Virus record (IMG/VR): IMGVR_UViG_3300032675_000001
Span: 62,001-126,000 of that record
DNA length: 64,000 nucleotides
Reading direction: 5' to 3' (one strand)
Below, piece by piece: positions 1 through 64,000 of this stretch. Numbering within the stretch: position 1 is the first letter of the stretch; the number at the start of each line of letters is the position of its first letter. The notes beneath the pieces are model-generated. The model was not told the origin of the DNA. It made no database searches and saw nothing but the letters and a program-made list of their open reading frames with translations. The position numbers and the translations under genes are program-made.

Positions 1-1
1 C

Positions 2-262
2 GGTGGTAGTATACAAAGTAAAAGCAATCAACGTAGACTAGCAAATGGTTCGCATCATTTATTAAGAGAAAATAGCCCACAAATACAAAATAAAACGCAT
101 CATTTTTTCGGAGGTGATGTTCAGCGAAATAACAATTTTACGAGATTGGCAAATGGGACTCATCCATCGCAGACTGTTTGGAAATGTGAACATTGCGGCA
201 AAACTGGACGAGGCAAAACTAATTATAATAGATATCACGGCGATTCGTGTAAAAATATTTAA
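2..262 (+). CDS. C-terminal part of an HNH-family homing endonuclease (5' end outside window)
   Basis: Not in the ORF track. Frame 2 reads ...RLANGSHH...HHFFGGDVQR...LANGTHPSQTVWKCEHCGKTGRGKTNYNRYHGDSCKNI*. It has the same NGTH repeats and CxxC...RYHG..C tail as the HNH at 50660..51175. Confidence 0.8.
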   Translation, partial: GGSIQSKSNQRRLANGSHHLLRENSPQIQNKTHHFFGGDVQRNNNFTRLANGTHPSQTVWKCEHCGKTGRGKTNYNRYHGDSCKNI

Positions 263-627
263 TTATTTTTTCTGTAATCGCCAACTTTTCTTGTTGGACT
301 TACCTTGTTGGTATCTTCGCGTTCGGTGCTTTTAGATTTTGCCCATTTGCGACCACTTTTGTCCCCTACTTGTTTTGCAGCAAAGTCAAGCATCTTTTGT
401 TCCGCATCAGTATAGGCATGGAACATCGGATTGCCTCCGATAAAGTTTTCAGATGGAGTCGGAAACTCAGGAGCACCCGCCAAAGCAATACCCATTCTCC
501 AATGCATATATGAGTTACCATTACTGATATTCTGGTCATCATATGTGTTCACAGCACCCATTTCATTACCGAAGGATTCTGCATCCAACTTATGACTAGA
601 TTCAGTAATGAACTCGTGTGCTCGCAT
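259..627 (-). CDS. Putative virion/internal head protein, paralog of 627..1007
   Basis: Starts MRAHEFITE. Shares Y..WR.GIA.AGAP..PTP and N.VSP.RKV with its neighbour. Confidence 0.75.
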   Translation of the reverse strand: MRAHEFITESSHKLDAESFGNEMGAVNTYDDQNISNGNSYMHWRMGIALAGAPEFPTPSENFIGGNPMFHAYTDAEQKMLDFAAKQVGDKSGRKWAKSKSTEREDTNKVSPTRKVGDYRKNN

Positions 628-1007
628 TATTTTTTGTAGCCTTTGACTTTTCTAACTGGACTTACTGTATTAGTATTTGACATTTCTGTGCTGCGATTAT
701 CGCTTACCTTTTTCACTTTTCCGGCACCAACAGTCTTTGCAGCAATATTGATAATTTCAAGTTCTTCATCTGTATAAGTGGAAAGAAGCGGATCACCTGC
801 CATTGGTCCTACTGGTGGCGTGGGATAATCTGGAGCACCAGCCATCGCAATACCAAATCTCCATGCGAGATAAGGAGAACCATTTGATTTGTTGATACTC
901 AAATCGGGCATACTGATTGCGCCCTTTATAGCATCAAGTTGCCCTGCTGCAAAATCTTTAGGTTGAACCGGGGAATCAGCCTCTGTAATGAATTCTCTTG
1001 CTCTCAT
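627..1007 (-). CDS. Putative virion/internal head protein, paralog of 259..627
   Basis: Starts MRAREFITE. TAATG overlap with the next gene; late-promoter motif at 1034..1040. Confidence 0.75.
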   Translation of the reverse strand: MRAREFITEADSPVQPKDFAAGQLDAIKGAISMPDLSINKSNGSPYLAWRFGIAMAGAPDYPTPPVGPMAGDPLLSTYTDEELEIINIAAKTVGAGKVKKVSDNRSTEMSNTNTVSPVRKVKGYKK

Positions 1008-1032
1008 ATTAATATTCTTTCAGTTGCAATAC

Positions 1033-1911
1033 TTATTTATCAGAAGTGTGCTTCATTCCGTTGGAACTGAATGGTGGTTCACCATTGGTATCCTGCCACA
1101 ATGCTCTGTTACTAAGGATTTCCACCCAACAGTTTGTTTTTGGATGGTTAAGTGCCCAGAAATCAAACGATATATGACTTGAGATTGGGCGACAATAAAA
1201 CGTCTTTTCACTTGGAATGATCATTTCCTGTGCAGTGGTTCGCATCTTTTTACGTTCTGTGCTTGTTCTCATTACATTAAGCTGCGGACTATCAACATAG
1301 ATTCGGCACATTCCATTTACCATATCATCTTCATTTTCTGAAGTCATTACTATGCCCTGTGCCTGTAACATTCTGGATTCGCTGCTTATTCGGCTGAGAG
1401 TTTGTGATTCGTCATCTGGTGTTCTCTGATAACCGGCCCACGGCAACCATACACCGTGGTTAGTTCTTGCCACAACCTCATCATGCGGAATCTTTTTGCA
1501 AACGTAATGGTATTCATCATCTCTTTTGCAAGCTTCAAGTAAAAACAGAGTATCTTGATCATAGATAATCGTGTTCCCGGTCAACTCGTTTTCTATAGCA
1601 CGTTTTGCTGCACTGGTTGCATCTTTTTGAAGCAATGCGTCTGAAATCTTTTTACCATCTGGACTATGTTTAGTGGAAGTTTTGGTAACTTCCTTTTCAT
1701 CATCCTGAACCATCAAGCTTGCACTGAGGATTGCAACCCCACTGCTATTAAATCCTTCTTTATATCCAGTAACTTTGTCACAGAACATAAGTCTTTCAAG
1801 ACCATCTTTTTGAGAAACTTCAAATCCAATTTCTGGCACATAGTTTCTATCTCGGTTTTTTACTCCGACCCAGCCTTTATCTTCAAAGTATTTGGCAATG
1901 ATAACACACAT
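1033..1911 (-). CDS. Ntn-hydrolase-like protein (NRDE/TANGO2- or C45-like)
   Basis: N-terminal M-C nucleophile, KNRDR, G.N..GV.I and RTNH motifs. Confidence 0.6.
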   Translation of the reverse strand: MCVIIAKYFEDKGWVGVKNRDRNYVPEIGFEVSQKDGLERLMFCDKVTGYKEGFNSSGVAILSASLMVQDDEKEVTKTSTKHSPDGKKISDALLQKDATSAAKRAIENELTGNTIIYDQDTLFLLEACKRDDEYHYVCKKIPHDEVVARTNHGVWLPWAGYQRTPDDESQTLSRISSESRMLQAQGIVMTSENEDDMVNGMCRIYVDSPQLNVMRTSTERKKMRTTAQEMIIPSEKTFYCRPISSHISFDFWALNHPKTNCWVEILSNRALWQDTNGEPPFSSNGMKHTSDK

Positions 1912-1917
1912 TAAGTA

Positions 1918-2469
1918 TTAACTTCCTGACTGGTTAGTAGTAATGTCTCTTGAATCTTCGGTTTCCATTGCCGAGTTTGCATAACCATCAAGTGCTATAT
2001 CAAGACCGGGAGGATTTTCACCGATCCACATAATTTGTGATGAAATAAAATGTTCTAAAATGGTAGTACCATTAACCAATGGGTTGGCTAATATTTGCAC
2101 ATTTCCACCGTTTAAGTTCATATCATATCTTGATACCGCATTACCAAAGAATGTAGTTCCATAACCGGTAAATGATACTTGAGTTCCATCATTGCTTAGT
2201 TGTGCGGACAGTTGTATGTTCTGAGAATCTGATGTGGCGGGGTTGCTTGAACGAATGATAAACTGACCCTGAGTAAACGTATTGGCGGCAGTTTGAAATA
2301 TTACTTGGTTGGCAGTGTTACCTGTTGTAGTGGTGTTGCTAGTGTTTACGAAAGTAGCAAAAAGATTGGAAAAGTTATTGTTTACTTTTCCGAATGCTGT
2401 ACGTAATGGATCACCTTGTTGATCATTTGGTGCAGTTCCAATATTGATGATTTGTTGGGTAGCAGTCAT
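1918..2469 (-). CDS. Virion structural protein with a T4 gp9/gp10-like N-terminal motif
   Basis: QQIINIGTAPNDQQGDPLRTAFGKVNNNF. Late-promoter motif at 2492..2498. Confidence 0.7.
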   Translation of the reverse strand: MTATQQIINIGTAPNDQQGDPLRTAFGKVNNNFSNLFATFVNTSNTTTTGNTANQVIFQTAANTFTQGQFIIRSSNPATSDSQNIQLSAQLSNDGTQVSFTGYGTTFFGNAVSRYDMNLNGGNVQILANPLVNGTTILEHFISSQIMWIGENPPGLDIALDGYANSAMETEDSRDITTNQSGS

Positions 2470-2508
2470 TTAAATCTTCCACGTTATAGACTATTTATCT
2501 ATGGGAGA

Positions 2509-2781
2509 TTATTTAGAAGCGTTATCAAAAAGTTCTTTTTGGGTCTTGTACCATTCGTTCCAAGCATCCACTTTGGTAGAGCAATCGTGATACTTTACAT
2601 AGTTGTTAGTAACAGTGGTCATCATATCACTAAGTTTAGGATCATCCTTTTTTAGTGTATCCAACTGAGGACATGGCTGCTTTAAGACATCGGGTGCTAC
2701 AGGAAACTTTACTGTGATTGGAACTGCGGTTGTACAGGCAGAAGCTAATAACAGTAATGGAAGTACTAGCAACTTTTTCAC
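2509..2781 (-). CDS. o-spanin (Rz1-like outer-membrane lipoprotein)
   Basis: Signal peptide with lipobox LASAC, Pro-rich segment and two further Cys. 4-nt overlap with the upstream membrane protein. Confidence 0.75.
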   Translation of the reverse strand: MKKLLVLPLLLLASACTTAVPITVKFPVAPDVLKQPCPQLDTLKKDDPKLSDMMTTVTNNYVKYHDCSTKVDAWNEWYKTQKELFDNASK

Positions 2782-3221
2782 TTTTTGTCTCCTGTAATAA
2801 GTGCTGCTTGATTGTGTAAGTCAACTGCCTCGGGTGGAATTTTACAATCTTTATCAAGTATAGGAGCATCTTGCTGGATAGTTGTAACTATAGCTTGTCC
2901 CTTCTCATGAATGACTTGAGTTTTGGTTAAAACCTTGGTTACAATCTGGGTGTTTACTTGAGCCGATTGCGCTTCTGCATTTGCCAACTTTGCTTTAAGA
3001 TTGGCAGCTTCGGCATCAATCTTCTTTTGCTGCGCTTGCTCTCCAGAAAAATAAATGGCAAATCCCAGAGCCACTGATCCTAAAATACTAACCGGTAACT
3101 TAAAAAACTTTGCAGTTCGCAGAAAACCCATTATGAGTGCCATGATATGAAGTCCAACACCCACTACAATGAGCATGTGGATTAACCATTTCATCATGAG
3201 TCCGAATAAAAATGAAAACAT
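2778..3221 (-). CDS. i-spanin (Rz-like inner-membrane protein)
   Basis: N-terminal TM helices, coiled coil and C-terminal C.IP motif. Coupled to the lipoprotein gene; TATAAATA at 3230..3237. Confidence 0.7.
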   Translation of the reverse strand: MFSFLFGLMMKWLIHMLIVVGVGLHIMALIMGFLRTAKFFKLPVSILGSVALGFAIYFSGEQAQQKKIDAEAANLKAKLANAEAQSAQVNTQIVTKVLTKTQVIHEKGQAIVTTIQQDAPILDKDCKIPPEAVDLHNQAALITGDKK

Positions 3222-3232
3222 AGCACAAGTAT

Positions 3233-4318
3233 TTATACTTTGCTTTTATAATATCCCTTTATGGCATCAATCACATATTCTACATCACCATCAACCATTT
3301 CTGGATAAATGGGCAAACTGATCAATCCTCTAACAAGATGTATACTTGTACTCATCATATCAGGCTTTGACAATATTTTGTGGCTTCTGGATATTGGAAG
3401 CTCGCTCAATGTACGTGGATAGTGAATCTTTACTTCAATACCATGATTAATCAGATAGGCAAATAGACGGTCACGATCCTCTACATAGATAACGAACTTT
3501 TGGTCTGCATGTAGCATGAAATCCTTTGATAGACATCTGATCGGCAAGTTCTCAAACTCCTTGATATACTGTCGTTTGATTTGCTTTCGGCGGGCTTGCC
3601 ACTCACCAAGATACTTTGTTCTGACTAAAAGATGAGCACAATCTAGTTCACTCATCTTGGAGTTAGTCCCGTGCCACTCGTGTATCGGTTTACCGTTGTT
3701 TTTTACTGCATCAACATATCGGTATAGGTCTTCATCATTAGTTACAACTGCTCCACCATTACCAGAAGCAGGCAAGTTTTTGGTTGGGTCAAAACTGATC
3801 GCCATCCCTGCACCAATATTATCTACAGCCGCCAACCAATGTTGGGCACCATCTACGATGGTTTTGCTATCATGATAGTTAAAGTTTTTGCCTGCGGCAC
3901 CGTAAAGACCGACGAAACATTGATAGTCATTATCAGATACTTCTTCTTGTTGTTCCATAATTCCCCATTTGTCAGTGTCAACGAGATGAACACGCCACCC
4001 ATTATTCAGAAAAGCATTGAGCGTAGCAGGATAGGTGATATTGGGGATTCTGATTACAGGATTCTGATCGTTGCCATTTATAAAATCTTGGTCACTGACA
4101 TATTGTGCAATAAACTCAAGTGCATGAGTACCACTATGAACCACACTGGCATACTTGGCTCCAGTCCTATCGGTCAGCCATCGCTCAAACTCTAAGGTGA
4201 ACTGACCACCAATCAACTGTCCACTTTTTAGGACAAGATCAGTTGCTTCTAACAGTTCTTCCTTGAGATTATCGTATTGCTTTGCTAGACCAAAATGGGG
4301 AACTTTGTAGATACTCAT
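3233..4318 (-). CDS. DegT/DnrJ/EryC1/StrS family PLP-dependent sugar aminotransferase
   Basis: SGTHAL, DGAQ, SFDPTKNL (PLP Lys) and ISLPIYP motifs. Start moved to MSIYKV. Confidence 0.9.
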   Translation of the reverse strand: MSIYKVPHFGLAKQYDNLKEELLEATDLVLKSGQLIGGQFTLEFERWLTDRTGAKYASVVHSGTHALEFIAQYVSDQDFINGNDQNPVIRIPNITYPATLNAFLNNGWRVHLVDTDKWGIMEQQEEVSDNDYQCFVGLYGAAGKNFNYHDSKTIVDGAQHWLAAVDNIGAGMAISFDPTKNLPASGNGGAVVTNDEDLYRYVDAVKNNGKPIHEWHGTNSKMSELDCAHLLVRTKYLGEWQARRKQIKRQYIKEFENLPIRCLSKDFMLHADQKFVIYVEDRDRLFAYLINHGIEVKIHYPRTLSELPISRSHKILSKPDMMSTSIHLVRGLISLPIYPEMVDGDVEYVIDAIKGYYKSKV

Positions 4319-5234
4319 AGTATCGCTGAAATCCTTCTTCAATATCAATCTTGGGGTCAAAACCCAAGTCACGACTAATCTCATGAATGGAAAGCGTTCC
4401 CCGACTGGGATAGTCTACGCTTTTATGACCAATGTGAATATCCCCTTTACCGACAATATTAACAACAAGCTGCGCTGCTTCCAAAAGTGTTCTTGACTTT
4501 CCTCTAGCTACGTTGTACGTTTTGAAGTTTGTCCTCGGAGACAATGCAGCCAGAATAATGCCATCTACCGTGTCATCCACATAGGTGAAATCCAAGCGTT
4601 CATTTGCTCCATTCACTTTCAATGTTTCTCCTCGCATAGCAGCAAGAAAGAACTTTGAAACAACACGATCTTCAACATCACGAGGTCCGTATACTGCACT
4701 TGGACGAACGATTGTATAATCAAAGCAGCTACGGTAAGCATAATCTTTTACCAGCCATTCGCCAGCAAGCTTCATGATGCCATACTGGCCCTGAGCAGCA
4801 CAAGCAGAATACTCATTGTTAATGCCATCAAAATCGCCGTATACCATACTGCTGCTTACATAGACGAACTTCTTAACCTTGTATTTGCAACTCAGTTCAC
4901 ATAGGTTGAGAAGTCCCTCAATCATAGTCCTTGATCCAAGCATTGGATCAGCGTTCACTACTTTTTGACGAGGGAAACTTGCCAGATGGATTACCATTTC
5001 TGGCTCAAACGTTTTAAAGACAGTCTCCACTTCCGGCCACCCAATATCATACATGTGACATATGGATGAAATATGTGAACTACGTTCTTCAATCAATGCG
5101 TTCAACTCGTCTTCTGGAATGATCCCATAATGCGTGATTTTGTCAAGGATTTCAACATCATGTCCCATATCTTCAAGACGAGAAACTACGTTGTGGCCAA
5201 TGAAGCCCATACCTCCAGTAACAAGTATCCTCAC
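4269..5234 (-). CDS. NAD-dependent nucleotide-sugar epimerase/dehydratase
   Basis: GGMGFIG, SSSMVYG, YGIMK (YxxxK) and VYGP motifs. Confidence 0.92.
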   Translation of the reverse strand: MRILVTGGMGFIGHNVVSRLEDMGHDVEILDKITHYGIIPEDELNALIEERSSHISSICHMYDIGWPEVETVFKTFEPEMVIHLASFPRQKVVNADPMLGSRTMIEGLLNLCELSCKYKVKKFVYVSSSMVYGDFDGINNEYSACAAQGQYGIMKLAGEWLVKDYAYRSCFDYTIVRPSAVYGPRDVEDRVVSKFFLAAMRGETLKVNGANERLDFTYVDDTVDGIILAALSPRTNFKTYNVARGKSRTLLEAAQLVVNIVGKGDIHIGHKSVDYPSRGTLSIHEISRDLGFDPKIDIEEGFQRYYEYLQSSPFWSSKAIR

Positions 5235-5521
5235 TTGTTGTTATCCAGATAATGCTGACCGACCAAAACCATAGCCCTAGCTTGTTCGTCGTTGTTGGGA
5301 AGCTGAATGTGCGTTCCTGATTCATAACGATTAGCATTTTCCAGCAAAGGTGCAATATCGTTGTCAAAGATTTGAGCCATGTTATTAAACAGCATTTTTC
5401 TCTCAGATTCGGTCATTCCTGACATTAGGGAATACATGCGATCATCTTCACTGATTTCAAGTCCATAATCATGTCTCCACGTAAAGCACATAGCAGTGAT
5501 AATTTCTTCTCTAGTTTTCAT
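5231..5521 (-). CDS. Hypothetical protein
   Basis: Coupled ORF in the operon. Confidence 0.7.
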   Translation of the reverse strand: MKTREEIITAMCFTWRHDYGLEISEDDRMYSLMSGMTESERKMLFNNMAQIFDNDIAPLLENANRYESGTHIQLPNNDEQARAMVLVGQHYLDNNK

Positions 5522-5685
5522 TTCAATGAGTCCAATTGATTTTTTAATGAGTCAAGTCTAGTAGAATGATAGTTAAGAACGACATGATCCAGATAGGTCC
5601 CGTTTTCGGATAGATTCATCATTTGCTTTTGCAATTCAAGAAACTCGGAAATTATCTGACTTCGTTTCTCTGCTCTAGATTTCAT
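5518..5685 (-). CDS. Small hypothetical protein (55 aa)
   Basis: Not in the track. MKSRAEKRSQIISEFLELQK...LDSLK*; ATGA overlaps at both ends fill the gap exactly. Confidence 0.65.
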   Translation of the reverse strand: MKSRAEKRSQIISEFLELQKQMMNLSENGTYLDHVVLNYHSTRLDSLKNQLDSLK

Positions 5686-6503
5686 ACTTCAATCTTTCTA
5701 ACAATATGGTTTTTAAATACGCTTTTAGTGGGCATCTTTCCTTCAGCCATTCTTTTAACAGTAGCATGGACATTAGCTATACTCACTCCAAACTCATTTG
5801 CAATGGTTTTTAATCCTGCTACTGTTTTCGTTTCTCCAGAAGGGTAAGTTATTTCATACCATGTTACATAAGATAGTTCAGCAGGGTCAACTCCCTTTAT
5901 CCAACTATTCTCTAATTGATACTCCTTCAATCGTTGTTTAGTATCATCAGTATGGGAACGTCTATAGAACGGATTGTTTTCACCGGTCCTATCACGACAT
6001 TCACCGCAGGTGTTAGCAGTCGGTTCGATCTTATTTTTTGAGCAACAAGGGCATAATTTCATTCTTCCACCGTTCTTCCAATTCGGGTTTTGTGATCCCG
6101 GTTTGCTAAACCGAGCAACCTTTTCCTCTGAGGACAACGAATTCATCCAATCTCTAAACTTGGTTGTGCGATTCTCTATAATTTGTTCGCGGTTCGGATG
6201 ATTTAATAATGTATCGCCACCGTTAGCCGGGGCGATGTTATATCCTCCTGCATTGTTATCAATATACCACTGCTCTCTGTAGTGAAGTTCTTCTTCAGAA
6301 GGGTCACCCATATCTTCTACTAGAGTAAAATGGAAGTTTTCCATACCATGCTTATTATAAGCCCGCTGTAGGAACACATTAATGTGATGGCCTTTGCGTA
6401 GGCCGCGACGGTGTTGCTCTAATCTCCATTCTACCTTCATAGAGCTTCCATAGTATTTCTTTCCATCTATCACATTTTCAATACAGTATATACCCTTCAT
6501 CAT
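5682..6503 (-). CDS. Free-standing GIY-YIG homing endonuclease
   Basis: GIYCIEN...YYGSS...R..QH, E and GYN catalytic motifs. NPNWK/NNPFY NUMOD-like repeats and CxxC pairs. Confidence 0.92.
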   Translation of the reverse strand: MMKGIYCIENVIDGKKYYGSSMKVEWRLEQHRRGLRKGHHINVFLQRAYNKHGMENFHFTLVEDMGDPSEEELHYREQWYIDNNAGGYNIAPANGGDTLLNHPNREQIIENRTTKFRDWMNSLSSEEKVARFSKPGSQNPNWKNGGRMKLCPCCSKNKIEPTANTCGECRDRTGENNPFYRRSHTDDTKQRLKEYQLENSWIKGVDPAELSYVTWYEITYPSGETKTVAGLKTIANEFGVSIANVHATVKRMAEGKMPTKSVFKNHIVRKIEV

Positions 6504-6524
6504 AATCTCCTATGATGTATTTAG
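6498..6524 (-). promoter_or_regulatory. Late promoter (CTAAATA) plus hairpin enclosing the RBS/start of the GIY-YIG gene
   Basis: Minus strand reads CTAAATA CATCATA GGAGAT TATGATG; CATCATA pairs with TATGATG. Confidence 0.6.
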
Positions 6525-6545
6525 TCCTAGCTCTACCTTTTCACA

Positions 6546-7376
6546 TTACACCGCCATCGGGGCAGGTAATGCGGAATGACTTTCATACCCGATTAATTTC
6601 ACATCTGCCATAGTAAACTTATCTATGTCAGTAATTTCTGGGTTAATCCACAGTCCGGGCAGTGGGTAAGGCTCTCGTGATAGTTGTTCTTTAACCTGAT
6701 CAATGTGATTAGTATAAATATGAGTGTCCCCCGTTGATATGATCAGTTCACCTACATCAAGATTACAAACTTGTGCAATCATATGCGTAAGCAATGCATA
6801 ACTGGCGATATTAAAGGGACTTCCTAAGTATACATCGCAACTGCGCTGGTACATGTGACAGCTTAGCTTACCGTTGCTAACATAGAACTGACTCATTACA
6901 TGGCATGGAGGAAGCGCCATTTGATCGAGTTCGTCTACGTTCCATGCAGTAATGATGTGCCTGCGACCGTTAGGATCGTTCTTTAATCCGTCGATAAGTC
7001 TTTCAACTTGATCGACTCCACCCCAGTCTCTCCATTGAACACCGTATACTCGGCCCAAATCCCCGGAGAATTTTGCTCTAGGTTGCCAATAAGCTGCCTC
7101 AGCATTTCCTGTCCAGATCGTATTACGGCCTGAGTCTGACCGTCCGTATAAAATTTCAGCAAGTCTTCTCTCATCGTTGCTCCCTTCTAAAAACCAAAGC
7201 AGTTCACTGACTACTGCTTTCCATGCGAGTTTCTTTGTAGTAACAGCGGGGAACCCTTTTGTCAAGTCAAACCTTAGTTGGCGACCAAAGACACTGATTG
7301 TTCCTACTCCGGTTCTGTCACTTTTTTGTTCGCCGTTATTTAGTATGTCTTGTAATAAATCTAGATATTGATTCAT
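6546..7376 (-). CDS. thyA: Thymidylate synthase
   Basis: DRTGVGT, ELLWFL, MALPPCH, YQRSCD.YLG.PFNIASY and HIY motifs. Uninterrupted. Confidence 0.98.
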   Translation of the reverse strand: MNQYLDLLQDILNNGEQKSDRTGVGTISVFGRQLRFDLTKGFPAVTTKKLAWKAVVSELLWFLEGSNDERRLAEILYGRSDSGRNTIWTGNAEAAYWQPRAKFSGDLGRVYGVQWRDWGGVDQVERLIDGLKNDPNGRRHIITAWNVDELDQMALPPCHVMSQFYVSNGKLSCHMYQRSCDVYLGSPFNIASYALLTHMIAQVCNLDVGELIISTGDTHIYTNHIDQVKEQLSREPYPLPGLWINPEITDIDKFTMADVKLIGYESHSALPAPMAV

Positions 7377-7390
7377 GTGTTTTACCTATT

Positions 7391-8380
7391 TTATAAACTA
7401 TAAAGATATTTCCAGTTATCACATTGCCATTCGTGACGTTTTTGCGCAAAATATTTCATGAAAAATGGTATAGAGACAAACAAGCCTAGCATAAACCATC
7501 CTTCTGTTAGTTCCCATGCCATCCAAGCGGCAATGAAGGGAAACAGAAAAATAAAAATACCGATCAGTTTGTCAGTACTTTTTGCTTGGGCTGCTTTATG
7601 TCTCTCACGTTTAATTTCGGCTACTTCGTTGAGTAGACGAGACTCCTTGAGTTCTTCCGTGTTAACTTCCCAATATACTTCACTGGCCCCATTAGAAAAT
7701 GCTTCGTTAAGCTCTTCATCTTTGAATGGCTTTTGCCATCCCATTTTTAGTTCACCTGTCTTTTCATCAATGGTGGAAGAAAAATGACTATCAAACGTAT
7801 CTGTTCTAATAGTTTTTCCGTTAATGGTGATTCCTGTATATAGACTAAATCGTGAAGACAGAGTGCCTTCCGCTATTTGTCTACCTGCTCTGTAAGCACT
7901 ATCCAGCAGGGATTCTCTAGCATAAATCTGAAGTCCATTTATGCGATCCCTCAACCCTTTTCGGAATTCTTCCTGTAATGTAGGAGTAACAAATGGATGA
8001 TCATATGTCCATTTTGTAATGCCACTTTCCTGTACAAGAATGTTTAGATTTTGCTGATTGCCATCAACAAACTCATCATCAATATAGTTATACCCTTTAT
8101 TATAGGCGTCTTTGGGACGTATGGCAATTTCAAATATTGCCTGAGTCTGGGATGCAATCGCTGCAATGCGCTGTTGTTCTGCATTTATTATCGCTTGTGC
8201 ACGGTTTGCGGCAGCAATATCATTCTGGCGCTGCATTTCGTAATCGTGTTGGCGGTTTAAATCTACTTGACGCTGATGCTGTTTTGTTATAGCTTCAGTT
8301 TGAATACATACTGGACATCTTGTTGCGCCAAGATCAGTGTAAAATATTGATCCACATCCCCAGCAATTTCTTTGACTCAT
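7391..8380 (-). CDS. Hypothetical protein: N-terminal Zn ribbon, coiled coil, two C-terminal TM helices
   Basis: CWGC...CPVC; hydrophobic C-terminus; ATGA overlap with dfr. Confidence 0.75.
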   Translation of the reverse strand: MSQRNCWGCGSIFYTDLGATRCPVCIQTEAITKQHQRQVDLNRQHDYEMQRQNDIAAANRAQAIINAEQQRIAAIASQTQAIFEIAIRPKDAYNKGYNYIDDEFVDGNQQNLNILVQESGITKWTYDHPFVTPTLQEEFRKGLRDRINGLQIYARESLLDSAYRAGRQIAEGTLSSRFSLYTGITINGKTIRTDTFDSHFSSTIDEKTGELKMGWQKPFKDEELNEAFSNGASEVYWEVNTEELKESRLLNEVAEIKRERHKAAQAKSTDKLIGIFIFLFPFIAAWMAWELTEGWFMLGLFVSIPFFMKYFAQKRHEWQCDNWKYLYSL

Positions 8381-8835
8381 TTTCTCTTCCAAATTTGATA
8401 TTCGTGGTCGGAGAACACCTCGTTGTAAGTCCTCTCAAACATATGTTCCAAGTATATCAAACTTATGAAAGTATCGCAAGTATAATGGGTAAACGTCTTA
8501 CTCAAATGCACTTCGTCTATATAATCCCAACATGTCTCGATGAGTTTTGCTCCACCTATCAGCCAATATTTTTCACCAGCGGTGGAGAAATCAGTGTTCA
8601 TCGTTACAACATGTGGGTTTCCAGTGATGTTAGATATACTAGTCGTAACAACTACATTTATTCGGTTAGGCAACGGCTTGTTATTCAAGCTATCCCATGT
8701 GTTTCTTCCCATGACTATGATGCCATTTGAAGTTAACCTCTTGAATCTTGGCAAATCGCCTTGGATTTTACTCCAAGGCAATCTGTTTTGATAACCAATA
8801 CCGCCATTTGGATCGCAGGCTAATATCAGTTTCAT
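8377..8835 (-). CDS. dfr: Dihydrofolate reductase
   Basis: IG..N.LPW, D...FK, MGRNTWDS, PLPNR.N.V and IGG motifs. Confidence 0.95.
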   Translation of the reverse strand: MKLILACDPNGGIGYQNRLPWSKIQGDLPRFKRLTSNGIIVMGRNTWDSLNNKPLPNRINVVVTTSISNITGNPHVVTMNTDFSTAGEKYWLIGGAKLIETCWDYIDEVHLSKTFTHYTCDTFISLIYLEHMFERTYNEVFSDHEYQIWKRK

Positions 8836-9132
8836 TTATAATCCACTTAATAACTTATCTGTTTCTGGTTGCACTACCTCTGCGATACTTTCCACGTCGA
8901 GAATGAACTCAATCCCAATTACCATATCATCTAGATCAATAAGTTTACGACTAATGAACTCTTCTATTTGATCTGGTTCAAGCCCTTGGTTAAGCAGCCG
9001 CCCGATGTTGATAGTATGCTGACGGCGACCTTCAAGCCTCAAGATCAACTTCTTGATAAACTCTACAGGAATCTTCTGCTTATCAACGTCTTCTAGCAGC
9101 CGCTCCCATTTCTGAATGAACTCAGGCGACAT
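8836..9132 (-). CDS. Hypothetical protein
   Basis: Abutting ORF in the operon. Confidence 0.75.
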   Translation of the reverse strand: MSPEFIQKWERLLEDVDKQKIPVEFIKKLILRLEGRRQHTINIGRLLNQGLEPDQIEEFISRKLIDLDDMVIGIEFILDVESIAEVVQPETDKLLSGL

Positions 9133-9146
9133 ATATTATATGCGCC

Positions 9147-9821
9147 TTATGCCGCTACAGGGGTTTTCTTTGGACGGCCACGGCTCTTCTTTACTGGCAC
9201 ATCAATGACTGCTGGCTTCGCGGGGTCAATTGAAGATGCTTCGTTTAAAAGGCGCTGTGCTTCTGCCAATAGCCCTTGTGCTTCACGGCTCATACGTTCC
9301 GCTTGTGCACGTAGATTATTCGCAAGAGCAGAATCACCTAGGGCATCATTGGATGATGCTGCAATAGGCGTTGAAGGTGGGTCACCGCGCATTCTACGGG
9401 CAACTTCGGCAGGGTCTTGCATCCCACGTTGGCTATCAAGTTCTGCCATTCTCTTGACAGCATCTTCACCCAACTTCATTTCATCAAGAATCTTGTTGAG
9501 TTCACTCAACTTGATCTTCACGTTTGGTGCAGGGGTCATTACGATGTTTTCCGTGTTGACCTTCTTGAGCATACCTTCACTGTGAAGGCGCTGTAGAATG
9601 AAATGACCATCCTTAGTATACGAACGATTTAATGCGTCGGCAAGGTTTTCACTGTTCTGACCGATATCGCTTTCAATGCACCTTATAAGTGGATCGTGAA
9701 TATTCTGTCCGAGAATCTCAGTGTAAACTACCAAGCACATATGAGGCTCACCGGGAACTTCACGAAATACTACCGCTACCTTACGGTCTCCGTGCTTGCC
9801 CACATGTCTCAAAAAACTCAT
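9147..9821 (-). CDS. Hypothetical protein with C-terminal AT-hook-like KKSRGRPKK
   Basis: AGGAG RBS; basic GRP tail. Confidence 0.75.
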   Translation of the reverse strand: MSFLRHVGKHGDRKVAVVFREVPGEPHMCLVVYTEILGQNIHDPLIRCIESDIGQNSENLADALNRSYTKDGHFILQRLHSEGMLKKVNTENIVMTPAPNVKIKLSELNKILDEMKLGEDAVKRMAELDSQRGMQDPAEVARRMRGDPPSTPIAASSNDALGDSALANNLRAQAERMSREAQGLLAEAQRLLNEASSIDPAKPAVIDVPVKKSRGRPKKTPVAA

Positions 9822-9879
9822 ATTGTGTCTCCTTATTATGACTATTGTATTTAATAAGGATTTTCACATTTGAATATTT

Positions 9880-10203
9880 TTAAGACCACCTCGTTAGAAA
9901 CCAAGTTTCTAACTCAGGACTCAGAACGTAGTTCAACGTGTAACCATTGTAACTCGCGTTCCCGTGATTCCACATATGAGGAGGCTGAGACTCTATCCAG
10001 TCTGAAATATTTCCTGTTTTGATAGTATATACGTTCCAGCCAGTTGGACCATGCGTTCCAGACTTTAACCATGGTAGAACCAAAGACTCTAGGATTTCCT
10101 CGTCAATAGTCTTTTGCAATTCTTGTGCCATAATAACTGCAAGTTCGTCTAATTCTTTCCGAGAAAGCCGCGAAAGCTGCACGTTAACTCCAAGTAAGCT
10201 CAT
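9880..10203 (-). CDS. Short protein of the F-x-L-R-W-S family
   Basis: Ends PELETWFLTRWS. Start moved to MSLLGV. Confidence 0.65.
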   Translation of the reverse strand: MSLLGVNVQLSRLSRKELDELAVIMAQELQKTIDEEILESLVLPWLKSGTHGPTGWNVYTIKTGNISDWIESQPPHMWNHGNASYNGYTLNYVLSPELETWFLTRWS

Positions 10204-10435
10204 AAAACAACGCCTCTTTAGGGTCTTCAAATGCAGGGAACTTTTTACCGAACAAATCGCTTGAAACAAGGCCATATCGTCCGATAAGCTTTTCTCTTAT
10301 CCATTCATCCGATTCTTGGGTTGTAGGCGTCTTAGTTCTAACGAAGTGCGCAGGAACGTGCTTCACCTCTCGTTCCATAAACCATTGATGTAGGTTTAAG
10401 TCATTCACGTTCTTCATTGTCTTTGACCAGTTCAT
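10184..10435 (-). CDS. Short protein of the F-x-L-R-W-S family
   Basis: Ends FEDPKEALFYELTWS. Confidence 0.7.
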   Translation of the reverse strand: MNWSKTMKNVNDLNLHQWFMEREVKHVPAHFVRTKTPTTQESDEWIREKLIGRYGLVSSDLFGKKFPAFEDPKEALFYELTWS

Positions 10436-10688
10436 AAAGCATTTCCAACTTATTCAGTGCATCATTTAGAGTTGGATTAGTTTCTGCAAGCCGAATTATA
10501 CGCATCATTCGCTGAGAACGTATAGCGAGTTCCTGTTGCTTAAGCACTTCCGGGTCTTCCCAATGTAGTTCACGAGTTAGAGAACCAAAAGATCGCTTGT
10601 AAATGGTTTTCCCCCCGTCAGGTGACTCAAATATCACCCGACGAGAGGTATCCACCATCATGATTTCCGGCTTACTTCCGGTGGTCAT
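10401..10688 (-). CDS. Hypothetical protein (FESPDGGKT motif)
   Basis: IFESPDGGKTIYKR; start uncertain. Confidence 0.65.
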   Translation of the reverse strand: MTTGSKPEIMMVDTSRRVIFESPDGGKTIYKRSFGSLTRELHWEDPEVLKQQELAIRSQRMMRIIRLAETNPTLNDALNKLEMLYELVKDNEERE

Positions 10689-11973
10689 CATAGATTGCCC
10701 AAGCACCGAACGGCGGGTTCGGATCAGGATCACCGTGAATGATCCACGTGGTGTCACAGTAATCTGCATCACCCCACGAACCAAACGGATAACCGTCAGT
10801 GAAAACGATCAGCCGTTCGGGCACGATTGCTTCTTCCTTGAGAAATTTGAAAATGCAATCAAAGTCAGTGCCACCACCACCATGGATTTGATATTCATCA
10901 ACAGTGTCAAGGTTCTCAGAAGTGAACTCCTGCATGTTGTAGACCTGAGTATCAAAGCAAGCAACACGGATACGGAAACCGTCAAACGCTTCCATCATAC
11001 CGGCAACTTCCGAGAGGAATGCCTGACCCTGCTTCATGGAAATGGAACCCGACATGTCAATCATGACAACAACGTCGATTTCTTCACCGGGGTTCATACC
11101 GGGCATGACAGCATCCATGTGCCAGCCGCGACGAGAAGGACGCATCCAGCTATAATCCGACTTGATAGCAGAGGTCAGATTGGTCTGGATCAGTTCGCGC
11201 CAAGGCATGACCGGATCAGTAAGCTGCTTGATCATGCGTTCAACGCCCTTCGGAATCGAACCAGCTTCGGCAGTAGACGCAGCGTTCAGGATAGCCTGCT
11301 TCACTTCCTGACGAATCTGTTCCTTTTCAGCCTCAGACAGTTGAGGACGGCCCTTGCCCCTACGACCTTCGCCATCCTTGCCATCTTCGCCTTCGCCTTC
11401 GCTATCACCATCACCGTCGATGTGATCGTCCAGCATCTTGTCCAGAAGGTCTTGAACGTTGATGTACTGGACATTCTTCATGAGGTCATCATAGATAGCC
11501 TCAGCAGCCCAGTTTTCATACTTGGCATCGTACAAGCAAGGAACAGTGGTGATGAACTCACCAACCTTGTGACGCTTCAAGTCAGCATTCACAGCATAGT
11601 CATCAGCAATGTTCCAGATTTCAGGATCGCGATTGTCACGACGACCGAGGTGATCGTAGACAACATGCAGAACTTCGTGACCGACGAGGAATTCAACTTC
11701 CTTCGTCTTGAGCATGTTGATGAAGCGCGAGTTGTAATAGAAACGCTGACCATCAGTAGCAGCAGTAGTCAGCCATTCGTCAGCGTTGACAAGCGTGAGA
11801 CGAGTAGCAAGATTGCCGAAAAACGAATGACGAAGCAAAAGACCGATACGAGCAGTAACCAGACGCTCACGGGCAATATGATCAACCTTCGGATCGGTGG
11901 GTCCAACAAGGTTTTCAAACTTCTTGCTGCGCGAACGCTTGGACTTCTTGGGGGCAGTGGTATTGGTAGTCAT
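10672..11973 (-). CDS. Metallopeptidase-like + VWA domain protein (DUF2201 type)
   Basis: TAATDG, HEVLH (HExxH), DMSGS (MIDAS DxSxS), GGGGTDF and VFTDGY motifs. Confidence 0.9.
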   Translation of the reverse strand: MTTNTTAPKKSKRSRSKKFENLVGPTDPKVDHIARERLVTARIGLLLRHSFFGNLATRLTLVNADEWLTTAATDGQRFYYNSRFINMLKTKEVEFLVGHEVLHVVYDHLGRRDNRDPEIWNIADDYAVNADLKRHKVGEFITTVPCLYDAKYENWAAEAIYDDLMKNVQYINVQDLLDKMLDDHIDGDGDSEGEGEDGKDGEGRRGKGRPQLSEAEKEQIRQEVKQAILNAASTAEAGSIPKGVERMIKQLTDPVMPWRELIQTNLTSAIKSDYSWMRPSRRGWHMDAVMPGMNPGEEIDVVVMIDMSGSISMKQGQAFLSEVAGMMEAFDGFRIRVACFDTQVYNMQEFTSENLDTVDEYQIHGGGGTDFDCIFKFLKEEAIVPERLIVFTDGYPFGSWGDADYCDTTWIIHGDPDPNPPFGAWAIYDDHRK

Positions 11974-12002
11974 TGTGGTTACCTTTCGTTGTTGATGAAG
12001 TG

Positions 12003-12031
12003 ACATTACGCTATACACGGAGCGATGTCAA
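12003..12031 (-). promoter_or_regulatory. Sigma70-type promoter for the VWA gene
   Basis: TTGACA-17nt-TAATGT with an upstream T-tract. Confidence 0.6.
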
Positions 12032-12048
12032 CTCAAAAAATGATTTTT

Positions 12049-12147
12049 CTATTGCCCATATAACAAACTTCGCCAGAGCAGCACCAGTGCTACTCCAGCG
12101 ATGAGTATGGCAAGAAATGTTAAAATAGATAGTAGCATATTTGCCAT
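12049..12147 (-). CDS. Small single-TM peptide (32 aa)
   Basis: Not in the track. MANMLLSILTFLAILIAGVALVLLWRSLLYGQ*. Confidence 0.4.
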   Translation of the reverse strand: MANMLLSILTFLAILIAGVALVLLWRSLLYGQ

Positions 12148-12150
12148 TCC

Positions 12151-12183
12151 AAAAAAGTGGGGAGGGTGTCTCTACCCTCCCCA
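12151..12183 (-). terminator. Rho-independent terminator after the AAA+ gene
   Basis: TGGGGAGGGT-AGAGAC-ACCCTCCCCA followed by C and TTTTTT. Confidence 0.85.
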
Positions 12184-12196
12184 TGGAGCCGCTGGA

Positions 12197-13294
12197 TTAG
12201 TTACCAGCTTCCACGATGTACTTGCCGTACTTCTTGTGGAACTCGTCAAAGTTGCTCAACTGAGAAGGCTCAATCGGCAGCTTGTAGGTCTTGAGGGCAA
12301 TCTTGGCACCCATCACGACCAACTCCGTTTCAAAGTTCTTCATGATGTACTCAAAGAAGTTGTCAGCCATTTCGTGGAACTTCTTGTTGTCAGCCGTCTT
12401 GTTCTGGAGGGCATCACGCAGTTCATAGCACATGGAAATGGTCAGCGAGTACATGGCCGAGATTTCCTTGACCTGCAGGTCCTTCACCTTGCCCGAGAGA
12501 ATGTCGGCAGGGTTCGGCATACGACCAGCAACCTTGCGGTGAGCCATGAACTTGGTGGCGAGACCATCACCAATGGAACCAGCGACCAGGTTGAACAGCG
12601 TATCATTGTCAACGTCTTCATCGTTGAGCAGATCGCTGACAAAGCACCACGAACGCGGAGTAGCGAACGCACGGCTGGACGACTTGGCTTCAAAGTCATA
12701 ACCATCCTGCTTGGAGAACGAGAGATAACCAACAACGTCCTTGTGGATACCCTTGTTCACGGCCCACTGCTGCCAAGCATTGAAGTCATAGCGCATTTCA
12801 ATGTGAACGAAACGGTTGGCCAGCGGCATCGGCATACGATAGGTGACACCCTTGTCGCTGTCACGGTTACCGGCAGCAACGATCACCACGTTGTCAGGCA
12901 GCTTGTACTTGCCGATGCGACGGTTCAGGATCAACTGATAACCAGCAGCCTGCACGGCAGGCGGAGCCGAGTTCATTTCGTCAAGGAACAGAACGACGAT
13001 GGGATAGTTCTTGCAGACTTCTTCGCTCGGAAGGTCAACAGGTTCAGCCCAGTCCATCTTGCCGATGTCCTTGTTGAAGAAGGGGATACCGCGAACGTCA
13101 GTCGGTTCCATCTGCGCCATACGCATATCGTACATATAGCCGCCGAGGTCGTCGGTGATTTCCTGCACGACTTCCGACTTGCCGATGCCCGGAGGACCCC
13201 AGAGGAAGACAGGACGCTTTGCCTTGAAAGCAGTGAGGAGGGCCTTGCGGGCCTGAATCGAGGTAACGGTAAGGGTGTCAGATACTTGAGACAT
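12197..13294 (-). CDS. MoxR-like AAA+ ATPase
   Basis: GPPGIGKS (Walker A), LFLDEMN (Walker B), AAGN, LANRF and TPRSW motifs. GGAG RBS before MSQVSD. Confidence 0.92.
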   Translation of the reverse strand: MSQVSDTLTVTSIQARKALLTAFKAKRPVFLWGPPGIGKSEVVQEITDDLGGYMYDMRMAQMEPTDVRGIPFFNKDIGKMDWAEPVDLPSEEVCKNYPIVVLFLDEMNSAPPAVQAAGYQLILNRRIGKYKLPDNVVIVAAGNRDSDKGVTYRMPMPLANRFVHIEMRYDFNAWQQWAVNKGIHKDVVGYLSFSKQDGYDFEAKSSSRAFATPRSWCFVSDLLNDEDVDNDTLFNLVAGSIGDGLATKFMAHRKVAGRMPNPADILSGKVKDLQVKEISAMYSLTISMCYELRDALQNKTADNKKFHEMADNFFEYIMKNFETELVVMGAKIALKTYKLPIEPSQLSNFDEFHKKYGKYIVEAGN

Positions 13295-13359
13295 GGTATT
13301 AAGCTCCATTAGGTTAAAAGTGATAGAGAGTGTTTTCCTTTGTTGCTCCCTATGAACCC

Positions 13360-13388
13360 CGTATAGCGATGGTTCCGATTCGAGTCAA
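13360..13388 (-). promoter_or_regulatory. Sigma70-type promoter for the AAA+ gene
   Basis: TTGACT-17nt-TATACG. Confidence 0.6.
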
Positions 13389-13416
13389 CAACTATTTTCA
13401 CATTTTTTGAAGCTTT

Positions 13417-13704
13417 TTATGCCATCAGTTGAGCGATGAGGATAAGCTGATCCAAGTGATTGATTGCATTGATGATTTCGTTGAGTTTCTTATCTGAGGC
13501 AATGATATGCTGATTGCTGCGAAGATTGCGCGCAGTCCTTGGCACACTACGAGATTTTACCTCAAGTTTGCTGAGTTCAGTGATCATCCGCTTGATGTTG
13601 CCATGCATCTTATACAAGTCTGGATTATACTCCAGCTTGAAAAGCTTTAACAGCCTTTTGTCAAGGTGTGACTGAGCCGAAATCGCACTATGAATGTTTT
13701 CCAT
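13417..13704 (-). CDS. Hypothetical protein
   Basis: 95-aa ORF preceded by TTGACT-17nt-TAAAGG (13711..13739). Confidence 0.65.
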   Translation of the reverse strand: MENIHSAISAQSHLDKRLLKLFKLEYNPDLYKMHGNIKRMITELSKLEVKSRSVPRTARNLRSNQHIIASDKKLNEIINAINHLDQLILIAQLMA

Positions 13705-13735
13705 GGTCTACCTTTACGATAGCATCGGGAATAAG

Positions 13736-15799
13736 TCAACGTGTTTCTTTCATCATATTGGGATCGTTTGGAGAAAAAGAGCCACGATTTCCGACCGCTG
13801 ATTTAACCTGATTTGGATTAAAAACTACCCAAACTTCACCAGACTTTGCATTGCTATTGTTCGGTATTGATTCATTGATAATAGCACCATCAAAGCCAAG
13901 CTTCTGTAAGGTTTTTACAAAGTGGTCACCTTCTGGTCCGTCAAACAGTTCCCAGCGTTCAAACTCATCAACATAATAATATATTGACCTCAAGTCAATA
14001 CCATTGTCTTTAAATCCTTGCACGGTTTCTTCGTTATCTAACATATGTGAAAGATTGTTATCTCTTAGATCAATGGGATTCTGTACTGAAAGATATACAG
14101 GCAAGATTCGTCCACCTGGCTTATATTCACCGGGGTAATCTGGTCTTTCAATGAAGAGTTCAGCAAACTTTGGGTCAACCGCAAAGAATGATCCATGACG
14201 ATCTACTTCAAATGTCATACCCAGTGCACTTGCAAATCCCGTTCCATGTGTGTTGAATGTATCAAAGTCTTTAGTAGTTGCATGGTAGAATACTATTGGC
14301 TTATGTCCATCCCATGCGTGAGTATGCTGTAACCAGTCATCCATTCTCTTTTGACGATGTTGCTGATCGTATCCTGGGAAGAGTTCTTGTTGTTCTTCTG
14401 CTTCCGATAACATTCTTGACAACTGCTGAATGAAACTTTCAGCTATCTTACCGTTTGGATTAGCTTGGGGAGGGATACCTGCTCGTGAAACTTTAGACCC
14501 AAGCCTTTTTGCATTGTCTTTAATGGAATCTGGTTTCACATCTACAGTAAGAGCAGTCTTAAAACGAGGATCGTTCTTTTCTTTTGCAGATGGAATGTAA
14601 CCTGAGGCTTCATCAATATACGGAAGACGAACATTCTTGTATTGTTCTGGATCATATGGTTTGATTTCTGCTGGTTTCTTAGGCTTTGGACCTCTCCAAC
14701 CGCGTTCCCATGCTGCTGCACCCTTTCGTGCTGCTATATTAACGTCCTCACCGCGATACTTTGCTGATCTGACAAAGTGATCAATCACTTGCTGCTTAGT
14801 GGTATAGGCTTCGTCAAGTTCTTCATCCTCAGCAAAGATACCACGCTTGAAGCGTTCCCATTCACCTTTCATTGCAGCAGCAGCCATTTGCTTTTCATAC
14901 GCTGCTTTAGCTAACTTAGCCTTGAATGGATCAACGGGCTGTTGCTGACCAATTTCTTCTGGTTTGATATTATACTGCTTCATCATTTTATCAATGATTC
15001 GCTTTATACTTTCAATCTCAGATGGAGTTCTTCCGGCAGTGTTTTGTAGCTTTTTGATCTTTAGTAGAGCATCATCGCGAGTACCTGCTTCTTCAATGCT
15101 TAATGCTTGACTATGCAGCTTGTCGCTTAGATCATAAAGTTTATCAATGCCACCTTGTGTTCTAATAGCCTTATAGGCAAGATTTTCTGGACTGAACTCG
15201 CCGCCTTTTGACAGTCCTGCTTTACGGTAGCGTTTGATCAGACCGATAACATCATCTATTCTTTTTACACTTTTGGTCTTTAGTGCAAGATCAATCAAAT
15301 CTGACAATTTATTGTATTTTGCTTGGGTTGCATTCTGATCAAAGTTGGCTTTACGTTTAACTGGATGCCTAATCCATTTGTTATGAAGAATACTATATTC
15401 ACCAAGCGATACTACAGGAAGATTAGAATCCTGAACATACACTTCAATCGGAACTCCATGAACTGTGATATCATGTGAGTCGTTGTATAGGGTTTTCTTT
15501 GCGTTGAACAGTTCCTGATAAACTTCATTGTCAGGAAGTTTGGACATGTCTACAATGATGTGAAGATCAAGGTCACTGTGTGGAGTATATGAATAGGCAG
15601 CGTTTGAACCTGATATTCTCACATCTTCTACGTTGACATCTTTGATGCCAAGCGCCGAAATGAAGTCTTCTGCTATATCTAACAGCGCATTTCTAACGTC
15701 TGGATCAAGCTTGTTGTTTACCCATAGCTTTGGGTTAAGTTCATCATGAAACTTAACAGCGTCAGATAATTTAAATGAATGAAGTTCTTTAATGTCCAT
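13736..15799 (-). CDS. Polyvalent protein: Pol-beta-like nucleotidyltransferase + DUF2786-like helix + ADP-ribosyltransferase-like (ART-PolyVal-type) domain
   Basis: GSNAAYSY...SDLDLH; LLKIKKLQ...IIDKMMKQYNI; FYHAT, GSFFA, YLS..NP, GFDG.I and VVFNPNQVKSA.GN.G.F motifs. Late-promoter motif at 15805..15811. Confidence 0.75.
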   Translation of the reverse strand: MDIKELHSFKLSDAVKFHDELNPKLWVNNKLDPDVRNALLDIAEDFISALGIKDVNVEDVRISGSNAAYSYTPHSDLDLHIIVDMSKLPDNEVYQELFNAKKTLYNDSHDITVHGVPIEVYVQDSNLPVVSLGEYSILHNKWIRHPVKRKANFDQNATQAKYNKLSDLIDLALKTKSVKRIDDVIGLIKRYRKAGLSKGGEFSPENLAYKAIRTQGGIDKLYDLSDKLHSQALSIEEAGTRDDALLKIKKLQNTAGRTPSEIESIKRIIDKMMKQYNIKPEEIGQQQPVDPFKAKLAKAAYEKQMAAAAMKGEWERFKRGIFAEDEELDEAYTTKQQVIDHFVRSAKYRGEDVNIAARKGAAAWERGWRGPKPKKPAEIKPYDPEQYKNVRLPYIDEASGYIPSAKEKNDPRFKTALTVDVKPDSIKDNAKRLGSKVSRAGIPPQANPNGKIAESFIQQLSRMLSEAEEQQELFPGYDQQHRQKRMDDWLQHTHAWDGHKPIVFYHATTKDFDTFNTHGTGFASALGMTFEVDRHGSFFAVDPKFAELFIERPDYPGEYKPGGRILPVYLSVQNPIDLRDNNLSHMLDNEETVQGFKDNGIDLRSIYYYVDEFERWELFDGPEGDHFVKTLQKLGFDGAIINESIPNNSNAKSGEVWVVFNPNQVKSAVGNRGSFSPNDPNMMKETR

Positions 15800-15813
15800 A
15801 CAAGTATTTATTG

Positions 15814-16206
15814 TTATGGACGAGCGTTTCTCAATCTTGTAGCAACGTTCTTTGATTTTTTAGGATTTGGAGGATTACCAAAACCAAGCTCATCATGACC
15901 GAATATACCATCTAATACTATGTAAGTTGGATTTCTCCCAGACACTTCATATATAATACTAAAGTTATGCGTTAAGTGGGCTTTTCTTGCCTTTGGTAAA
16001 ATAGTATCAAATGGAGTTCCACTTACCATAGGTTTATCGTTAGCCCCATATGACTGAATGGGGTTATCTGCTTTAGTTTTAAGAAAGTCTTTTAGTTTAT
16101 CCCGAACAGAAGGATTACTAGCAGCAGCACTTGCTAAACTGCTATTAAACAGATCACCATACCTAAAAATGACTTCTGATGTTGCAGGCTTATTATTTTT
16201 GGACAT
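15814..16206 (-). CDS. RelE/YafQ-like ribonuclease-fold protein
   Basis: D.P....., KAHL...SIIY and L.GIFGHDEL resemble the YafQ H...LIY...GSHSEL pattern. Confidence 0.55.
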   Translation of the reverse strand: MSKNNKPATSEVIFRYGDLFNSSLASAAASNPSVRDKLKDFLKTKADNPIQSYGANDKPMVSGTPFDTILPKARKAHLTHNFSIIYEVSGRNPTYIVLDGIFGHDELGFGNPPNPKKSKNVATRLRNARP

Positions 16207-16381
16207 TTACTACCCTATCAACATGCTCAAGCAACTGGTCAATCGTGGCTTCCTGAAAGGAACCACGGCGACCCTTGATCACATTCACAAGGTCTTCGGT
16301 AAGAATGTCGGTATTGTTTTCGGCATCAATAGCCTCAAAGAGAGCCTGTTCGCTGGGTTGGGTAACTTCGGTGATCTTCAT
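16193..16381 (-). CDS. Small acidic protein with MKITE N-terminus (possible antitoxin/head protein)
   Basis: 62 aa and acidic; overlaps the start of the RelE-like gene. Late-promoter motif at 16387..16393. Confidence 0.65.
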   Translation of the reverse strand: MKITEVTQPSEQALFEAIDAENNTDILTEDLVNVIKGRRGSFQEATIDQLLEHVDRVVNVQK

Positions 16382-16422
16382 GGTATTATTTATCCTTGAA
16401 AAAGATATTTGACGTTGGCCTA

Positions 16423-16944
16423 TTAAATCGTCAGACCCAACATGTCAAGACCTTTTTTATGGAAACATTTGGTATTCTCAATCGCTTCTTCTGTACTCAA
16501 TGCGGCGAAACCCTTAGAATGCATTTCTTCATCCGGTAGAATTTTGGAAAACACCTCACGAATGTCTTCGTCAATCTCATTGTCTGCGGCCAATGCACGA
16601 ATGCGAACAAGACGCATTGCTTCGGCATGATGACCTGCTGCGGTTACTTCTTCAAAAGTCTGGACATTTCCTAGGATTTCACTCCAATAACGGTCATGTT
16701 CATATGTTGGGGTTGGCAGTTCAATGTTACGAGCGGCGAGAAGTTCTCCTACCCAGTCGCGGTGCTTAGCTTCATCAGAAGCAATCTTTTCCAAAAGTAC
16801 TTTGCCTTTTCCTTCTGTCGTTTTGGCGAGTGATTCAATTCGTTCTGCGGCAAGAGCTTCACCGATATATTGACGCTGCAACCAGTGATTAAGCTTTTCA
16901 GGAGATGCTTTTACCTCGTTGAGCCACTGTTCGGTAGTTTTCAT
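16423..16944 (-). CDS. Ferritin-like di-iron protein
   Basis: Two E...DExxH units (DEAKH, DEEMH). AGGAG RBS before MKTTEQ; the track start at 17007 lies inside the tmRNA. Confidence 0.8.
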   Translation of the reverse strand: MKTTEQWLNEVKASPEKLNHWLQRQYIGEALAAERIESLAKTTEGKGKVLLEKIASDEAKHRDWVGELLAARNIELPTPTYEHDRYWSEILGNVQTFEEVTAAGHHAEAMRLVRIRALAADNEIDEDIREVFSKILPDEEMHSKGFAALSTEEAIENTKCFHKKGLDMLGLTI

Positions 16945-16961
16945 GATTAATCTCCTATGTA

Positions 16962-17268
16962 AAGTGGCCCGTTCTGTTTCTAGGTGGAGCCGTACCCAGG
17001 AAATCATGCCGCTAGGGCAATATCCATAGTTGAGTTATCGTTTGCAGATAATTCTATTTAGTCTATAATGCGACTAACCAACCAGTCTACTCTCACCTTC
17101 AACTCGTAGTCGAATCCTAAATACGCCCCCATCAACTACTCTGAATCGCTGTGTTTCCGCCAGACAGCTTTTCACCCTTTATAGCGGCGGGTTATCAGAG
17201 TAGATGGTGGAGGCGAGGGGAGTCGCACCCCTGTCCTACGCAGCATTCAGTTTGTATCAACAACTGAT
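16962..17268 (-). ncRNA. ssrA: Circularly permuted (two-piece) tmRNA; outer ends approximate
   Basis: Acceptor piece ...GACAGGGGTGCGACTCCCCTCGCCTCCACCA ends at 17205. A 74-nt intervening segment (17131..17204) is closed by CTACTCTGA/TCAGAGTAG. The coding piece starts GGGGGCGTATTTAGGATTCGAC at 17130. Tag frame 17045..17004 = ANDNSTMDIALAA*. Confidence 0.95.
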
Positions 17269-17299
17269 AACTTACTTATACACTATTCACAGAAACATG

Positions 17300-17491
17300 T
17301 CAAGAAATAACTTGAACCATGTAGTTTTTAGATTTTTCCTCAAACTCTGCTCGTTTGCGATCCATATCAATCTTGCGAAGGAGCAAAGGATCGTTGGGCT
17401 TGATCACATATCTGTTTTTTTCAAGAACAGCCCGAAGACGTTTTTGATCATCCGTGAAAGTTTCACGGTCGCTGTTTATTTTTCTAGCCAT
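17300..17491 (-). CDS. Hypothetical basic protein
   Basis: Short ORF in operon orientation. Confidence 0.55.
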   Translation of the reverse strand: MARKINSDRETFTDDQKRLRAVLEKNRYVIKPNDPLLLRKIDMDRKRAEFEEKSKNYMVQVIS

Positions 17492-17533
17492 TAAAGTTGT
17501 CCTTTGAACCACAATATTTAACATTACCCATCG

Positions 17534-18658
17534 TTAGTCTCTATCAAGTCCCACATACTCATGAGAAAAGCAAACACGCTTGATGTGCTTATCTTTATGG
17601 TTCTTTTCCTTGACGGCGCGGTTGGTTATATAATCTTTTCTACCCTTACCGTTCTTTGACGTTCCTCTCCACCGTGGGGAAGAGTTTCTGTATTCACCCA
17701 AACGTGGATGTGCAGTTTTAGAAAAAAACCTACAACCTCTTGCTAAGAAGATTTCACCAATCGCATCACTTAAACGGGTTCCAAATCCAAGACCCTGATA
17801 CTCTGGTAGAATAACGGTTCTATGACCTCTCCATGCATTCTTGAAGTTGCCATTTGGAAATGGAAGAGCAGCAGAAAATCCTACTATTTCACCATCCCAA
17901 ATAGCTAACCAGCATTGTGCAGTTCTATTAAGGTTTCCGTCAAGATAGTGATGGTGGCGGAAGATTGGCCAAACTTCGGTTGAACAAGGTATGATTTCCA
18001 GTTTGATTTCAGGTCTTGGCCGAAGTGACCCCCTTCCGGTCATCTGACCGGTCATAGTGTCATATACCCAATCGGGCTGTAACCATTCAATCACATCATA
18101 ATGGCATGTTGCGAGAACAATGTTCTTTAGGTTATGTTTGTCAACATATCTACGAATGGCAACAGAACACGATTTAGCTACATTCCTGTCAATAACAGAT
18201 GTGAACTCATCAAATACCATACCTGACACCAATGACCTTGCGAGATTAGCGCGAAACTGTTCTCCATTTGAAAGAACATGATATGGCCTGAGCCAAGATG
18301 GAATGGTGTTTAATCCCACAGCAGACAGTCGTTCTGCAGCTTGATCTGCCGATTCAAAGTGTGAGCAGATTGCTTTAGTTTCATCCCATTCAGGTTGTTC
18401 AGTAGAACCAAACGATTTCAGCAGAGATGACTTACCTGATCCAGATGGACCAACAATCAACCCGATACCATAATCTTCCGGAATACTTGGAACATTTGGA
18501 ACAGTAAATGTGGTAGTCCCGTTGAACTCATAGTCAAACATAGATGATACTGCTTTAGTGATATCATCTTGAAATACAGATACCGATATATCTCTACTCG
18601 GTATCTTATCGTTCTCAAACTCAAATAGAGATGCTATACTATCGTGCATATTATTCAT
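17534..18658 (-). CDS. ABC-type ATPase fused to GNAT acetyltransferase
   Basis: GPSGSGKS, LSNGEQFR, DEFTS and TCHYD; C-terminal R.VILPEYQGLGFG acetyl-CoA motif. Confidence 0.88.
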   Translation of the reverse strand: MNNMHDSIASLFEFENDKIPSRDISVSVFQDDITKAVSSMFDYEFNGTTTFTVPNVPSIPEDYGIGLIVGPSGSGKSSLLKSFGSTEQPEWDETKAICSHFESADQAAERLSAVGLNTIPSWLRPYHVLSNGEQFRANLARSLVSGMVFDEFTSVIDRNVAKSCSVAIRRYVDKHNLKNIVLATCHYDVIEWLQPDWVYDTMTGQMTGRGSLRPRPEIKLEIIPCSTEVWPIFRHHHYLDGNLNRTAQCWLAIWDGEIVGFSAALPFPNGNFKNAWRGHRTVILPEYQGLGFGTRLSDAIGEIFLARGCRFFSKTAHPRLGEYRNSSPRWRGTSKNGKGRKDYITNRAVKEKNHKDKHIKRVCFSHEYVGLDRD

Positions 18659-19001
18659 CTGCTATTTCAAACAGGTCCCCATATGGGTTCTGTTCTTTTT
18701 CGTATTGCTCTTTTGCATTCTGAATACGTGCTTGTGAAATCTTGATATAATCTGGATCAAGATCAATGCCAATATAGTTGAAGCCTTCAAGCATCGCAGC
18801 CTTACCTGTTGAACCAGAACCATTGAATGGATCAAGAACAGTCCCACCCTTTGGTGTTACTAAACGACACAGATACTTCATCAAGTCAGTTGGTTTTACC
18901 GCCTACGTGGGGTGAGTATTTAAATACTCACCCCGAACCTCCTTTACATATATCTTCAACTCATTTGGTAGCGAGTCGAAGTCTTTCTTTGATAATTCCA
19001 T
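18651..19001 (-). CDS. C-terminal fragment of the N6/N4 DNA methyltransferase, with an in-frame TAG at 18903..18905
   Basis: MELSKKDFDSLPNELKIYVKEVRGEYLNTHPT*AVKPTDLMKYLCRLVTPKGGTVLDPFNGSGSTG... carries the SAM-binding DPFxGSG motif that 19712..22267 lacks. Confidence 0.8.
18909..18934. repeat. Perfect 26-bp palindrome
   Basis: GGGGTGAGTATTTAAATACTCACCCC. Confidence 0.95.
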
Positions 19002-19734
19002 TGTTATTTTTCATTTCCTCTATGACTTCATGCTCCCAGAATCTCAAAACAGTAAATCCACATTTCCTCAAATATGCATCTTGTGATTTGTCTAAGTTCA
19101 TTCTTTTTTGCTGCCTAAGGTCCGGAATTCCATTTTTCAATTTTGATGGATGTCCGTGCCAGTAATCACCATCCCATTGAATGATGATTTTTTTATCCGG
19201 TATTAGAACGTCAACTGATATTTTGTCTGCTATTAGTATTTGTTCTTCAAATATAATATCCTCGTTCAATAATATCTGCCTTCCGAGTAACTCTAATTTG
19301 TTTGGTCCTTTTTTTCTATTCTGTGCCATGTTTCCATTAGTAGATGCTCTCCTGATCCATTCTTCATCTGTATTTCTGCATTCTATGGTGCAGTAAGTTG
19401 GGTTATTATCTTTCAGTCGGCTTTTACTCCAATAGAAAGTATTATGACACATTTTACATTCAAATGCAACTTTATTTTTTGCCTGAAAATCATTAGCACA
19501 CTTATGACTGCAGAAATGATTAGCATGTGCCTCTAATGTCGCCAGACTCCTATACACTTGATTACCACACATAGCACATTCAACGATTCGTCCAGTTTTT
19601 CTTTGTGGTTTAGGGCTGGTCCTGCTACAATATGCACTGCAATATTGCCTATTTGCTGGCATATCTGCAGTATGAGGTTTTCCGCATCCCTTACATATTA
19701 TCGTTCTCGTTTTATATTTGTTTTTTCTGTACAT
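18961..19734 (-). mobile_element. Free-standing Vsr/DUF559-like endonuclease with N-terminal zinc-ribbon repeats, inserted in the methyltransferase gene
   Basis: Three CxxC...YCS/FCS/YCT..C units; VD..I...IIIQWDGDYWH and D....D..L...G.TVLRFWE motifs. Confidence 0.85.
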
Positions 19735-22267
19735 TTAATACTCCATTACTTTCGTTTGAAGTATTTATATGTTTTTTGATTTTTTCAATAATATCTGGTG
19801 GCGTATTTTCATCAATCAGATAACGCGAAACTTTATCCAATCCGCTGTTACGATCTGATCTGCTGGCTTTAGCAGCATAATACATTCTCTGAACATTCTC
19901 ATAATCCAGTGTGTCTTCCTCTGTGAATTCACAAGACTTAAAAAATCTTGCTGCTGATCCTGTGTCGCCTCGTTTCGCTGATGGAACTCTTTGATATTCA
20001 CCATAACAGTTGGTATTATCATCTCCTGTATGTGATGGTTCTGTTCCCTTTACATCGCCTTGTTGACCCTTACTTTCAGGAAACAATGCGACAACTTCAT
20101 CACTGCCATCATGAATGATATTAGCGGGGAATCTTCCTTTTAGTTCTGGTCGGTCAAACTCAGTTCTAGGTCTATGATCAGATTTTCTATAGTAACAGTT
20201 TGTGCAAATATCTTGATCTTCTTCTACTGGATTTAGTGTATCAGGAGCATAATCATCGCATCCCATATATTCCGAAGAGCCAGCAAGTGATCCTGACTTC
20301 GCCGTGCATTTTCCTTGCGGCGTTGCACTTAGCTTATCCTCTTCCGACATATAATCAACCCGACAATCATCAATATTGATTCCACCAGTTCCATGCTTTA
20401 GAACATTCTTCGCTACAGTCTTTTCAGATAGTGGCTTCCTAGCAACGCAAATAGGCTCCCACGCTGGCTTCAGTGCCGTGCCCCAGCCATCCCATTGTTT
20501 TGCTTCTTCTGTTGCTGGTGCAGTAACGTCCCAAGTTTCATAAACAGTTGTTCCACCAACAGTTGGCAATGCGGATTTTCCACTAGTGCTTCTAGCTTTA
20601 ATCTGCTGACCAATTACCCTTCGTTCAATATTATTATAAATGCCGGTCAATCTTTCAGAAGTTTCTTCATCCGGATTGAGCACTTCCTTCATGCGTTTCC
20701 ATTTTTCCTGTGGTGGCAACAAATTAACCCATGGGTCAAACTTTTTTCCATCTGCTGGTAGTGTTAGATAGTTACTTGCTCTGAACCCACACTCAGTGTC
20801 AATCTGCTTTCGCGTTTTCCCACTTTTTTTAAATATATTAGTCAGGATATTCTTTAGTTCAATTACTTCTTCATCATCGGCAGGATTTTCCATATGCTTA
20901 TCAATAGCCTTACCGATGTTCATAGACTTAGGAAAGCCAGAGTTTCCAGTAGTGAATGCTTTACCATCCCTTACTGCGACGAATGCGCCAGTAGGAACCT
21001 TAACACACCAAATCTTACCTTCATATTCAATCGGAGTTACAGTTGCCAGAGTGGTTTTATGTCCTTTCCAGCCTCGTATAACTTGTGATCCGAGTTGTTG
21101 GCAAATAACATCAGATTCTCCGCCCGATTGTCCAATGGATCGTGGTTTATATGATGCACTACTTCCGTGCGAGTAAGCATTCTGTTTAAATGCTTCGCTA
21201 CTATTAGACGGTGCTCCATGACATACCCGTCTCTCCTCGCCATAGGCAGGAAGTCCACTGGACAACGAACATACTTCGCTCCTTTGTAGTTTCCATGTGA
21301 GCGACGGTATGTTACTCCACCCTTCCAAGCAGGGTTGGTTTCTCCAGTCATGCGGTCCACCAAATCTTGTTCCGACTTCTCGGACCAGTTGGCTCTCCCC
21401 TTGTGTGCGTGAGCTTTCCATTCTATTCCCCGCAAAACTCCGTTGCATGTTTTTGAACACACAGGAGTTTTCACTCGTTGTAAATGTTTTATATTTCTGT
21501 AGAACGTTATCCCACATACTTGACAAGTATGTTGTTGTTTTCCAATATGTTCGTTTATAGGTGGCGATCCAGTATTGGAACGACCTATTGACTTGTTGGA
21601 ACATTGTTTGCTGCAAGTTTTGTTTCTTATAGCCTGTTCTTTGGTATGAGTCTGATAAGGATTGTTGCAAACCAGACAGGTTTTCCAAAAAGGGTATATT
21701 CTCTTGCGAACTAAGTTCTTCTGCAAAAGCGAATATTTCTCTTCCGCCTCGTTCAACAATGCAACGATGGTTTCGGCTGACGATTTGGTCTGTATGATCA
21801 GATTGTATTCTGTAAGCGGTATCCTTGATGTCATATTCATAAACTTCCTCAACTGGCATATAACTATATGTTTGAGTATATTTATCATAACACAAGACTA
21901 AATCGTTTGGTTTTATTGCTGTGTATGGTTTTATGCCGTTTGGCGTCACAATCTCTGTGTCATCAGATAGACAGCCATAGACCCACCCAATCTGATCGCG
22001 AATATCAAATCCAGCGTCTTCAATCGCTACCACCATTCTATGATATGTGCGAGTACCAGAGAATGCCAACAGGTGTCCGCCTGGCTTCAATACACGCATC
22101 ACCTCTGACCACATCTCAACACTATATGCGATGCCAGAACTGTCCCACGACTTACCCATGAAACCAAGTTCATATGGCGGATCAGTTACCACAGAATCAA
22201 CAGAGTTTTCTTCCATGGTTTTTAATACGTCAACACAGTTGCCGTTATGTAATACAAAGCTACTCAT
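19712..22267 (-). CDS. N6-adenine/N4-cytosine DNA methyltransferase (beta-type motif order), N-terminal fragment, intein-containing
   Basis: DPPY, W.YG|SGFPKS after intein removal, LKPAWEPI..ARKP, GRFPAN, SAARFF and AKASRSDRN motifs. Confidence 0.92.
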   Translation of the reverse strand: MSSFVLHNGNCVDVLKTMEENSVDSVVTDPPYELGFMGKSWDSSGIAYSVEMWSEVMRVLKPGGHLLAFSGTRTYHRMVVAIEDAGFDIRDQIGWVYGCLSDDTEIVTPNGIKPYTAIKPNDLVLCYDKYTQTYSYMPVEEVYEYDIKDTAYRIQSDHTDQIVSRNHRCIVERGGREIFAFAEELSSQENIPFLENLSGLQQSLSDSYQRTGYKKQNLQQTMFQQVNRSFQYWIATYKRTYWKTTTYLSSMWDNVLQKYKTFTTSENSCVFKNMQRSFAGNRMESSRTQGESQLVREVGTRFGGPHDWRNQPCLEGWSNIPSLTWKLQRSEVCSLSSGLPAYGEERRVCHGAPSNSSEAFKQNAYSHGSSASYKPRSIGQSGGESDVICQQLGSQVIRGWKGHKTTLATVTPIEYEGKIWCVKVPTGAFVAVRDGKAFTTGNSGFPKSMNIGKAIDKHMENPADDEEVIELKNILTNIFKKSGKTRKQIDTECGFRASNYLTLPADGKKFDPWVNLLPPQEKWKRMKEVLNPDEETSERLTGIYNNIERRVIGQQIKARSTSGKSALPTVGGTTVYETWDVTAPATEEAKQWDGWGTALKPAWEPICVARKPLSEKTVAKNVLKHGTGGINIDDCRVDYMSEEDKLSATPQGKCTAKSGSLAGSSEYMGCDDYAPDTLNPVEEDQDICTNCYYRKSDHRPRTEFDRPELKGRFPANIIHDGSDEVVALFPESKGQQGDVKGTEPSHTGDDNTNCYGEYQRVPSAKRGDTGSAARFFKSCEFTEEDTLDYENVQRMYYAAKASRSDRNSGLDKVSRYLIDENTPPDIIEKIKKHINTSNESNGVLNVQKKQI
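19732..19769 (-). promoter_or_regulatory. TATAAATA late promoter plus RBS-sequestering hairpin for the Vsr-like endonuclease
   Basis: TATAAATA at 19762..19769. AATACTTCA pairs with TGGAGTATT, which contains the GGAG RBS. Confidence 0.7.
20942..21973 (-). mobile_element. Intein (344 aa) in the DNA methyltransferase
   Basis: Begins CLSDDTEIVT; block B SRNHR; block F/G YEGKIWCVKVPTGAFVAVRDGKAFTTGN followed by Ser. Removal restores YG-SGFPKS. Confidence 0.93.
21037..21840 (-). CDS. HNH homing endonuclease encoded in the +1 frame inside the intein
   Basis: CxxC zinc repeats, NPAWKGG, and GYVMEHRLIVAKHL...EVVHHINHDPLDNRAENL. GAGGA RBS 5 nt before ATG 21840; ATAAATA at 21879..21885. Confidence 0.9.
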   Translation of the reverse strand: MNMTSRIPLTEYNLIIQTKSSAETIVALLNEAEEKYSLLQKNLVRKRIYPFWKTCLVCNNPYQTHTKEQAIRNKTCSKQCSNKSIGRSNTGSPPINEHIGKQQHTCQVCGITFYRNIKHLQRVKTPVCSKTCNGVLRGIEWKAHAHKGRANWSEKSEQDLVDRMTGETNPAWKGGVTYRRSHGNYKGAKYVRCPVDFLPMARRDGYVMEHRLIVAKHLNRMLTRTEVVHHINHDPLDNRAENLMLFANNSDHKLYEAGKDIKPLWQL

Positions 22268-22321
22268 GAAATCATCATTCCTTATAGATGGATGTAATAT
22301 AGCGCAATATGGAGTTAATGT

Positions 22322-22795
22322 CTATTGTTTTGGGCAAACCGATGAGGTTGACATAAGATACCAGCCATCTTTGAACTCACTGCTTATGCTAAAGCCCAAC
22401 TTTGTATAAAAGTCAGGAATATCAGTGGATAAAACCACCTCTTGCCCTTTTGCCTTGCTAAAATATATAGCTTCTCTGGTTATTCGTTTTGCTATTCCTT
22501 GGCCTCTATGGGATTCGGCAACTGCAACCCACGATAGGGCAAAGAAATGTTGAATAGCTAACATGTTCAGTGCAGCGAAACCAACAAGCTCCTCGCCATC
22601 TTCTACGAGGATATAATACTTGGTTGCATTCTGCAGCGAAACCAAAAAGTCAATCTGTTCTAACTTGATCTTTTTCTGTTTCGGGTCTTGTATTAAAATA
22701 GCATCATCTACATGAAAGAATGGATAACATTGATACAGTAATCCAGTTACCTTTTCAATGTTATCCAGTTCTTCAACTATTCTTAGTCGGATCAT
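22322..22795 (-). CDS. GNAT acetyltransferase
   Basis: VAV.ESHRGQGIA and FYTKLGF motifs. Confidence 0.88.
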   Translation of the reverse strand: MIRLRIVEELDNIEKVTGLLYQCYPFFHVDDAILIQDPKQKKIKLEQIDFLVSLQNATKYYILVEDGEELVGFAALNMLAIQHFFALSWVAVAESHRGQGIAKRITREAIYFSKAKGQEVVLSTDIPDFYTKLGFSISSEFKDGWYLMSTSSVCPKQ

Positions 22796-23106
22796 TCGCC
22801 GTAGCAAATGGTCTGACGAGTTACAAAGTTATTATACTGATCGTAAGTATCACGGACTTCACATGTGCCACGGAAATGATCGTAGTAGCGATATGCAATA
22901 ATCGTATGATACACTGGATAAGTAGGTGCAACTACTACCGTGTGTGGCTGAGTTGATTCAACGATGACACCACCGATGATTCCCCCAATAACCAAAGGAG
23001 CAACCCATCTTCCTCCACCACCATGCCAGTGACCGGGGCGAGCGTCCGCCATTGCTGGTGCAGTTAGAAGTGCCAATCCCGCTAATGCTGATACAAGTTT
23101 CTTCAT
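22792..23106 (-). CDS. Exported Gly-rich protein
   Basis: Signal peptide ending AMA/ADA, HGGGG and hydrophobic IGGIIGG. Upstream TTGACA-17nt-TATATT promoter. Confidence 0.7.
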   Translation of the reverse strand: MKKLVSALAGLALLTAPAMADARPGHWHGGGGRWVAPLVIGGIIGGVIVESTQPHTVVVAPTYPVYHTIIAYRYYDHFRGTCEVRDTYDQYNNFVTRQTICYGE

Positions 23107-23166
23107 AGTTTTTCTCCTTACTTGCTAATATATTTACTTTTTGATCAAATGTCAAGAGTTAATGTG

Positions 23167-26100
23167 TTAAAGTTGCTCAAAACGCTCACGAAGCCATGCC
23201 CATTCGTAACTTAGCTTCAGCTTATCAAACTCACCGTTTACATCGTCATAGTATTCATCAGCGTCTAATGCACCCTTGATACTATATTCCGAGAACTCCC
23301 CTTGACCCTTGTTTAACCATGCTTCCAGCCTTTCTCGCGAAATGTCAGTATCATCAGCCTTTAGCTTCAACACTTCACGAAATGCCGTTCTCCACGTGGA
23401 GAATGGATCGGTATTGTACTGTGCAATACCTGATAGCAGTGGCACTACTTCATGTTCATCATCCAACGTAAAGTCAAGCCCATTTCCTACATTAGCTAAT
23501 GTAAGTTTCTTATTGTAACAAATGAGGCCCTGGTGGCCGTATATCAAACCATTTACTGGATTTTTGGCATGGAAAATATAATGCTTCGGAACCTGCATTC
23601 TATCTGGTTGCCAGTTGAAGTCAAACTTTAAACTGACTTTCAGCTTAGCAAATACAGTAAAGCACCATGGAGTGTCACTTGCCTCAACGGCGGCATGATA
23701 CGCGGCTACACGACCATTTACACCATCAACTCTAACAACACGATTCTTCAAGTTTTTGGTTGCTTGAAGTAGATGTTCCCAGTTTTCTTCTGCACCAGTT
23801 TCACCATTGCTCAAATATACAATGTCCAGTGGCCTTGACATCGCAAGTTTAGGTGCACGTTTGATGTAAGGATAGTCATACAGTTCCTTCTTAACGTGAT
23901 CCTTTACTTCCTTGGGAACAGTGATTCGGGTTGCGCCCGTGCTGGTGATAATGATATTCTTGTTCTCTGGTGCCCACAAGCACATAGGCTCAACATCTTG
24001 AACATTGACGCTAGCATTATCTTCCGTAATGATGGTAGCATATGGAAAACCATCAACCTTTTTAATGGCATTAACATGCGTATCATCGCTTGTAACGATG
24101 ATTGGCTCCGGAAGTCTATTGGTCTTGATGGTCCCATTGTAGTTTACCTTATGGTAATCTTCCAACACTTGCATATCGTCAATGATTTCACGAGTCTTGT
24201 TTACGTCAATAAAAAATGTATCGCCAAACTTAAGCTTACCGCTCGGGAAGACATGAAGATGATCACGAGCAAATGGATCAACCGTATATGAGAAATCAAA
24301 GTTGGAATAATCACATACGCTACTGCATATCCAAAGATAATGCTCTTTCTTCTGATGCTGCCTAGAGATAATATTTCTCAACGTGTTAAGATAGCTTTCG
24401 TCATACGGAATAGTGGTTACATGTTTTCCGCTTGCTTTGCTTTTTAATAGTTCAACTACCTTTTCCGTTTCTTTATTACCATGATCAATAACCACAATGT
24501 CATGGACACACTGTGTTGCAGTTGCACGAATGTTCTTGACAAAGTTGAGGTTACTTAGATGCTCAATGATCTTAATCCACTTGGTATCTTCGCCAAATGT
24601 CTCACGGTTAACCAAGAATGTGCTACCCCAATGTGACCACTGAGTTCCGAACACATGGACCATTTTCATCTGCCATGGGTTAGGATAATATTCAAAGTCA
24701 AAATTGGTGTAATCCAGTTCTGAGTTTAGTACCCAAAACAGATCGGTAGTAGATCGGTTGGAACACCGATTTATAGTATCAACCCAAGAGTTAAGATAAC
24801 GTGTCTTTTGTATGTTAGGGTACTTTGCCTTTAACTCGTCAAATCTTGCAAGAGACTCTGGGTTGCCCTTATCAACATAGAACATATCAGACTTTTTGAA
24901 TAACTTAAACAATGTTTTGTCATCAAGCTTTTCATCAACTACCCAATTGATTTCTCTGTGGCCCTTTAACCACATATTGGCATTGATCAAGTATGTCTGT
25001 GTCAACTCACTGTCAGATGATCCAAATGCATGAACATACTCTGCTTGTTCAATGGTCGGTCTCCATGAGAAATCAAAATCAGTGTAATCAAGATCAGAAT
25101 TTAGTGCCCAAAAAATCTCACCATGGTGTTCTTCAACAAGATCACTCAGAGTGGTCTTAACGTAATACCGAGGGTAATCAGAAACCACATTCTCATCAAT
25201 ACTAAGCCATTCCATTTTAACGATTTCACCGTTTGTATTTGGCGAAACATATCGTGGACCATCTTCTGGATTTTCAATGGTTCCAAACTGATAGATATAT
25301 GGAGGAGACAACTCATCAGGATGCCATGAAAAGTCAAACGTGTCAACATTTATTCCATCAGGAATGACCCAGTTTTCTTTTGATGGAAGACGCATTGCCG
25401 TTGGATTCCCAACATAAAAGTTATCTGTTGCGCCCGGAACAATATACATTGGACCACCGGTTTTCTGATGCTGAGTACCGAAGATGTAGATATATGGATC
25501 ATTGGTATCATCAGGATGCCATGAATAATCAAAATCTCCGATTACTGTTGGATCGGTAATGGTCCATTTAGACTTGTCTGGTTTACGAATGGCTTTAATG
25601 ATACGAGTATCAATATACTTTAACGGAGAACTTTCTGTTGCACCCGGAGCAATATATCTTGGACCGCCTGTCTTTTGCCACTGAGTTCCGAACTGATAGA
25701 TATATGGCTGATCGTCCAAATATGGATGCCAAGAGAAATCAAATGCATCAACATCAATCTCATCGGGATTGTATTCCCAGTTGTCTCTATTAGGAAGCAC
25801 TTTGGCAGTTTGACATTCTTCATACTTGACTGCGACACCACCCGGAACAGTATATGTAGGACCACCAGTCAATGCCCACTGTGTAGGGAACTGATAGATA
25901 TAGGGTGGTGCAGTATCATCAGGATGCCAAGAAAAGTCAAAACCTTCCATGTCCACATTATCCGGAATGGTCCAGTTTTTCATGCTTGGATGACGAATGG
26001 CTTTCACATCATCAACATATTTTACTTCAGTGGCATTAGGCATTACATAACGTGGACCGCCTGTCTTCTGCCACTGAGTTCCAAACTGATAGATATATTT

Positions 26101-28104
26101 TGGCTCACCGGGATTTGGCTTCCAAGAGAAATCAAACTTGCTAGCATCAATGTTGTCTGGAACTTCCCAGTACTGCATATCATTATCAAGAGTTGCAATA
26201 ACATCTGTAACATACTTGACCTGAGTTGCACCTTCCACTCTATATTCAATAGTCGGCATTACTTCTGCTGGATGCCACTGATTACCAAACACATAGATAT
26301 ATGGTTCATCAGTTTCATCAGGATGCCATGACCAATCAAAGTCTTTTATTTTCAGATTTCTCAGAATAGTAAAATTTTGTTCATTTGGCAAACGAGTTGC
26401 CTTGATGATAGATGTATCAATATACTTGACGGGGCTGTTCTTATCGCAACCGGGCGTCATATATGTGGGGCCACCGGTTTTTTGATGCTGAGTCCCAAAT
26501 TTATAGATATATGGTTGATCTTCCGCATATGGGTGCCACGAGAAATCAAACGTTGATTCGTCAATAAGTTCATGATCATAAACCCAGTTTGTTTTGTCAG
26601 GCATTGCTATAGCAACCTGACCCTCTACGTACTGAACTTTTATGGCACCGGGAACGGTGTAGACAGGACCTCCACTAAATGCCCATTGAGTACCAAACAC
26701 GTAAATATAATCAGGGCTAGTAGCATCTGGATGCCAAGAGAAATCAAAACCGTTAACGTCCACGCTTTGAGGGGATGTCCAATGCTCCATGCTAGGCAGT
26801 CTTTTAACTTTTTGTACATCAACATATTTTCTTTCTGTTGCACCCGGAACAATATACATTGGTCCACCGGTTTTCTGCCATTGCGTCCCGAACTCATAGA
26901 TGTAGGGAGGATCGTGTGGATTTGGTTCCCATGAGTAGTCAAAACCCCTATCATCAACGTTATCAGGGATAATCCAGTTTGTCAAGCTTGGATTACGTGT
27001 GGCACGTTCATCCATATATTTGTATTCAGTGGCACCTTCTACCACATATTGAATTGATACCTTGTCTTCTGGCTTGTTCCATTGATTGCCCCAAGCATAT
27101 ATATACGGCGGGGATGTTGGATCAGGAACCCAGCTATAATCAATACCATATGAGTCTTCCAAGTGTTGAAAATTATTGGGCTGAGGCAGCAACTTTGCTG
27201 AACTTGGTATATGCTTTTCATCTATTGCACCTTCCATAAGATACCGAATTGTAGGCATCTTTGTGCTATCATACTGATTGTTACCAAATACATAATTTAG
27301 AGTTGGTTCACGTGGATCAGGTCTCCATGAGAAATCAAAACTGTTTATGTCAATAGGATATAATATTTCCCACTTATTCCATTCAGGTAGAACCGGAATC
27401 TTTTCTGGCATATATTTTTTATCAGTTGCTCCGGGGGCATGATACTCTAACGTGGACTTGAGGGTGCCCTCAATATACTTGTTTCCCCATATATAAATGA
27501 AGGGAGGGTCCATAGGATCAGGACGCCAAGACATATCAAATCTTGACTTATCAACTTCCTGAACTTCTACCCAACAATCATTGGGTAATAGTTCAACAAT
27601 GTTGTTCATATACTTCACGTTCACAGCACCGGGAACATGATACTCTAAAACAGACTTAATCTGTACGGGGAAGTATTTGCATCCCCACTTATAGATATAA
27701 GGAGGGTCAGATGGATCAGGGTGCCACGAGAAATCAAACTTGGTATGATCTACGGTGTCAAGTTCAACCCAGCAATCGTTGCTAAGGTTTCTGCGTTTTA
27801 CCGGATCAACATCGGAGCGATATATGATGACATCGCTATGTTCTTTGGGGCAAAGCCAAGTTCCAGAATCCTTTTGATGTTGGCTTGGCCACACATTATT
27901 ATGTTCTTCCGCCCACACATCTTCATCGGGAAGGAACTCAAAGTCAAAGTCCCAGTCAAACCCACGATAGTCACAGAACTCATTAATGATCCAGAAATGT
28001 TCAGTCGTTGACTGGCTTCTGGCATCCTCTAATGATTCTGCAAACTTTTCTCTTGGGTGAACGTTTGGTTTTTTACCGTAATAAAAAACATCTCTAATTG
28101 CCAT
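23167..28104 (-). CDS. 1645-aa protein: 13 tandem FDFSWHPD repeats plus several glycosyltransferase-A-like modules
   Basis: Repeat consensus FDFSWHPDxxxPPYIYxFGTQWQKTGGPxYxVPGAxxxKY. The last module aligns by eye with 51179..52126. Confidence 0.85.
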   Translation of the reverse strand: MAIRDVFYYGKKPNVHPREKFAESLEDARSQSTTEHFWIINEFCDYRGFDWDFDFEFLPDEDVWAEEHNNVWPSQHQKDSGTWLCPKEHSDVIIYRSDVDPVKRRNLSNDCWVELDTVDHTKFDFSWHPDPSDPPYIYKWGCKYFPVQIKSVLEYHVPGAVNVKYMNNIVELLPNDCWVEVQEVDKSRFDMSWRPDPMDPPFIYIWGNKYIEGTLKSTLEYHAPGATDKKYMPEKIPVLPEWNKWEILYPIDINSFDFSWRPDPREPTLNYVFGNNQYDSTKMPTIRYLMEGAIDEKHIPSSAKLLPQPNNFQHLEDSYGIDYSWVPDPTSPPYIYAWGNQWNKPEDKVSIQYVVEGATEYKYMDERATRNPSLTNWIIPDNVDDRGFDYSWEPNPHDPPYIYEFGTQWQKTGGPMYIVPGATERKYVDVQKVKRLPSMEHWTSPQSVDVNGFDFSWHPDATSPDYIYVFGTQWAFSGGPVYTVPGAIKVQYVEGQVAIAMPDKTNWVYDHELIDESTFDFSWHPYAEDQPYIYKFGTQHQKTGGPTYMTPGCDKNSPVKYIDTSIIKATRLPNEQNFTILRNLKIKDFDWSWHPDETDEPYIYVFGNQWHPAEVMPTIEYRVEGATQVKYVTDVIATLDNDMQYWEVPDNIDASKFDFSWKPNPGEPKYIYQFGTQWQKTGGPRYVMPNATEVKYVDDVKAIRHPSMKNWTIPDNVDMEGFDFSWHPDDTAPPYIYQFPTQWALTGGPTYTVPGGVAVKYEECQTAKVLPNRDNWEYNPDEIDVDAFDFSWHPYLDDQPYIYQFGTQWQKTGGPRYIAPGATESSPLKYIDTRIIKAIRKPDKSKWTITDPTVIGDFDYSWHPDDTNDPYIYIFGTQHQKTGGPMYIVPGATDNFYVGNPTAMRLPSKENWVIPDGINVDTFDFSWHPDELSPPYIYQFGTIENPEDGPRYVSPNTNGEIVKMEWLSIDENVVSDYPRYYVKTTLSDLVEEHHGEIFWALNSDLDYTDFDFSWRPTIEQAEYVHAFGSSDSELTQTYLINANMWLKGHREINWVVDEKLDDKTLFKLFKKSDMFYVDKGNPESLARFDELKAKYPNIQKTRYLNSWVDTINRCSNRSTTDLFWVLNSELDYTNFDFEYYPNPWQMKMVHVFGTQWSHWGSTFLVNRETFGEDTKWIKIIEHLSNLNFVKNIRATATQCVHDIVVIDHGNKETEKVVELLKSKASGKHVTTIPYDESYLNTLRNIISRQHQKKEHYLWICSSVCDYSNFDFSYTVDPFARDHLHVFPSGKLKFGDTFFIDVNKTREIIDDMQVLEDYHKVNYNGTIKTNRLPEPIIVTSDDTHVNAIKKVDGFPYATIITEDNASVNVQDVEPMCLWAPENKNIIITSTGATRITVPKEVKDHVKKELYDYPYIKRAPKLAMSRPLDIVYLSNGETGAEENWEHLLQATKNLKNRVVRVDGVNGRVAAYHAAVEASDTPWCFTVFAKLKVSLKFDFNWQPDRMQVPKHYIFHAKNPVNGLIYGHQGLICYNKKLTLANVGNGLDFTLDDEHEVVPLLSGIAQYNTDPFSTWRTAFREVLKLKADDTDISRERLEAWLNKGQGEFSEYSIKGALDADEYYDDVNGEFDKLKLSYEWAWLRERFEQL
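25230..27790 (-). repeat. 13 degenerate ~60-codon coding repeats; boundaries approximate
   Basis: Recurring (+)-strand words such as ggatgcca.gagaaatcaaa and ccaccggtttt; the protein repeat was counted by eye. Confidence 0.85.
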
Positions 28105-28136
28105 AACAATATTTACTCAACGCCAACCAGTTGTCT

Positions 28137-28229
28137 TTATTTTATATACCTACACGGGTCTTTAGTAGTCTTACCAAGATACATCAATCCGGTTTTGTTA
28201 TGGGTTTTCTTGTACAAATAAATAATCAT
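28137..28229 (-). pseudogene. Truncated GIY-YIG-like (Seg-like) endonuclease remnant
   Basis: MIIYLYKKTHNKTGLMYLGKTTKDPCRYIK*: the YLY...YLG motif, then a stop after 30 aa. Confidence 0.7.
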
Positions 28230-28296
28230 ATGCTGATGCTCCTTAATAGCGTTAGAGTGAGTGGGGGCGCAATCCCGCGACTCACAACTATTTATA
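28227..28296 (-). promoter_or_regulatory. Late promoter + conserved structured leader, copy B
   Basis: TATAAATA gtt GTGAGT cgc GGGATTGCGCCCC c ACTCAC tctaac GCT attaagg AGC atcagcat ATG. Confidence 0.8.
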
Positions 28297-28297
28297 T

Positions 28298-29776
28298 TTA
28301 AGAGCAAACTTTGACACCGTATAGCAACTCGAAACGATCCGCATCGGCGCGACCATTTACCATAGGTTCGCCACGAATGTTTAATGATGTGTTGAGGAGC
28401 ATAGGACAACCTGTCTCCTCATACCAACGCTCTAGCAGTCTTCTGATTCCTGATCCATCATTCGGAACGCTCTGAACACGGCTAGTCCCGTCAGCATGAA
28501 CGATAGCAGGGAATAGGTCAGGATGCCTACAAGGAGCGACGACTTGCATATACCTACTGTTATTCCAGCCGTAAGGCATATCAAAATAGTCAGACAAATG
28601 CTCCTCCAAAATGACTGGAGCAAACGGTCTGAACTTTTGTCTGCGCTTGATTTCATTTACTTTGTCCTTAATCTCTGGTCCTCTAGGATCGGCAAGTAGA
28701 GAACGATTCCCCAATGCTCTTGGTCCGAACTCTGCTCTTCCACTTGCTACTCCTACAATCTTGTGTGTATACAACTCTTTTACGATATTGTCAACAGGAT
28801 AATCACCTTTGATTTCATGACCGAGGAATGCATCCTTCCATGCTAATCTTTTACCATATCCAAGAGCGGCTGCACCAAGAGAGTTTCCTGCATCACCGGG
28901 ATTTGGCATGATCCATATGTTATTAAAGAATGCACCAAGTTTACGATTGGCAGAACAGTTCAATGCAACGCCACCGCCAAACACAAGATTGCGACTCTTC
29001 GCAAAGATTCGAGCTTTAATCATGACTGTAGAAATCAACGATTCAGTGAGAACCTGAGTTGATGCTGCAATGTCCATCTCATTCGCATCTTTACCCAAAT
29101 ATTCGTCTTGTAATCCTGTGTGAAGATTAACGGCAAAATCTAGGGTTGATCTATCCTCTATCAAATCTTCAAGCTTGTTAACATGAATTGGATTACCATA
29201 TGCAGCCATTCCCATAAGGATATACTCTTCATCTAATGGACGCAATCCTACATAGGCAGTCATGGCAGAATACATCAATCCTATTGAATCTGGATATTTC
29301 TTGCCCCACAGACGTTTATATACTGCTCGTCCATTTTTGTCATATGATGCATCCCATATAGACATAGTATCAAGTTCACCAATAGCATCAATGATGACTA
29401 CCGTAGCATTATCATACGGGCTAGTTTGAAATCCAGCAGCAGCATGTGACAGGTGATGGCTGTGAGTACTCAGGGTAGTAAAATCAAACCGATCATAGAT
29501 ATCATGACCCATGATCTTGGAAATGCTTAGAGGACCAATCGGCTGTTTAGCCTTGAACTGCCTGATAGCTTTTAGCCACGGCTTTTCATAGTAGTGAAGT
29601 TCATACTCACCATTGGTATATTTTAGAGCATCATCCACCAATGCATGACATAGATTGGCATCATGTTTATTCTTACTGTAACGCTCACTGTGCCCTGCAA
29701 ACTTGATTTCACCATGATCATCCACAACAGTTATGGCAGCATCATGGAATCCGCAACTAATACCAATATAGTTCAT
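28298..29776 (-). CDS. Carbamoyltransferase (NodU/CmcH family)
   Basis: HDAA, HHLSHA, DAIGE, GGVALNC, GRAEFGPRALGNRS, FRPFAP, HADGTSRVQ and LLNTSLN motifs. Confidence 0.95.
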   Translation of the reverse strand: MNYIGISCGFHDAAITVVDDHGEIKFAGHSERYSKNKHDANLCHALVDDALKYTNGEYELHYYEKPWLKAIRQFKAKQPIGPLSISKIMGHDIYDRFDFTTLSTHSHHLSHAAAGFQTSPYDNATVVIIDAIGELDTMSIWDASYDKNGRAVYKRLWGKKYPDSIGLMYSAMTAYVGLRPLDEEYILMGMAAYGNPIHVNKLEDLIEDRSTLDFAVNLHTGLQDEYLGKDANEMDIAASTQVLTESLISTVMIKARIFAKSRNLVFGGGVALNCSANRKLGAFFNNIWIMPNPGDAGNSLGAAALGYGKRLAWKDAFLGHEIKGDYPVDNIVKELYTHKIVGVASGRAEFGPRALGNRSLLADPRGPEIKDKVNEIKRRQKFRPFAPVILEEHLSDYFDMPYGWNNSRYMQVVAPCRHPDLFPAIVHADGTSRVQSVPNDGSGIRRLLERWYEETGCPMLLNTSLNIRGEPMVNGRADADRFELLYGVKVCS

Positions 29777-29792
29777 ACAACATATCACCCGA

Positions 29793-29812
29793 TAAATATC
29801 ATATGATATTTA
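29793..29812. promoter_or_regulatory. Perfect 20-bp palindrome carrying TAAATA on both strands between divergent genes
   Basis: TAAATATCATATGATATTTA. Confidence 0.6.
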
Positions 29813-29828
29813 ACGAAACATTTATTCA

Positions 29829-31052
29829 ATGAATAAATCCTTATGCCCATATCCTTTTATACATTCACATGTTAGCGCAACATATGAAAGAAAGCTTTGC
29901 TGTGTCGCAAATAGAAGTATAACGGAGTTGCACAAAACTACCGATGAGTACTGGAACTCAGATTATATCAAAAAAACTAGACTTGATATGATATCCGGTA
30001 TTCCAATACCTGACTGCAGCTTTTGTTATGATCATGAAAACAATGGCGTAAAATCACTTAGACAAACTCTTAATGAACAGTTTCCCATACAGCATTTAGT
30101 TGATCAGACCAAAGAAGATGGATCATTGGAAGTTCCGCCATCCTTTTTTGACTATCGTTCCACGACATGTAATCTGCATTGCACTACCTGTGACCACAAT
30201 CATAGTTCTAAATATGCAAAAATTTCCAATAAGCTATTGGGTAAAGAAACGATCCATAAAGTTGACATTGCCTATGAAAACAGCTTGGGAGAAGAAATCA
30301 TCACTGGACTGAGGAACAAAACGGTTAATACCATCTATTGGGCAGGCGGCGAACCAATGATAATGAAAATGCATTGGGATGTGATTGGCGAAATGGAAAA
30401 GTTATATGATGATGCCGAATATTGCTCCTACATAAAGAGCATAAAGCTATACTATAACACGAATATGACCAAGTTATACTGGAAGGGGCGTCTAATACCA
30501 GAAATACTATCCAAGTTTGATGTTACGTTATGGGCCAGTATAGATGGAGTAGAAGAAACGTTTGAGTACTGTAGAGACGGAGCAAGCTGGGAAACGGTCA
30601 AGAACAACTGGCTAATATATAAAAAATACGTTCCAAAGACTTGGGTTACATCCGTTCTATCTGCCCCAGTATTGATGGATATAGATCGCTTTCTTAGCTT
30701 TTTTGAAGCGACTGATTCCACAACCGACTTTTTCAATCACCAGTATGTGCCAAATGCGTTCTTGAACTTGCTGGATATCAGGCAGTACCCATCGGAAATA
30801 TTCAACGATATCATTGACAATGCCATAGCCAGAGTTGAGAAGTCTCCTTTAGGTGGCAAAGAATACACGCTATCTATTCTAAGAAAGTATAAAGCAGAAA
30901 ACCAACACATTGACTCAGTTGGTTATTCCGAAATAAAAAAACAAATCATTCAAAGAGACAAGTTTCTAATATCCGGATTATCATTTGAGCAATTACTTGA
31001 ACAGATTAATCCTGACGCTCACCGATGGTATAAGTCTATAACAGTTGATTAG
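29829..31052 (+). CDS. Radical SAM protein with N-terminal Twitch/SPASM-like Cys cluster
   Basis: CPYPF..H...CC, C..CY, CNLHCTTC, AGGEP and SIDG motifs. Confidence 0.9.
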   Translation: MNKSLCPYPFIHSHVSATYERKLCCVANRSITELHKTTDEYWNSDYIKKTRLDMISGIPIPDCSFCYDHENNGVKSLRQTLNEQFPIQHLVDQTKEDGSLEVPPSFFDYRSTTCNLHCTTCDHNHSSKYAKISNKLLGKETIHKVDIAYENSLGEEIITGLRNKTVNTIYWAGGEPMIMKMHWDVIGEMEKLYDDAEYCSYIKSIKLYYNTNMTKLYWKGRLIPEILSKFDVTLWASIDGVEETFEYCRDGASWETVKNNWLIYKKYVPKTWVTSVLSAPVLMDIDRFLSFFEATDSTTDFFNHQYVPNAFLNLLDIRQYPSEIFNDIIDNAIARVEKSPLGGKEYTLSILRKYKAENQHIDSVGYSEIKKQIIQRDKFLISGLSFEQLLEQINPDAHRWYKSITVD

Positions 31053-31809
31053 ATAGTTCTATTAACTTTGGATAAAAATCCTCAAAGACCTTCTTGACTT
31101 CATCAGCATTGACAATCTGATCATATGGATCAATTGATAACTGCTTTTCCCTGTAGATACCAAAAGCCTTTTCTCGCTCAGCATCACTCAGATTATCAGA
31201 TTTAGCAATCAGAGTATCATACTCCACAGTATCATAAGTGATCATTGAATCAATGATCTTTTTGTGTTGCTGTTCTATCAGATAACGAGAAACGATGAAA
31301 GACTTTAGTTCATCAATATCTACGTTTAGCATCATGGTATTACGATATGTGCTAAAGATAAAACTCTTTTTCGCAAACATGGCGCTGATTACCTTGTGCT
31401 CAAAGCTTCGTTCAACATACAAAAACTTAAACCCAAGATTAGTCAGATAATTTATTCCGTCAGCAAATCCAATTGATGCCATTCTGTCATCAAGAAACAC
31501 TCTGCATGTTAGAGCCTGAGACATATTCGCTTTGGATATGATATCAAGCCGTTCCTTGGCAACGTCTGACATTGTATTAAAGGTTGCTGCTGGCTTATTG
31601 TAAATCTTTAATTTACCATTTTCCAATGCTATAGTGTGAACTAGGCCAGCCTGAACCGTGAAGATTTCTTGCAGAGATACCACATCGTTGTATTTATTAC
31701 TAAGAGAGTAATTAACAAATGCTTCTGTTAACTGCGTTCCTGATCTTGGAACGCCCAAAATCACATAACGGTGATGTTCTAAATCCCACGGAAGATTGCT
31801 GTTAAACAT
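31036..31809 (-). CDS. Sulfotransferase-like (P-loop) protein
   Basis: ILGVPRSGT (PAPS 5'-PSB-like), R......S and YD motifs. Start moved to MFNSNL. Confidence 0.55.
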   Translation of the reverse strand: MFNSNLPWDLEHHRYVILGVPRSGTQLTEAFVNYSLSNKYNDVVSLQEIFTVQAGLVHTIALENGKLKIYNKPAATFNTMSDVAKERLDIISKANMSQALTCRVFLDDRMASIGFADGINYLTNLGFKFLYVERSFEHKVISAMFAKKSFIFSTYRNTMMLNVDIDELKSFIVSRYLIEQQHKKIIDSMITYDTVEYDTLIAKSDNLSDAEREKAFGIYREKQLSIDPYDQIVNADEVKKVFEDFYPKLIELSNQLL

Positions 31810-31813
31810 TCTA

Positions 31814-31918
31814 TTACTTATAGATGAATGGATCGCGCTTGCGAAGTTCCTTGATGCGCTTTTTGTATGCGCGATCACGTTTTATATTATTGATAATCTT
31901 TTTAATCCACTTGAACAT
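31814..31918 (-). CDS. Small basic protein (34 aa)
   Basis: Not in the track. MFKWIKKIINNIKRDRAYKKRIKELRKRDPFIYK*, with AGGA upstream. Confidence 0.65.
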   Translation of the reverse strand: MFKWIKKIINNIKRDRAYKKRIKELRKRDPFIYK

Positions 31919-32678
31919 TATTGTTATCCTTTATAAAATTGTACAGTTCTTCAGCATACAGACGATGTGGTTCCTCACTATGATGCCAGTACTGTGCCTT
32001 GTCATTGGTGTATCCCATGTGTCTGTATTTCCAGTAGAATGCTTGACTTTCATCTGTACCAACATTGTAATATCTGGTCTTGTCTATCTTGTTGACAAGG
32101 TAACTGGTAAAATGTTCATTCGGAGCAAACATATGCATGGTGTCACACATGACATAATCAATACCCAAAGACTTTAAATAATACTGTGTCATTAATACAT
32201 CAGTGGCTGACCAGTTTTCCAATATCGTTTCATTTTCTGCCATGAACTGATGATATGGAGGAATCATTTCCTTTTCATCGTCTGTATTACCATGCCATCC
32301 AAAGTTTATACGAAAGAAACTATTGCTTGAAGAATCAAACCATGGACTTGCAGAATTTCCCTCATTATAATAACATGCTCGTTTTTTTGCTGGAACTTCC
32401 ATGCGTGTGCTTTCAGTCCATCCTATTATAACAAACACGTCCATTGTATCGGGATTATATTCTTCATGAAACCAACTAAGAATGCTACGAGCAATACCAG
32501 AATTGGTGGCACCATTCAATGAAATATTAAGTGGACGATAGCCCATTTTCTTAGCTAGTACAGCACCATATGCGTTGTCACGGTTGTAGTGGCTATCTTC
32601 TGTTCCATCAATTTCTGATCCGGCAGAATGGCTACATCCGGATATTAAGGCGATCTTTTCTTTTGGCATATTGGTCAT
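31902..32678 (-). CDS. SGNH-hydrolase-like protein
   Basis: GCSHSAG, G..N..I and terminal HH...H motifs. Confidence 0.6.
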   Translation of the reverse strand: MTNMPKEKIALISGCSHSAGSEIDGTEDSHYNRDNAYGAVLAKKMGYRPLNISLNGATNSGIARSILSWFHEEYNPDTMDVFVIIGWTESTRMEVPAKKRACYYNEGNSASPWFDSSSNSFFRINFGWHGNTDDEKEMIPPYHQFMAENETILENWSATDVLMTQYYLKSLGIDYVMCDTMHMFAPNEHFTSYLVNKIDKTRYYNVGTDESQAFYWKYRHMGYTNDKAQYWHHSEEPHRLYAEELYNFIKDNNNVQVD

Positions 32679-34891
32679 GGTAAATTTGCCGTCTTTCTTC
32701 TATTAACTAGTGACTGAAACTCTGTACCATTGTCAACTTTCTTTTCAGGAATGGTGTCTCTTTTATTGGATGATACCTCTACGATATAATCTTTCCAGTT
32801 GCTCCAATCGCCAGTATTCTTATATTTTAACTCAAATGAGAAATCAATCGTTGCATTGAGAGCCGCTTCTTCGTTTAATAAATCAGCGAAATCTTGACCT
32901 GATCTTCCTTCATCCTTATCCCAATCGGGCTTGGCAAGCTTTCGTGCACGTTTAGCTGTATTAGCCTGAATGCGCGAATAATCCTGTGCATAAAATGGTC
33001 CCTTACGACCCTCAGGAGGCGGTGCACGATCATCAAATGGATTGTCAATCTGATCAAACTTAATGTCAAAGTCTGCTTCCCATAATCCTTCATCAGTAAT
33101 CTTGAACTTATAGACAGCATTATACATGCCGGGACCAAACTGTGATCCGAACTCTTTCAAGTCTATTTCAGGATTAAATCTGACTTCGGCTTCGTATCCA
33201 CCTCGTGCACGCCACAGGTTTCGGAAGAAAGGCCACATTTCATTAACAAGGGTATTAGCAAAAGGGTTGCTAGGATCAACGGGAGGAATAATATTATAAT
33301 CAAATTTCTCATAGAACATTTCTTTCTGGCAATCAGGGTTATTTAACTTAATATCATAATGATCTTTTGCCAGTGCATAACGAATAGGATAAGTTATTGG
33401 CTCACCGTCTTTACAGTGTGAAATAAAGTCTGCCCATATGTGAATGCACTTGACACGAGTCATGACATGTGTGCCACCCTTTGCTAAATCGTTGGATATC
33501 CAATGTCCCTGATATTTGTGCCATGATACATTGAACTTGTGGGGATTTTGTCCTACGATAGTTTCTGGTCCTACAGCAAATCCTACACCAAGACCCATAT
33601 TACCAATGGCATCACGCATACGCCATTGTAGAGTCATCGTGTCAGAATAATCTTGAAAGTCCTCAGTGCTGAATCCTACAATCCAGTTAGTATCGCACCC
33701 AATACCTACCTTCTTACAGTCAATGAAGTTTTGCTCAATCTCAGCAATGGTAACTCCCTTGTGCATATCATCAAGAACCTTTTGGCTTCCTGATTCAGTG
33801 CCAAAATTAAATCGTAGACATCCACCGTCCGCCAAGTCCTGTAGATATTCCAAATCCATTCTCTCATCATGGCGAGCATACCCAGTGAACTTTACCTTTA
33901 AGTCTTTAGCTTTAAGTGCTAGCGCAAATGCACGAAGTTCTTTTATGTTACCATTAATAAGAGAATCAATAAACCAAATAACATCTGTGCCCTTATTATA
34001 ATAGAGCCATTCTATTTCAGTGATTAAATCTACAGCCTGACGTTGACGATATTTCCAGAAATGTGTCTCTTCACAAAAAGAACACTTGGCAGTACATCCT
34101 CGTGATATTTCAGAGTTAATACCATTGGGAAGTTCATAATGACTAAAATCAATACTTTCATAGTCGGGCATTGGAAGGTTATTAATATTGATACGTTGAT
34201 TTTCTGGTTGTGATAGGATTTGTGTTTCTGTAGGTCTCCATCCTTCTTCAATCTCATCCAACATTACCAATAGATTTTGCTCGCCTTCACCAATAACAAC
34301 ATAGTCATAATATGGCTGAATCTCAAACCATGATTTATGAACGTTTGGTCCACCCACAGCAATAAGAATGTCTGGCTTACGGCGCTTTAGTTCTTTGCAC
34401 ATCCACTTTGTAGGCTCTTCGGAAATATAGTAGACGCTGAATCCAACAACATCTGGATTCATTGCAATAATATCATCTACGGCCTGTGATAGAATAGGTT
34501 CCAGAACAGGATGGATGTCGTTCATATATGTTTCACCCAGCCAGTGCCATGATGCACTCGGGTCCCAAAGCCTAAATGGAAGTTTATTATTTGGATGCCA
34601 ATCATTACGATAAGCATTGTATGCCTTGACATTTAAATCCATAATATGAGTTTCATATCCAGCCGCCTTGGCAATGCCAGATAGCTTAGCTAGAGAGAAT
34701 GGAGGCATATATGGCGACCATTCAGGACATAGAACAAGAACCATTTTGGTTTGTCTCGTTTTATAATCCACATATACCGGCGTCAAGTTTTTTTCATTGA
34801 CGACCGCAGGCTTGGCATATGGCGCAATAGCGTCCATCATAGCCTGATGGCGCAAATCGGATATATCCTGTGTAGGTCTTTCTCTTGTCAA
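32675..34891 (-). CDS. Cobalamin-binding (class B) radical SAM enzyme
   Basis: B12-binding domain (DVVGFS...VGGP), SRGCTAKCSFC and G.ESGSQKVL motifs. Confidence 0.9.
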   Translation of the reverse strand: MTRERPTQDISDLRHQAMMDAIAPYAKPAVVNEKNLTPVYVDYKTRQTKMVLVLCPEWSPYMPPFSLAKLSGIAKAAGYETHIMDLNVKAYNAYRNDWHPNNKLPFRLWDPSASWHWLGETYMNDIHPVLEPILSQAVDDIIAMNPDVVGFSVYYISEEPTKWMCKELKRRKPDILIAVGGPNVHKSWFEIQPYYDYVVIGEGEQNLLVMLDEIEEGWRPTETQILSQPENQRININNLPMPDYESIDFSHYELPNGINSEISRGCTAKCSFCEETHFWKYRQRQAVDLITEIEWLYYNKGTDVIWFIDSLINGNIKELRAFALALKAKDLKVKFTGYARHDERMDLEYLQDLADGGCLRFNFGTESGSQKVLDDMHKGVTIAEIEQNFIDCKKVGIGCDTNWIVGFSTEDFQDYSDTMTLQWRMRDAIGNMGLGVGFAVGPETIVGQNPHKFNVSWHKYQGHWISNDLAKGGTHVMTRVKCIHIWADFISHCKDGEPITYPIRYALAKDHYDIKLNNPDCQKEMFYEKFDYNIIPPVDPSNPFANTLVNEMWPFFRNLWRARGGYEAEVRFNPEIDLKEFGSQFGPGMYNAVYKFKITDEGLWEADFDIKFDQIDNPFDDRAPPPEGRKGPFYAQDYSRIQANTAKRARKLAKPDWDKDEGRSGQDFADLLNEEAALNATIDFSFELKYKNTGDWSNWKDYIVEVSSNKRDTIPEKKVDNGTEFQSLVNRRKTANLP

Positions 34892-34901
34892 CTTAGGTTC
34901 C

Positions 34902-35987
34902 TTATTCAGACATATTTAGAGCATCGCTGACAGTGAAATATTTAATAAGGTCTTTTGTTACGGTAAAATCAGTCTGATTGTTCAGTATATCAGCATTGTG
35001 TTCTACTATGGGTTTAATATTGTGTGTCCACTGAATCATCTCATCGTCAGAAAGGCTGCACAATCGTTTTATTTCATTTACTATCGCATCCATTCTTTCT
35101 CTAGGGTCAGTGATCAGATCATATGATTCATCAATATAAGGAGCAAAGGTTTTGTATCCTCGGGAGCGCAATGTAGCGAGAAAGCCTACAGTTCCAACCA
35201 CAATGAATGGATGTTTCATTGCCAGCGGCTTGAATATCTTCTCAGAGAAGAAACAACCCGGAGATATTATTTGACCATCTGGATAATACCTATACATGGT
35301 TTCAGTTACTACCGAGAAATAAGAATTGCTGAAATACGACCAATCATCTGGTGTGATGTCCACTGGATTCTCATCATAGCTATTAATATTCAGTTTTAAT
35401 GGTAGCCTGTTTATATTCTGCACACAGTATGGAAAGTTGTCCTTGTATTCAATAATATTGTCAATAAAAGATGGCTCGCTTCCTTGAAATGAATAGTAAG
35501 CCTGATCAACAAGTCCTGCCTTAAACATTTCCTCTAGTAGTTCTATTCTATGTTGACGATGAACTTTATTAAAGCAAAGAAACTTTTTATCCCTCAGACC
35601 CGGTACATATTCATGAGGCGTGTGGATTCCATAGGATGACTTAAACATCGCTTCAAAATAAGACATTGATGCTATTTTGAGTAATGATTCTTCGTGGTTC
35701 ATTTCCAAGAACGTATTATAGGCTTGCTCACCCTTAAGATCACCAGTCAGGAAAAAGAACTGAGCATTAGGAACACTGTCTTTTACGTACTTAACTATTG
35801 AATGAACTCTAGAGATAACATCGTACCAAAATGATTCAGACAGGCAATCAAACATGATGTTTGTTTTGCCTTCTGAATAAGCTAATCGTATATCGTTAAC
35901 TACGGTAAAGAAATCTCTGTGAATAATACTGTGATCACTATGCAGCCCAGCATATATGGGATGCATAGTGTCTTTAAAAGGAATCAA
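34902..35987 (-). CDS. Putative GT-B glycosyltransferase (TET/SEK family), paralog 1
   Basis: FLCFN..HR.HR; SVVTET...SEKIFKP...HPF...GYKTF..DESYD, reminiscent of the GT10 TEK motif. Confidence 0.6.
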   Translation of the reverse strand: MIPFKDTMHPIYAGLHSDHSIIHRDFFTVVNDIRLAYSEGKTNIMFDCLSESFWYDVISRVHSIVKYVKDSVPNAQFFFLTGDLKGEQAYNTFLEMNHEESLLKIASMSYFEAMFKSSYGIHTPHEYVPGLRDKKFLCFNKVHRQHRIELLEEMFKAGLVDQAYYSFQGSEPSFIDNIIEYKDNFPYCVQNINRLPLKLNINSYDENPVDITPDDWSYFSNSYFSVVTETMYRYYPDGQIISPGCFFSEKIFKPLAMKHPFIVVGTVGFLATLRSRGYKTFAPYIDESYDLITDPRERMDAIVNEIKRLCSLSDDEMIQWTHNIKPIVEHNADILNNQTDFTVTKDLIKYFTVSDALNMSE

Positions 35988-36013
35988 ATCATTCCAGTTT
36001 TCAAGTATTTGTG

Positions 36014-37237
36014 TTAGAGTCCACTGTCCTGCTTCAGGGTGTGGCTCAAATCTTTTTTTTGGCGTGTGTTGCCATAGTGGACAATTGGTCCACTATGTTG
36101 ATATGTATTAATACGTCTCCAAGGATCAACTACCGTGCAGCGATCGGGAAACTTTAGATCAGCAACATAATGTTCCCAATATCCGATTAAATAAACATCA
36201 GTCGTATCAGCAGCAAGATCGGTATCACCAGTATGAATGTCATAGTAGTTTACATTTCCACCATGCTGTTCAACATAATATCCGACCAACATTGAAGAAG
36301 AACCATTCGTATAGTGCACTCCGGGCTTATATGCCTTACCGACGATGGTTACATTATTGCCATACTCAAGACACTTCTTGGCCATGTTTTCAGCCTGCAC
36401 TTCACGTGCTCGCATAATAGCGTCAAAAAGGTCATATCCAAGACCAAGATTTTCTGCCATATAACGCAGAGCAATATTGTCACGTGGATGACATGCCCCA
36501 CCATCACCCATTCCAGCCATCATATATGCTGGACCTGTGATGCGATAGTTTGATCTTGCAAGAGCGCCTGTTACCACATCAACGTCAATATTGCCATTCT
36601 TTTCGGCAACGTCCTGAATCATGTTAACGATACCAACCTTTGCTGAAATAAAAGTGTTGTAGAAAATCTTAATGGATTCTGCTTCATCCCATGTACCAAC
36701 TTCATAACGTGGATCATTCTGCATGAATACCTTGTAGAAATCAATCAACTCAGCAGCATCACCAGTAATAGAGCCATCCTCTGTACCAATAATGACCATT
36801 TCTGGATTAACCATATCCCACTTGATTGTTCCCATTGCAATAAGATATGGATTGTAAATAAACCGTGCATTAGTGATGCAAGGACGTAATTGACTACGAA
36901 CTGTTCCCGGAAGCACTGTGCTAATGAGCACTACCAACTGGTCTTGGCTTACCCATTTATTAACTTCTTTGAGAATATCAGTTACGATAGTGTAATCAAA
37001 GTCCTTATTAGGAAGATGACTTGTTGGAGTTTCTCCACCATAGATAGGATCATGTGGAGTAGGAGCAGCAATAAAGATAATATCTCTATCTGCTACTGCA
37101 TCCTGAATGGTATTGCACATTGGGAATAATGGAGTTCTTGGTTCAACATCATATCCAACTACATCATAGTGTTCTGACATAACTTCGGCACAGTCTTGCC
37201 CGAGTTTGCCGCATCCGATCATTGCTACTTTTTTCAT
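36014..37237 (-). CDS. UDP-glucose/GDP-mannose 6-dehydrogenase family protein
   Basis: GCGKLG, STVLPGT, K...N, GGACHPRD and G.AYK motifs. TATAAATA at 37243..37250. Confidence 0.92.
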   Translation of the reverse strand: MKKVAMIGCGKLGQDCAEVMSEHYDVVGYDVEPRTPLFPMCNTIQDAVADRDIIFIAAPTPHDPIYGGETPTSHLPNKDFDYTIVTDILKEVNKWVSQDQLVVLISTVLPGTVRSQLRPCITNARFIYNPYLIAMGTIKWDMVNPEMVIIGTEDGSITGDAAELIDFYKVFMQNDPRYEVGTWDEAESIKIFYNTFISAKVGIVNMIQDVAEKNGNIDVDVVTGALARSNYRITGPAYMMAGMGDGGACHPRDNIALRYMAENLGLGYDLFDAIMRAREVQAENMAKKCLEYGNNVTIVGKAYKPGVHYTNGSSSMLVGYYVEQHGGNVNYYDIHTGDTDLAADTTDVYLIGYWEHYVADLKFPDRCTVVDPWRRINTYQHSGPIVHYGNTRQKKDLSHTLKQDSGL

Positions 37238-37325
37238 GAAAATATTTATAGTCCCTGTTGGTGTGTAATAAATTTTATCTGATATTCCATTATACCATGG
37301 TATAATGCGCCGCGTTATTTAATAC

Positions 37326-38456
37326 TCAAATCAGCTTAGTGATAAAATTGGTTTGGTTCATGAGTGCGTTGTAGTTGAACTCGCATATTTCTCTTGCCTT
37401 ACTTAGAAAATCAGATAATTGGTCTTGATTTAACTCGCATAATCGTTTTGTTTCATTCAGTATCATCATGAGACGCTTATCGTCATTTTCTTCCGTGTCA
37501 TAGCTTTCATCAATGATGTCATCAAAGGTTTTATAACCAATACTACGCAATGCTCTTAGTGTATGAGGACGAGTAATAACAATGAACGGATGCTTTTTCA
37601 GTATGGGCTTGAATATCTTCTCCGATACAAACACACCTTCTCCTCTGTGCTTGAAAAAGTTTGTCTCAGATACAATGCTGAAATAGCTATTTGCATAGTA
37701 ATAATCGGTTGAATCTGTCATTGTTGCCTGATTGATGTGCAGGTCTTTTGTGTCCAAATACATGGGCGGAAGGCTTTCATATTCTTCACGTCTAGTATAA
37801 AGCGTGTTTAATAGTTCTTCATCGTTTATACACCATAGAAAGGAATCTGCTGCTCTTTCCCATGATGCGCCGTCCACACCAGCAGCCAAACTCACAAATC
37901 CCTGATTTAATAATCCATGTAGCTGCAACAATGCCACAAACATTATGCGATGTTCTCTCCATCGTCTATTGAGATTGAGAAACTTTTTCTCATAGTGTTT
38001 GTCTTCAAGAGTAGCCAACTGTTGGTGCTGTGTCTGTTTAAGATTGTATTCAAACATTCTCAGCCATTCCACATTGATCGTGTCCTGATTGTATAGCGAG
38101 GCAACTCTCTTGACTTCCTGATCAATAATTGCCGATTCACTGAGTAATACTATATGCTTTGGTGGTATTCCCAATCCTATGACATAATGCTGATATATGC
38201 TGTCTACAACATCATGAAACGCTTCATGTGAATTATTTAAACACAGTGTTATTCTACCATTACGCATGTCTTCTATGGCAGTCTTGTCCATACGTGCTAT
38301 AGATTGATTCAAATATTCCCCATGGTGGAAATCAATATACCAATAATCAGTGTCGTTAAAGTCTCTTATATAGAATAGAGAACTGTTTGGACGAAGTTCT
38401 GGACCAGTACTACTATAATAATATATGGTATTGACAATAGACACTATTTCATCCAT
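37326..38456 (-). CDS. Putative GT-B glycosyltransferase (TET/SEK family), paralog 2
   Basis: SIVSET...SEKIFKP...HPF...GYKTF..DESYD. Confidence 0.6.
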   Translation of the reverse strand: MDEIVSIVNTIYYYSSTGPELRPNSSLFYIRDFNDTDYWYIDFHHGEYLNQSIARMDKTAIEDMRNGRITLCLNNSHEAFHDVVDSIYQHYVIGLGIPPKHIVLLSESAIIDQEVKRVASLYNQDTINVEWLRMFEYNLKQTQHQQLATLEDKHYEKKFLNLNRRWREHRIMFVALLQLHGLLNQGFVSLAAGVDGASWERAADSFLWCINDEELLNTLYTRREEYESLPPMYLDTKDLHINQATMTDSTDYYYANSYFSIVSETNFFKHRGEGVFVSEKIFKPILKKHPFIVITRPHTLRALRSIGYKTFDDIIDESYDTEENDDKRLMMILNETKRLCELNQDQLSDFLSKAREICEFNYNALMNQTNFITKLI

Positions 38457-39511
38457 CCCATTTTTCTGTAGTACTGCAATGTATATTCTGTTAGTTTTTT
38501 AACATGACCATGCATCGTATAATCGGTTCCATCAGTGAGGAACTTAAGAGATGTTGGTACCATCTTGTCTTTGTTCAAACCAAAGTCAATCATGCGCTGT
38601 CTATTACGTATCATTTTTGGTAACAAGGTTTCATGCATTTGATCACGATAATCATTATTGTATATCTGGACTATGCGTTCAATGTTGTCTACTAACCCAT
38701 TGATTCTATCCTTTACGTTCGGCATCGTGTCAAAACTATAATCAAACAGTTCATCATACAGTTCCAGACCGTACATGTTTGCCAAGTAGTCTGTGTGGTA
38801 ACCAGCACTACATAGAGCGATAAACGGCTTCAACTGTGCGATACTTTTTATTGTTTTCTCAGTTAGAAAGAACTCTTCTGGTTCAACATGACTTTCAGAT
38901 ACTAGATCAATAAATCCTCTGGTAAAGCTTGCGGGAATGGAACCGGCGTTAAACTCTGGTTTGGAATTCAACTCAAAATCTTGCTCATCCAACAATCGTG
39001 AACCATCGTGATATTTCCATCCCAGAAACGGTTCACTTTTCATTGAAAATGATACTCTCTCGGGATATATAAAGGTCACAATCCCATGTTGAAGGAGGCT
39101 TCTTTTTACTAGCTCATCAACCAGTAATGCTCTTTCATACTTTGGATTGTTATTATAACTAGTGAATACTTTATCCGCTTTAAGATGAGTATTCAGTGTG
39201 TCAGGTGCTGATATGCCCTTGTACAGTAAATCAACAAAGAATATATAGATACCAGAGGTAGATTCTGTTACGATATTTGGAGTAATTTGCAAGTTATTTG
39301 GATTTGGAACTAGCACAGTTACGGTTTTATTATTTTCTTCTAACCATGGTTGTATATTATTAAAGAAGTGTTTGAAAATAAATCTAAAGTCATATTCTTC
39401 CAAACACAAACAAAGAATTCTGTCTGGGTTGAGTTCTTTGATTTCATTTATTTCCTGTTCCCATTGATAGTTATTGGCATGATACAAATGGTGAACAATA
39501 TATACGTTCAT
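38444..39511 (-). CDS. Putative GT-B glycosyltransferase (TET/SEK family), paralog 3
   Basis: LVSES...LTEKTIK...PF...DYSFD. ATGA-coupled start. Confidence 0.55.
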   Translation of the reverse strand: MNVYIVHHLYHANNYQWEQEINEIKELNPDRILCLCLEEYDFRFIFKHFFNNIQPWLEENNKTVTVLVPNPNNLQITPNIVTESTSGIYIFFVDLLYKGISAPDTLNTHLKADKVFTSYNNNPKYERALLVDELVKRSLLQHGIVTFIYPERVSFSMKSEPFLGWKYHDGSRLLDEQDFELNSKPEFNAGSIPASFTRGFIDLVSESHVEPEEFFLTEKTIKSIAQLKPFIALCSAGYHTDYLANMYGLELYDELFDYSFDTMPNVKDRINGLVDNIERIVQIYNNDYRDQMHETLLPKMIRNRQRMIDFGLNKDKMVPTSLKFLTDGTDYTMHGHVKKLTEYTLQYYRKMGWMK

Positions 39512-40488
39512 TGATCTTCGTTCCCCTGTACTATTTGTTGTGAAATCCATTGATAGGTTTTGATCAAACCTGTTTCTAAATCTTCGTCAGGACTCCATCC
39601 CAATACTTCTTGAATAAGCTTATTATCAGAGTTGCGTCCCATCACTCCTACAGGACCGTCTATATTCTTGACTGTGACTGACTTATTAGTGAGACTTGCA
39701 ATCAGCATGACAAGATCATTTATACTAATCATGCGTTCGGAGCCTAGGTTTAATGGCTTGTCATATTCTCCGTCCATGATGCGATGAATGCCCTCAATGC
39801 ACTCATCGATGTACAGAAACGATCTTGTTTGTGTTCCCGGTCCCCATACTTCAATCTCGCCATTGTGGTCGCACAATGCGACCTTACGACATAATGCGGC
39901 TGGTGCCTTTTCCTTACCGTTATTCCATGATCCTTGAGGACCAAATATATTGTGAAATCTTGCGATACGAACGTCTATATTATAGTTCTTTGCATATGTC
40001 ATATACAGGCGTTCACTGAATAGTTTCTCCCATCCATATTCAGAATCTGGATTGGCAGGATATGCGCTGTCTTCAGATAGTAGAGGATTATTAGGATCAA
40101 TCTGATTATGTTCCGGATAGATACATGCAGACGAAGAATAAAAAACTTTCTTAACACAGTGTTCTTTCATTGCATCAAGGATGTTCAGATTAATACTTAC
40201 AGAGTTGTGCATAATATCAGCATCATGTTCGCCTGTAAAGATGTATCCTGCTCCACCCATATCTGCGGCAAGCTGGTAGACTTCATCAAACTGATATAAT
40301 CTAAAGATTGTATTAACACTGTTAATGTCACGTAAGTCTATAATGTGAAAATTGTCACACGATGTTTCAGAATAAAGTGGATGTTTTAAATCAACTCCTA
40401 TTACTTTGTGTCCCTGTGCCTTGAGACTTGCAGCCAAATGTGAACCAATAAATCCGCCTGCACCACAGACTAATACTTTTTTAGTCAT
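39508..40488 (-). CDS. NAD-dependent epimerase, GDP-mannose 3,5-epimerase-like
   Basis: GAGGFIG, LAADMGG.G, SSACIYP, YGWEK, EKAPAA.CRK and QTRSFLY motifs. Confidence 0.9.
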   Translation of the reverse strand: MTKKVLVCGAGGFIGSHLAASLKAQGHKVIGVDLKHPLYSETSCDNFHIIDLRDINSVNTIFRLYQFDEVYQLAADMGGAGYIFTGEHDADIMHNSVSINLNILDAMKEHCVKKVFYSSSACIYPEHNQIDPNNPLLSEDSAYPANPDSEYGWEKLFSERLYMTYAKNYNIDVRIARFHNIFGPQGSWNNGKEKAPAALCRKVALCDHNGEIEVWGPGTQTRSFLYIDECIEGIHRIMDGEYDKPLNLGSERMISINDLVMLIASLTNKSVTVKNIDGPVGVMGRNSDNKLIQEVLGWSPDEDLETGLIKTYQWISQQIVQGNEDQ

Positions 40489-41810
40489 GGTATATTCTTT
40501 CTGAATATGTTTGTCATTTTATCTACGATTAACTTTGGACTTGCATTCTTTACCAGATGATAGTTATGCTCTAAGATGGGCTTCACTCTGCGTCTAAAGT
40601 CAATAATCTGTTCTGGCGTCCATTGCCCAATCTGAGCCGTCACAGCAGCAAGTCTGCGCATTCTTTCATGTGGATCATGGCAGGTGTCATAGCTTTCATC
40701 CCAGAACTCTGAGAACGTTTTAAACCCCAAATCTTGCAATCCTCTAAGAGCGCCATTAACACCCACTGTGATAAATGGATGCTTTTCTTTTGCTGGTTTA
40801 AATGACTTTTCGGTTAATGTTACTTCTGCTTCATAGAAGTTTGTTTCTGTTACAATACTAACAAGACTGCTTTGATAGTATGGGCGAGATGCATTTGCAC
40901 GATCTTCACACATTCTATTAATATCAGTTTCGTTATCAAGTATTAATGGAAGCCTAGACTGAAACCTGTTAATATCGTCTATCTTGATTCCGTACTGGTT
41001 ATCCAGTAACGTCTGATCAACCCTATGATGGAACTTAATAGATGGTGTTTCAATGTCATGTCCACTAAAGCTTATTAGGCTTCGGTCAATCAGATTATTC
41101 TTTTCCAGATTTAATGCCATCTCAACACGATGCTGGCGAAATCTTCTATTCCACATTAGAAACAGCTTCTCAGGAACAGTGTCAGTATTATACTCTGGTT
41201 CCTCATTGTTTTCAGAATATTCTGTGCTGAACACATGCATTGCAGATGCATATGGAACTATAGTCAGACGATGTTCTGGTGTATTTGGTATATTGTTTCT
41301 AGAACAGTAACTGTCGTATATTTCCTGCCCATTAATACAGCCTGTCAAATATAATATCTTATGCAGAGGAATATTGTGAATATCTTTAAAGTAACCATGC
41401 ATTGCAGTAATGTGATTATCTTGAATAAATGCCTCGGCAAAATGATTAATCAGAATGTAACCATTGGCATTTCTTACTCTTTCAACCAAATGCCATGGAA
41501 TATGAGCAAACTCCAATATTCCAGTATTGCCTAGAAAATAATGTTCAAACTGTATGCGCCATACTAGCGTGAACGGTATAACAAATGGTCTGGTATCATT
41601 ATTGGCGATGGAGACGGCTGGATAGATTTCATAATCATCTTGAGCATAACGGAACATTCTTGTCCATGCATCATCTCCCCACCATTTTAGAGAACTGATT
41701 TCTTTAACACCCTCAGCCACTCCTGCAAGGCTTAATACATTTGGTAACTCGGTATTCCAAATAGGACCTCTTGGGCCTATCCAGCTATAAACAACTTTGA
41801 TTTTTTCCAT
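40485..41810 (-). CDS. Putative GT-B glycosyltransferase (TET/SEK family), paralog 4
   Basis: SIVTET...LTEKSFKP...HPF...GFKTF..DESYD. Confidence 0.6.
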   Translation of the reverse strand: MEKIKVVYSWIGPRGPIWNTELPNVLSLAGVAEGVKEISSLKWWGDDAWTRMFRYAQDDYEIYPAVSIANNDTRPFVIPFTLVWRIQFEHYFLGNTGILEFAHIPWHLVERVRNANGYILINHFAEAFIQDNHITAMHGYFKDIHNIPLHKILYLTGCINGQEIYDSYCSRNNIPNTPEHRLTIVPYASAMHVFSTEYSENNEEPEYNTDTVPEKLFLMWNRRFRQHRVEMALNLEKNNLIDRSLISFSGHDIETPSIKFHHRVDQTLLDNQYGIKIDDINRFQSRLPLILDNETDINRMCEDRANASRPYYQSSLVSIVTETNFYEAEVTLTEKSFKPAKEKHPFITVGVNGALRGLQDLGFKTFSEFWDESYDTCHDPHERMRRLAAVTAQIGQWTPEQIIDFRRRVKPILEHNYHLVKNASPKLIVDKMTNIFRKNIP

Positions 41811-41814
41811 GCCA

Positions 41815-42792
41815 TTATTTATCGACCTTATATTTAGGTATGATAATATCTGTGCCACAGTGGCAATGATCTTTAAAGCATGTGATTTCTTGTGGACCCA
41901 CTTTGCTTACATCTTCCAATATATGACCAACGCGGTCTCCTTGTCCACAACTTGCCAGACTAATCTCTCCCACAGGATTAATAAAAATGGCGTCTCCTAC
42001 TTGACACTTCCAATGTTTAAAAAAGTTCTGACCATTCACAATAATGTCATTTGAGTTGGTGGGATAAGAGAATGATTCGTTATCTCCACGATAACGATTA
42101 TAACTGACAGTTCTATGTGTGCGTTTATTTGGCTTTGGTTTTGTCTGTTGGATTTCAATATTGTGCTGTTTTAGAAAGTCAGACTTCTTTTGGTCTTTAT
42201 ATTCCCATGGGCTTGCATTAATACTGAGTTCATCAAAAAGTGGTGTCCATTCTAAGAAATAGTTAGGCATTACCTTTTTTAATTCTTCTGCATACTCTAC
42301 GATTTCCCAGAATCGTTCCTCGTGCATGAGCATCTTAGTAGAAAGGTAGTTTACCTTTTCGCATAGATAAATGGAATTCTCCTTGTAGCGTTCCTTGTTA
42401 GTGAACTCTACATGAAAGGACGCAACGATGTCATCAAACAGATAGGCATGTTTTTCCCACCATGCCAGTGGGCGAGAAAGATTCGTATTCACGGCCAAAG
42501 TAGCAAATGGAAGTTCCTTGTAAATCCATTCACAGATGGGAATAAAGTTACGCCATGCTGTAGGCTCACCACCAGAGAAAAAGAACTTGAAGTTTTTGTA
42601 ACCCTTTTCCTTGTATTTGTTGATGATTGTCTCTAGGTTGGCAAGATAGATATCTAGATTGCCATTGTTTGGGCTTGTGCCACCCCAGTTGCCGGGGTTG
42701 CAATAACTGCATCGGAAGTTACAGAAGTTAGAGACTTGCCATGTGATCGCAAGATATGGTTCTGGTGCTTCAATGGCAATAAGTTCTCTCAT
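41815..42792 (-). CDS. Radical SAM protein with C-terminal Twitch/SPASM
   Basis: CNFRCSYC, SGGEP and C-terminal C...C...C.C motifs. Confidence 0.9.
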   Translation of the reverse strand: MRELIAIEAPEPYLAITWQVSNFCNFRCSYCNPGNWGGTSPNNGNLDIYLANLETIINKYKEKGYKNFKFFFSGGEPTAWRNFIPICEWIYKELPFATLAVNTNLSRPLAWWEKHAYLFDDIVASFHVEFTNKERYKENSIYLCEKVNYLSTKMLMHEERFWEIVEYAEELKKVMPNYFLEWTPLFDELSINASPWEYKDQKKSDFLKQHNIEIQQTKPKPNKRTHRTVSYNRYRGDNESFSYPTNSNDIIVNGQNFFKHWKCQVGDAIFINPVGEISLASCGQGDRVGHILEDVSKVGPQEITCFKDHCHCGTDIIIPKYKVDK

Positions 42793-43094
42793 AATGTCTC
42801 TTCTATATATTTCTTTAGTTCTTTTAAAGTGGTATCGTAATCTTCTACTACACCGATCATGCTGTTTTTGACTTTAGGTTCAATGACTACAGTATAACAA
42901 CAGTTGTTATTGGTGGTCCATCTGAATACTCGGTTATAAATCCATCGTTCACTGTAAGTTGGTTCACCGAAAAAGCCTTTATATCCCGAAATGAAACCAT
43001 ATGACTTGTAATCATTAGCATTAGGATGAAAATCAAGCTGCTCCAGCTTTTTGAGATTATATAACTTCTTCAAGAAATATAACATGTCAGACAT
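42789..43094 (-). CDS. Hypothetical protein
   Basis: Coupled ORF; start uncertain. Confidence 0.6.
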   Translation of the reverse strand: MSDMLYFLKKLYNLKKLEQLDFHPNANDYKSYGFISGYKGFFGEPTYSERWIYNRVFRWTTNNNCCYTVVIEPKVKNSMIGVVEDYDTTLKELKKYIEETL

Positions 43095-44368
43095 TAACTT
43101 GCTGCCCATTCATAGACTTCTTTAATCTCTGGTACAATGTCTTCAAACTTCTCGTTACGAAACTGATCCAACTCATCATTGAACTGCTTGAACTCCAAAA
43201 TGCCGCCCTTGTTCTCATCACCTACGTTGAGGTTATAGATGATCATCTTGAAGCCGTTAAAGATGTCTACATTGTCCTTATACTTTTCCTGATACACACG
43301 GTAAAGTTCAGTGAGCCTACGCTTTACGTGGTTTGGCAGAATCATGATATTTGCATACCATGGATTAGTAGCCAGATTAAATCTAGGACTGGTCTTGGTA
43401 TCAATAAAACCATTGTCAATCATATAATCAAAAAAGTCTGCAAAGTGAAAGATGTTCCATATGGAAATAGTAGGTGTAATCTGAAACTGAACGTGTGGCA
43501 GTTCTTCCTTCAACTTCTTCATATTCTTGATAGTGCGGTCCCAGTCAGTTCCTTTACGCATACATTCAGCAAGAGCACCATGAGCATCAAGTGATGCCCA
43601 TACCTGAATGTTCTTGAACTTCTTCCAGTATTCAATCAAGTCTTTGTTCTTATAGCCATGTAGCGTAGAGAAGTTTGTAGTATAGTTTAACTCAATACTA
43701 TCTGCTTGACCCGATTCAATCCAATAATCAAGACATTCATAGTGTTCTGGTGTAATAATGATTTCACCACCAGCAAAATATACTTCCGTAACATCAGCAA
43801 GATATGGCTTTAACTTGACCATGAACTGTTGGTCTTCGTTATTATTAACAACTACTTTCTGACCGGGGAAATATTCATCCCACATTTCCTTGCCACGCTT
43901 GTCCAGAAACTCTTGTGCCCACTGTGATGAGCATGATGGACCACATGAGCGGCACTTCATGTTACAGAGGTTACTGAACCGAATATCCATATACTTCATT
44001 TCAAACTCAGATAGCGAACCATCTTCGTTTGTGTTTTCTGCAATATAGTTAACGTAGTCAAGACCTCTGCGACGATTATGAGACTGTCTCATCGTCCATG
44101 TGCCCATAAGTTCCAAGTCAAAGCAACGCTTACACTCTGGAACTTCCTCATCATTAAGCATTGCCTTACGAATCTCATTGTAACGATCACTGTTCATCAT
44201 TTCAATGATAGACTGATCTGGATCAATCTGTGCCACTGGCATATTACTATCAGCAACACAGCAAGGCATTACTCTTGAATCAGGCCATGCATGAAAGTGC
44301 ACCCATGGCAGAACACAAAAGTGCTTACCGTTGCATACCAGATTCTCAACTACGTTTTTATCAGCCAT
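43094..44368 (-). CDS. Radical SAM protein with N-terminal Twitch-like cluster
   Basis: FCVLPW.H...PCC, CNMKCRSC and AGGE motifs. Confidence 0.92.
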   Translation of the reverse strand: MADKNVVENLVCNGKHFCVLPWVHFHAWPDSRVMPCCVADSNMPVAQIDPDQSIIEMMNSDRYNEIRKAMLNDEEVPECKRCFDLELMGTWTMRQSHNRRRGLDYVNYIAENTNEDGSLSEFEMKYMDIRFSNLCNMKCRSCGPSCSSQWAQEFLDKRGKEMWDEYFPGQKVVVNNNEDQQFMVKLKPYLADVTEVYFAGGEIIITPEHYECLDYWIESGQADSIELNYTTNFSTLHGYKNKDLIEYWKKFKNIQVWASLDAHGALAECMRKGTDWDRTIKNMKKLKEELPHVQFQITPTISIWNIFHFADFFDYMIDNGFIDTKTSPRFNLATNPWYANIMILPNHVKRRLTELYRVYQEKYKDNVDIFNGFKMIIYNLNVGDENKGGILEFKQFNDELDQFRNEKFEDIVPEIKEVYEWAAS

Positions 44369-44612
44369 TTGCTTCTTCTGTTTCCGAAACTCTTTTATAA
44401 GTTACAATATTATTGAGAATATTCTTAATCTTGATTTCAATGCTGTTGTCTTCATCATCAAGAGTTACTTGTGCAGCAGCATCACTGCCAAATGATCTGA
44501 TAATATCACTCATTACCGCATCACATGTTTCCTGAGTTAGAGGCTCAAACATATACTTGTCAAGAATAGCGTTAATCTCTTTATCCATTGCTTCATTAAT
44601 ATCAAATGTCAT
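44361..44612 (-). CDS. Hypothetical protein
   Basis: Coupled ORF. Confidence 0.65.
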   Translation of the reverse strand: MTFDINEAMDKEINAILDKYMFEPLTQETCDAVMSDIIRSFGSDAAAQVTLDDEDNSIEIKIKNILNNIVTYKRVSETEEANG

Positions 44613-44613
44613 A

Positions 44614-45153
44614 TTACTTTCCCTGTTTCAACTTTTGAATTTCACTCAGTAACTGTTTATATTCTGCTTCTTTCTTTGCATGTTCTTTTGCCATAACAGT
44701 CAACTCGTCACGAAGTTTTTTAGATTTTTTTAAGAAGCTGTTATCATCTGTTGTTTTGCTCGTTGGAAGCTTAACTACACACGGTGTGCTAATCTTCATG
44801 GCATGATTGCGAATACGTGCTGCCAGATGTTCTAGTTTTGTTGCCAGCCAATCATAAAAACGCACACGCAAGCAATCATTCTTTTCGGTAATTTGTTGCA
44901 AACGATCAATCAAAGTGCGATTGTCCTTTGCATCTTTTAAGATTTTAATTTTGTCACGAAGACGCTGAATGGCATTAGCCGATGCTATTACACTTTTAAG
45001 TGCGGCTGCTCGTTCATCTGTATCTGGATTGTCCTGACCATCAATTTCTTTTACAATTGCACAGTATTTGTTATGGACCGATACTGCCGCCTGTAATTCT
45101 TCTTCAAGAACTGGCAAATCAGATACATTGTATTCTTCTATTAATATTCCCAT
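44614..45153 (-). CDS. Hypothetical coiled-coil protein
   Basis: Abutting ORF. Confidence 0.7.
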   Translation of the reverse strand: MGILIEEYNVSDLPVLEEELQAAVSVHNKYCAIVKEIDGQDNPDTDERAAALKSVIASANAIQRLRDKIKILKDAKDNRTLIDRLQQITEKNDCLRVRFYDWLATKLEHLAARIRNHAMKISTPCVVKLPTSKTTDDNSFLKKSKKLRDELTVMAKEHAKKEAEYKQLLSEIQKLKQGK

Positions 45154-45154
45154 A

Positions 45155-46387
45155 TCATTTCTCCAAATCTCTCAGTTTACTTAGTTCAGGGAAGACAGAC
45201 CAAAAGTTTTCGTCTCTGATTCTATCTATAGAACGAGTGTGCTGTAGGAACGTTTCCTTTACTTTAGCCCAATCATCACTGTCTGATGCAAAGTTGACAG
45301 CATCGGTAATAAGTCTTGACAATGATGTTCCATCACCTTCGTTGGCTGTTGCCCATGCCAATGCTTTCTTGGCGGCTTCATCCTTAAGTTCACGAGGTAA
45401 TGATTTGGCACAGTAATAGTTAGGATGAACTGCAAGATAGAGTGAGTGATACCAATCTTCTCTACGAACTATTCCCTTGTCCTTTAGGTATTGATAAAAC
45501 TCACCAATGGTGCTATAGTTAAAAATGCTAAACACCGTGTTCATTTGAAATACTACCTGCTCAAGGTCACGAAAAATGAGGAGGTTTTCCTCTACTTTAC
45601 CCCAATCAGTTCCCTTGCGCAACCATTCTGCACGTTCGCCATAATGATCTATTGAGCAAGATAGTTCCACTCTCTTAAAGTGTTTCCACAGTTCAAGGAC
45701 ATCATGCTTTTTATACTTGATATTGCTTGCGTTTGTGTTGTATCTTAATGTGATATCGGTGCGACCTTTGCGAATCATTTCCTCAAGCATCGTATAATGC
45801 TCGTCGGTGATCAGTGGTTCGCCGCCTGCAAAATATGCAAGGTCAATATTTTCCACTTGATCAAGTGCTTCTTGCAGTAGATTACCCTTGGGATCAGCAT
45901 GAATAACAATAGGATGATTTGGGTCATAGTTCTTCTGCATCTCTGCACCCCACTGTGAGCTAAACTCTGAGCCACAGGTTCTGCATTTAAAGTTACATAT
46001 GTTGGAGAAACGAATGTCAAAATAGTGCATCTTAAAATCAGGCACGGTGCCATCATCCAGAGTGGTCGGAACGATTTCGTCAAACCGTGATGCAAACTGC
46101 TCTTTACTGTAGTTTCTGAATGAGTGTGGTCCAGCTTCCTCATGCTTATAGCAAAAGTCGCAAATCTTAGATTTGCGACCATTAAGCATATCAAGGCGAA
46201 GCGCCTTCATCTTCTCATTATTGAATGCTTCTTTGAGGGAAGTCTCTTTGGTATTACCAAATGGTTCAGTATAGTTGTTTGAACAGCAAGGATAGATATC
46301 ACCTTTAGGCGTCACGTTTAAGTGAAGCCATGGAAACATGCAGAACTCTTTGCTTTCGTTTAACAGGTAATCTTTATCTAAATCCAT
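45155..46387 (-). CDS. Radical SAM protein with N-terminal Twitch-like cluster
   Basis: FCMFPWLH...PCC, CNFKCRTC and AGGEP motifs. Paralog of 43094..44368. Confidence 0.92.
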   Translation of the reverse strand: MDLDKDYLLNESKEFCMFPWLHLNVTPKGDIYPCCSNNYTEPFGNTKETSLKEAFNNEKMKALRLDMLNGRKSKICDFCYKHEEAGPHSFRNYSKEQFASRFDEIVPTTLDDGTVPDFKMHYFDIRFSNICNFKCRTCGSEFSSQWGAEMQKNYDPNHPIVIHADPKGNLLQEALDQVENIDLAYFAGGEPLITDEHYTMLEEMIRKGRTDITLRYNTNASNIKYKKHDVLELWKHFKRVELSCSIDHYGERAEWLRKGTDWGKVEENLLIFRDLEQVVFQMNTVFSIFNYSTIGEFYQYLKDKGIVRREDWYHSLYLAVHPNYYCAKSLPRELKDEAAKKALAWATANEGDGTSLSRLITDAVNFASDSDDWAKVKETFLQHTRSIDRIRDENFWSVFPELSKLRDLEK

Positions 46388-46446
46388 TAACTTTCCCTTA
46401 TAAGACTATATTATATAGCACGATAAAAGGGAGTGCCAATGTTTTA

Positions 46447-46644
46447 TTACGATTCCCGAATCACATCAAATATGTCACCCCATTCAATGACAATCTCGTA
46501 CTGTGCGTGTTGATATTTCCGCACTACCCTACAATATGATGGTTTAAACGGGTAGACAATCTTTCCGCTTACAGTACGATGGAACCACTTTGGCTTCATG
46601 GGCATCCAATCCTGAATGACTACCGGATCAAAAAAGTTTTTCAT
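46447..46644 (-). CDS. Hypothetical protein
   Basis: Short ORF loosely similar to 47634..47855. Confidence 0.55.
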   Translation of the reverse strand: MKNFFDPVVIQDWMPMKPKWFHRTVSGKIVYPFKPSYCRVVRKYQHAQYEIVIEWGDIFDVIRES

Positions 46645-46690
46645 AAAATTTCGCGCTAATCTACTTAGGTGTGTAAGTCATAAAAATCAG

Positions 46691-46734
46691 CATCTTAGTC
46701 CCCCATCATAAATACGTGATAGGAGACTAAGATG
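46691..46734. promoter_or_regulatory. Long hairpin with late-promoter motif at the loop and RBS/ATG in the 3' arm
   Basis: CATCTTAGTCCCCCATCA-TAAATACG-TGATAGGAGACTAAGATG. Confidence 0.7.
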
Positions 46735-46890
46735 ACACTTGATGAATTTAATGAAGAATGGCGCGCGCTGACAGAGGATGAAATTGAAGCGCTTGGTGGG
46801 CTACGGAAGCGGATATTCATTCTGGACCCCGCAATATACCTTCAACAAACTCTTCGTATTCTTGCAGATCATGGAATTGATATACATTGA
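46732..46890 (+). CDS. Small antisense-oriented protein (52 aa)
   Basis: Not in the track. ATAAATA at 46708..46714 and AGGAG RBS precede MTLDEFNEEWRALTEDEIEALGGLRKRIFILDPAIYLQQTLRILADHGIDIH*. Confidence 0.6.
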   Translation: MTLDEFNEEWRALTEDEIEALGGLRKRIFILDPAIYLQQTLRILADHGIDIH

Positions 46891-46983
46891 CAATGGATTG
46901 CTTTTCCATTTGATGTCTTCGTTTAACGCCCTACCACCAAAAACAAACATTAAATCATCAGAAATACTAGTCGGAATGTTCAT
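46801..46983 (-). CDS. Hypothetical protein
   Basis: ATGA-coupled to the upstream LRWS gene; overlaps the + strand ORF. Confidence 0.4.
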   Translation of the reverse strand: MNIPTSISDDLMFVFGGRALNEDIKWKSNPLSMYINSMICKNTKSLLKVYCGVQNEYPLP

Positions 46984-47180
46984 GACCACCTCAACGTAAA
47001 CAGAGTGGCATCTTTTGGATCACCGAACCAAAACTCATAGATTATGTCTATTGACAGGCTGACATCAGACATATCTGTTTCTCTGTACCGACTATAACTG
47101 ACACAATGTTTTTTAGCCCAAAAAATCAACTCTAGAGTGGTAGCATCCGGATCAAACAGTTCTACTTTTGTTAACTCCAT
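46980..47180 (-). CDS. F-x-L-R-W-S family protein
   Basis: Ends FGDPKDATLFTLRWS. Confidence 0.75.
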   Translation of the reverse strand: MELTKVELFDPDATTLELIFWAKKHCVSYSRYRETDMSDVSLSIDIIYEFWFGDPKDATLFTLRWS

Positions 47181-47641
47181 CTTAGACTAAACCACGTATA
47201 GTCAGACTCTTCCTTGAAGGCGAAAAACATTACATCGCCGCCGCCGATTTCATTAAACTCAAAGTTATCTTGGTTATCCCACAGCCCACGAAGCCAATCG
47301 TTTCTCCACTTACCTTGACAATTCTGTTCGCACCAGTCTGCCATTTGGTCTATGACATCAAAATTAAAGGCAGTATTTGTAATACGCGGAACGTTTAATG
47401 CATGATTAGCAGTGCTAGGACGCAGTTGTGTAAAGCTATAGTAGATATAGTGTTTATCAGGTACTGACCATATGAACTTATAACCGTGATAGTATGTGTG
47501 TGCCCAACGAGCCATTGGGCCAATATCAGAGTCATATCTGCGCTCATATTCACGCCAAGTTTTACAGCCATGAGTTTCTAGAAAGCGTTTTTCACGCCAT
47601 CCTGTCCATCGCGTTTTTAATTCTTTTATAGGATTATTCAT
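47171..47641 (-). CDS. F-x-L-R-W-S family protein
   Basis: WCEQN; ends FKEESDYTWFSLRWS. Confidence 0.8.
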   Translation of the reverse strand: MNNPIKELKTRWTGWREKRFLETHGCKTWREYERRYDSDIGPMARWAHTYYHGYKFIWSVPDKHYIYYSFTQLRPSTANHALNVPRITNTAFNFDVIDQMADWCEQNCQGKWRNDWLRGLWDNQDNFEFNEIGGGDVMFFAFKEESDYTWFSLRWS

Positions 47642-47855
47642 CTCGTAAAACTTTCAGCATGTATTCTTTTTGAGAGAGCCATATATTGCCAATATACCCG
47701 TAATCAGTGCTACGTATCCCTTTGTAGGCTGTTCTTAGGAACAACAACTTGTTACTACGATTGCATCTGGTAAAGAGCCATAAAACTCTGCGTTTCACCC
47801 AAGTCCATCTCACTCTCATAGAACGGTCAATATCTTTATCCCAGTAAAAAGCCAT
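47634..47855 (-). CDS. Hypothetical protein in the LRWS array
   Basis: Ends WLSQKEYMLKVLRDE. Confidence 0.65.
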   Translation of the reverse strand: MAFYWDKDIDRSMRVRWTWVKRRVLWLFTRCNRSNKLLFLRTAYKGIRSTDYGYIGNIWLSQKEYMLKVLRDE

Positions 47856-47858
47856 TAG

Positions 47859-48047
47859 TTATCCCCACCTCAACTTAAACCATATTGCATCTTCTTCGCT
47901 CTGAAACCGTATGCCTTCTCTACCGTCTATACTACTTCCAACAGTCCATCGTTGTGGTTCCGGCAACGGTGGGTTTGGCATCTTTTCATCTAACCAGTCG
48001 CCAGCTTCTACTAACACTTTTAAGGGGACTTCAATATCAATACTCAC
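47859..48047 (-). CDS. F-x-L-R-W-S family protein
   Basis: GTGA-coupled start; ends FQSEEDAIWFKLRWG. Confidence 0.75.
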   Translation of the reverse strand: MSIDIEVPLKVLVEAGDWLDEKMPNPPLPEPQRWTVGSSIDGREGIRFQSEEDAIWFKLRWG

Positions 48048-48403
48048 GACCACCTCAACATAAACCAAGAAACATCCTTCTCATTCTTGAGAAAGACATA
48101 GTATACTCCCGTATACCAATCGCCCTGTTTTAAGTTCTGTTCGCACCATTCACGTATTACGTAATAGTCCTGTGGATCAATCTCAGAATACCATCCTCCG
48201 TCTCGTTCTTCTACCCACTGATTCTTGTCAAGAATGATACCAAGATCATCGGTCCAGCGCGACCAATGCCACGCTGGATTGCCACGTTCGTAGCGAAACT
48301 TTGGCTTGATCCTTTCTGGTGAAACTATATGCCATGCAGCATTCAGTTTTCTAGTTTTAGCAGTCACTGTTGTCTTTATAATATCAAACTTAATATCAGT
48401 CAT
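48044..48403 (-). CDS. F-x-L-R-W-S family protein
   Basis: WCEQN; ends NEKDVSWFMLRWS. Confidence 0.8.
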   Translation of the reverse strand: MTDIKFDIIKTTVTAKTRKLNAAWHIVSPERIKPKFRYERGNPAWHWSRWTDDLGIILDKNQWVEERDGGWYSEIDPQDYYVIREWCEQNLKQGDWYTGVYYVFLKNEKDVSWFMLRWS

Positions 48404-48618
48404 GTTTCCCTCAAGATAAACCAAACATAATCTTCTTCACGATCAAAAACAATGTGTACTTGACCTTCCCGAATCGTGATCTTTTGATCATACGTATCGT
48501 TCCAATGACATACCCATGCACGGTAAAAAACCCCCTCCGTATTAATAATCTTGTCGAACCTATTACGGAACCATTCAGGTTGCTGATTATGATCCTTCGG
48601 GACTTTGTAGTAATACAT
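48400..48618 (-). CDS. F-x-L-R-W-S family protein
   Basis: TAATG-coupled; ends FDREEDYVWFILRET. Confidence 0.75.
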   Translation of the reverse strand: MYYYKVPKDHNQQPEWFRNRFDKIINTEGVFYRAWVCHWNDTYDQKITIREGQVHIVFDREEDYVWFILRET

Positions 48619-48935
48619 TATGACCACCTCAATGTCAAATAGACCCAAGCCTTTTCAGCATCAGCATATCGTTTGAATATCATAGAACGATGCCCATAGT
48701 CTTCTCCACCAAACGATTTCATGATTGCCAGTGCATCATTTAGTACCTCAGTAAAATCAATGCTAAATTTAACAGCAATAACCCACTTGTTCTTGTGGCC
48801 ACCTGTCTTGCGTTGCACCCTCTTACGATAGAGCATAAAATGATTGTTTTGTAGCTCTACTGGTCTATAAATGTCAAGCGTCACATTCTTCAACAGACGG
48901 GAAAGCATTTCTTGCCCTGAAATAGTTTTAGTCAT
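48618..48935 (-). CDS. F-x-L-R-W-S family protein
   Basis: ATGA-coupled; ends DAEKAWVYLTLRWS. Confidence 0.75.
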   Translation of the reverse strand: MTKTISGQEMLSRLLKNVTLDIYRPVELQNNHFMLYRKRVQRKTGGHKNKWVIAVKFSIDFTEVLNDALAIMKSFGGEDYGHRSMIFKRYADAEKAWVYLTLRWS

Positions 48936-49213
48936 GACCACCTCAACAGAAACAAAATCATGTCGCGTTCATCGGTGAACTCGTAATAGTCATCCCAGTT
49001 GTTGTATGTCGCATTGTATTTTGATGCCATATCTGCGTTCCACTTAACCCAATGCATATATACACTACGACTGTCAGTTGGAGCAATGGCTTGATGCTCT
49101 TTGGAGATGTTATAAAACCATTGCTTCCGCACCGTGCGGCTGGCATCATCATGGACATATAGACGCAGATTATCCCTTGTTACATGGGATTCATTAGGTT
49201 CACTTCTTGACAT
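48932..49213 (-). CDS. F-x-L-R-W-S family protein
   Basis: Ends FTDERDMILFLLRWS. Confidence 0.75.
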   Translation of the reverse strand: MSRSEPNESHVTRDNLRLYVHDDASRTVRKQWFYNISKEHQAIAPTDSRSVYMHWVKWNADMASKYNATYNNWDDYYEFTDERDMILFLLRWS

Positions 49214-50577
49214 AAGCGGTAGAAATCCAACATCTCAGGGTACACGGTTAACAAGTCCGTCTCACGACGATCATCAATCTCATTGAACCAGTTGTAGAAA
49301 TCTCTACGTCCTTCAATGAGCTTCTGATCGCTATACACCGTTTCCGCCATATAGTCAACAACTCTTTTGAACTTTTCATACTCGATAGTAGAGAAAGCAT
49401 CGGCGCGGTCATCATCAAGGTTGTCTTCCATAAACTTCAATGACTCGCACATATATGGCATGAACTCATCCTTGGGAAGAATGTTCATGTCATACTGAAT
49501 CGGATCACGAAGATATGGAGTGTCAAAACGAATGATGTGCTGCTTGCGCTCTTCATCCCATCCATACTGCTTACGCCATTCAAGAAACTTCTCTAGAAGA
49601 CTCTTGAAGCTTGTCACACTGAAAATATTAAATGTGATCATGAATGTGATAGGAGACTGTGCCTTGCTTACATAGGTGTGGAAGTTCTTTTCCCACACAT
49701 CTAGGTCTAGTCCAGTGCGAATATACTCCGCACGTTCTCCCCATGTATCCATTGAAGTGAACAGCTTGAATGCTCTGATTTTACCTTCATCCTGTAGCTT
49801 TCGGACTTTGGTTGCAAGGCGATCAATCAGAATATTCTTCGTGCCTAGGTTTGAGTTAATGTTTAGTTCCAACCATGGCATTGGGTCTTCATCAATCTTG
49901 TCTAGCAGTTGCCATGTAGACTTGTGAAGAGTTGGTTCTCCGCCTGTGACACGCATGATGTTTAATGTTTGTCTCAGTTCAGGCCACCATTCCCAGAATG
50001 CATCAACATATGGGTTTTCTTCTTCACGTTGATAAAGTTTCATCCAGTCAATATCGCAGCGATGGTTCTTGACACTTGTTACCGGACCAAAATCTTCAAT
50101 CTCTTTGAAGTAGCGAGTTGAGTATTTTGGATGACAGTATCCGCATTTGAAATTGCATTCGTTGCCAAAGTTTATTTCCAAGTATTCCGGATTGATATTC
50201 TGATTCCAAGCACCCTTTGCTGTCTGTTCGTAACGTTCTTCTGTGAAGATAGAACTGTTGCGAATGTGTCGGTCAGAGATATAATCCTTACCCATTGCTT
50301 CCACGTTCCAGCAGTATTGACACCCTTTTGGCTTTTCTCCATTGAGCATCTGCTGACGCTCTAACTTCTTTTCAGTTGTATTGTGGAGAGCCGATGGATT
50401 ATCTTTTAGTTCACTCAATGGAATCTTGTGAGGAGCCGGGTGATAGCATGAATGCGTTTCCCCTGTCTGCAAGTAGATAGTCGTATGCATCCATTTTGCT
50501 AAACAGAAAGTCTTAGTAGAGTCAACGTCTATATAATCACGTATGCGTTTAATTCTGTCAACTTCGGATTCTTGCAT
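49180..50577 (-). CDS. Radical SAM protein with N-terminal Twitch-like cluster
   Basis: FCLAKW...SCYHP, C.YCW, CNFKCGYC and TGGEP motifs. Start moved to MQESEV. Confidence 0.92.
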   Translation of the reverse strand: MQESEVDRIKRIRDYIDVDSTKTFCLAKWMHTTIYLQTGETHSCYHPAPHKIPLSELKDNPSALHNTTEKKLERQQMLNGEKPKGCQYCWNVEAMGKDYISDRHIRNSSIFTEERYEQTAKGAWNQNINPEYLEINFGNECNFKCGYCHPKYSTRYFKEIEDFGPVTSVKNHRCDIDWMKLYQREEENPYVDAFWEWWPELRQTLNIMRVTGGEPTLHKSTWQLLDKIDEDPMPWLELNINSNLGTKNILIDRLATKVRKLQDEGKIRAFKLFTSMDTWGERAEYIRTGLDLDVWEKNFHTYVSKAQSPITFMITFNIFSVTSFKSLLEKFLEWRKQYGWDEERKQHIIRFDTPYLRDPIQYDMNILPKDEFMPYMCESLKFMEDNLDDDRADAFSTIEYEKFKRVVDYMAETVYSDQKLIEGRRDFYNWFNEIDDRRETDLLTVYPEMLDFYRLCQEVNLMNPM

Positions 50578-50594
50578 GGGCTTCTTTTCTGATG

Positions 50595-50662
50595 ATAAAT
50601 AGCTGTGAGTCGCGGAACAGACATTCCCACTCACTCTAACGCTATTAAGGAGCATCAGCATG
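50595..50662 (+). promoter_or_regulatory. Late promoter + conserved structured leader, copy A
   Basis: ATAAATA gct GTGAGT cgc GGAA cagaca TTCC c ACTCAC tctaac GCT attaagg AGC atcagc ATG. Confidence 0.8.
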
Positions 50663-51175
50663 ACTATTTACACTGGCAATAACTATCGGAAAATTTATAA
50701 ACAACACCATGGTCCTATCCCAAAAGATGAAAACGGGCGACGATACGACATTCATCATATTGATGGTGATCATACCAACAATCTCCCGGACAATCTGATT
50801 GCCATTCCAATTCAAGAACATTATGATATTCATTATGCCCAAAAAGATTATGGTGCATGTTTTCTCATAGCACCACGCCTAAAAATGTCAGCAAACGTAC
50901 TATCAGAACTAGCATCAAAACGCAATAAACAACAACTTGAAAATGGGACGCACGTTTTTCAAAGTGGTATGCAGACAAAAAACAATCTGATACGAAGTCA
51001 AAACGGAACTCATCCTTTTCTTGGCGGAAATGTTCAGCGTGATATGCACAGAAAAAATTTAGAAAACGGTACACATTTCGGTAAAATGGTGTGGACATGT
51101 CCACACTGCGGCAAGAACGGTAGGAATAAATCTAACTATACCAGATATCATGGCAGTAACTGTAAATCGCTGTAG
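50660..51175 (+). CDS. HNH homing endonuclease
   Basis: DIHHIDGDHTNNLPDNL...EHYDIH, NGTH repeats and a C-terminal CPHC..RYHG..C. Confidence 0.9.
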   Translation: MTIYTGNNYRKIYKQHHGPIPKDENGRRYDIHHIDGDHTNNLPDNLIAIPIQEHYDIHYAQKDYGACFLIAPRLKMSANVLSELASKRNKQQLENGTHVFQSGMQTKNNLIRSQNGTHPFLGGNVQRDMHRKNLENGTHFGKMVWTCPHCGKNGRNKSNYTRYHGSNCKSL

Positions 51176-51178
51176 TTT

Positions 51179-52126
51179 TCACCAGCCTTCTATCTTTCTA
51201 ATGACATCCATCTCTTTTACCAATGGACCCACGTTGTATTTGTCTGCGTTGTAGTGACGCTTGAAGAACTTGCTTTGTTCTTCTAAAAACATGCACATTG
51301 GTAGACCTAACTTATCTGCTAAGATATCTCCTACTATTTCCGCAGCGATGGTTGGATGCTTGTCTTTGTGAGATTCCCAAAGATTGTGAAAAGTATCAAA
51401 GTCGGATACTTCACGATAATCCCAGTCAGTGAGCATAGTCATCCATGTACCTAATCTTGCACCGTAAATAGCCCAGATACCATTCTCCACATCGGCACCA
51501 ACATTGTGCCAAATAGTGAGATTGTTCAGATTGCGTGATGCTACTCGCTCCTTAAAATCATCTATACTAGGCTTTGCACCACGATCCAGCACCATCTTGA
51601 CGCCTTCACGAAATCCTGCTCTCCACGCCTGAAAGGGAGTATAGTTAGGATATGTAGTAGAGTAGCAGTTCCACAAAGCCCAGTATAGACTATTGGTAGA
51701 ATCCATACAGAAGTCTACCGATGTTGAATCACTTCCATCAGTGTTTTCGTGGGTTTGCATAGTTGAAACATATGATTTTGTCCATGACGATATTCCTCCA
51801 TTTCCATAACGGAGACCATTGATATGATTAATGGCCTTCCACCTAAATTGTGCTAGTTTATACGAAGGGTCCAAATCAGTGAAGTCCAATTGGACATTAA
51901 AAAACTCCTCATGTGGCAAGTTATCCCCATCTATTACGAAAAAACGTTCGGTGTCGCTAGCTTCTCCTGCTGCTTTGTGGGCAGCGTCAGAACCCTTCAC
52001 ACCATCAACCCTCTTGGCCCATGGGCACATATTTTTTATCTTAAGCCAAAATTCTTCCTTAGATGGTTCATCATATGAAAGATAAATTACGTCACAATCT
52101 GCAACGTCTAAAATGTCTATACTCAT
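51179..52126 (-). CDS. Glycosyltransferase-A-like protein
   Basis: D.IYLSYDE, RVDGVKG..AAH.AA, VIDGD (DxD), NGLRYGNGG and AWRAGFREG motifs. Confidence 0.65.
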   Translation of the reverse strand: MSIDILDVADCDVIYLSYDEPSKEEFWLKIKNMCPWAKRVDGVKGSDAAHKAAGEASDTERFFVIDGDNLPHEEFFNVQLDFTDLDPSYKLAQFRWKAINHINGLRYGNGGISSWTKSYVSTMQTHENTDGSDSTSVDFCMDSTNSLYWALWNCYSTTYPNYTPFQAWRAGFREGVKMVLDRGAKPSIDDFKERVASRNLNNLTIWHNVGADVENGIWAIYGARLGTWMTMLTDWDYREVSDFDTFHNLWESHKDKHPTIAAEIVGDILADKLGLPMCMFLEEQSKFFKRHYNADKYNVGPLVKEMDVIRKIEGW

Positions 52127-52713
52127 GTAATATTCCTATTCTTACAACGAACGCCGTGCCATCTACTATACATCGGACTACTTACTGTCATGGAGCAATG
52201 CTCACATGTTTTCATTATTTTAGACGGATGCGTACCATCTTTTAATTGTTTTTTCGTTACGGCTCCACCTACTAAATTGTGCCTGTTCTCTTCAATTCTT
52301 TTTAAATTTTTCTGTTTAGCGTTTTCTGAGTTTTGCCACGGGTGCTTCCCTTCCATCACCTGTTTTAACGCTTTTTCTCGTTGGTGGTCACTATTCTGCC
52401 ATGGGTGAATGCCTCTTGCAACTTGACTTGCTGCATTCCTTTTTGCCAACTCTGACTTCTTTTCCTGAGATATATCCATACGCTTTGACAGGCTAAGACA
52501 TGCTGCCCAGTCTCCTTGAGAATAATGAATGTCATAATGTTCTTGTATGGATACTGCAATTAAATTTTCCGGAGAATTATTATGACTGTTTCCATCACGG
52601 TGATGAATATCATATGACCTTCCGTAATCATCCAGTGGAATAGGGCCATGAAACTTTTCGTATAATCGTCTGTAAAAGGTTGAAGATGTTCGTTTTCTAG
52701 AGTAAATAGACAT
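52123..52713 (-). CDS. HNH homing endonuclease, paralog of 50660..51175
   Basis: HGPIP.D..GRSYDIHHRDGNSHNNSPENL...QEHYDIHY, G.HPW repeats and CEHC..RWHG..C. Start moved to MSIYSR. Confidence 0.9.
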   Translation of the reverse strand: MSIYSRKRTSSTFYRRLYEKFHGPIPLDDYGRSYDIHHRDGNSHNNSPENLIAVSIQEHYDIHYSQGDWAACLSLSKRMDISQEKKSELAKRNAASQVARGIHPWQNSDHQREKALKQVMEGKHPWQNSENAKQKNLKRIEENRHNLVGGAVTKKQLKDGTHPSKIMKTCEHCSMTVSSPMYSRWHGVRCKNRNIT

Positions 52714-52779
52714 ACTGATGCTCTCCCAAGCGTTAGAGTAGTTGGGGATTCCAGTCCCGCGAACTACATCTTTATTTAT
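52711..52779 (-). promoter_or_regulatory. Late promoter + conserved structured leader, copy C
   Basis: ATAAATA aagat GTAGTT cgc GGGA ctggaa TCCC c AACTAC tctaac GCTT ggga GAGC atcagt ATG. Confidence 0.8.
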
Positions 52780-52799
52780 GTCTGACATCAACTATTTCA

Positions 52800-53126
52800 T
52801 CAGAGTGCATAAGTCTTTAAATCCCAATATTGTCCATCGTCATCAGTAAGAATACTGATGTCTTCTTTTTCACACAGTGCGCCTTTTGTATCTGGTACCA
52901 AGCGTGATATAACTGCGTTTGTGTTTATCTTTATCAACTTGCCATCAACTACACGAACGTCTGGACGGCCTTCTGCGTATGTTTGAGCATCAATGACAAT
53001 GTAGTTACCATCGTGCTTTTCACAAGAGTATGAGACTACACAACCCCTTTCATCATAGTAGAGCCTGAACTCTGGCTTTACTATGATAGGTGCTTCCCAG
53101 ATGATTACCTCTTCGTTATCCATCAT
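52800..53126 (-). CDS. Hypothetical protein
   Basis: Coupled ORF. Confidence 0.7.
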   Translation of the reverse strand: MMDNEEVIIWEAPIIVKPEFRLYYDERGCVVSYSCEKHDGNYIVIDAQTYAEGRPDVRVVDGKLIKINTNAVISRLVPDTKGALCEKEDISILTDDDGQYWDLKTYAL

Positions 53127-53383
53127 TTCAACTCAAAATAATCTGCGATGACCTCAGATGGAAGCATATGTTCCCATTTGTCGCTCCCGTTGAGCGGCAA
53201 ATCAGCGACTCTCATGCATTCTCTGACAACCAGTTCAGCATACATTTCCAGAAACTTGGTAGTATAACCGATGCTACTGTTAACCCTGAATATAGAGTCG
53301 TAACCAGCAGATTCGGCACTTTGCGACCATCGCATTGCTCCCTCTAGGATTTCTTGACATGCGTGGCGAGAAATATTTGACAT
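53123..53383 (-). CDS. Hypothetical protein
   Basis: Coupled ORF; AELVVREC motif. Confidence 0.65.
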   Translation of the reverse strand: MSNISRHACQEILEGAMRWSQSAESAGYDSIFRVNSSIGYTTKFLEMYAELVVRECMRVADLPLNGSDKWEHMLPSEVIADYFELK

Positions 53384-54135
53384 TAAGTGTTTTCCTGTAT
53401 TTTGTTGGCGAATGATTTAATATGGTAGTGAATGGGATAGCGTTGTGGTATCGTATTGATTCTAAAAGTGTGTGGGAGAATCTCATAAACAAAAGTGTCA
53501 GTCCAGTCTTCTGTCGGCAGACCATTGATGAACTGTTTCATATGTACCATGGACAGAAACTCTGAATGAGGCAATGTGGTGTTCTCAACTCCTAACATAT
53601 GACAAGCGAGTGCATATACCCAATCTGTGGTAGCAGTTTCATCAAGGTTGCACTTTAATGTACTACGAAACTCTCCCCAGTTTTCAAAGATGGTTTTCAC
53701 TATCTCAAAAAACTGTTTGGCAAAATCTGATTTACGAAAATAAGTTATTCCATTGTATACGTCTGGAAGATCATTGTCAACAATAAACTTGCGATAAGCC
53801 TTGATATCGGATACATCTTGCTTGAAGTTACGAATGTGTGTAGACACAACCAGATCGCGGTCCTTTAGCGCATCCCACCAGTATTCAATAGTTTGTGGCA
53901 CATACATGTCCGCTTCAAGCTTGATAGTATATTCATATGGACTGGCTTCATATATCTGCCAATCGTTTTGCAGCTTCCAGTTAGTATCAGGAGCCTGATC
54001 ACCATATGGAAGCATATCAGTGGTAATAATAGTCACGTTGGCGTCTGGCATTACTCGCTTGATGCTTGCTTCTAATACTTCAGCACACCTGACGTAATCA
54101 TCGCCCTGTGCCATTATGACAAAACCCTTATCCAT
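53383..54135 (-). CDS. Nucleotide-diphospho-sugar transferase-like (GT-A) protein
   Basis: YEASPYEYTIKLEADM. Paralog of 54384..55196. Confidence 0.65.
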   Translation of the reverse strand: MDKGFVIMAQGDDYVRCAEVLEASIKRVMPDANVTIITTDMLPYGDQAPDTNWKLQNDWQIYEASPYEYTIKLEADMYVPQTIEYWWDALKDRDLVVSTHIRNFKQDVSDIKAYRKFIVDNDLPDVYNGITYFRKSDFAKQFFEIVKTIFENWGEFRSTLKCNLDETATTDWVYALACHMLGVENTTLPHSEFLSMVHMKQFINGLPTEDWTDTFVYEILPHTFRINTIPQRYPIHYHIKSFANKIQENT

Positions 54136-54397
54136 ATTTTAACCTATGCCACATTTCATCTTCGCTATTGTTGAACTTGATAGATACCCCGTTCATAGGC
54201 CATTTATCACCACAGACTTTCCAAACTAGATCATAGTCTCCCGGAAACACTTCCTTAAATGCCTTCATCACTGCCGATGTGTTAATGTTTAATAGTTGAT
54301 TGCTACTAAAATGTCCGGGAAGAGCATCAAATGGTAATGCGTTTCCACTAATGAAGGGCAAGCCATCTACCCACATTATTCTATCAGTCATGCCCAT
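54128..54397 (-). CDS. Divergent F-x-L-R-W-S family protein
   Basis: Ends FNNSEDEMWHRLKYG. Confidence 0.6.
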   Translation of the reverse strand: MGMTDRIMWVDGLPFISGNALPFDALPGHFSSNQLLNINTSAVMKAFKEVFPGDYDLVWKVCGDKWPMNGVSIKFNNSEDEMWHRLKYG

Positions 54398-55196
54398 TTA
54401 TCATCTCCACGAACAAATCTTTATTCATGACATGGAAGTCCATATCCTTTATTGTGATATACTCTTTGCGAATCTTACCACGTTGCCAGTTGTCAAACAT
54501 CACGGTATATTCTGTGTTGAACTCTTCACCATTGTTGCGATAAACTTGCGTATTTTTACCAACATGTAGCAAATCCCACGGAATAAAATTATTGGAATCA
54601 GAAAAATGACCGTCAGCAATGCGGAGAGCAAGAGTAAGAGCATAATCGTTACGATAAACACCCCCAATGAAGTTATGAATGTTGGCGTAGTGTTCATAGT
54701 TTTTTTGTACCATTTCTAAGCATTGGAATATCTGCTCTGCTCTTTTTGTTTTTCTAAACATCACCACTGTTGCCCATAGTGTGTCATAACTGTATACTGA
54801 CAAAGACTCTTGTGGAACCCCCGGATGCATGAGGAAACTAGTTCTATTGTGACAGCAGAAATCATAACCAAGATCAAACGTTTTTAGTAGCTTGTCCGAG
54901 TTTACAATGTAATCAACGTCAAGAAGAATGGTTTCATCATATGGACTTAATTCATATGCTAGATATCTGCCCTTATTAATCCACATGCCCCAATCACGGA
55001 AGTTATTTTTATCCGGTTCAATCTTGATGATGTGATCCCATTCATAGGTTTCTTCATAAGGATATGATTCGCTGTCAGTAACGATTGTAACTGGCAATCC
55101 CAAGAAATGATTTACACGTTTGGCAGTATGAAGTGCCATGTCGTAGTAGTTATACTTGGGGGAGTTAAAGGCAAATAGGATTACACCGCGAGTCAT
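54384..55196 (-). CDS. Nucleotide-diphospho-sugar transferase-like (GT-A) protein
   Basis: YELSPYDETILLDVDY (DxD), RND and HVMNK motifs. Confidence 0.7.
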   Translation of the reverse strand: MTRGVILFAFNSPKYNYYDMALHTAKRVNHFLGLPVTIVTDSESYPYEETYEWDHIIKIEPDKNNFRDWGMWINKGRYLAYELSPYDETILLDVDYIVNSDKLLKTFDLGYDFCCHNRTSFLMHPGVPQESLSVYSYDTLWATVVMFRKTKRAEQIFQCLEMVQKNYEHYANIHNFIGGVYRNDYALTLALRIADGHFSDSNNFIPWDLLHVGKNTQVYRNNGEEFNTEYTVMFDNWQRGKIRKEYITIKDMDFHVMNKDLFVEMINGHD

Positions 55197-55501
55197 CTCT
55201 TGCCTTCTAGTTCAGACCATTCTGCATACCATTCTTTCATGACTTCCCAATATGTATCGGTAAGCTTGTCAAGTAACTCTTGACGGACAACTTTTACGGG
55301 ATTATCAAATGTATCGATAAGGATTATTTCTTCGTTTCCAGAAACAGAAAGAAATGCAATGGTTTGTTGATCGGCTCGCCATAATCCACCCTGTTCAGCA
55401 ACAAGCAGTTTGCTGTTGTATTTCTCTGCGAGATACGCTTTTGCTGAATTGTGATTAAATCTTGCCTTGGCATCGGCAATTAAAGTCTTTGTATCCATCA
55501 T
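55193..55501 (-). CDS. Hypothetical protein
   Basis: AGGAG RBS; late-promoter motif at 55514..55520. Confidence 0.7.
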   Translation of the reverse strand: MMDTKTLIADAKARFNHNSAKAYLAEKYNSKLLVAEQGGLWRADQQTIAFLSVSGNEEIILIDTFDNPVKVVRQELLDKLTDTYWEVMKEWYAEWSELEGKR

Positions 55502-55528
55502 ATACTCCTTGGGTATTTAGATGGATAC
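55491..55528 (-). promoter_or_regulatory. Hairpin with late promoter at the loop, sequestering the start codon
   Basis: Minus strand reads GTATCCATC-TAAATACCCAAGGAGTATAT-GATGGATAC. Confidence 0.65.
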
Positions 55529-55545
55529 TAAGAGGTGAGTAAAAA

Positions 55546-56499
55546 TTATGATCCAGTTACAGTTCCCGCAAGAGTGATTGTTCCCCACGAGTTTGCGATG
55601 TTGGTTGTTTCTGGTGGTACGACTGTAAGTGTGGTTGCCGAGCCAGAGTTTGCAGCTAGACCGGTTGGAATTTCATTCCAAGTTACATATGTTGTTATTA
55701 CGCTTCCGTTATCTGCGTTTGTTCCTTGTGTACCGTTAGTTTTGGCGACAACAGAAATATTAGTACTTAAATAACCAGAAGGACCGGTTGATGCAGTCTG
55801 CGTAAATACAGTAGTATTTGTGGTTGTTAGCCCATAATAACCACTATTGGTGGAAATAGTCGGAGAATTTCCGCCTCCACCTACTTTAGTGATGCCATTA
55901 TATGATGTGCCAACTACAGTCACAGCACCAGATGATGGTGCAGAAAGAACTATAGTCCCTACGTTTGATGCCAAGTTATTAAGAAGTAGGTTTATCCCAG
56001 TTCCAGTAGGTGAAGAACATGTAATTTTCAACTGTCCTCCTGCATTGAAAAAATAACGTGCTGCATCGCCATTAGCAAAAGTAGTAGTGAACGTAAACGT
56101 CAATGAATGTGACCACGATGAACCGTAAGTTTGTGTATTAGAGGTAGTTGATCCCTGTGACGCAGCATTTAATCTGCTACTGTAAATGCTAGAAAGGTTA
56201 GTTGGTATACTTGAAAGATATGTAATGACGCCACCAGAAGTAGGTGCAGTTACTGCAGAAATGGAAGTACCTTGGTGAGTTGCAGCACTTGCAGTATTTG
56301 ATACCAATGCGTTCCAATAACTAGTTGCAACTACAGTTTGCCCAGAAGCAACATTTGCAATTGCAGGTTGTCCGTATCCTGCACTTCCTCCTCCAGTTGC
56401 CCAAGTAGCATTGAGTGTATTGGCAGTAGTTGTCGGGTTTCCACCAACGAATGTGTTGAAATCGGCTGCCTGAATCGTACCAAATTGTGCGTAACTCAT
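55546..56499 (-). CDS. Virion structural protein (T/S/G/N-rich)
   Basis: GYGQ and ARYFFNAGG motifs; lies in the tail module. Confidence 0.7.
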   Translation of the reverse strand: MSYAQFGTIQAADFNTFVGGNPTTTANTLNATWATGGGSAGYGQPAIANVASGQTVVATSYWNALVSNTASAATHQGTSISAVTAPTSGGVITYLSSIPTNLSSIYSSRLNAASQGSTTSNTQTYGSSWSHSLTFTFTTTFANGDAARYFFNAGGQLKITCSSPTGTGINLLLNNLASNVGTIVLSAPSSGAVTVVGTSYNGITKVGGGGNSPTISTNSGYYGLTTTNTTVFTQTASTGPSGYLSTNISVVAKTNGTQGTNADNGSVITTYVTWNEIPTGLAANSGSATTLTVVPPETTNIANSWGTITLAGTVTGS

Positions 56500-56511
56500 T
56501 ATTAATCCCTA

Positions 56512-57729
56512 TTACTTAATAGAAACAAACGCCAGCACAAAGCCCGCGCCATCATCTAATTTATCTTCAAGTGCTCTGCCTATCACATTAAATGGAGTGG
56601 CTTCTCCTTCGGCGGCAGCACGAGCTACACCCGAACCTGCACTAACTAGACGTTGACCTTTAAGGACTATTCCAGAAACCTTTACTGGTACGCGACCAGA
56701 AACAGCCACAGGAGGGTGAGTTGCGTCACTACCTGCTCCAGCATTCATCAAATATGCGGCAGTATCAGAGATAACGCCAAATACATCTTCGGATAGTTCA
56801 TACTGAACTGCTGTAATTTCGTCTTCTCCACCAAGCTGAACAACCGTACCCGGATCGTATACATTATCGGCAGCAAATCGTTCTGCCAAGTCAGCGTAAG
56901 TAGCTTGTAGTCTTGAACCAGCAGAAAGTGTCCAGTTACCTGTGATTGTGCCAGCCGTTGTATTTGCTCCGGTTGTCAGAGTGGTTGCAGTAGTTTGTAC
57001 TGTGGAAATGTTACCACCATAGGTCGGCAGATATGCCGCCACATTTGAGTTAGAATAAGTGCCTCCAAGAGGGATAGAAGCACCATTTGCATACATGTAG
57101 TTGTCGCATTTAATGCCATAAGTTCCACCAGCAGGAAGTTGAATACCACCTGATACGAAATTCAGTGCTGTTGCGCCCGATCCTCCGGGTCCCCCGGTGA
57201 TATTCCACACACCAGTTAATGTTCCGGACGTAGTGGCGGCTCCAGTACTAATAGCAGTAGTAAAAAGTGTTCCAATAGTCCCGGTAGTTGCATTTAAATT
57301 AGCTATAGCCGCATTGGATGTTACTGTGATATTATTGAATATTCCAGAAGTAGCAGTGACACTTCCACTGGCATTTACATTAGAAGCAGAAATGTTTCCA
57401 GTAACAGTAACAGCACCAAAAGTCGTTGAACCACCAGATGATGTGGAAGTCAATGACAACCAATTTGATGCATTGGTAGTGCCAGTAATTGGACAAACAT
57501 ACAATGTGTTATTATTTGTATTGAACCAAAGTTGTCCTTGGAGAGGATTAGCTGGAGGAGTAGATGAAGCGAAGTTTTCAAGCATTTGTACCATGTTGGT
57601 ATCTAAAACTTGACCGTATCCGGCATAGTTACGACCTGGCAAACCAAGAGAAGTACTAGTTGTATTAATAGTACCATCTTGAATGGTAGTCAAAACTGTA
57701 CCATTACTGTTAAGAATTGTATACGCCAT
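56512..57729 (-). CDS. Tail fibre/baseplate-associated protein with C-terminal YADLAE (peptidase G2/chaperone-like) domain
   Basis: N-terminal GRNYAGYG...LENFA...P.NPL.GQLW; C-terminal YADLAERF...PGTVV...GRVPVKV. Confidence 0.75.
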   Translation of the reverse strand: MAYTILNSNGTVLTTIQDGTINTTSTSLGLPGRNYAGYGQVLDTNMVQMLENFASSTPPANPLQGQLWFNTNNNTLYVCPITGTTNASNWLSLTSTSSGGSTTFGAVTVTGNISASNVNASGSVTATSGIFNNITVTSNAAIANLNATTGTIGTLFTTAISTGAATTSGTLTGVWNITGGPGGSGATALNFVSGGIQLPAGGTYGIKCDNYMYANGASIPLGGTYSNSNVAAYLPTYGGNISTVQTTATTLTTGANTTAGTITGNWTLSAGSRLQATYADLAERFAADNVYDPGTVVQLGGEDEITAVQYELSEDVFGVISDTAAYLMNAGAGSDATHPPVAVSGRVPVKVSGIVLKGQRLVSAGSGVARAAAEGEATPFNVIGRALEDKLDDGAGFVLAFVSIK

Positions 57730-57761
57730 CTATAATTACTCCAATACTCTTATTTATCTTT

Positions 57762-58715
57762 TTAGCAAATATAGGTTGGGAAACTGCTCAGCCCAATACC
57801 AACTATATAAAAACATGTTACGGTAACAGTTGCTCCTGCTGCCACTGTTCCTATGTTCCATGCATTATATATTGCATAGTCACCTATTCCTACTGGTCCA
57901 CCGCCTGTTAATACGGTGCCCGCATTATAAATAGGCCAGTTAGTTGCTATCAATGTGTTGGTAGTAAAACCATTGCCCGGAGTGTAAGATGATATTGTCT
58001 TATCAGTTAGCTGACCAGATGCATAAACGGTATTTGTTACTGGAACCGGTGACGTTCCTCTTCCATTGTTGGTTGGATATTCATCCCAATCCGGGTCCCC
58101 ACCTCGCTGAATTTGTACAGTGTGGCTTGTTGCAGTCGTATTTGTATAAGACATCTGCATACGTACAATTGATTCTCCCGGATAAGAGAAATACTGAAAC
58201 ACTGCATGTCCATAAGTAGATGCATTGCCCATCAAAACAACTATTTCACCATTCTCTAGCTGCCACGAACGAACAGTTCCGTTTGCCGAACCTGTGGGTC
58301 CACCCGGTTCATTACCACCACCAAGTGCCAGAACACCATCAACATAAATGGCACCCATTTCATGTGGAGTTCCGGGTTGAAATACGTCATTCCACTGATT
58401 TGAATAGTCATAATTTCCAGTTCCGGTTGGATCATATATTAACATATACAAACTGGGACTAGTAGCTCCAGACTGCCCCATACCAAAAACACCTTTTCCT
58501 TGCCCGTTGATCAAATATTTAATATAACCAGTGTTAATGCTCCATGAATGGGCACCAGTCTGTGCTGTGCCCAACTGAGACAACGTGTATCCATCAGATG
58601 AACTTGGTATTAAGGTTGGGAATGTATATCCAGAGTTAGCGCAATGAGGATTATGTTGCTGCGTGGATACCCATGCTCTATAACTTGCTGCACTAAATGT
58701 TGCTAATCTAGGCAT
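57762..58715 (-). CDS. Putative virion/receptor-binding protein
   Basis: G/T/Y-rich beta-type composition; located between fibre genes. Confidence 0.6.
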   Translation of the reverse strand: MPRLATFSAASYRAWVSTQQHNPHCANSGYTFPTLIPSSSDGYTLSQLGTAQTGAHSWSINTGYIKYLINGQGKGVFGMGQSGATSPSLYMLIYDPTGTGNYDYSNQWNDVFQPGTPHEMGAIYVDGVLALGGGNEPGGPTGSANGTVRSWQLENGEIVVLMGNASTYGHAVFQYFSYPGESIVRMQMSYTNTTATSHTVQIQRGGDPDWDEYPTNNGRGTSPVPVTNTVYASGQLTDKTISSYTPGNGFTTNTLIATNWPIYNAGTVLTGGGPVGIGDYAIYNAWNIGTVAAGATVTVTCFYIVGIGLSSFPTYIC

Positions 58716-58723
58716 TAATCACC

Positions 58724-61285
58724 TTACGCATATTTCGAGACAGAAGCAAACACTGTATATGTTGCAGAAGCTGTCTTCACTATAGTGAATGTATACGCAT
58801 CAATGCTATTAGTATCACCCGATGCCGGTGGTGCTCCCCCTAACCACTTAGGTGTTACTGAGACGCTATCAACACTAAATCCAGTAGGATAGTATGCGGA
58901 TGAACCTTGTGTTACAAGAACCGTGGTGGTTGATGACTGACCTGAACTCAAATATGAATTAGCAGTAACTGTTGAGTTTCCTTGAAAATTAAATGTCCAG
59001 TTAGACGAAGAGTTGGCAGTATAATAGGTAATTGCATCACCTATTAAATTTACGTTTGTTGTTGATGATGGTGCAGATGCAACAACATTTACTTGTTCAA
59101 CAACATCACGAATTTGCTGAGTTCCAGACGAGAAGGAGGTGTTTCCTCCTCCTTGTATTGCGCCAGTAACATTAAGTGATGTTAATGTTCCAACAGATGT
59201 GATGTTTGGTTGAGCATTGGTTGTTACGGTATTAGCAGTTCCAGAAATATTAATACTATAATTTCCAGTAAGATAGCCGTTTCCAATCGTTCCAGAAGTG
59301 ATATTACTTGCATTCAGTGAGGATAACCCTGCGCCTGAGCCATAATGATTACTCGTTATATTACCTGCAGTTATATTACCGGTGACTGCTAGTGAAGTCA
59401 GCGTACCAACAGATGTGATGTTTGGCTGCGCGCTATATGTTATGTTGCCTGCACTAACTGCATAAATTGCATTAGCTACTGCCCCGGTCACATTCATACC
59501 AGCCACGGTTCCTGCACTCGTTGCATAATTCGCGTTTGCTACGGTACCGGTTACGTTAGCTCCGGATACGGCGTTGGCAATATTTGCCACGTTTGAAAAT
59601 GCTACTGTACCGACAATATTTGCCGCAGCTACAGAATTTGCCACGTTTGCTATATTAGCTTGAGAAACAGAGCCAGTTACGTTAGCGCCCGCAACCGAGT
59701 TAGCAGTTCCGGCCACGCTTGCAGATGCAACAGGTCCAATAACGTTAGCCCCACTTACTGAATTTGCAACAGCAGCATAAGACACCGTTCCCGTTACGTT
59801 AGCACCTGCTACTGAGTTTGCAGTTGTTGCATATGCCACAGGACCACTTACGTTAGCACCTGCTACTGAGTTTGCAGTTGTTGCATAAGTAACTGCACCG
59901 ATGACATTGGCACCTGCTACTGAGTTTGCAGTTGTTGCATAAGTAACTGCACCGATGACATTGGCACCAGGAATAGATGTAAGACCGGCACCATTACCAA
60001 AATGATTTGCGATAATATTTGCACTGGTTATGTTTCCAGTTACAGATAAGTTTGCAAGTGTTCCAACCGATGTGATGTTTGGTTGAGCACTAGCTGTTAC
60101 TGTACCTGCCGTGTTTGCATTAAGTGCCGCTGTTGCGGTACCAGTAATGGAGCCAGAAACAATCAGGTTTCCTACCGTTAATGTGTTACTACTTGGTACA
60201 TAATAAAATGCAGTATCCAATCCTAATCCTGCATTGGTTGTTGCTGATGCAGCAAAAGTAGGATAATATGTTGGGTTTAAAGTACTGTCATCTGTTACAG
60301 TTACTGTAGCCGATTGACCTGCGTTTGCAGCATATGATGCATTTGCAATTGTTCCGTTTATATTAGCAGCAGTAATGTTAGACAGATTGCCACCATCACC
60401 ATAATGGATGGCTGTTACGTTTGCTCCAATAATATTTCCGGTTGCTCTAATATTTCCAGTAACATCCAAGGTGTAACTTGGACTAGTCTGCCCAATGCCA
60501 ACGTTTCCACCCGATGTTATACGCATCCTTTCATTTGTGGATAATGTTCCCCCAGTGAAGAATTGAATATTGGAGGCATTTGCAGTACCGATGCCTAAAT
60601 TGGTATTTCCAGTGTATATATAACCATCCGAGGGACCAGTTATCGTCCAATTGCTGTTGCTCCAAGAATTGCTGAGAATGCCAATATCAATAAAATTATT
60701 GCTTGCGCTTGTTGGTCCATTGGTATCATAAATGGAAAAGTCAGCAGACGCATTTGGTGTTGCGCTCTGATTCCATAACCACACCTGTAGATAATTTGGC
60801 ACATTGCCTTGAAACCCGCCGATTGCACTATTACCGCTATCATAAAAAATTTGTGCATTGGCCGTAGCATTAGTGGTATAAAAGCCGCCTGTCACATAGA
60901 TATTGGCCGCATTTGCATAACCAGATATCAAAGAGTTATTTGCAGAAATATTTCCAGATAGTGATATTGCATTTGCTGTCAAGTTTCCGTTGTTATCTGT
61001 AGTAGCAATTATTACCCACTGATTCGCTGAAGACGCGCCATCAACCGGACATACACGAAGTACCGCGTTTCCAATATCATACCAAAGCTGACCTCTAAGT
61101 GGATTAGCCGGTGGGGTGTTGTTTGCAAAGTTTTCCAGTAGGTAAACGTAATTGGTATCAAATACCTGTCCGTATCCCGGATACAGTCTACCCGGAAGAC
61201 CAAGCGACGATGCTGTGGTATTGATTGTACCATCTTGAATGGTGCATAATGTTGCGCCGTCACTTTTAATAATTACGTATGACAT
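58724..61285 (-). CDS. Tail fibre protein with internal repeats
   Basis: Same N-terminal domain as 56512..57729; ERMRITSGGNVGIG; three QPNITSVGTL; 18-aa GANV repeats. Confidence 0.85.
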   Translation of the reverse strand: MSYVIIKSDGATLCTIQDGTINTTASSLGLPGRLYPGYGQVFDTNYVYLLENFANNTPPANPLRGQLWYDIGNAVLRVCPVDGASSANQWVIIATTDNNGNLTANAISLSGNISANNSLISGYANAANIYVTGGFYTTNATANAQIFYDSGNSAIGGFQGNVPNYLQVWLWNQSATPNASADFSIYDTNGPTSASNNFIDIGILSNSWSNSNWTITGPSDGYIYTGNTNLGIGTANASNIQFFTGGTLSTNERMRITSGGNVGIGQTSPSYTLDVTGNIRATGNIIGANVTAIHYGDGGNLSNITAANINGTIANASYAANAGQSATVTVTDDSTLNPTYYPTFAASATTNAGLGLDTAFYYVPSSNTLTVGNLIVSGSITGTATAALNANTAGTVTASAQPNITSVGTLANLSVTGNITSANIIANHFGNGAGLTSIPGANVIGAVTYATTANSVAGANVIGAVTYATTANSVAGANVSGPVAYATTANSVAGANVTGTVSYAAVANSVSGANVIGPVASASVAGTANSVAGANVTGSVSQANIANVANSVAAANIVGTVAFSNVANIANAVSGANVTGTVANANYATSAGTVAGMNVTGAVANAIYAVSAGNITYSAQPNITSVGTLTSLAVTGNITAGNITSNHYGSGAGLSSLNASNITSGTIGNGYLTGNYSINISGTANTVTTNAQPNITSVGTLTSLNVTGAIQGGGNTSFSSGTQQIRDVVEQVNVVASAPSSTTNVNLIGDAITYYTANSSSNWTFNFQGNSTVTANSYLSSGQSSTTTVLVTQGSSAYYPTGFSVDSVSVTPKWLGGAPPASGDTNSIDAYTFTIVKTASATYTVFASVSKYA
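59802..59968. repeat. 54-bp tandem coding repeat
   Basis: gcacc recurs at 59802, 59856, 59910 and 59964. The units at 59856 and 59910 are identical. Confidence 0.9.
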
Positions 61286-61301
61286 CTACTCATCCTGTTA
61301 T

Positions 61302-61922
61302 TTAAATAGTCACCAAGTTAGTAAGTGCCTGAATGCGAACAGTATAATCAATTTGAATCTGTCTGTTCAAAGACTTCTGCACTGGGTGGAATACCACGTG
61401 TGTTAATAGTTGCGTAATAGGATTACCGCTACTGTCGGTCCCGTAGTTAGCCAGTAGACCGAGTTCATCAAAAGTGTATGTTGATGTTAGATCGGTGCTA
61501 TTATCAAACGCCTGTTGACCAGAAGGTTCACCGTAGTCAAGCAAACACTGAACAAGGATATCAGTATATAAATTTCCAGTGGTATGATATACAGTCATTT
61601 TATTTCTAGTTGGGTCCAGATTAAACACGCTGGTGTCATCTACAATCTTCGCATAGGTCTGATTATAAAGAGCAGCATTCAATCCAGTTGTGTTTGGTGG
61701 CAAATAGGTAATAACACCAGTTTCATCAACTGATGCTGCACCATTACCAAACGCCATTTGGTAGATTTCTCCATATCCACGATCACTAAGGGTATTTGCG
61801 ATGGCCAAAGACATCGTTTCGTAATTTATGGCATTTTTCTTATCCACAAAAACTTCACCCGAATTGGGATCAAAGATTTTAATAAATCCTTCAACCTTAT
61901 ATGATAAGTTGATAGTAGACAT
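61302..61922 (-). CDS. Virion structural (baseplate/tail) protein
   Basis: FDELGL and THVVFHPVQKSLNR motifs; tail module context. Confidence 0.7.
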   Translation of the reverse strand: MSTINLSYKVEGFIKIFDPNSGEVFVDKKNAINYETMSLAIANTLSDRGYGEIYQMAFGNGAASVDETGVITYLPPNTTGLNAALYNQTYAKIVDDTSVFNLDPTRNKMTVYHTTGNLYTDILVQCLLDYGEPSGQQAFDNSTDLTSTYTFDELGLLANYGTDSSGNPITQLLTHVVFHPVQKSLNRQIQIDYTVRIQALTNLVTI

Positions 61923-62068
61923 TAATCATCACCTCTTTTTTGCACGATAACTTCCTGTGAATTTGGGTCAAAAATCTTTACGCTGGAGGAAAAATATATT
62001 CCTCCGACTTCATTCGGTTTGCCAGTTGGGCGACGATTACCTTGTTTCTCTGAGTTATACTTGTTCAT
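61922..62068 (-). CDS. Small protein (48 aa)
   Basis: Not in the track. MNKYNSEK...VKIFDPNSQEVIVQKRGDD*; TAATG-coupled; ATAAATA at 62074..62080. Confidence 0.65.
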   Translation of the reverse strand: MNKYNSEKQGNRRPTGKPNEVGGIYFSSSVKIFDPNSQEVIVQKRGDD

Positions 62069-62083
62069 TTGTATATTTATCAT

Positions 62084-64000
62084 TTAGGTTACATCCACTT
62101 CCAAGAACTTGGCTGGAATAGTCTGACTGATTTGCAACGGATCGCCCAATGTAGAGTTGTAAACATATGAATTCCAAGTCTGGTTATAGTAGGCACTTGG
62201 AAGTTCATTATTAGATGTCAAACTGAAGGCTTCTGTATATTGCGGAATATAGAGTTGTGCGCCAGTTCCATTTGCTCCACGCTGCAAGCCACCCAAAGTA
62301 TTATTAGTCAAGTTCACAATATTGAACTTGATTTGTTCACCATTTACGTAAATGGTATTACCTACCAGTGTATTAATGGTTAACGAATCACCAACAGTAA
62401 TGTAACTTCCGACATTAATTTCTAATACAGGAGCTAGATCAACTATTACTACTTGATACGATGATGTAGGAATATATTGGTTAGTTCTATTATTGTAAAC
62501 AGTAATTCCCGTAATCAGCGTCTTATCAACATTGTTTAACCCAATGCTATATACATTGTCGCCAAACTCATTGAGTGCAGCTTCTGGTGTCACAGAAGTT
62601 TGTATTACATTGTTAGTCACAGATGTTACATCCTGAACGTAGATCAAGTCGCTTTCAAGTGACAGTGGCTGTGTTAGCCAAGTTCTTGTTCCAGTGTTTG
62701 CTCTGTATACCGTAGCTTCTCCTGTCTGATTTACAAAGTTCATGTAAATTTCTTCTGACGGAGTTGCTGTTGGAATCATGTTAGTAATGATAACAGTATC
62801 ACCAGACGAGATAGGAGCAAGTATGCTCAATTCATTTGACGAGTTCATACGTAGGCATGAAGATGGAACACGATAACCATTAATGGTTACCCACAAACGA
62901 TCAACATTAGTCTGCTCCCATTGAGTTACATTTACAGTTCCACTTGCATTACTTAAAGCAACAACACTACCATATTGTGAAGAAGCCACATTAAATGTAG
63001 TTGGACTTAGGATTTCGTTAACATAATATGTTGTTCCCTGAATCAATCCTCCGAGAATGTTAGTGCCATCCAATGATCCAAGTTTACTGAATAATACCGG
63101 AGTATTGACATCCAACATAGCAGTGCTTGATACCGTTATGGCATTGTTGATTGATGCAGTTGCTGAGGCAGTAGTATCTACCAAATAATAGGAACCCTGA
63201 ATCCAAGTATATCCGCCGCCCGTGTATGCAGAAATAGCGGTTACTGGATAATTAACAGCATTAAGAGAAGAACTATATGCTTGAGTATATAAATCAAACT
63301 GTGTTGAAGATATTACTCTTACATAATAGTAGTTTCCATTAAGTTGTGTTGAACCCGCTGTTCCATCTATTCTGACTATTTCACCGGTTGTGAAACCATT
63401 GGTTCCGTTAGTGGTTACACGAACTGCTGGCTGTCCTCCTACTGTTACCAACATATTACCGCTGGCAGTCGTCAAAGATAGTGCTGATCCGCCTTGAGTG
63501 GCAGAAATCGTAAACGTGGTTGAGTTTACGATGCTTTTGACAAAATATACGGTTCCGCTAGTTGAAATTCCACCAAACCCAGTTCCTTCAAAGAATACAG
63601 TCTGATTGACCACAAAACCAGAAGTACTTGCAACGGTAATGTAGTTAGTACCAGAAGCAGTTGCTGTAGCGGTTGTGTTGGCAAGCGGTGCAGTAATATT
63701 ATTTGAAATAGTACTAATAGCATACACAGAATTAGAACCACTTGCCGTTATGGTTTGTGTATTCAAATATTGTTGTGTAGTATCGTTGTACGTTGTAACA
63801 GCAATAGGAGCATTCAATGCTGGTGCGGAATTGAACGTTATCGTGTTATTGGCTGGCGCGATTGTATACGTAGATGGTTTTTGACGCAATCCACTTACTT
63901 CTACCACTGCGCTGGCTGGATTTACAAGACCTTGGACATTATTTGAGAGATCAAATACTGTTTGTGAACCTGTTCCCGTAAACCATTGTGTTTCAGGAAT
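62084..64000 (-). CDS. C-terminal part of a large virion structural protein (5' end outside window)
   Basis: The frame appears to continue upstream of the track's 63907 start. T/S/N-rich with repeated YYV...S.TTF units and GEQI...L.RG..GT. Confidence 0.8.
   Translation of the reverse strand: MPETQWFTGTGSQTVFDLSNNVQGLVNPASAVVEVSGLRQKPSTYTIAPANNTITFNSAPALNAPIAVTTYNDTTQQYLNTQTITASGSNSVYAISTISNNITAPLANTTATATASGTNYITVASTSGFVVNQTVFFEGTGFGGISTSGTVYFVKSIVNSTTFTISATQGGSALSLTTASGNMLVTVGGQPAVRVTTNGTNGFTTGEIVRIDGTAGSTQLNGNYYYVRVISSTQFDLYTQAYSSSLNAVNYPVTAISAYTGGGYTWIQGSYYLVDTTASATASINNAITVSSTAMLDVNTPVLFSKLGSLDGTNILGGLIQGTTYYVNEILSPTTFNVASSQYGSVVALSNASGTVNVTQWEQTNVDRLWVTINGYRVPSSCLRMNSSNELSILAPISSGDTVIITNMIPTATPSEEIYMNFVNQTGEATVYRANTGTRTWLTQPLSLESDLIYVQDVTSVTNNVIQTSVTPEAALNEFGDNVYSIGLNNVDKTLITGITVYNNRTNQYIPTSSYQVVIVDLAPVLEINVGSYITVGDSLTINTLVGNTIYVNGEQIKFNIVNLTNNTLGGLQRGANGTGAQLYIPQYTEAFSLTSNNELPSAYYNQTWNSYVYNSTLGDPLQISQTIPAKFLEVDVT

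What the first reader, a model, noticed from the sequence alone, without database searches (positions are those of the whole stretch)
16962..17268. Phage-encoded circularly permuted two-piece tmRNA with tag ANDNSTMDIALAA
Seen: the 3' acceptor half with encoded CCA precedes the GGGGGCG 5' half. The 74-nt intervening segment is closed by a 9-bp stem; helix CTACG/CGTAG is present; TATAAGTA (late-like) lies at 17273..17280. Knowledge: permuted tmRNA is typical of Alphaproteobacteria and of some cyanobacterial and betaproteobacterial lineages, and an LAA ending is a ClpXP degron. Inference: alphaproteobacterial host. The long structured intervening piece might persist as a separate small RNA.
Basis: partly seen in the sequence, partly recalled or inferred. 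Interest (0 to 1): 0.6.

Follow-up and report, generated by a model that had tools for sequence, protein, structure and literature searches.

The report
Phage two-piece tmRNA, recombinant modules
A 360-kb lake-water phage carries a complete, circularly permuted (two-piece) tmRNA gene for rescuing stalled ribosomes. This is a known kind of phage gene, but this copy is a recombinant of two phage tmRNA lineages, and the phage also encodes the ClpX/ClpP protease that its tag should address.

Summary
ARAGORN calls a permuted tmRNA with tag ANDNSTMDIALAA. Rfam gives tmRNA_permuted 85.5 bits (cut-off 47) and alpha_tmRNA 65.8 bits (cut-off 50).

The host genome is a complete 360,683-bp freshwater virus with 43 tRNAs and no SmpB or AlaRS. 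It does encode ClpX, ClpP and a ClpA-like ATPase.

"TATAAGTA" is not late-like. It is the -10 box of a sigma-70-type promoter (TTGACA, 17 nt, TATAAG) that relatives conserve.

Phage two-piece tmRNAs are already described, so this is a new member of a known kind.

New here:
- Syntenic relatives share the tag module (at least 91% identity) but not the tRNA-like module (51-63%). The window's tRNA-like module matches a second phage tmRNA lineage at 91-97%, so the gene is a recombinant.
- The intervening segment is replaced wholesale between relatives (10-410 nt). Only the closing stem recurs.
- In some relatives the segment encodes a conserved 61-aa protein.

An alphaproteobacterial host is not shown. 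The window's intervening piece shows no special structure or conservation. Processing could not be tested because no RNA runs hold the stretch.

The parts
17275..17303 (-). Sigma-70-type promoter: -35 TTGACA (17303-17298), 17-nt spacer, -10 TATAAG (17280-17275). The predicted start is near A17268.
   Evidence: Read. It is the only TTGACA-N16-18-TATAA site in the window (0.29 expected). It is conserved in L031, L028 and L036. Ten sites of this class occur genome-wide, three of them in the tRNA cluster. The start site is inferred, not measured.
17205..17268 (-). Acceptor piece (64 nt): 5' strand of the terminal helix AUCAGU (17268-17263), P2a strand CGUAG (17240-17236), T stem AGGGG/CCCCU (17232-17228 / 17220-17216), T loop UGCGACU (17227-17221), 3' acceptor strand CGCCUCC (17215-17209), ACCA (17208-17205).
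   Evidence: Rfam RF04321 alignment, sequence, and helix covariation across 18 phage tmRNAs.
17131..17204 (-). Intervening segment (IVS), 74 nt, removed on maturation. The 9-bp closing stem pairs 17203-17195 with 17144-17136.
   Evidence: whole segment z about -2.2 to -2.4, interior z -0.10. Identical only in copies of the same phage (L001, L039). Unrelated sequence fills this slot in all other relatives.
16963..17130 (-). Coding piece: 5' acceptor strand GGGGGCG (17130-17124), D-loop analogue, P2a strand CUACG (17109-17105), terminal-helix strand ACUGGU (17086-17081), the PK1 region, the tag frame and the 3' pseudoknot.
   Evidence: The 3' boundary is taken from the alpha_tmRNA match (16963). 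The true 3' end was not measured.
17004..17045 (-). Tag reading frame: resume codon GCA (17045-17043), 13 codons giving ANDNSTMDIALAA, then stop UGA (17006-17004).
   Evidence: ARAGORN. Against the L028-type relative there are 5 substitutions in the 13 codons and all are synonymous, so the peptide is under purifying selection.
16963..17003 (-). 3' pseudoknot region with the AACAGAA motif typical of alpha-type tmRNA.
   Evidence: alpha_tmRNA alignment. Stem 2 covaries: window GGCUC/GGGCC, L002 UGGCCC/GGGCCA, L031 GCCGGA/UCCGGC, L036 GGGGAGG/CCUCCCC. About 85% similar to the same region of Sinorhizobium phage Phosso.
17090..17256 (-). Recombinant block: most of the acceptor piece, the IVS and the first ~41 nt of the coding piece (the whole tRNA-like domain plus helix 2). 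It is unlike the same block in syntenic relatives and matches a second phage tmRNA lineage.
   Evidence: blastn homology to L028, L031, L036 and L002 ends at 17089 in every case and resumes at about 17257-17262. Clade B contigs (L065, L067-L074) match at 95-97% (acceptor piece) and 91-93% (coding nt 1-45) but only 57-64% in the tag module.
16423..16944 (-). Downstream rubrerythrin/ferritin-like gene (173 aa). Its RBS GGAGA lies about 10 nt after the tmRNA. No terminator lies between, so it is probably co-transcribed.
   Evidence: Pfam PF02915, 2e-09. No terminator-like site on the minus strand. The start codon is conserved in L002/L038. Co-transcription is inferred.

Best explanation
This is a functional ssrA gene of a huge freshwater phage, in the circularly permuted (two-piece) form.

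**Proposed mechanism**
1. Host RNA polymerase with its primary sigma factor starts at about 17268, from the strongest consensus promoter in the window.
2. The precursor folds so that the two acceptor-stem strands pair across the intervening segment, which is held shut by its 9-bp stem.
3. RNase P cuts 5' of G17130, and 3' maturation stops at the encoded CCA (17205). The 74-nt segment is discarded. What remains is a 64-nt acceptor piece paired to a coding piece of about 168 nt.
4. Host AlaRS charges the complex through G3.U70.
5. With host SmpB (the phage has none) it enters stalled ribosomes, and translation resumes at GCA 17045.
6. The nascent chain receives ANDNSTMDIALAA. Its ALAA end sends the chain to ClpXP, and the phage supplies ClpXP itself (ClpX, ClpP and a ClpA-like ATPase).

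**Likely benefit.** It keeps ribosomes free and recycles amino acids during an infection that degrades host mRNA and expresses 43 tRNAs, including an amber suppressor.

**Origin.** The gene is a recombinant. Its tRNA-like module comes from one phage tmRNA lineage and its tag module from another.

**Shown here:** gene identity, anatomy, covariation, selection on the tag, mosaic origin, presence of clpX/clpP, absence of smpB.
**Inferred:** the promoter's use, the processing sites, charging, the partners, and the benefit.
For: - Detection: ARAGORN and two Rfam models score above their gathering thresholds.
- Helices: G3.U70 is invariant, and acceptor positions 4-6 and the T stem covary across 18 phage tmRNAs. 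Only 6 of 306 cells are non-canonical.
- Tag: against L028 there are 5 substitutions in the tag codons, all synonymous.
- Pseudoknot: 3' pseudoknot stem 2 covaries.
- Promoter: unique in the window and conserved in relatives.
- Partners: no SmpB or AlaRS in a 100%-complete genome.
- Protease: ClpP scores 265 bits on NF001368 (cut-off 249). ClpX scores 527 bits on NF003745 (cut-off 359) and has its zinc-binding domain plus GYVG, RKH and IGF loops. A ClpA-like ATPase is also present. The 353-kb relative G001 has ClpX about 7 kb from its tmRNA.
- Stability: the same allele, letter for letter, lies on a 2.9-kb contig from an independent 2023 freshwater study.
- Mosaic origin.
- Precedent: phage two-piece tmRNAs are described in PMC9004378. 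tmRNA together with ClpXP and a suppressor tRNA occurs in phage G (PMC12484599) and Sinorhizobium phage AP-J-162 (PMC11242549).
Against: - There is no expression or processing evidence. None of the 20 public runs holding the stretch is RNA.
- The T loop (UGCGACU) has G where canonical tRNAs and tmRNAs have the second U, so its function is assumed from conservation within clade B only.
- No terminator follows the gene, so how the 3' end of the coding piece forms is unknown.
- Dependence on host SmpB means activity rests on an unknown host.
- The link between the tag and the phage's own ClpXP is co-occurrence, not a test.
Confidence: 0.88

Rival explanations
1. The gene is a decoy or inhibitor. 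The phage RNA titrates host SmpB or blocks host trans-translation, as proposed for the TLD-only RNA of mycobacteriophage DS6A, and does not tag proteins.
For: The phage has no SmpB, so it must compete for the host's. TLD-only phage RNAs exist and inhibit tmRNA (PMC4131195, PMC11915505). The tRNA-like module has been swapped independently of the tag module, which suggests it is the part under the most dynamic selection.
Against: A complete tag frame is kept, with resume codon, stop and an ALAA end. It evolves by synonymous change only (5 of 5 against L028). The 3' pseudoknot is kept by compensatory changes. The phage carries the matching ClpXP. None of this would be maintained for a pure decoy.
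Confidence: 0.05
2. The gene is a recently captured host gene or attachment-site remnant: a passenger picked up from an alphaproteobacterial host chromosome, since tmRNA genes are common integration sites, with no role for the phage.
For: The alpha_tmRNA model passes. tmRNA genes are frequent island and prophage targets (PMC4383910, PMC9004378).
Against: The gene is complete, not a 3' fragment. It sits at a syntenic position in at least five related phage lineages, and homologues occur in many IMG/VR contigs and in phage Phosso. BLAST against 401 alphaproteobacterial genomes hit only tRNA-Ala(CGC) 3' halves and no tmRNA. It has a phage-type consensus promoter shared with the tRNA cluster.
Confidence: 0.03
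3. The intervening segment is the real product. The tmRNA frame serves as a processing scaffold that releases the 74-nt hairpin as a stable regulatory small RNA.
For: All 14 distinct intervening segments are closed by a stem: 9-14 perfect pairs in 13, and 5 pairs extended past a bulge in L031. They would be released with defined ends by tRNA-processing enzymes. In some relatives the slot holds a conserved protein gene, so cargo in this slot can be functional.
Against: In the window the interior folds no better than shuffled sequence (z -0.10). It has no Rfam match at E<=1 and no copy elsewhere in the genome. Phages whose flanking genes are 96-98% identical carry unrelated sequence in the slot. 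There are no RNA data.
Confidence: 0.04

Closest known systems
Two-piece (circularly permuted) tmRNA of Alphaproteobacteria, e.g. Caulobacter crescentus (Keiler, Shapiro & Williams 2000; Rfam RF01849)
   Same: Same gene order: acceptor piece with CCA, then intervening segment, then coding piece. It has G3.U70, a tag starting ANDN and ending LAA, and a 3' pseudoknot with the AACAGAA motif. It scores 65.8 bits against a cut-off of 50.
   Different: It is encoded by a virus. The T loop is UGCGACU and the D-region is AGGAUUCGA, instead of the alpha-type GGCGGUA and AGGAUCGA that its own relatives carry. No similarity beyond tRNA-Ala-like stretches was found in 401 alphaproteobacterial genomes.
Phage-encoded two-piece tmRNAs of marine myophages (OM43 phage Melnitz, pelagimyophages; Buchholz et al. 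2022, PMC9004378)
   Same: A permuted, alpha-type ssrA in a lytic aquatic phage, downstream of a sigma-70-type early promoter. That survey found 53 of 133 unique phage tmRNA forms to be two-piece, 50 of them from marine or aquatic phages.
   Different: The habitat is freshwater and the genome is 360 kb. No glutamine riboswitch was found. The phage also encodes ClpX and ClpP. Module recombination and replacement of the intervening segment were not described there.
Permuted tmRNA of Sinorhizobium phage Phosso (PV764938.1, 349596-350198, minus strand); tmRNA also reported for Sinorhizobium phage AP-J-162 (PMC11242549)
   Same: A jumbo phage distantly related by its MoxR ATPase (44%) and ClpX (50%). 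It has a permuted tmRNA (113 bits), tag ANDNVSTKVALAA, a very similar 3' pseudoknot and a similar 5' end.
   Different: The host is a known alphaproteobacterium. It has an alpha-type T loop, an intervening segment of about 410 nt and its own terminator. The gene is not annotated in the record, and ARAGORN misses it.
One-piece phage tmRNAs (mycobacteriophage Bxz1 group, Bacillus phage G; PMC4131195, PMC12484599)
   Same: A phage-borne ssrA alongside many tRNAs. Phage G also has ClpX, ClpP and a suppressor tRNA.
   Different: Those have the standard gene order and need no split into two pieces. RF00023 finds no standard tmRNA in this genome.
Intervening sequences of bacterial 23S rRNA (my own knowledge, not tested here)
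   Same: Sporadic, strain-variable inserts closed by a long stem and removed from the mature RNA, some carrying a small ORF. This resembles the behaviour of the tmRNA intervening slot in this phage group.
   Different: A different RNA and a different excision route (RNase III, against RNase P plus 3' trimming). This is an analogy only.

Membership tests
Permuted (two-piece) tmRNA | Covariance-model match above the curated threshold | tested here: met
   RF04321 scores 85.5 bits (gathering score 47). ARAGORN calls a permuted tmRNA.
Permuted (two-piece) tmRNA | Circular permutation: the 3' acceptor half with CCA lies upstream of the 5' acceptor half | tested here: met
   CCA ends at 17205, and G1 is at 17130 on the same (minus) strand.
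Permuted (two-piece) tmRNA | 7-bp acceptor stem with G3.U70 (AlaRS identity) and a T arm | tested here: met
   GGGGGCG/CGCCUCC. G3.U70 is invariant in 18 phage homologues, while positions 4-6 and the T stem covary.
Permuted (two-piece) tmRNA | Tag reading frame with a resume codon, a stop and a hydrophobic C-terminal degron | tested here: met
   GCA at 17045 through UGA at 17004, giving ANDNSTMDIALAA. All 5 substitutions against L028 are synonymous.
Permuted (two-piece) tmRNA | Pseudoknots flanking the tag | tested here: inconclusive
   Stem 2 of the 3' pseudoknot is supported by compensatory changes in four lineages. PK1 is invariant among relatives, so it says nothing either way.
Permuted (two-piece) tmRNA | Precursor cleaved into two RNAs (RNase P at G1, 3' end at CCA) | not testable with these tools
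   No RNA run holds the stretch. The laid runs were DNA contigs.
Permuted (two-piece) tmRNA | Works with SmpB | not testable with these tools
   No SmpB is encoded in the complete phage genome, so a host SmpB must be assumed.
Alphaproteobacterial tmRNA lineage (RF01849) | Scores above the gathering threshold and above the beta and cyano models | tested here: met
   alpha 65.8 bits (cut-off 50), beta 38.8 (cut-off 84), cyano 26.8 (cut-off 70).
Alphaproteobacterial tmRNA lineage (RF01849) | Alpha-type tRNA-like domain: T loop GGCGGUA and reduced D-region AGGAUCGA | tested here: not met
   The window has UGCGACU and AGGAUUCGA. The alpha-type forms are present in relatives L002, L028, L031, L036 and Phosso.
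Alphaproteobacterial tmRNA lineage (RF01849) | 3'-terminal pseudoknot with the AACAGAA motif | tested here: met
   alpha_tmRNA alignment at 16999-16963, with covariation.
T4-type late promoter (TATAAATA, no -35 box) | TATAAATA consensus without a -35 element | tested here: not met
   The sequence is TATAAGTA with a perfect TTGACA 17 nt upstream. The same two-box layout occurs in relatives.

The most novel reading that the evidence does not exclude
In this group of aquatic phages the permuted tmRNA gene is a modular platform. The tRNA-like cassette is exchanged between lineages by recombination, perhaps to match a new host's SmpB, AlaRS or RNase P, or to escape an RNA-targeting defence. The intervening slot, cut out with exact ends by tRNA-processing enzymes, is an exchangeable cargo site. 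It delivers unrelated small RNAs and, in some lineages, a small mRNA for a conserved 61-aa basic protein. On this reading the window's 74-nt piece would be one such cargo and not junk.
Probability: 0.2. Interest if true: 0.7.

Novelty: new member of a known kind. Interest (0 to 1): 0.42.

Why it matters
Taken alone, the gene adds one more phage two-piece tmRNA to a list that already holds dozens.

The wider value lies in three points.

1. A complete huge-phage genome encodes tmRNA, ClpX, ClpP and a ClpA-like ATPase together, but not SmpB. The phage appears to bring most of a tag-and-destroy quality-control pathway with it. This is directly testable.
2. Natural variants give a clean comparative data set. 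They keep the tag module but swap the tRNA-like module, and they replace the intervening segment wholesale while always keeping a closing stem. This shows which parts of a two-piece tmRNA precursor matter for processing and for partner recognition.
3. The tmRNA type is a weak host predictor, because related phages carry alpha-like, beta-like and hybrid forms.

ARAGORN called three of the sixteen loci scanned for a tmRNA here (it was run on 13 of the 18 genes in the covariation set), so such genes are probably under-annotated in phage records.

Tried and rejected
- **RNA evidence.** The look-up of sequencing runs listed 20 holders, all DNA, from lake water or freshwater, so processing at 17205/17130 could not be tested. 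Read laying (4,501 letters, under the 6,000 limit) showed only that the allele is identical in an independent study.
- **Host, route 1.** Close relatives of the UDP-glucose dehydrogenase in GTDB genomes are scattered over unrelated MAGs, probably mis-binned phage DNA, so they give no host signal.
- **Host, route 2.** BLAST of the tmRNA against 401 genomes of the class of an alphaproteobacterial SAG hit only tRNA-Ala(CGC) genes.
- **Host, route 3.** ClpX is about 50% identical to ClpX from every kind of phage and is uninformative.
- **Stop-codon recoding.** I tested this because of the tRNA(CUA). ORF coverage rises about equally whichever stop is opened, so there is no evidence for recoding. 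No other genetic code was used.
- **Origin of the tRNA-like domain.** It does not derive from the phage's own tRNA-Ala genes, which are different sequences.
- **Other RNA families in the intervening segments.** Rfam at E<=1 found none.
- **The relatives' IVS protein.** No hit in Pfam, PHROGs, PDB sequences or the Atlas. The AlphaFold model has low confidence (pLDDT 63.5), so no fold search was run.
- **Not used.** Complex prediction (no protein pair is in question) and the large representative protein search.

Full report
**1. What is in the window**

The feature is on the minus strand.
- ARAGORN finds one tmRNA in the 64-kb window. It is marked permuted, lies at 16913-17297, and has tag ANDNSTMDIALAA.
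- Rfam 15 gives tmRNA_permuted (RF04321) at 17268-17004 with 85.5 bits against a gathering score of 47. It gives alpha_tmRNA (RF01849) at 17307-16963 with 65.8 bits against 50.

Reading the minus strand gives this order:
- a promoter: TTGACA at 17303-17298, 17 nt, TATAAG at 17280-17275;
- an acceptor piece of 64 nt (17268-17205) ending in an encoded CCA;
- a 74-nt intervening segment (17204-17131);
- a coding piece that starts with GGGGGCG at 17130 and runs to about 16963.

The acceptor stem is GGGGGCG/CGCCUCC with G3.U70. The T arm is AGGGG-UGCGACU-CCCCU. CGUAG (17240-17236) pairs with CUACG (17109-17105). The tag frame runs from GCA at 17045 to UGA at 17006-17004. The 9-bp stem that closes the intervening segment appears in the MFE and centroid folds. 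The precursor as a whole folds into the T arm and acceptor stem unaided.

**2. Genomic setting**

- The window is bases 62001-126000 of a single 360,683-bp contig. It is an IMG/VR virus record with direct terminal repeats, rated 100% complete, 41% G+C.
- ARAGORN finds 43 tRNAs, mostly at 230-256 kb. One has anticodon CUA at 216380. There is only this one tmRNA.
- Neighbouring genes match phage families: HNH endonucleases, a DNA methyltransferase, an ADP-ribosyltransferase of polyvalent proteins, a MoxR ATPase and a VWA protein.
- By protein, the nearest isolates are jumbo phages of Proteobacteria: PA5oct 51%, Sinorhizobium phage Phosso 44%, Atu_ph07 and SCTP-2.
- The DNA occurs in lake-water and freshwater metagenomes from 17 studies. 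In an independent 2023 study a 2.9-kb contig covers 15477-18376 without a single difference.

**3. The promoter**

- TTGACA-N16-18-TATAA occurs once in the window, against 0.29 expected.
- The same layout stands in front of the tmRNA in L031 (TTGACA, 17 nt, TATAAG), L028 (TATAAA) and L036.
- Ten such sites occur in the whole genome, three of them in the tRNA cluster.
- The start predicted 7 nt after the -10 box (about 17268) coincides with the first base of the RF04321 match and with the 5' strand of the terminal helix.

The 5' end of the acceptor piece may therefore be the primary transcript end. This is inferred.

**4. Evidence of function**

I collected 18 phage permuted tmRNAs: IMG/VR and metagenome contigs, plus phage Phosso. 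Across them G1-C, G2-C and G7-C are constant and G3.U70 is invariant. Acceptor positions 4-6 and the T stem change by compensatory pairs. Only 6 of 306 pair cells are non-canonical, and those are in the heuristically placed helix 2a of the most distant members.

The tag is under purifying selection. The L028-type gene differs from the window at five positions in the 13 codons, and all five are synonymous. L002 has one synonymous change and one I-to-F change. Stem 2 of the 3' pseudoknot is kept by double changes in four lineages.

A decoy RNA or a dead passenger would not show this pattern.

**5. Partners**

The phage encodes no SmpB and no AlaRS, so it must use the host's. It does encode three Clp proteins:
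- a true ClpP: 265 bits on NF001368 (cut-off 249), but only 94 bits on the head-maturation model (cut-off 120);
- a true ClpX: 527 bits on NF003745 (cut-off 359);
- a ClpA-like ATPase of 755 aa.

The ClpX keeps the zinc-binding CxxC pairs, Walker A, and the GYVG, RKH and IGF loops. From established work on E. coli ClpX, the RKH and pore loops recognise the C-terminal LAA of the ssrA tag.

The 353-kb relative G001 also has ClpX (52% identity), about 7 kb from its own tmRNA.

Co-occurrence of tmRNA, ClpX, ClpP and a suppressor tRNA has been reported for phage G (PMC12484599). AP-J-162 has tmRNA and Clp genes (PMC11242549). The combination is therefore not new, but here it gives a coherent mechanism: the phage brings both the tag template and the protease.

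**6. The gene is a recombinant**

Five lineages (L002/L038, L028 and copies, L031 and copies, L036, and the window type) share gene order around the tmRNA. Their flanking proteins are up to 98-99% identical: the ABC/GNAT protein 98.4%, MoxR 98.9%. At the DNA level, similarity to every one of them stops at window base 17089 and resumes at about 17257.

| Segment, window against these relatives | Identity |
|---|---|
| Tag module (74% in L036) | 91-92% |
| 3' half of the tRNA-like domain | 51-57% |
| 5' half of the tRNA-like domain | 59-63% |

The relatives have the alpha-type form (GGGCCUG/CAGGUCC, T loop GGCGGUA, AGGAUCGA).

A pattern scan of IMG/VR then found a second lineage, clade B (L065, L067-L074). 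Its acceptor piece is 95-97% identical to the window's, and its first 45 coding-piece bases are 91-93% identical. Its tag module is only 57-64% identical, with tags such as ANDNVAFALAA.

The window's gene is thus clade-B tRNA-like domain plus helix 2, joined to the clade-A tag module and pseudoknot. The breakpoints lie in short stretches common to both clades. I cannot say which form is ancestral.

An HNH endonuclease gene (18961-19734) is present only in this phage among the relatives. A tmRNA fragment, an HNH gene and a second tmRNA lie together in L083. Homing-endonuclease-driven gene conversion is a plausible cause. This is inference.

**7. The intervening segment**

- Length is 10 to 410 nt in the 18 genes.
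- Among 14 distinct segments, no two types share detectable similarity apart from L065/L067 and the few terminal bases. Copies of one type are 99-100% identical.
- All are closed by a stem that starts 0-2 nt after CCA and ends 4-5 nt before G1. It has 9-14 perfect pairs in 13 of them, and 5 pairs extended past a bulge in L031.
- The interiors fold no better than shuffled sequence (z from -1.3 to +1.5). The exceptions are L028 (-5.0) and L005 (-2.3).
- For the window, the whole segment has z about -2.2 and the interior -0.10.
- Rfam finds nothing in them at E<=1, and the window's segment has no second copy in the genome.

The closing stem is therefore a conserved requirement, most likely for presenting the two ends to the processing enzymes. 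The window's interior shows no sign of being a functional RNA.

The tmRNA database paper notes rare cargo in bacterial intervening sequences: a tRNA-Ala gene and a repetitive element (PMC11915505).

**8. Host**

For an alphaproteobacterial host:
- the alpha model passes, while beta (38.8 bits, cut-off 84) and cyano (26.8 bits, cut-off 70) fail;
- the 3' pseudoknot is alpha-type;
- the homologous gene in Phosso belongs to a Sinorhizobium phage.

Against, or neutral:
- the window's tRNA-like domain is not alpha-type;
- two related huge-phage contigs (L005, L007) carry permuted tmRNAs that score best on the beta model;
- 401 alphaproteobacterial genomes give only tRNA-Ala hits;
- Melnitz, a phage of a non-alpha host, carries an alpha-type tmRNA (PMC9004378);
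- the AMG-based search gave no signal.

The two-box promoter fits a host with a classical sigma-70. I put an alphaproteobacterial host at roughly one in three.

**9. Novelty**

Phage tmRNAs have been known since the Bxz1 group and phage G (PMC4131195). Buchholz et al. counted 53 two-piece forms among 133 unique phage tmRNA structures, mostly aquatic (PMC9004378). The 2025 tmRNA database lists 79 phage sequences and 11,946 permuted forms (PMC11915505).

The window's gene is therefore a new member of a known kind. I did not find the following described in the papers searched:
- exchange of the tRNA-like module between phage tmRNA lineages;
- wholesale replacement of the intervening segment between near-identical phages;
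- a conserved protein gene inside that segment (see the items noticed in passing).

**10. Limits and compliance**

- No expression, processing, charging or tagging data exist for this gene.
- Start and end points other than CCA and G1 are inferred.
- The host is unknown.

Noticed in passing
L028:6568-6750 (+); also L082:1391-1582, L085:1319-1504, L086:871-1056, L083:1501-1686: A conserved 61-63-aa basic protein is encoded INSIDE the intervening segment of permuted tmRNA genes on three different tmRNA backbones. There are four variants at 68-100% identity with 31 invariant residues. Synonymous sites are saturated (pS 0.71-0.92) while pN is 0.13-0.18, so it is a real gene. There is no hit in Pfam, PHROGs, PDB or the Atlas, and the AlphaFold model is a low-confidence helical hairpin. 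The window's own 74-nt segment has no ORF.
   Followed up: partly
Genome outside the window: G000:C1 289205-289780 (ClpP), L077:1189-2385 minus strand (ClpX), L076:1150-3417 minus strand (ClpA-like): The phage encodes bona fide ClpP and ClpX (both above NCBIfam cut-offs; ClpX has its zinc-binding domain and GYVG, RKH and IGF loops) plus a ClpA-like ATPase. These are the proteases that degrade ssrA-tagged proteins. Relative G001 has ClpX about 7 kb from its tmRNA.
   Followed up: yes
Genome outside the window: G000:C1 216380-216454: A tRNA with anticodon CUA (amber suppressor; ARAGORN labels it Pyl) lies apart from the main tRNA cluster. ORF coverage gives no sign that TAG is recoded. Readthrough of host TAG stops would create more non-stop stalls, which may be one reason to carry a tmRNA. 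This is inference.
   Followed up: partly
L080:1501-2103 minus strand = PV764938.1 349596-350198 (Sinorhizobium phage Phosso): A homologous permuted tmRNA (RF04321, 113 bits; tag ANDNVSTKVALAA; intervening segment about 410 nt; own terminator) lies in a 750-nt gap that carries no annotation in the GenBank record. ARAGORN misses it.
   Followed up: yes
L083:1380-2466: This contig holds, in order: a tmRNA fragment (acceptor 3' end with CCA, a 92-nt hairpin, then GGGGG); the small IVS-type ORF; an HNH endonuclease gene on the other strand; a consensus promoter; and a second, complete clade-B-like permuted tmRNA. It looks like a rearrangement product at a tmRNA locus.
   Followed up: partly
L002:4051-4175 (intervening segment of the L002/L038 tmRNA): This 125-nt segment contains a canonical-looking T arm (GAGGG-UUCGAUC-CCCUU) but no detectable tRNA or Rfam family.
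   Followed up: partly
window 18961-19734 (-) and 19712-22267 (-): An HNH/DUF559 endonuclease gene is present only in this phage among the syntenic relatives. It abuts an 851-aa methyltransferase-like ORF whose relatives match only in pieces (47-92% identity), as if the endonuclease gene had been inserted into a mosaic region.
   Followed up: partly
window 13736-15799 (-): A 687-aa protein with a C-terminal ART-PolyVal ADP-ribosyltransferase domain (PF18760, 2.7e-19). Among relatives it is patchily conserved, in blocks of 70-87% identity.
   Followed up: no
window 28298-50661 (-): A run of auxiliary-metabolism-like genes: a Nol/NodU-type carbamoyltransferase (28298-29788), UDP-glucose dehydrogenase (36014-37237) and two radical-SAM proteins (43094-44368, 49180-50661). 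This suggests sugar or surface-polysaccharide modification. The closest GTDB matches of the dehydrogenase are short contigs in unrelated MAGs, probably mis-binned phage DNA.
   Followed up: partly
L005:1471-1972, L007:958-1276 (minus), L085:1245-1688: Other huge-phage contigs of the same broad group carry permuted tmRNAs that score best on the beta model (65.8 and 76.9 bits, below the cut-off of 84). Their tags differ (ANDSVYALAA; a frame ending NDELFALVA; a long frame in L085). Unlike the window's gene, they have their own intrinsic terminators.
   Followed up: partly
L001-L007, L028, L029, L031, L032, L080: ARAGORN called the permuted tmRNA at only 3 of the 16 loci scanned for one here: the window, L001 (a copy of the window's phage) and L005. 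It was run on 13 of the 18 genes in the covariation set. Rfam RF04321 found a tmRNA at every locus tested with it. L003 and L004 are flank loci that hold no tmRNA. Phage two-piece tmRNAs are probably under-annotated (against 24, 32, 36, 67, 83, 95).
   Followed up: yes

What the first reader, a model, noticed from the sequence alone, without database searches (positions are those of the whole stretch)
18651..19850. Methyltransferase split in two by a Vsr-like nuclease, with an in-phase 8-bp direct repeat and no intron core
Seen: the catalytic DPPY half (19712..22267) and the SAM-binding DPFxGSG half (18651..19001) are separated by an endonuclease ORF that overlaps both, leaving no room for a group I core. 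TAAATACT occurs at 19760..19767 and 18915..18922 in the same codon phase; removing the 845 bp between them gives ...KKHINT-HPT. Both copies sit in hairpins sharing GAGTATT, so long-range alternative pairing is possible. Knowledge: mobE splits nrdA of phage Aeh1 into two polypeptides that reassemble. Inference: a two-chain MTase, or DNA/RNA-level excision at the repeat. An 8-bp AT-rich repeat could be chance.
Basis: partly seen in the sequence, partly recalled or inferred. Interest (0 to 1): 0.65.

Follow-up and report, generated by a model that had tools for sequence, protein, structure and literature searches.

The report
Endonuclease-split methylase gene with hop gap
A phage DNA methyltransferase gene has been cut in two by a mobile nuclease cassette, and that cassette also leaves a stop codon plus three bases inside the enzyme's most conserved motif; this tiny gap recurs in 21 unrelated samples in a form that suggests ribosomes hop over it.

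Summary
The split is real, and independent assemblies give identical sequence. The "SAM-binding half" is not an open frame, because an in-frame TAG (18905..18903) plus GCG sits between the Thr and Val codons of the invariant HPTVKP motif.

Relatives of the Vsr-like/DUF559 endonuclease occupy the same methyltransferase site in at least 21 other viral or metagenomic loci. They share one anatomy:
- a conserved C-terminal extension on the upstream ORF;
- the endonuclease;
- a conserved N-terminal extension with its own start;
- a copy of N-x-HPT whose codons form the 3' arm of a covarying hairpin;
- a gap of 5 to 9 nt that always opens with a stop codon (all three kinds) and ends in ACN or GCN in 17 of 21 loci.

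Ten gaps change the reading frame.

This matches the architecture of the T4 gene 39 / mobA / gene 60 cassette, but in a new host gene, with a different nuclease family and a far shorter gap.

Best reading: the enzyme is made as two chains, and its small chain needs a +6 hop of peptidyl-tRNA-Thr from ACG to GCG. No splicing or DNA excision at the 8-bp repeat is supported. That repeat is at chance level (P about 0.05) and is absent from relatives. The hop itself is inferred, not shown.

The parts
19712..22267 (-). Upstream methyltransferase ORF (851 aa, P0001). It holds the DPPY motif, an intein, the target-recognition region and the cassette-encoded C-terminal extension. About 494 aa remain after protein splicing.
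20903..21973 (-). Intein-like insert (aa 99-455) between G98 and S456: it starts with Cys, ends in Asn and is followed by Ser. It is absent from homologue L008, which is 81% identical over aa 1-98.
   Evidence: weak Hint_2 match, E 0.018
21037..21888 (-). HNH endonuclease ORF (PF13392) lying out of frame inside the intein-coding stretch. Its likely start is ATG 21840, behind GAGGA.
19715..19840 (-). C-terminal extension (CTE, aa 810-851) of the upstream ORF. Its conserved core is Y.L.D(D/N).P..I..EI...L. It is absent from uninterrupted homologues and conserved in other cassette loci.
19731..19772 (-). 5' hairpin that pairs the GGAG and the AUG of the endonuclease gene.
   Evidence: the same kind of element is described in PMC2677866
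18961..19734 (-). Vsr-like (DUF559 / EDxHD-type) homing endonuclease ORF (257 aa, P0003), with three N-terminal CxxC...CxxxC zinc modules.
18906..19001 (-). N-terminal extension plus N-T-H-P-T (32 codons from ATG 19001). It overlaps the endonuclease 3' end out of frame. Its conserved peptide is .LS...F..LP.EL...
18938..18944 (-). Shine-Dalgarno-like AAGGAGG, 3 nt 5' of the hairpin. It is conserved in most relatives, in differing codon contexts.
18909..18934 (-). 3' hairpin: an 11-bp stem (18934..18924 paired with 18919..18909) and a UUAA loop. The 3' arm is the N-T-H-P codons.
18900..18908 (-). ACG (Thr, proposed take-off, 18908..18906), TAG (18905..18903) and GCG (proposed landing, 18902..18900). 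The last six bases are the insert that interrupts HPT|VKP.
18651..18899 (-). Downstream methyltransferase part from GTA (Val): VKPTDLM...DPFNGSGS and on, 82 codons plus the stop at 18651..18653. It overlaps the start of the next ORF (ATG 18658).

Best explanation
The locus is a beta-class (PF01555) DNA methyltransferase gene fractured by a mobile homing-endonuclease cassette.

The cassette runs from about 19840 to 18900. In order, it supplies:
- a C-terminal extension and stop for the upstream fragment;
- a Vsr-like endonuclease gene, whose ribosome-binding site and AUG are locked in a hairpin that contains TATAAATA;
- an N-terminal extension with its own start for the downstream fragment;
- a replacement copy of N-T-H-P-T;
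- a 6-nt coding gap (TAG GCG) exactly between the Thr and Val codons of HPTVKP.

Shown here: the anatomy, its conservation at the same site in 21 other loci, and the covarying hairpin.

Inferred:
1. The enzyme is made as two polypeptides that reassemble without a covalent link. They are about 494 aa (after intein splicing) and 114 aa.
2. To make the small one, the ribosome reaches ACG with UAG in the A site. Peptidyl-tRNA-Thr unpairs and re-pairs 6 nt on at GCG (C-G, G-C and a U.G wobble). Decoding resumes at GUA, which restores HPT-VKP. Refolding of the hairpin just 5' of the take-off codon may help.
3. The gap's benefit to the element is that it destroys the endonuclease's own target, as proposed for mobA and gene 60.
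For: Uninterrupted homologues: about 70 read N.HPTVKP...DPF.GSG in one ORF of 400-600 aa, with no extension sequences.

Same site: endonuclease relatives (36-62% identical) sit at the same methyltransferase site, with conserved CTE and NTE peptides that differ at synonymous positions.

The gap in 21 distinct gapped loci:
- a stop codon directly follows the Thr codon in every one (TGA 8, TAG 7, TAA 6);
- gap length is 5-9 nt, and 10 of 21 change the frame;
- the triplet before the resume codon is ACN in 10 and GCN in 7; the background rate is 0.10 and the binomial tail is 4e-14;
- in GCN loci the third base equals that of the take-off codon in 6 of 7.

Turnover: on the endonuclease tree, close relatives differ in gap length and stop type yet keep these features.

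Hairpin: it folds in all 21 loci (-13 to -23 kcal/mol), with 3-5 pair types at six stem positions.

Gapless relative: L083 has no gap and reads NTE-HPTVKP as one ORF, so this is the intended product.

Selection on the upstream part: the intein frame stays open across a 283-codon out-of-frame HNH ORF; 0 of 20,000 codon shuffles do so.

Sequence quality: identical in independent assemblies.

Literature:
- the same architecture (CTE, nuclease, NTE overlapping the nuclease out of frame, a homologous replacement segment, a bypass opening with a stop, matched take-off and landing codons) is described for the MobA element (bioRxiv 10.1101/2022.08.31.505936);
- synthetic 'stop-hops' over a stop flanked by matched codons work in E. 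coli (PMC5009743).
Against: - There are no RNA, protein or activity data. All public runs that hold the locus are DNA.
- Landing on GCG needs a first-position U.G pair.
- 4 of 21 loci have ATG, GTG, ATA or GTC instead of ACN/GCN.
- Among ACN loci, the third base matches the take-off codon in only 3 of 10.
- An ACN triplet could partly be the host's original Thr codon, kept by descent.
- Known efficient bypassing uses a 50-nt gap with a stem-loop at the take-off site, not 5' of it. Hops over stops in synthetic constructs are recalled as inefficient (from memory).
- In this window the start of the downstream frame has only a weak, distant SD (AGGA, 14 nt).
- The complex prediction gave no verdict.
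Confidence: 0.55

Rival explanations
1. Amber suppression. The phage's own tRNA with anticodon CUA reads the TAG, giving HPT-X-A-VKP, a small chain with two extra residues in the motif.
For: The genome encodes a tRNA(CUA) at G000 216380..216454. In this window the gap is 6 nt, in frame, and its stop is TAG.
Against: - Relatives use TAA and TGA as often as TAG, and 10 of 21 gaps are not multiples of 3, so suppression cannot be the family's mechanism.
- It would put two residues inside a motif that is uninterrupted in about 70 homologues.
- The genome shows no TAG recoding. Making TAG a sense codon gains less than the TGA or TAA controls, and TAG-joined ORF pairs are fewer (9 against 18-19).
Confidence: 0.12
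2. Termination and restart. Translation ends at the stop after HPT, and a new chain starts just behind the hairpin, which brings the AAGGAGG close. The enzyme then has three pieces: the large chain, a 32-aa peptide and a chain starting at or near VKP.
For: - L086/L087 read ACG TGA ATG GTC and L123 reads ACG TGA GTG GTA, that is, a stop followed by a start codon.
- The SD-like AAGGAGG lies just 5' of the stem in most loci.
Against: - This window and 15 or more other loci have no ATG, GTG or TTG between the stop and VKP.
- GCN, ACC, ACT and ACA are not near-cognate start codons.
- It does not explain why the triplet is ACN or GCN.
- It would split an invariant six-residue motif between two peptides.
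Confidence: 0.12
3. A dead gene. Selfish elements have invaded the methyltransferase and it is decaying; the stop inside the motif simply inactivates it.
For: There is a stop codon inside the most conserved motif. The gene carries three selfish inserts: the intein, the HNH gene and the Vsr-like gene.
Against: - The same interrupted arrangement persists in 21 diverged loci, with intact downstream ORFs and conserved motifs.
- CTE and NTE are conserved as peptides.
- The intein frame is kept open over 283 codons of an overlapping gene.
- The locus is identical in samples from two studies.
Confidence: 0.1
4. Removal of the insert as nucleic acid: either a self-splicing intron that carries the endonuclease ORF, or DNA deletion between the 8-bp (or 11/12-bp GAGTATT(T)AAAT) direct repeats, rejoining one reading frame.
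For: - Deleting 845 nt (the 8-mer) or 815 nt (19732..18918, the longer repeat) keeps the frame.
- Both repeat copies lie in hairpins.
- Vsr-like endonucleases do occur in group I introns (PMC2677866).
Against: - Either deletion still leaves HPT-TAG-GCG-VKP.
- No Rfam intron match at E <= 1 and none in nine related loci.
- Only about 25 and 55 nt lie outside the ORF.
- The flanks encode conserved peptides with their own stop and start.
- The 8-mer is at chance level and relatives have no equivalent.
- No joints in contigs of four DNA runs, although rare forms would be missed.
Confidence: 0.03

Closest known systems
MobA / gene 60 element of T4-like phages (Bonocora et al. 2011, cited in PMC5009743; Manning & Atkins 2022, bioRxiv 10.1101/2022.08.31.505936)
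   Same: - A homing endonuclease gene sits between the two halves of a split gene.
- The insert encodes a C-terminal extension of ORF1 and an N-terminal extension of ORF2, and the latter overlaps the nuclease ORF out of frame.
- The insert supplies a replacement copy of the host sequence next to the break.
- A non-coding gap opens with an in-frame stop after the take-off codon and ends at a triplet like that codon.
- A stem-loop 5' of the take-off site and an SD-like element are present.
- Gapless and split-only variants exist.
   Different: - The host gene is a DNA methyltransferase, not topoisomerase II.
- The nuclease is Vsr-like, not the HNH MobA.
- The gap is 5-9 nt, not 50 (20 in one clade).
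- There is no stem-loop within the gap.
- Take-off is at Thr ACN, not Gly GGA.
- Landing is often GCN.
- Bypassing here is inferred, not measured.
'Fractured genes' with Vsr-like endonucleases (Dassa et al. 2009, PMC2677866)
   Same: - Phage genes are broken into two ORFs on the same strand by a free-standing Vsr-like endonuclease gene.
- A hairpin, often with TATAAATA, lies upstream of the nuclease start.
- The nuclease 3' end overlaps the downstream ORF.
- One intein-less case (SbcD-like) has a 25-aa extension on one fragment and a 9-aa extension on the other.
   Different: - 26 of 27 loci in that paper rely on split inteins to rejoin the product; here the 42-aa and roughly 28-aa extensions are not intein halves.
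- Methyltransferases were not among the hosts.
- No stop-containing gap in the downstream ORF was described.
mobE splitting nrdA of Aeromonas phage Aeh1
   Same: A free-standing endonuclease gene splits an enzyme gene into two polypeptides that work together. The nuclease is controlled by a hairpin that sequesters its ribosome-binding site and holds a late-promoter element.
   Different: The nuclease is HNH and the host gene is different. As far as the texts read here say, there are no conserved extensions and no coding gap.
Synthetic 'stop-hops' in E. coli (Weiss et al. 1987, as summarised in PMC5009743)
   Same: Peptidyl-tRNA leaves a codon that is followed by a stop, re-pairs at a matching codon a few bases on, and decoding resumes after it, so 9 nt specify one residue.
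   Different: Those were engineered constructs. The 2016 review says no natural occurrences were known. Here the arrangement is natural, is conserved across a family, and comes with a 5' hairpin.
I-Bth0305I / EDxHD homing endonuclease family (PMC3239194)
   Same: A Vsr-like catalytic core at the C-terminus and a separate N-terminal DNA-binding region; found in phage genes.
   Different: I-Bth0305I is encoded in a group I intron. Sequence similarity here is weak (profile E 0.025 to 3r3p). The N-terminal region here is three FCS/MYM-like zinc modules.

Membership tests
Beta-class N6/N4 DNA methyltransferase (PF01555) | DPPY catalytic motif N-terminal, and HPTxKP plus FxGxG (AdoMet binding) C-terminal, collinear with single-chain homologues | tested here: met
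   PF01555 positions 1-126 are in the upstream ORF and 165-220 in the downstream part. The locus is collinear with L008 and about 70 single-ORF homologues. The motif is interrupted by 6 nt.
MobA/gene 60-type endonuclease-plus-bypass cassette | Endonuclease gene between the two halves of a split gene, with insert-encoded CTE and NTE and the NTE overlapping the nuclease out of frame | tested here: met
   The extensions are absent from uninterrupted homologues. The overlap is 41 nt (18961..19001).
MobA/gene 60-type endonuclease-plus-bypass cassette | Coding gap that starts with an in-frame stop (or hungry codon) after the take-off codon and ends at a matching landing codon | tested here: inconclusive
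   The stop is present in 21 of 21 loci. The landing triplet is ACN in 10, GCN in 7 and other in 4. In this window it is ACG to GCG.
MobA/gene 60-type endonuclease-plus-bypass cassette | Gap of about 50 nt with a take-off stem-loop inside it; host gene topoisomerase II large subunit; nuclease MobA (HNH) | tested here: not met
   The gap is 6 nt (5-9 in relatives), the stem-loop lies 5' of the take-off codon, the host is a methyltransferase and the nuclease is DUF559/Vsr-like.
MobA/gene 60-type endonuclease-plus-bypass cassette | One polypeptide made across the gap | not testable with these tools
   No RNA or protein data exist; only DNA runs hold the locus.
Fractured gene rejoined by a split intein (Dassa 2009) | An N-intein half of about 100 aa starting with Cys/Ser after the upstream fragment, and a C-intein half ending in (H)N followed by Cys/Ser/Thr before the downstream fragment | tested here: not met
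   The CTE is 42 aa and the NTE about 28 aa. Neither has a Pfam match at E <= 5. The Asn before T-H-P-T belongs to the host motif N.HPTVKP, which uninterrupted homologues also have.
Vsr-like / EDxHD homing endonucleases | Vsr-type catalytic core with conserved acidic and His residues | tested here: met
   PF04480, 7.7e-8. The profile matches 3hrl at 1.7e-6, Vsr 1vsr/1cw0 at 0.016 and I-Bth0305I 3r3p at 0.025. E148, D175, D188, D190, H193 and D215 are invariant across 8 relatives.
Vsr-like / EDxHD homing endonucleases | Cleaves the uninterrupted allele near the insertion site and spreads by homing | not testable with these tools
   The only support is indirect: the same insertion site in diverged methyltransferases.
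Group I intron with an endonuclease ORF | Conserved P3-P9 catalytic core flanking or overlapping the ORF, with exons that join into one frame | tested here: not met
   No Rfam match at E <= 1 in 17000..23500 and none in nine related loci. The flanks are translated extensions. Every in-frame deletion leaves the TAG.
Stop-codon-recoded phage (TAG read as sense) | Genome-wide in-frame TAG in conserved genes, together with a suppressor tRNA | tested here: not met
   A tRNA(CUA) is present. But ORFs under the standard code cover 90% of the genome, and TAG read as sense gives no excess gain or joined ORF pairs.

The most novel reading that the evidence does not exclude
The 5-9-nt stop-containing gaps are natural programmed 'stop-hops'. 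A covarying hairpin just 5' of a Thr codon, with a stop in the A site, makes ribosomes carry peptidyl-tRNA-Thr a few bases forward to an ACN or GCN triplet and resume, restoring HPT-VKP. This would be a second, independent family of bypass elements carried by homing-endonuclease cassettes, and the first natural short hop. Its conserved tail and head peptides might also hold the two enzyme fragments together.
Probability: 0.45. Interest if true: 0.85.

Novelty: new variant of a known kind. Interest (0 to 1): 0.72.

Why it matters
Programmed translational bypassing is known in bacteria and phages essentially from one element, T4 gene 60 and its homologues in topoisomerase genes. A 2016 review notes that short hops over stops work in synthetic constructs but that no natural case was known (PMC5009743).

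This locus and its 21 relatives offer a compact, naturally varied test set:
- gaps of 5-9 nt;
- all three stop codons;
- a range of take-off and landing codon pairs;
- a covarying 5' hairpin.

That set lets one ask directly what the minimal signals for a hop are.

It would also show that homing-endonuclease cassettes have arrived more than once at the same way of being tolerated: split the host gene, add extensions, and hide their own target behind an untranslated gap.

There is a practical point too. Gene callers will annotate these methyltransferases as fragments or pseudogenes.

If the hop is not real, the locus is still a clear new example of an intein-less fractured gene.

Tried and rejected
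- Complex prediction. The input was three chains: aa 1-98, aa 456-851, and the 83-aa downstream part as partner. The verdict was 'no answer': the score was 0.84, but the control with chain 2 replaced scored 0.80. It is not evidence for or against binding. The head and tail peptides were not tested.
- Group I intron. Rfam at E <= 1 found none in the window or in nine related loci. I hand-built a P1 pairing with a U.G at 19759 and removal of 19758..18902. It gives HINT-S-VKP, which loses the invariant His-Pro, so I dropped it.
- TAG recoding. I tested genome-wide ORF gain and TAG-joined ORF pairs. There was no signal, so I used no other genetic code.
- Megablast against phage records found no match.
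- A strict DNA pattern for the SD-hairpin module in viral contigs found only the loci already known plus one chance hit, L094.
- Internal GTG/ATG in the hairpin's 5' arm as the true start. It is simply the complement of the His codon (CAC or CAT), and in this window it is out of frame (GTG AGT ATT TAA), so it is not independent evidence.
- ATG in the hairpin loop in the downstream frame. It occurs in only 3 of the 6 loci with 7-nt gaps, so it is not general (worked out by hand).
- TATAAATA / TAAATACT as a phage promoter. TAAATACT lies 10-60 nt upstream of ORF starts in 15 of 34 genomic copies, but many copies sit only 10-11 nt from the ATG. The result is ambiguous.
- A conserved 5' hairpin in relatives was not consistently predicted.
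- The identity of the suppressor tRNA could not be assigned; it is at most 73% identical to any other tRNA of the phage.
- RNA evidence. No RNA run holds the locus.

Full report
**Setting.** The window is bases 62001-126000 of a 360,683-bp virus record with direct terminal repeats. The same phage appears in many lake-water metagenomes and in an independent freshwater study. Everything described here lies on the minus strand.

**Check of the observation.**
- 19712..22267 (851 aa) carries DPPY and matches PF01555 positions 1-126.
- 18961..19734 (257 aa) matches DUF559.
- The stretch with DPFNGSGS matches PF01555 positions 165-220.

The nuclease ORF overlaps the upstream ORF by 23 nt and the downstream frame by 41 nt. 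TAAATACT occurs at both stated places, 845 nt apart, and is read as (I/L)-N-T in each frame. Both copies lie in hairpins that fold better than every one of 200 shuffles.

Two things do not hold.
- First, 18651..19001 is not an open frame. The frame from ATG 19001 runs for 32 codons, ends ...N-T-H-P-T, and stops at TAG 18905..18903. GCG follows, and then GTA AAA CCA (V-K-P).
- Second, an in-phase shared 8-mer between two such neighbourhoods has a chance of about 0.05, both from shuffles and genome-wide. Relatives have no equivalent repeat.

Contigs from a second study cover both junctions and the TAGGCG without a single difference, and no deletion joint is seen.

**What uninterrupted homologues say.** About 70 related genes from viral contigs read N-x-H-P-T-V-K-P...DPF.GSG in one ORF of 400-600 aa. 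Against them, this locus has two interruptions:
- a large insert between the DRNSG region and N-T-H-P-T;
- six extra bases, TAGGCG, exactly between the Thr and Val codons of the most conserved motif.

**The insert is a recurrent cassette.** Relatives of the nuclease, 36-62% identical, sit at the same site of methyltransferase genes in other viral and metagenomic contigs. They share one anatomy.
- The upstream ORF ends in a conserved tail, Y.L.D(D/N).P..I..EI...L, followed by a stop.
- The nuclease gene comes next.
- A frame that overlaps the nuclease's 3' end encodes a conserved head.(I/L)S..Q(F/Y)..LP..L..(H/Y)F. It has its own SD and start 26-32 codons before the His codon.
- Both peptides differ at synonymous positions between AT-rich and GC-rich loci. 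Both are absent from uninterrupted homologues. They are therefore translated parts of the cassette.
- Then come N-x-H-P-T and a gap.

**The gap.** In 21 distinct loci:
- A stop codon directly follows the Thr codon in every one (TGA 8, TAG 7, TAA 6).
- The gap is 5, 6, 7, 8 or 9 nt long, so 10 of 21 change the reading frame.
- The triplet just before the resume codon is ACN in 10 loci and GCN in 7. The background rate is 0.10 and the binomial tail is 4e-14, ignoring relatedness.
- The other four loci have ATG, GTG, ATA and GTC.
- In GCN loci the third base equals that of the take-off codon in 6 of 7. In ACN loci it does so in 3 of 10.

On a tree of the nucleases, close relatives differ in gap length and stop type, and ACN and GCN are intermixed. 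The gap therefore turns over quickly while keeping 'stop first, Thr-like triplet last'. Two relatives, L083 and L176, have no gap, and L083 reads head-HPTVKP... as one ORF.

**The hairpin.** In all 21 loci the N-x-H-P codons form the 3' arm of a hairpin of -13 to -23 kcal/mol. The pairs at the third base of Pro and His, at all three bases of the x codon, and at the third base of Asn show 3-5 different standard pair types. The stem base includes the first base of the Thr codon in 19 of 21 loci. In this window the 5' arm is read in a different frame from that of its nearest relatives, yet the stem is perfect. Selection therefore acts on the structure. The GTG or ATG in the 5' arm is simply the complement of the His codon. 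An SD-like AAGGAGG lies just 5' of the stem in most loci, in differing codon contexts. Its role is open.

**How it most likely works.**
- Shown: the anatomy and its conservation.
- Inferred, point 1: the enzyme is made as two chains. The large chain needs protein splicing. An intein-like insert (C99...N455, followed by S456) interrupts GWVYG|SGFPKS and is absent from L008, which is 81% identical over aa 1-98.
- Inferred, point 2: the small chain needs the ribosome to cross ACG UAG GCG. The only mechanism that yields the conserved motif in all the loci is a hop. It must cope with all three stops and with gaps that are not multiples of three. Peptidyl-tRNA-Thr leaves ACN when a stop occupies the A site and re-pairs at the next ACN or GCN. 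Decoding then resumes at the Val codon.
- For GCN the first-position pair is U.G, which may be why the wobble base then matches.
- Refolding of the 5' hairpin behind the ribosome could drive the short forward movement. Pairing of exiting mRNA has been proposed as a driver of forward bypassing in gene 60, but I read only the title and abstract of that preprint (bioRxiv 10.1101/2024.12.09.627546).
- The gap probably protects the element from its own nuclease by breaking the target, as proposed for mobA.

**Comparison with what is known.**
- Dassa et al. 2009 described 'fractured genes' broken by Vsr-like nucleases. Nearly all are rejoined by split inteins. One intein-less case has short extensions on both fragments. 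The same paper describes hairpins that contain TATAAATA and sequester the nuclease's ribosome-binding site. The 5' hairpin here is such an element: it pairs GGAG and AUG and holds TATAAATA at 19769..19762.
- Manning and Atkins 2022 dissected the MobA element. Its parts are a CTE, the nuclease, an NTE overlapping it out of frame, a replacement homologous segment, and a bypass cassette that ends at the landing codon. It is found only in topoisomerase genes. The present cassette has every one of these parts, in a different host gene, with a different nuclease family and a gap of 5-9 nt rather than 50.
- The 2016 recoding review says that stop-hops between matched codons were shown with synthetic constructs and that no natural occurrences were known.
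- Four full-text searches found no description of this methyltransferase cassette. A study of inserts in actinophage methylases reports other elements at other sites.

**Rivals.**
- Amber suppression by the phage's tRNA(CUA) is possible in this window only. It would insert two residues in the motif. It cannot explain the relatives, and the genome shows no TAG recoding.
- Restart after termination fits the two loci that have ATG or GTG, but not this one.
- A dead gene is hard to square with the conservation, or with the intein frame being kept open across a 283-codon overlapping HNH gene.
- Splicing or DNA excision is not supported.

**Limits.** There are no RNA, protein or activity data. The counts ignore relatedness, although the tree shows repeated changes. 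The complex prediction gave no verdict. The operators' limits were kept: the reads stretch was under 6,000 letters, no other genetic code was named, and the costly protein searches were not used.

Noticed in passing
window 20903..21973 (-) and 21037..21888 (-): The methyltransferase carries an intein-like insert (Cys99...Asn455, followed by Ser456). A 283-codon HNH endonuclease ORF lies inside it in another frame. The intein frame has 0 stops over that stretch, against 26 in the third frame, and 0 of 20,000 codon shuffles keep an alternative frame open. This looks like a free-standing homing endonuclease gene overprinted on an intein linker, rather than fused in frame or splitting the intein.
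   Followed up: partly
window 17004..17268 (-); aragorn places it at G000 78913..79297: A permuted (two-piece) tmRNA gene (Rfam RF04321, 85.5 bits, E 5.8e-16) with predicted tag peptide ANDNSTMDIALAA, a short way downstream of the methyltransferase operon.
   Followed up: no
G000:C1:216380-216454 (+), outside the window: The phage encodes a tRNA with anticodon CUA (amber suppressor type), set apart from its cluster of 42 other tRNAs at 230-256 kb. No tRNA-Tyr was found. The genome shows no general TAG recoding, and the tRNA's amino-acid identity could not be assigned.
   Followed up: partly
window 17534..18658 (-): The ORF directly downstream, whose ATG overlaps the methyltransferase stop, fuses a P-loop/ABC-like ATPase region to a GNAT acetyltransferase domain (phrog_11143, E 6e-118). 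It is probably co-translated with the small methyltransferase chain.
   Followed up: no
window 23167..28104 (-): A 1645-aa protein built of a dozen or more repeats of a module of about 60-70 aa with the signature FDFSWHPD...PYIY.FGTQW.
   Followed up: no
L008:4850-4900 compared with window 18905..18935: The uninterrupted homologue L008 reads DRNSG-GVLN-NHPTLKP. Its DNA there (GGTGGAGTATTAAACAATCATCC) resembles this window's hairpin and N-T-H-P region, and also the GGAGTATTAAAT at the nuclease start. It may be a scar of a lost cassette ('hit and run').
   Followed up: partly
window 21436..21687 (-) and 19450..19700 (-): The HNH and the Vsr-like endonucleases share the same kind of N-terminal CxxC...(Y/F)CSxxC zinc modules. 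These resemble FCS/MYM-type fingers: 2w0t, 2l8e and 2das, and a cross-match at E 0.0022. Two nuclease families appear to use one DNA-binding module.
   Followed up: partly
L088:1259-5415: In one related contig, three successive ORFs (a methyltransferase, the Vsr-like nuclease and another methyltransferase) all end in nearly the same peptide, QLSSD(D/Q)F(E/G)DL(I/L)I.
   Followed up: no
window 18950..19000 (-): A second predicted stem of 10 bp (CUUCGACUCG paired with UGAGUUGAAG) spans the nuclease stop codon within the head-coding region. Its conservation in relatives was not tested.
   Followed up: no

Follow-up and report, generated by a model that had tools for sequence, protein, structure and literature searches.

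Why should the near-invariant HPTVKP motif of a jumbo-phage DNA methyltransferase (MTase) be interrupted by an in-frame stop codon and exactly six extra nucleotides, and is the gene nevertheless expressed? The locus lies in a window of 64,000 nucleotides belonging to the 360,683-bp IMG/VR phage contig UViG_3300032675_000001. All genes of the window are on the minus strand and read normally under code 11. A megablast of the locus and of 24 kb of the window against GenBank phages found no match. On the minus strand the sequence reads NTHPT-TAG-GCG-VKPTDLM, whereas homologous MTases read NNHPTVKPT without interruption and a 98%-identical allele has HPT directly followed by VKP. The first-pass annotation had proposed that peptidyl-tRNA-Thr leaves the ACG codon at the stop and re-pairs on GCG, with a G:U pair at the first position, as a small analogue of the bypass in T4 gene 60. 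Comparative analysis confirms the observation and supports this interpretation. The features of the locus are listed below.

Features of the interrupted methyltransferase locus (coordinates are those of the window)
Feature	Coordinates	Strand	Description and basis
N-terminal part of the split MTase	19712..22267	-	851-aa ORF with DPPY motif; contains an intein; ends in a cassette-borne C-terminal tail; Pfam PF01555, E=7.8e-10; alignment to phage MTases
Cassette	about 19840..18900	-	C-terminal tail, endonuclease, leader, stop and landing triplet; roughly 940 nt
C-terminal extension (CTE) of the N part	19712..19840	-	About 43 aa; left end of the cassette (boundary approximate, +/-15 nt); overlaps the endonuclease start by 23 nt; tail motif ILDENTP.D.IEKI.K.INTS shared with the cassettes of L008 and L010
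Homing-endonuclease-like gene	18961..19734	-	257 aa; Zn-ribbon repeats plus a DUF559/Vsr-like nuclease; Pfam PF04480, E=7.7e-8
ORF1, N-terminal leader (NTE) of the C part	18906..19001	-	32 codons from ATG 19001, MELSKKDFDSLPNELKIYVKEVRGEYLNTHPT; overlaps the endonuclease ORF out of frame by 41 nt
Shine-Dalgarno-like element AAGGAGGT	18937..18944	-	Inside ORF1, 2 nt 5' of the hairpin
Hairpin	18909..18934	-	Perfect 13+13 palindrome; 3' arm made of the Asn-Thr-His-Pro codons, ending at the last base of the Pro codon
Take-off codon ACG	18906..18908	-	Thr of HPT
Stop codon TAG	18903..18905	-	In frame, directly 3' of the take-off codon
Proposed landing triplet GCG	18900..18902	-	Pairs with anticodon CGU with one G:U; last 3 nt of the cassette
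ORF2, AdoMet-binding C-terminal part of the MTase	18651..18899	-	VKPTDLMKYL...DPFNGSGSTGK..., 82 codons plus stop; Pfam PF01555, E=1e-16

We first asked whether the six nucleotides are genuine. The stretch occurs without any difference in Logan contigs of a 2020 lake study (one of them 15,050 nt long, at depth 20.8) and of an independent 2023 freshwater study, where the contig covers 18711..19074. The called C-terminal gene product is on 12 contigs. Contigs drop rare variants, and a minority allele lacking the 6 nt therefore cannot be excluded. The nearest short C-fragment sits at a contig end and was uninformative. As RNA, the palindrome folds at -20.5 kcal/mol (z = -3.2), and 0 of 200 shuffled sequences fold as well.

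The gene is heavily colonised by selfish elements. Its two parts together carry the DPPY, HPTxKP and FxGSG motifs in the order of a beta-class N6/N4 MTase. The N part also holds an intein inserted exactly in WVYG|SGFPKS. The endonuclease-like protein has 153 homologs at E<=1e-5. In three other very large phage contigs (L008, L010 and L011) it again sits between an MTase N part and a short C part. There the junctions read CAC CCA ACG TAG CG GTA AAA CCA (L008 and L010) and CAC CCA ACT TAA TC GTA AAA CCT (L011), that is, 5 extra nt, which places ORF2 in another frame. Each of them has a hairpin whose 3' arm is the x-His-Pro codons, with AGGAG lying 5' of it.

We then collected further sites, both by endonuclease-based retrieval from viral contigs and by a pattern scan (HPT, TRR, 2-4 nt, VKP, xxLM) of viral, genome and metagenome contigs. 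Together they gave 88 distinct bona fide sites in phage, prophage and metagenome PF01555 genes. Gaps are 5 nt (39 sites), 6 nt (25) or 7 nt (24). Scans of viral contigs found no gap of 3-4 nt, and the only two matches with 8-33 nt were chance hits outside MTase genes. The stop is TGA in 42 sites, TAG in 28 and TAA in 18; since the pattern required TRR and fixed the take-off codon as ACN, these features are partly by construction. The landing triplet, on the other hand, was left unconstrained, yet the triplet just 5' of the Val codon is [A/G][C/T]N in 88 of 88 sites (ACN 38, GCN 41, ATN 7, GTN 2). Those are exactly the triplets that U36 and G35 of a tRNA-Thr anticodon can pair with by Watson-Crick or G:U pairs. 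The third base follows the Y/R class of the take-off codon in 78 of 88 sites (Fisher p = 2e-12). Counting one site per 80%-identity cluster, the R-Y rule holds in 25 of 25 clusters for gaps of 6-7 nt (p = 9e-16 against 0.25) and, for the second base, in 16 of 16 for 5-nt gaps. The sites are phylogenetically related, so these p-values overstate independence even after clustering. The exact ACG-TAG-GCG form recurs in four other clusters and, inside one cluster of closely related ORF2s, the gap changes length and stop codon while take-off and landing change together.

The hairpin is likewise tied to the gap. A perfect stem of at least 8 bp ending at the Pro codon is present at 75 of 88 gapped sites, while the longest among 125 uninterrupted HPTVKP sites is 6 bp (median 2-3); mean MFE is -21.9 against -7.8 kcal/mol. 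RNAalifold on a plain MAFFT alignment of 77 sites gave no structure, because variable loops put the 5' arms out of register. We therefore turned to stem-anchored counting, in which the variable positions -1, -3 and -4 are paired in 88-99% of sites against 46-63% in shuffles. In a same-geometry subset of 21 sequences, 98.6% of cells are paired and 30 cells changed on both sides against 8.4 in shuffles, with 0 of 500 shuffles as high. This subset was chosen for having the stem, so its percentage of paired cells is biased, and the unbiased comparison is that of gapped against uninterrupted sites. GGAG or GAGG lies 3-9 nt 5' of the stem in 82% of gapped sites against 23% of uninterrupted ones. Endonuclease-split alleles without a gap (L015 and L020) have no such stem; the hairpin therefore goes with the gap, not with the split.

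Is the sequence downstream of the stop maintained? ORF2 runs 63-144 codons at all 79 sites where its stop lies within the locus, motif I is present in 84 of 87, and median dN/dS is 0.25, indicating purifying selection. Related phages with the same downstream gene carry unsplit, intein-free alleles, L334 (535 aa) and L335 (452 aa), and the ORF2 of the window differs from the uninterrupted L334 by 5 nt and 0 aa. Mycobacteriophage Harley (gapped) differs from Mahavrat (uninterrupted, same genus) by 12 nt and 1 aa, with a dN/dS of 0.12.

The same alleles delimit the cassette. DNA identity to L334 is 98.3% over 300 nt and begins exactly at 18899, the G of the GTA Val codon. On the left, homology to unsplit alleles stops at 19851 (L335) or earlier, and the tail that follows is cassette-borne; a duplicated AAATACT and an 11-nt match to L335, GGAGTATTAAA, were accordingly not retained as marks of insertion. 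The cassette has thus replaced the parental linker and its N-x-HPT codons with a tail for the N part, the endonuclease gene, and a leader ending in its own copy of N-T-H-P-T followed by the stop and landing triplet. A group I or II intron is not supported: an Rfam search at E<=1 over 17000..23500 found only the tmRNA, the non-ORF flanks are about 25 and 60 nt, the ORFs overlap and the leader is conserved as protein.

The sites occur in two contexts. In the split class (49 sites), the leader is 29-35 codons from its ATG, with the pattern M.IS..QY..LP..L..YF.KE.G...N.HPT, and the endonuclease is directly upstream in 42 sites, 29 on the same strand and 13 on the opposite strand. In the unsplit class (29 sites), the site lies inside an MTase ORF of 265-850 codons with no endonuclease nearby, and most have a 5-nt gap of the TGACY type with a perfect ACY landing. 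Cultured examples exist: a 316-nt query covering Harley's leader, gap and ORF2 finds 84 mycobacteriophage records that hold at least 80% of it, and about 70 further records match only from the gap onward, inside single unsplit MTase genes. Harley has lost the endonuclease, leaving a 76-nt spacer, while its relative L093 keeps one on the opposite strand.

The best explanation is that TAG GCG forms a programmed +6 'stop-hop', to which we assign a probability of roughly 0.78, on comparative evidence only. In the mechanism we infer, a ribosome translating from ATG 19001 reaches ACG in the P site with UAG in the A site, where release-factor recognition is slow. The 5' arm of the hairpin has already emerged, whereas the 3' arm occupies positions -1 to -13, in the E site and exit channel, so that zipping of the stem can only be completed if the mRNA moves in the 5' direction. 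A movement of 5-7 nt fits the length of the basal GGGGUG/CACCCC part of the stem, and AGGAGG may act as an anchor by pairing with the anti-Shine-Dalgarno sequence of 16S rRNA. Peptidyl-tRNA-Thr would let go of ACG, the mRNA slide by 6 nt, and the anticodon re-pair with GCG (G:U, C-G, G-C) before Val-tRNA enters the A site. The product would contain the exact family motif in the junction peptide GEYLNTHPTVKPTDLMK (in Harley, ...SVAHPTVKPLTLMR), and the C fragment would then assemble with the N fragment, after intein splicing, into an active enzyme. Pairing of mRNA as it exits the ribosome has been proposed to drive forward bypassing in gene 60 (bioRxiv 10.1101/2024.12.09.627546). Here, however, the hairpin is 5' of the take-off codon, and both the zipping step and the role of the Shine-Dalgarno-like sequence are inference. 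The landing pairing in the window is also imperfect at its first position, although GCN is the commonest landing type, and synthetic stop-hops are reported as low-efficiency. By analogy with T4 MobA and gene 60, the gap may serve to break the DNA target in the most conserved, least mutable stretch of the gene, which would make carriers immune to the endonuclease without changing the protein. The endonuclease-free unsplit class fits a spread of such immunity on its own.

The alternative that survives best, although unlikely, is termination at TAG followed by reinitiation, with the folded hairpin bringing AGGAGG close as a split ribosome-binding site and an HPT|VKP-split enzyme reassembling from two polypeptides. 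The conservation of the hairpin and Shine-Dalgarno-like element would be consistent with this view, the MTase tolerates splitting about 30 aa upstream, and a few landing triplets are ATG or GTG (9 of 88 are ATN or GTN). In the unsplit class, 17 of 29 Val codons are GTG, so reinitiation cannot be excluded there. However, the Val codon is GTA in the window and GTA, GTC or GTT in 46 of 49 split sites, and the landing triplet is mostly GCN or ACN, leaving no start codon. The next in-frame ATG (18881) is the conserved Met of the xxLM motif rather than a special feature. Nor does reinitiation explain why the landing triplet must pair with tRNA-Thr or why its third base follows the take-off codon.

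A dead gene or immunity scar, with nothing made downstream of the stop, is about as doubtful. The phage has other selfish insertions in the same gene (intein, HNH, endonuclease), phage MTases are often dispensable, and there is no expression evidence. Yet ORF2 is intact in all sites with sequence available, and the landing rule, the hairpin and the 5-7-nt limit are conserved from 38%-GC jumbo phages to 65%-GC mycobacteriophages; a scar needs none of these features.

Readthrough at 6-nt gaps, or +1/-1 frameshifting at 7- and 5-nt gaps, appears less likely still. In the window the gap is in frame, and a suppressor tRNA or leaky UAG would give HPT-X-A-VKP. But 63 of 88 sites need a frame change and none has a slippery sequence, three different mechanisms would be needed for one conserved anatomy, and residues would be inserted into a near-invariant motif; only a hop gives one product rule for all three gap lengths. 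A tRNA search of the window found only a tmRNA, the rest of the 360-kb genome not having been searched for suppressor tRNAs. Reassignment of TAG is not supported either, since ORFs are long under code 11, TAG ends at least 3 ordinary ORFs in the window and relatives use TGA and TAA at the same site.

The other alternatives listed in the first-pass annotation find no support in relatives: no promoter-like or terminator-like site lies at the hairpin, the loop sequence and the AGGCGG suggested for a restart at 18884/18881 are not conserved, and the GTG 'minigene' has no constant frame or length, GUG being there because it pairs with the CAC His codon. An assembly or sequencing artefact, suggested only by one low-depth assembly that breaks at 18909, the edge of the palindrome, is refuted for practical purposes by the identical sequence in contigs of two independent studies and by recurrence in cultured, Sanger- or Illumina-finished mycobacteriophage genomes.

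The closest known system is the T4 gene 60 bypass with its MobA homing-endonuclease cassette (Bonocora et al. 2011; Manning & Atkins, bioRxiv 10.1101/2022.08.31.505936), and the analogy goes further than the first-pass annotation had seen. There too, a free-standing endonuclease splits an enzyme gene, a tail is added to the upstream part and a leader to the downstream part, the leader overlaps the endonuclease ORF out of frame and carries its own copy of the replaced coding stretch, and a take-off codon is followed directly by a stop and then by a landing triplet at which the insert ends. Some lineages have lost the endonuclease but kept the apparent bypass (Harley), and some split genes have no bypass (L015, L020). 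On the other hand, the gap is 5-7 nt instead of 50 nt (20 nt in Aeromonas) and contains no take-off stem-loop, the conserved hairpin being built from coding sequence. The take-off tRNA is Thr instead of Gly, the landing triplet is often near-cognate, the endonuclease is DUF559/Vsr-like instead of MobA, and the host gene is a DNA methyltransferase instead of topoisomerase. Hosts range from Actinobacteria to freshwater jumbo-phage hosts, and there is an endonuclease-free class inside unsplit genes.

Synthetic +5 and +6 stop-hops in E. coli (Weiss, Dunn, Atkins & Gesteland 1987; reviewed in PMC5009743) also involve a peptidyl-tRNA that detaches at a codon followed by a stop and re-pairs on a matched codon just beyond it, so that with a 6-nt hop 9 nt specify one amino acid; those were engineered and without dedicated stimulators. 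The mitochondrial 'byps' of Magnusiomyces capitatus (Lang et al. 2014, cited in PMC5009743) are 27-55-nt GC-rich inserts scattered over many genes, with no endonuclease and no single conserved position. In the prfB (RF2) +1 frameshift, a stop in the A site creates the pause and an upstream Shine-Dalgarno-like sequence acts on the elongating ribosome, but the shift moves 1 nt to an overlapping codon, the Shine-Dalgarno sequence is 3 nt from the site, there is no hairpin, and regulation is through RF2, whereas here all three stops are used and there is no link to one release factor. Finally, nrdA of Aeh1, split by MobE, has added tails that help the halves reassemble but no stop or gap in the downstream half.

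We found no previous description of this element in the literature searched, which left out most subscription journals. The reference review says of natural in-frame stop-hopping that 'no occurences are known' (PMC5009743), the 2022 survey of gene 60 homologs calls the bypass cassette unique, and PRFect lists methyltransferases among its SEA-PHAGES 'false positives', without analysis. It is probable, though slightly less so than the hop itself, that these sites represent a second, independently evolved and much more widespread family of endonuclease-linked bypass elements, natural +5/+6/+7 stop-hops of peptidyl-tRNA-Thr driven by zipping of a coding-sequence hairpin behind the ribosome, occurring from mycobacteriophages to 360-kb freshwater phages and also as endonuclease-free 'immunised' alleles. 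They would be the first natural stop-hops.

Programmed bypassing has rested almost entirely on T4 gene 60 and its homologs, plus yeast mitochondria. In annotations, the mycobacteriophage genes are filed as a 29-aa 'hypothetical protein' plus a 67-aa 'methyltransferase', and gene callers and pseudogene filters will keep miscalling them. The family is experimentally tractable, as about 84 cultured Mycobacterium smegmatis phage records carry it. It would add about 90 natural sequence variants of a minimal hop of 5-7 nt, following a simple rule (a stop, then a tRNA-Thr-pairable triplet, with a 10-bp hairpin ending one codon before take-off), and a direct test of the idea that mRNA refolding behind the ribosome drives forward sliding. 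It would also provide a second example of selfish DNA protecting itself by inserting bases that the ribosome then ignores.

The N-terminal part of the methyltransferase (MTase) carries an intein, spanning amino acids 99-442 of this part and inserted exactly in WVYG/SGFPKS. Within the intein, in a different frame, lies a 283-aa ORF encoding an HNH_3 endonuclease. The intein frame has 0 stops over those 852 nt, while the third frame has 26, and 0 of 5000 codon-order shuffles were stop-free. This looks like a dual-coding overlap kept open by selection, so that the intein can still be translated through an out-of-frame endonuclease gene.

Features noted in and around the split methyltransferase locus and elsewhere in the window
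Feature	Position	Strand	Remarks
Antisense ORF pair 1	10603..12003 / 10672..12018	+ / -	
Antisense ORF pair 2	12101..13312 / 12197..13309	+ / -	
Permuted (two-piece) tmRNA gene	17004..17268	-	ARAGORN 16913..17297
N-terminal leader	18906..19001		
C-terminal tail of the N part	19712..19840		
Intein in the MTase N part	20942..21973	-	aa 99-442
HNH_3 endonuclease ORF nested in the intein	21037..21888	-	283 aa

Close relatives of this phage, represented by the related phage contigs L334 and L335, carry the same MTase unsplit, without the intein, the endonuclease or the gap, and with the same downstream GNAT/ABC-like gene. The population is therefore polymorphic for all three selfish insertions. After the GNAT/ABC-like gene, about 1.6 kb downstream of the hop site, this 360-kb phage contig also contains a permuted (two-piece) tmRNA gene (Rfam RF04321, 85.5 bits), with the tag peptide ANDNSTMDIALAA. 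Elsewhere in the window, two pairs of long antisense ORFs (about 370-466 aa on both strands) lie in a block of higher G+C (47% against about 40%); the minus-strand ones match PHROG HNH endonuclease and ATPase families.

In GC-rich (actinobacterial-type) cassettes (loci L093, L102, L116, L118, L121, L124, L149, L152, L153, L165, L170, L188 and L195), the DUF559 endonuclease lies on the strand opposite to the MTase, yet the leader, hairpin and hop are kept. A different insertion context for the same endonuclease family was found in L009, an 88,849-bp Logan contig (SRR30872625): here, a homolog of the endonuclease (61% identity) sits after an intact 493-aa MTase that has TKP instead of VKP and no gap, next to two more MTase genes. 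Endonuclease-free full-length MTase genes of the unsplit class (for example at loci L104, L108, L110, L125, L131 and L132) carry mostly the 5-nt form ACY-TG-ACY-GTG, where the landing codon is a perfect copy of the take-off codon and overlaps the last base of TGA. In the zero frame, a second TGA follows one codon later.

The cassette-borne C-terminal tail of the N part (L.D..TP.D.IEKI) and the N-terminal leader (DF..LP.EL..Y..E) loosely resemble each other and are conserved from jumbo phages to mycobacteriophages (loci L008, L010 and L115). They may be the pieces that let the two halves of the enzyme reassemble or, alternatively, the leader may act as a nascent-peptide signal.
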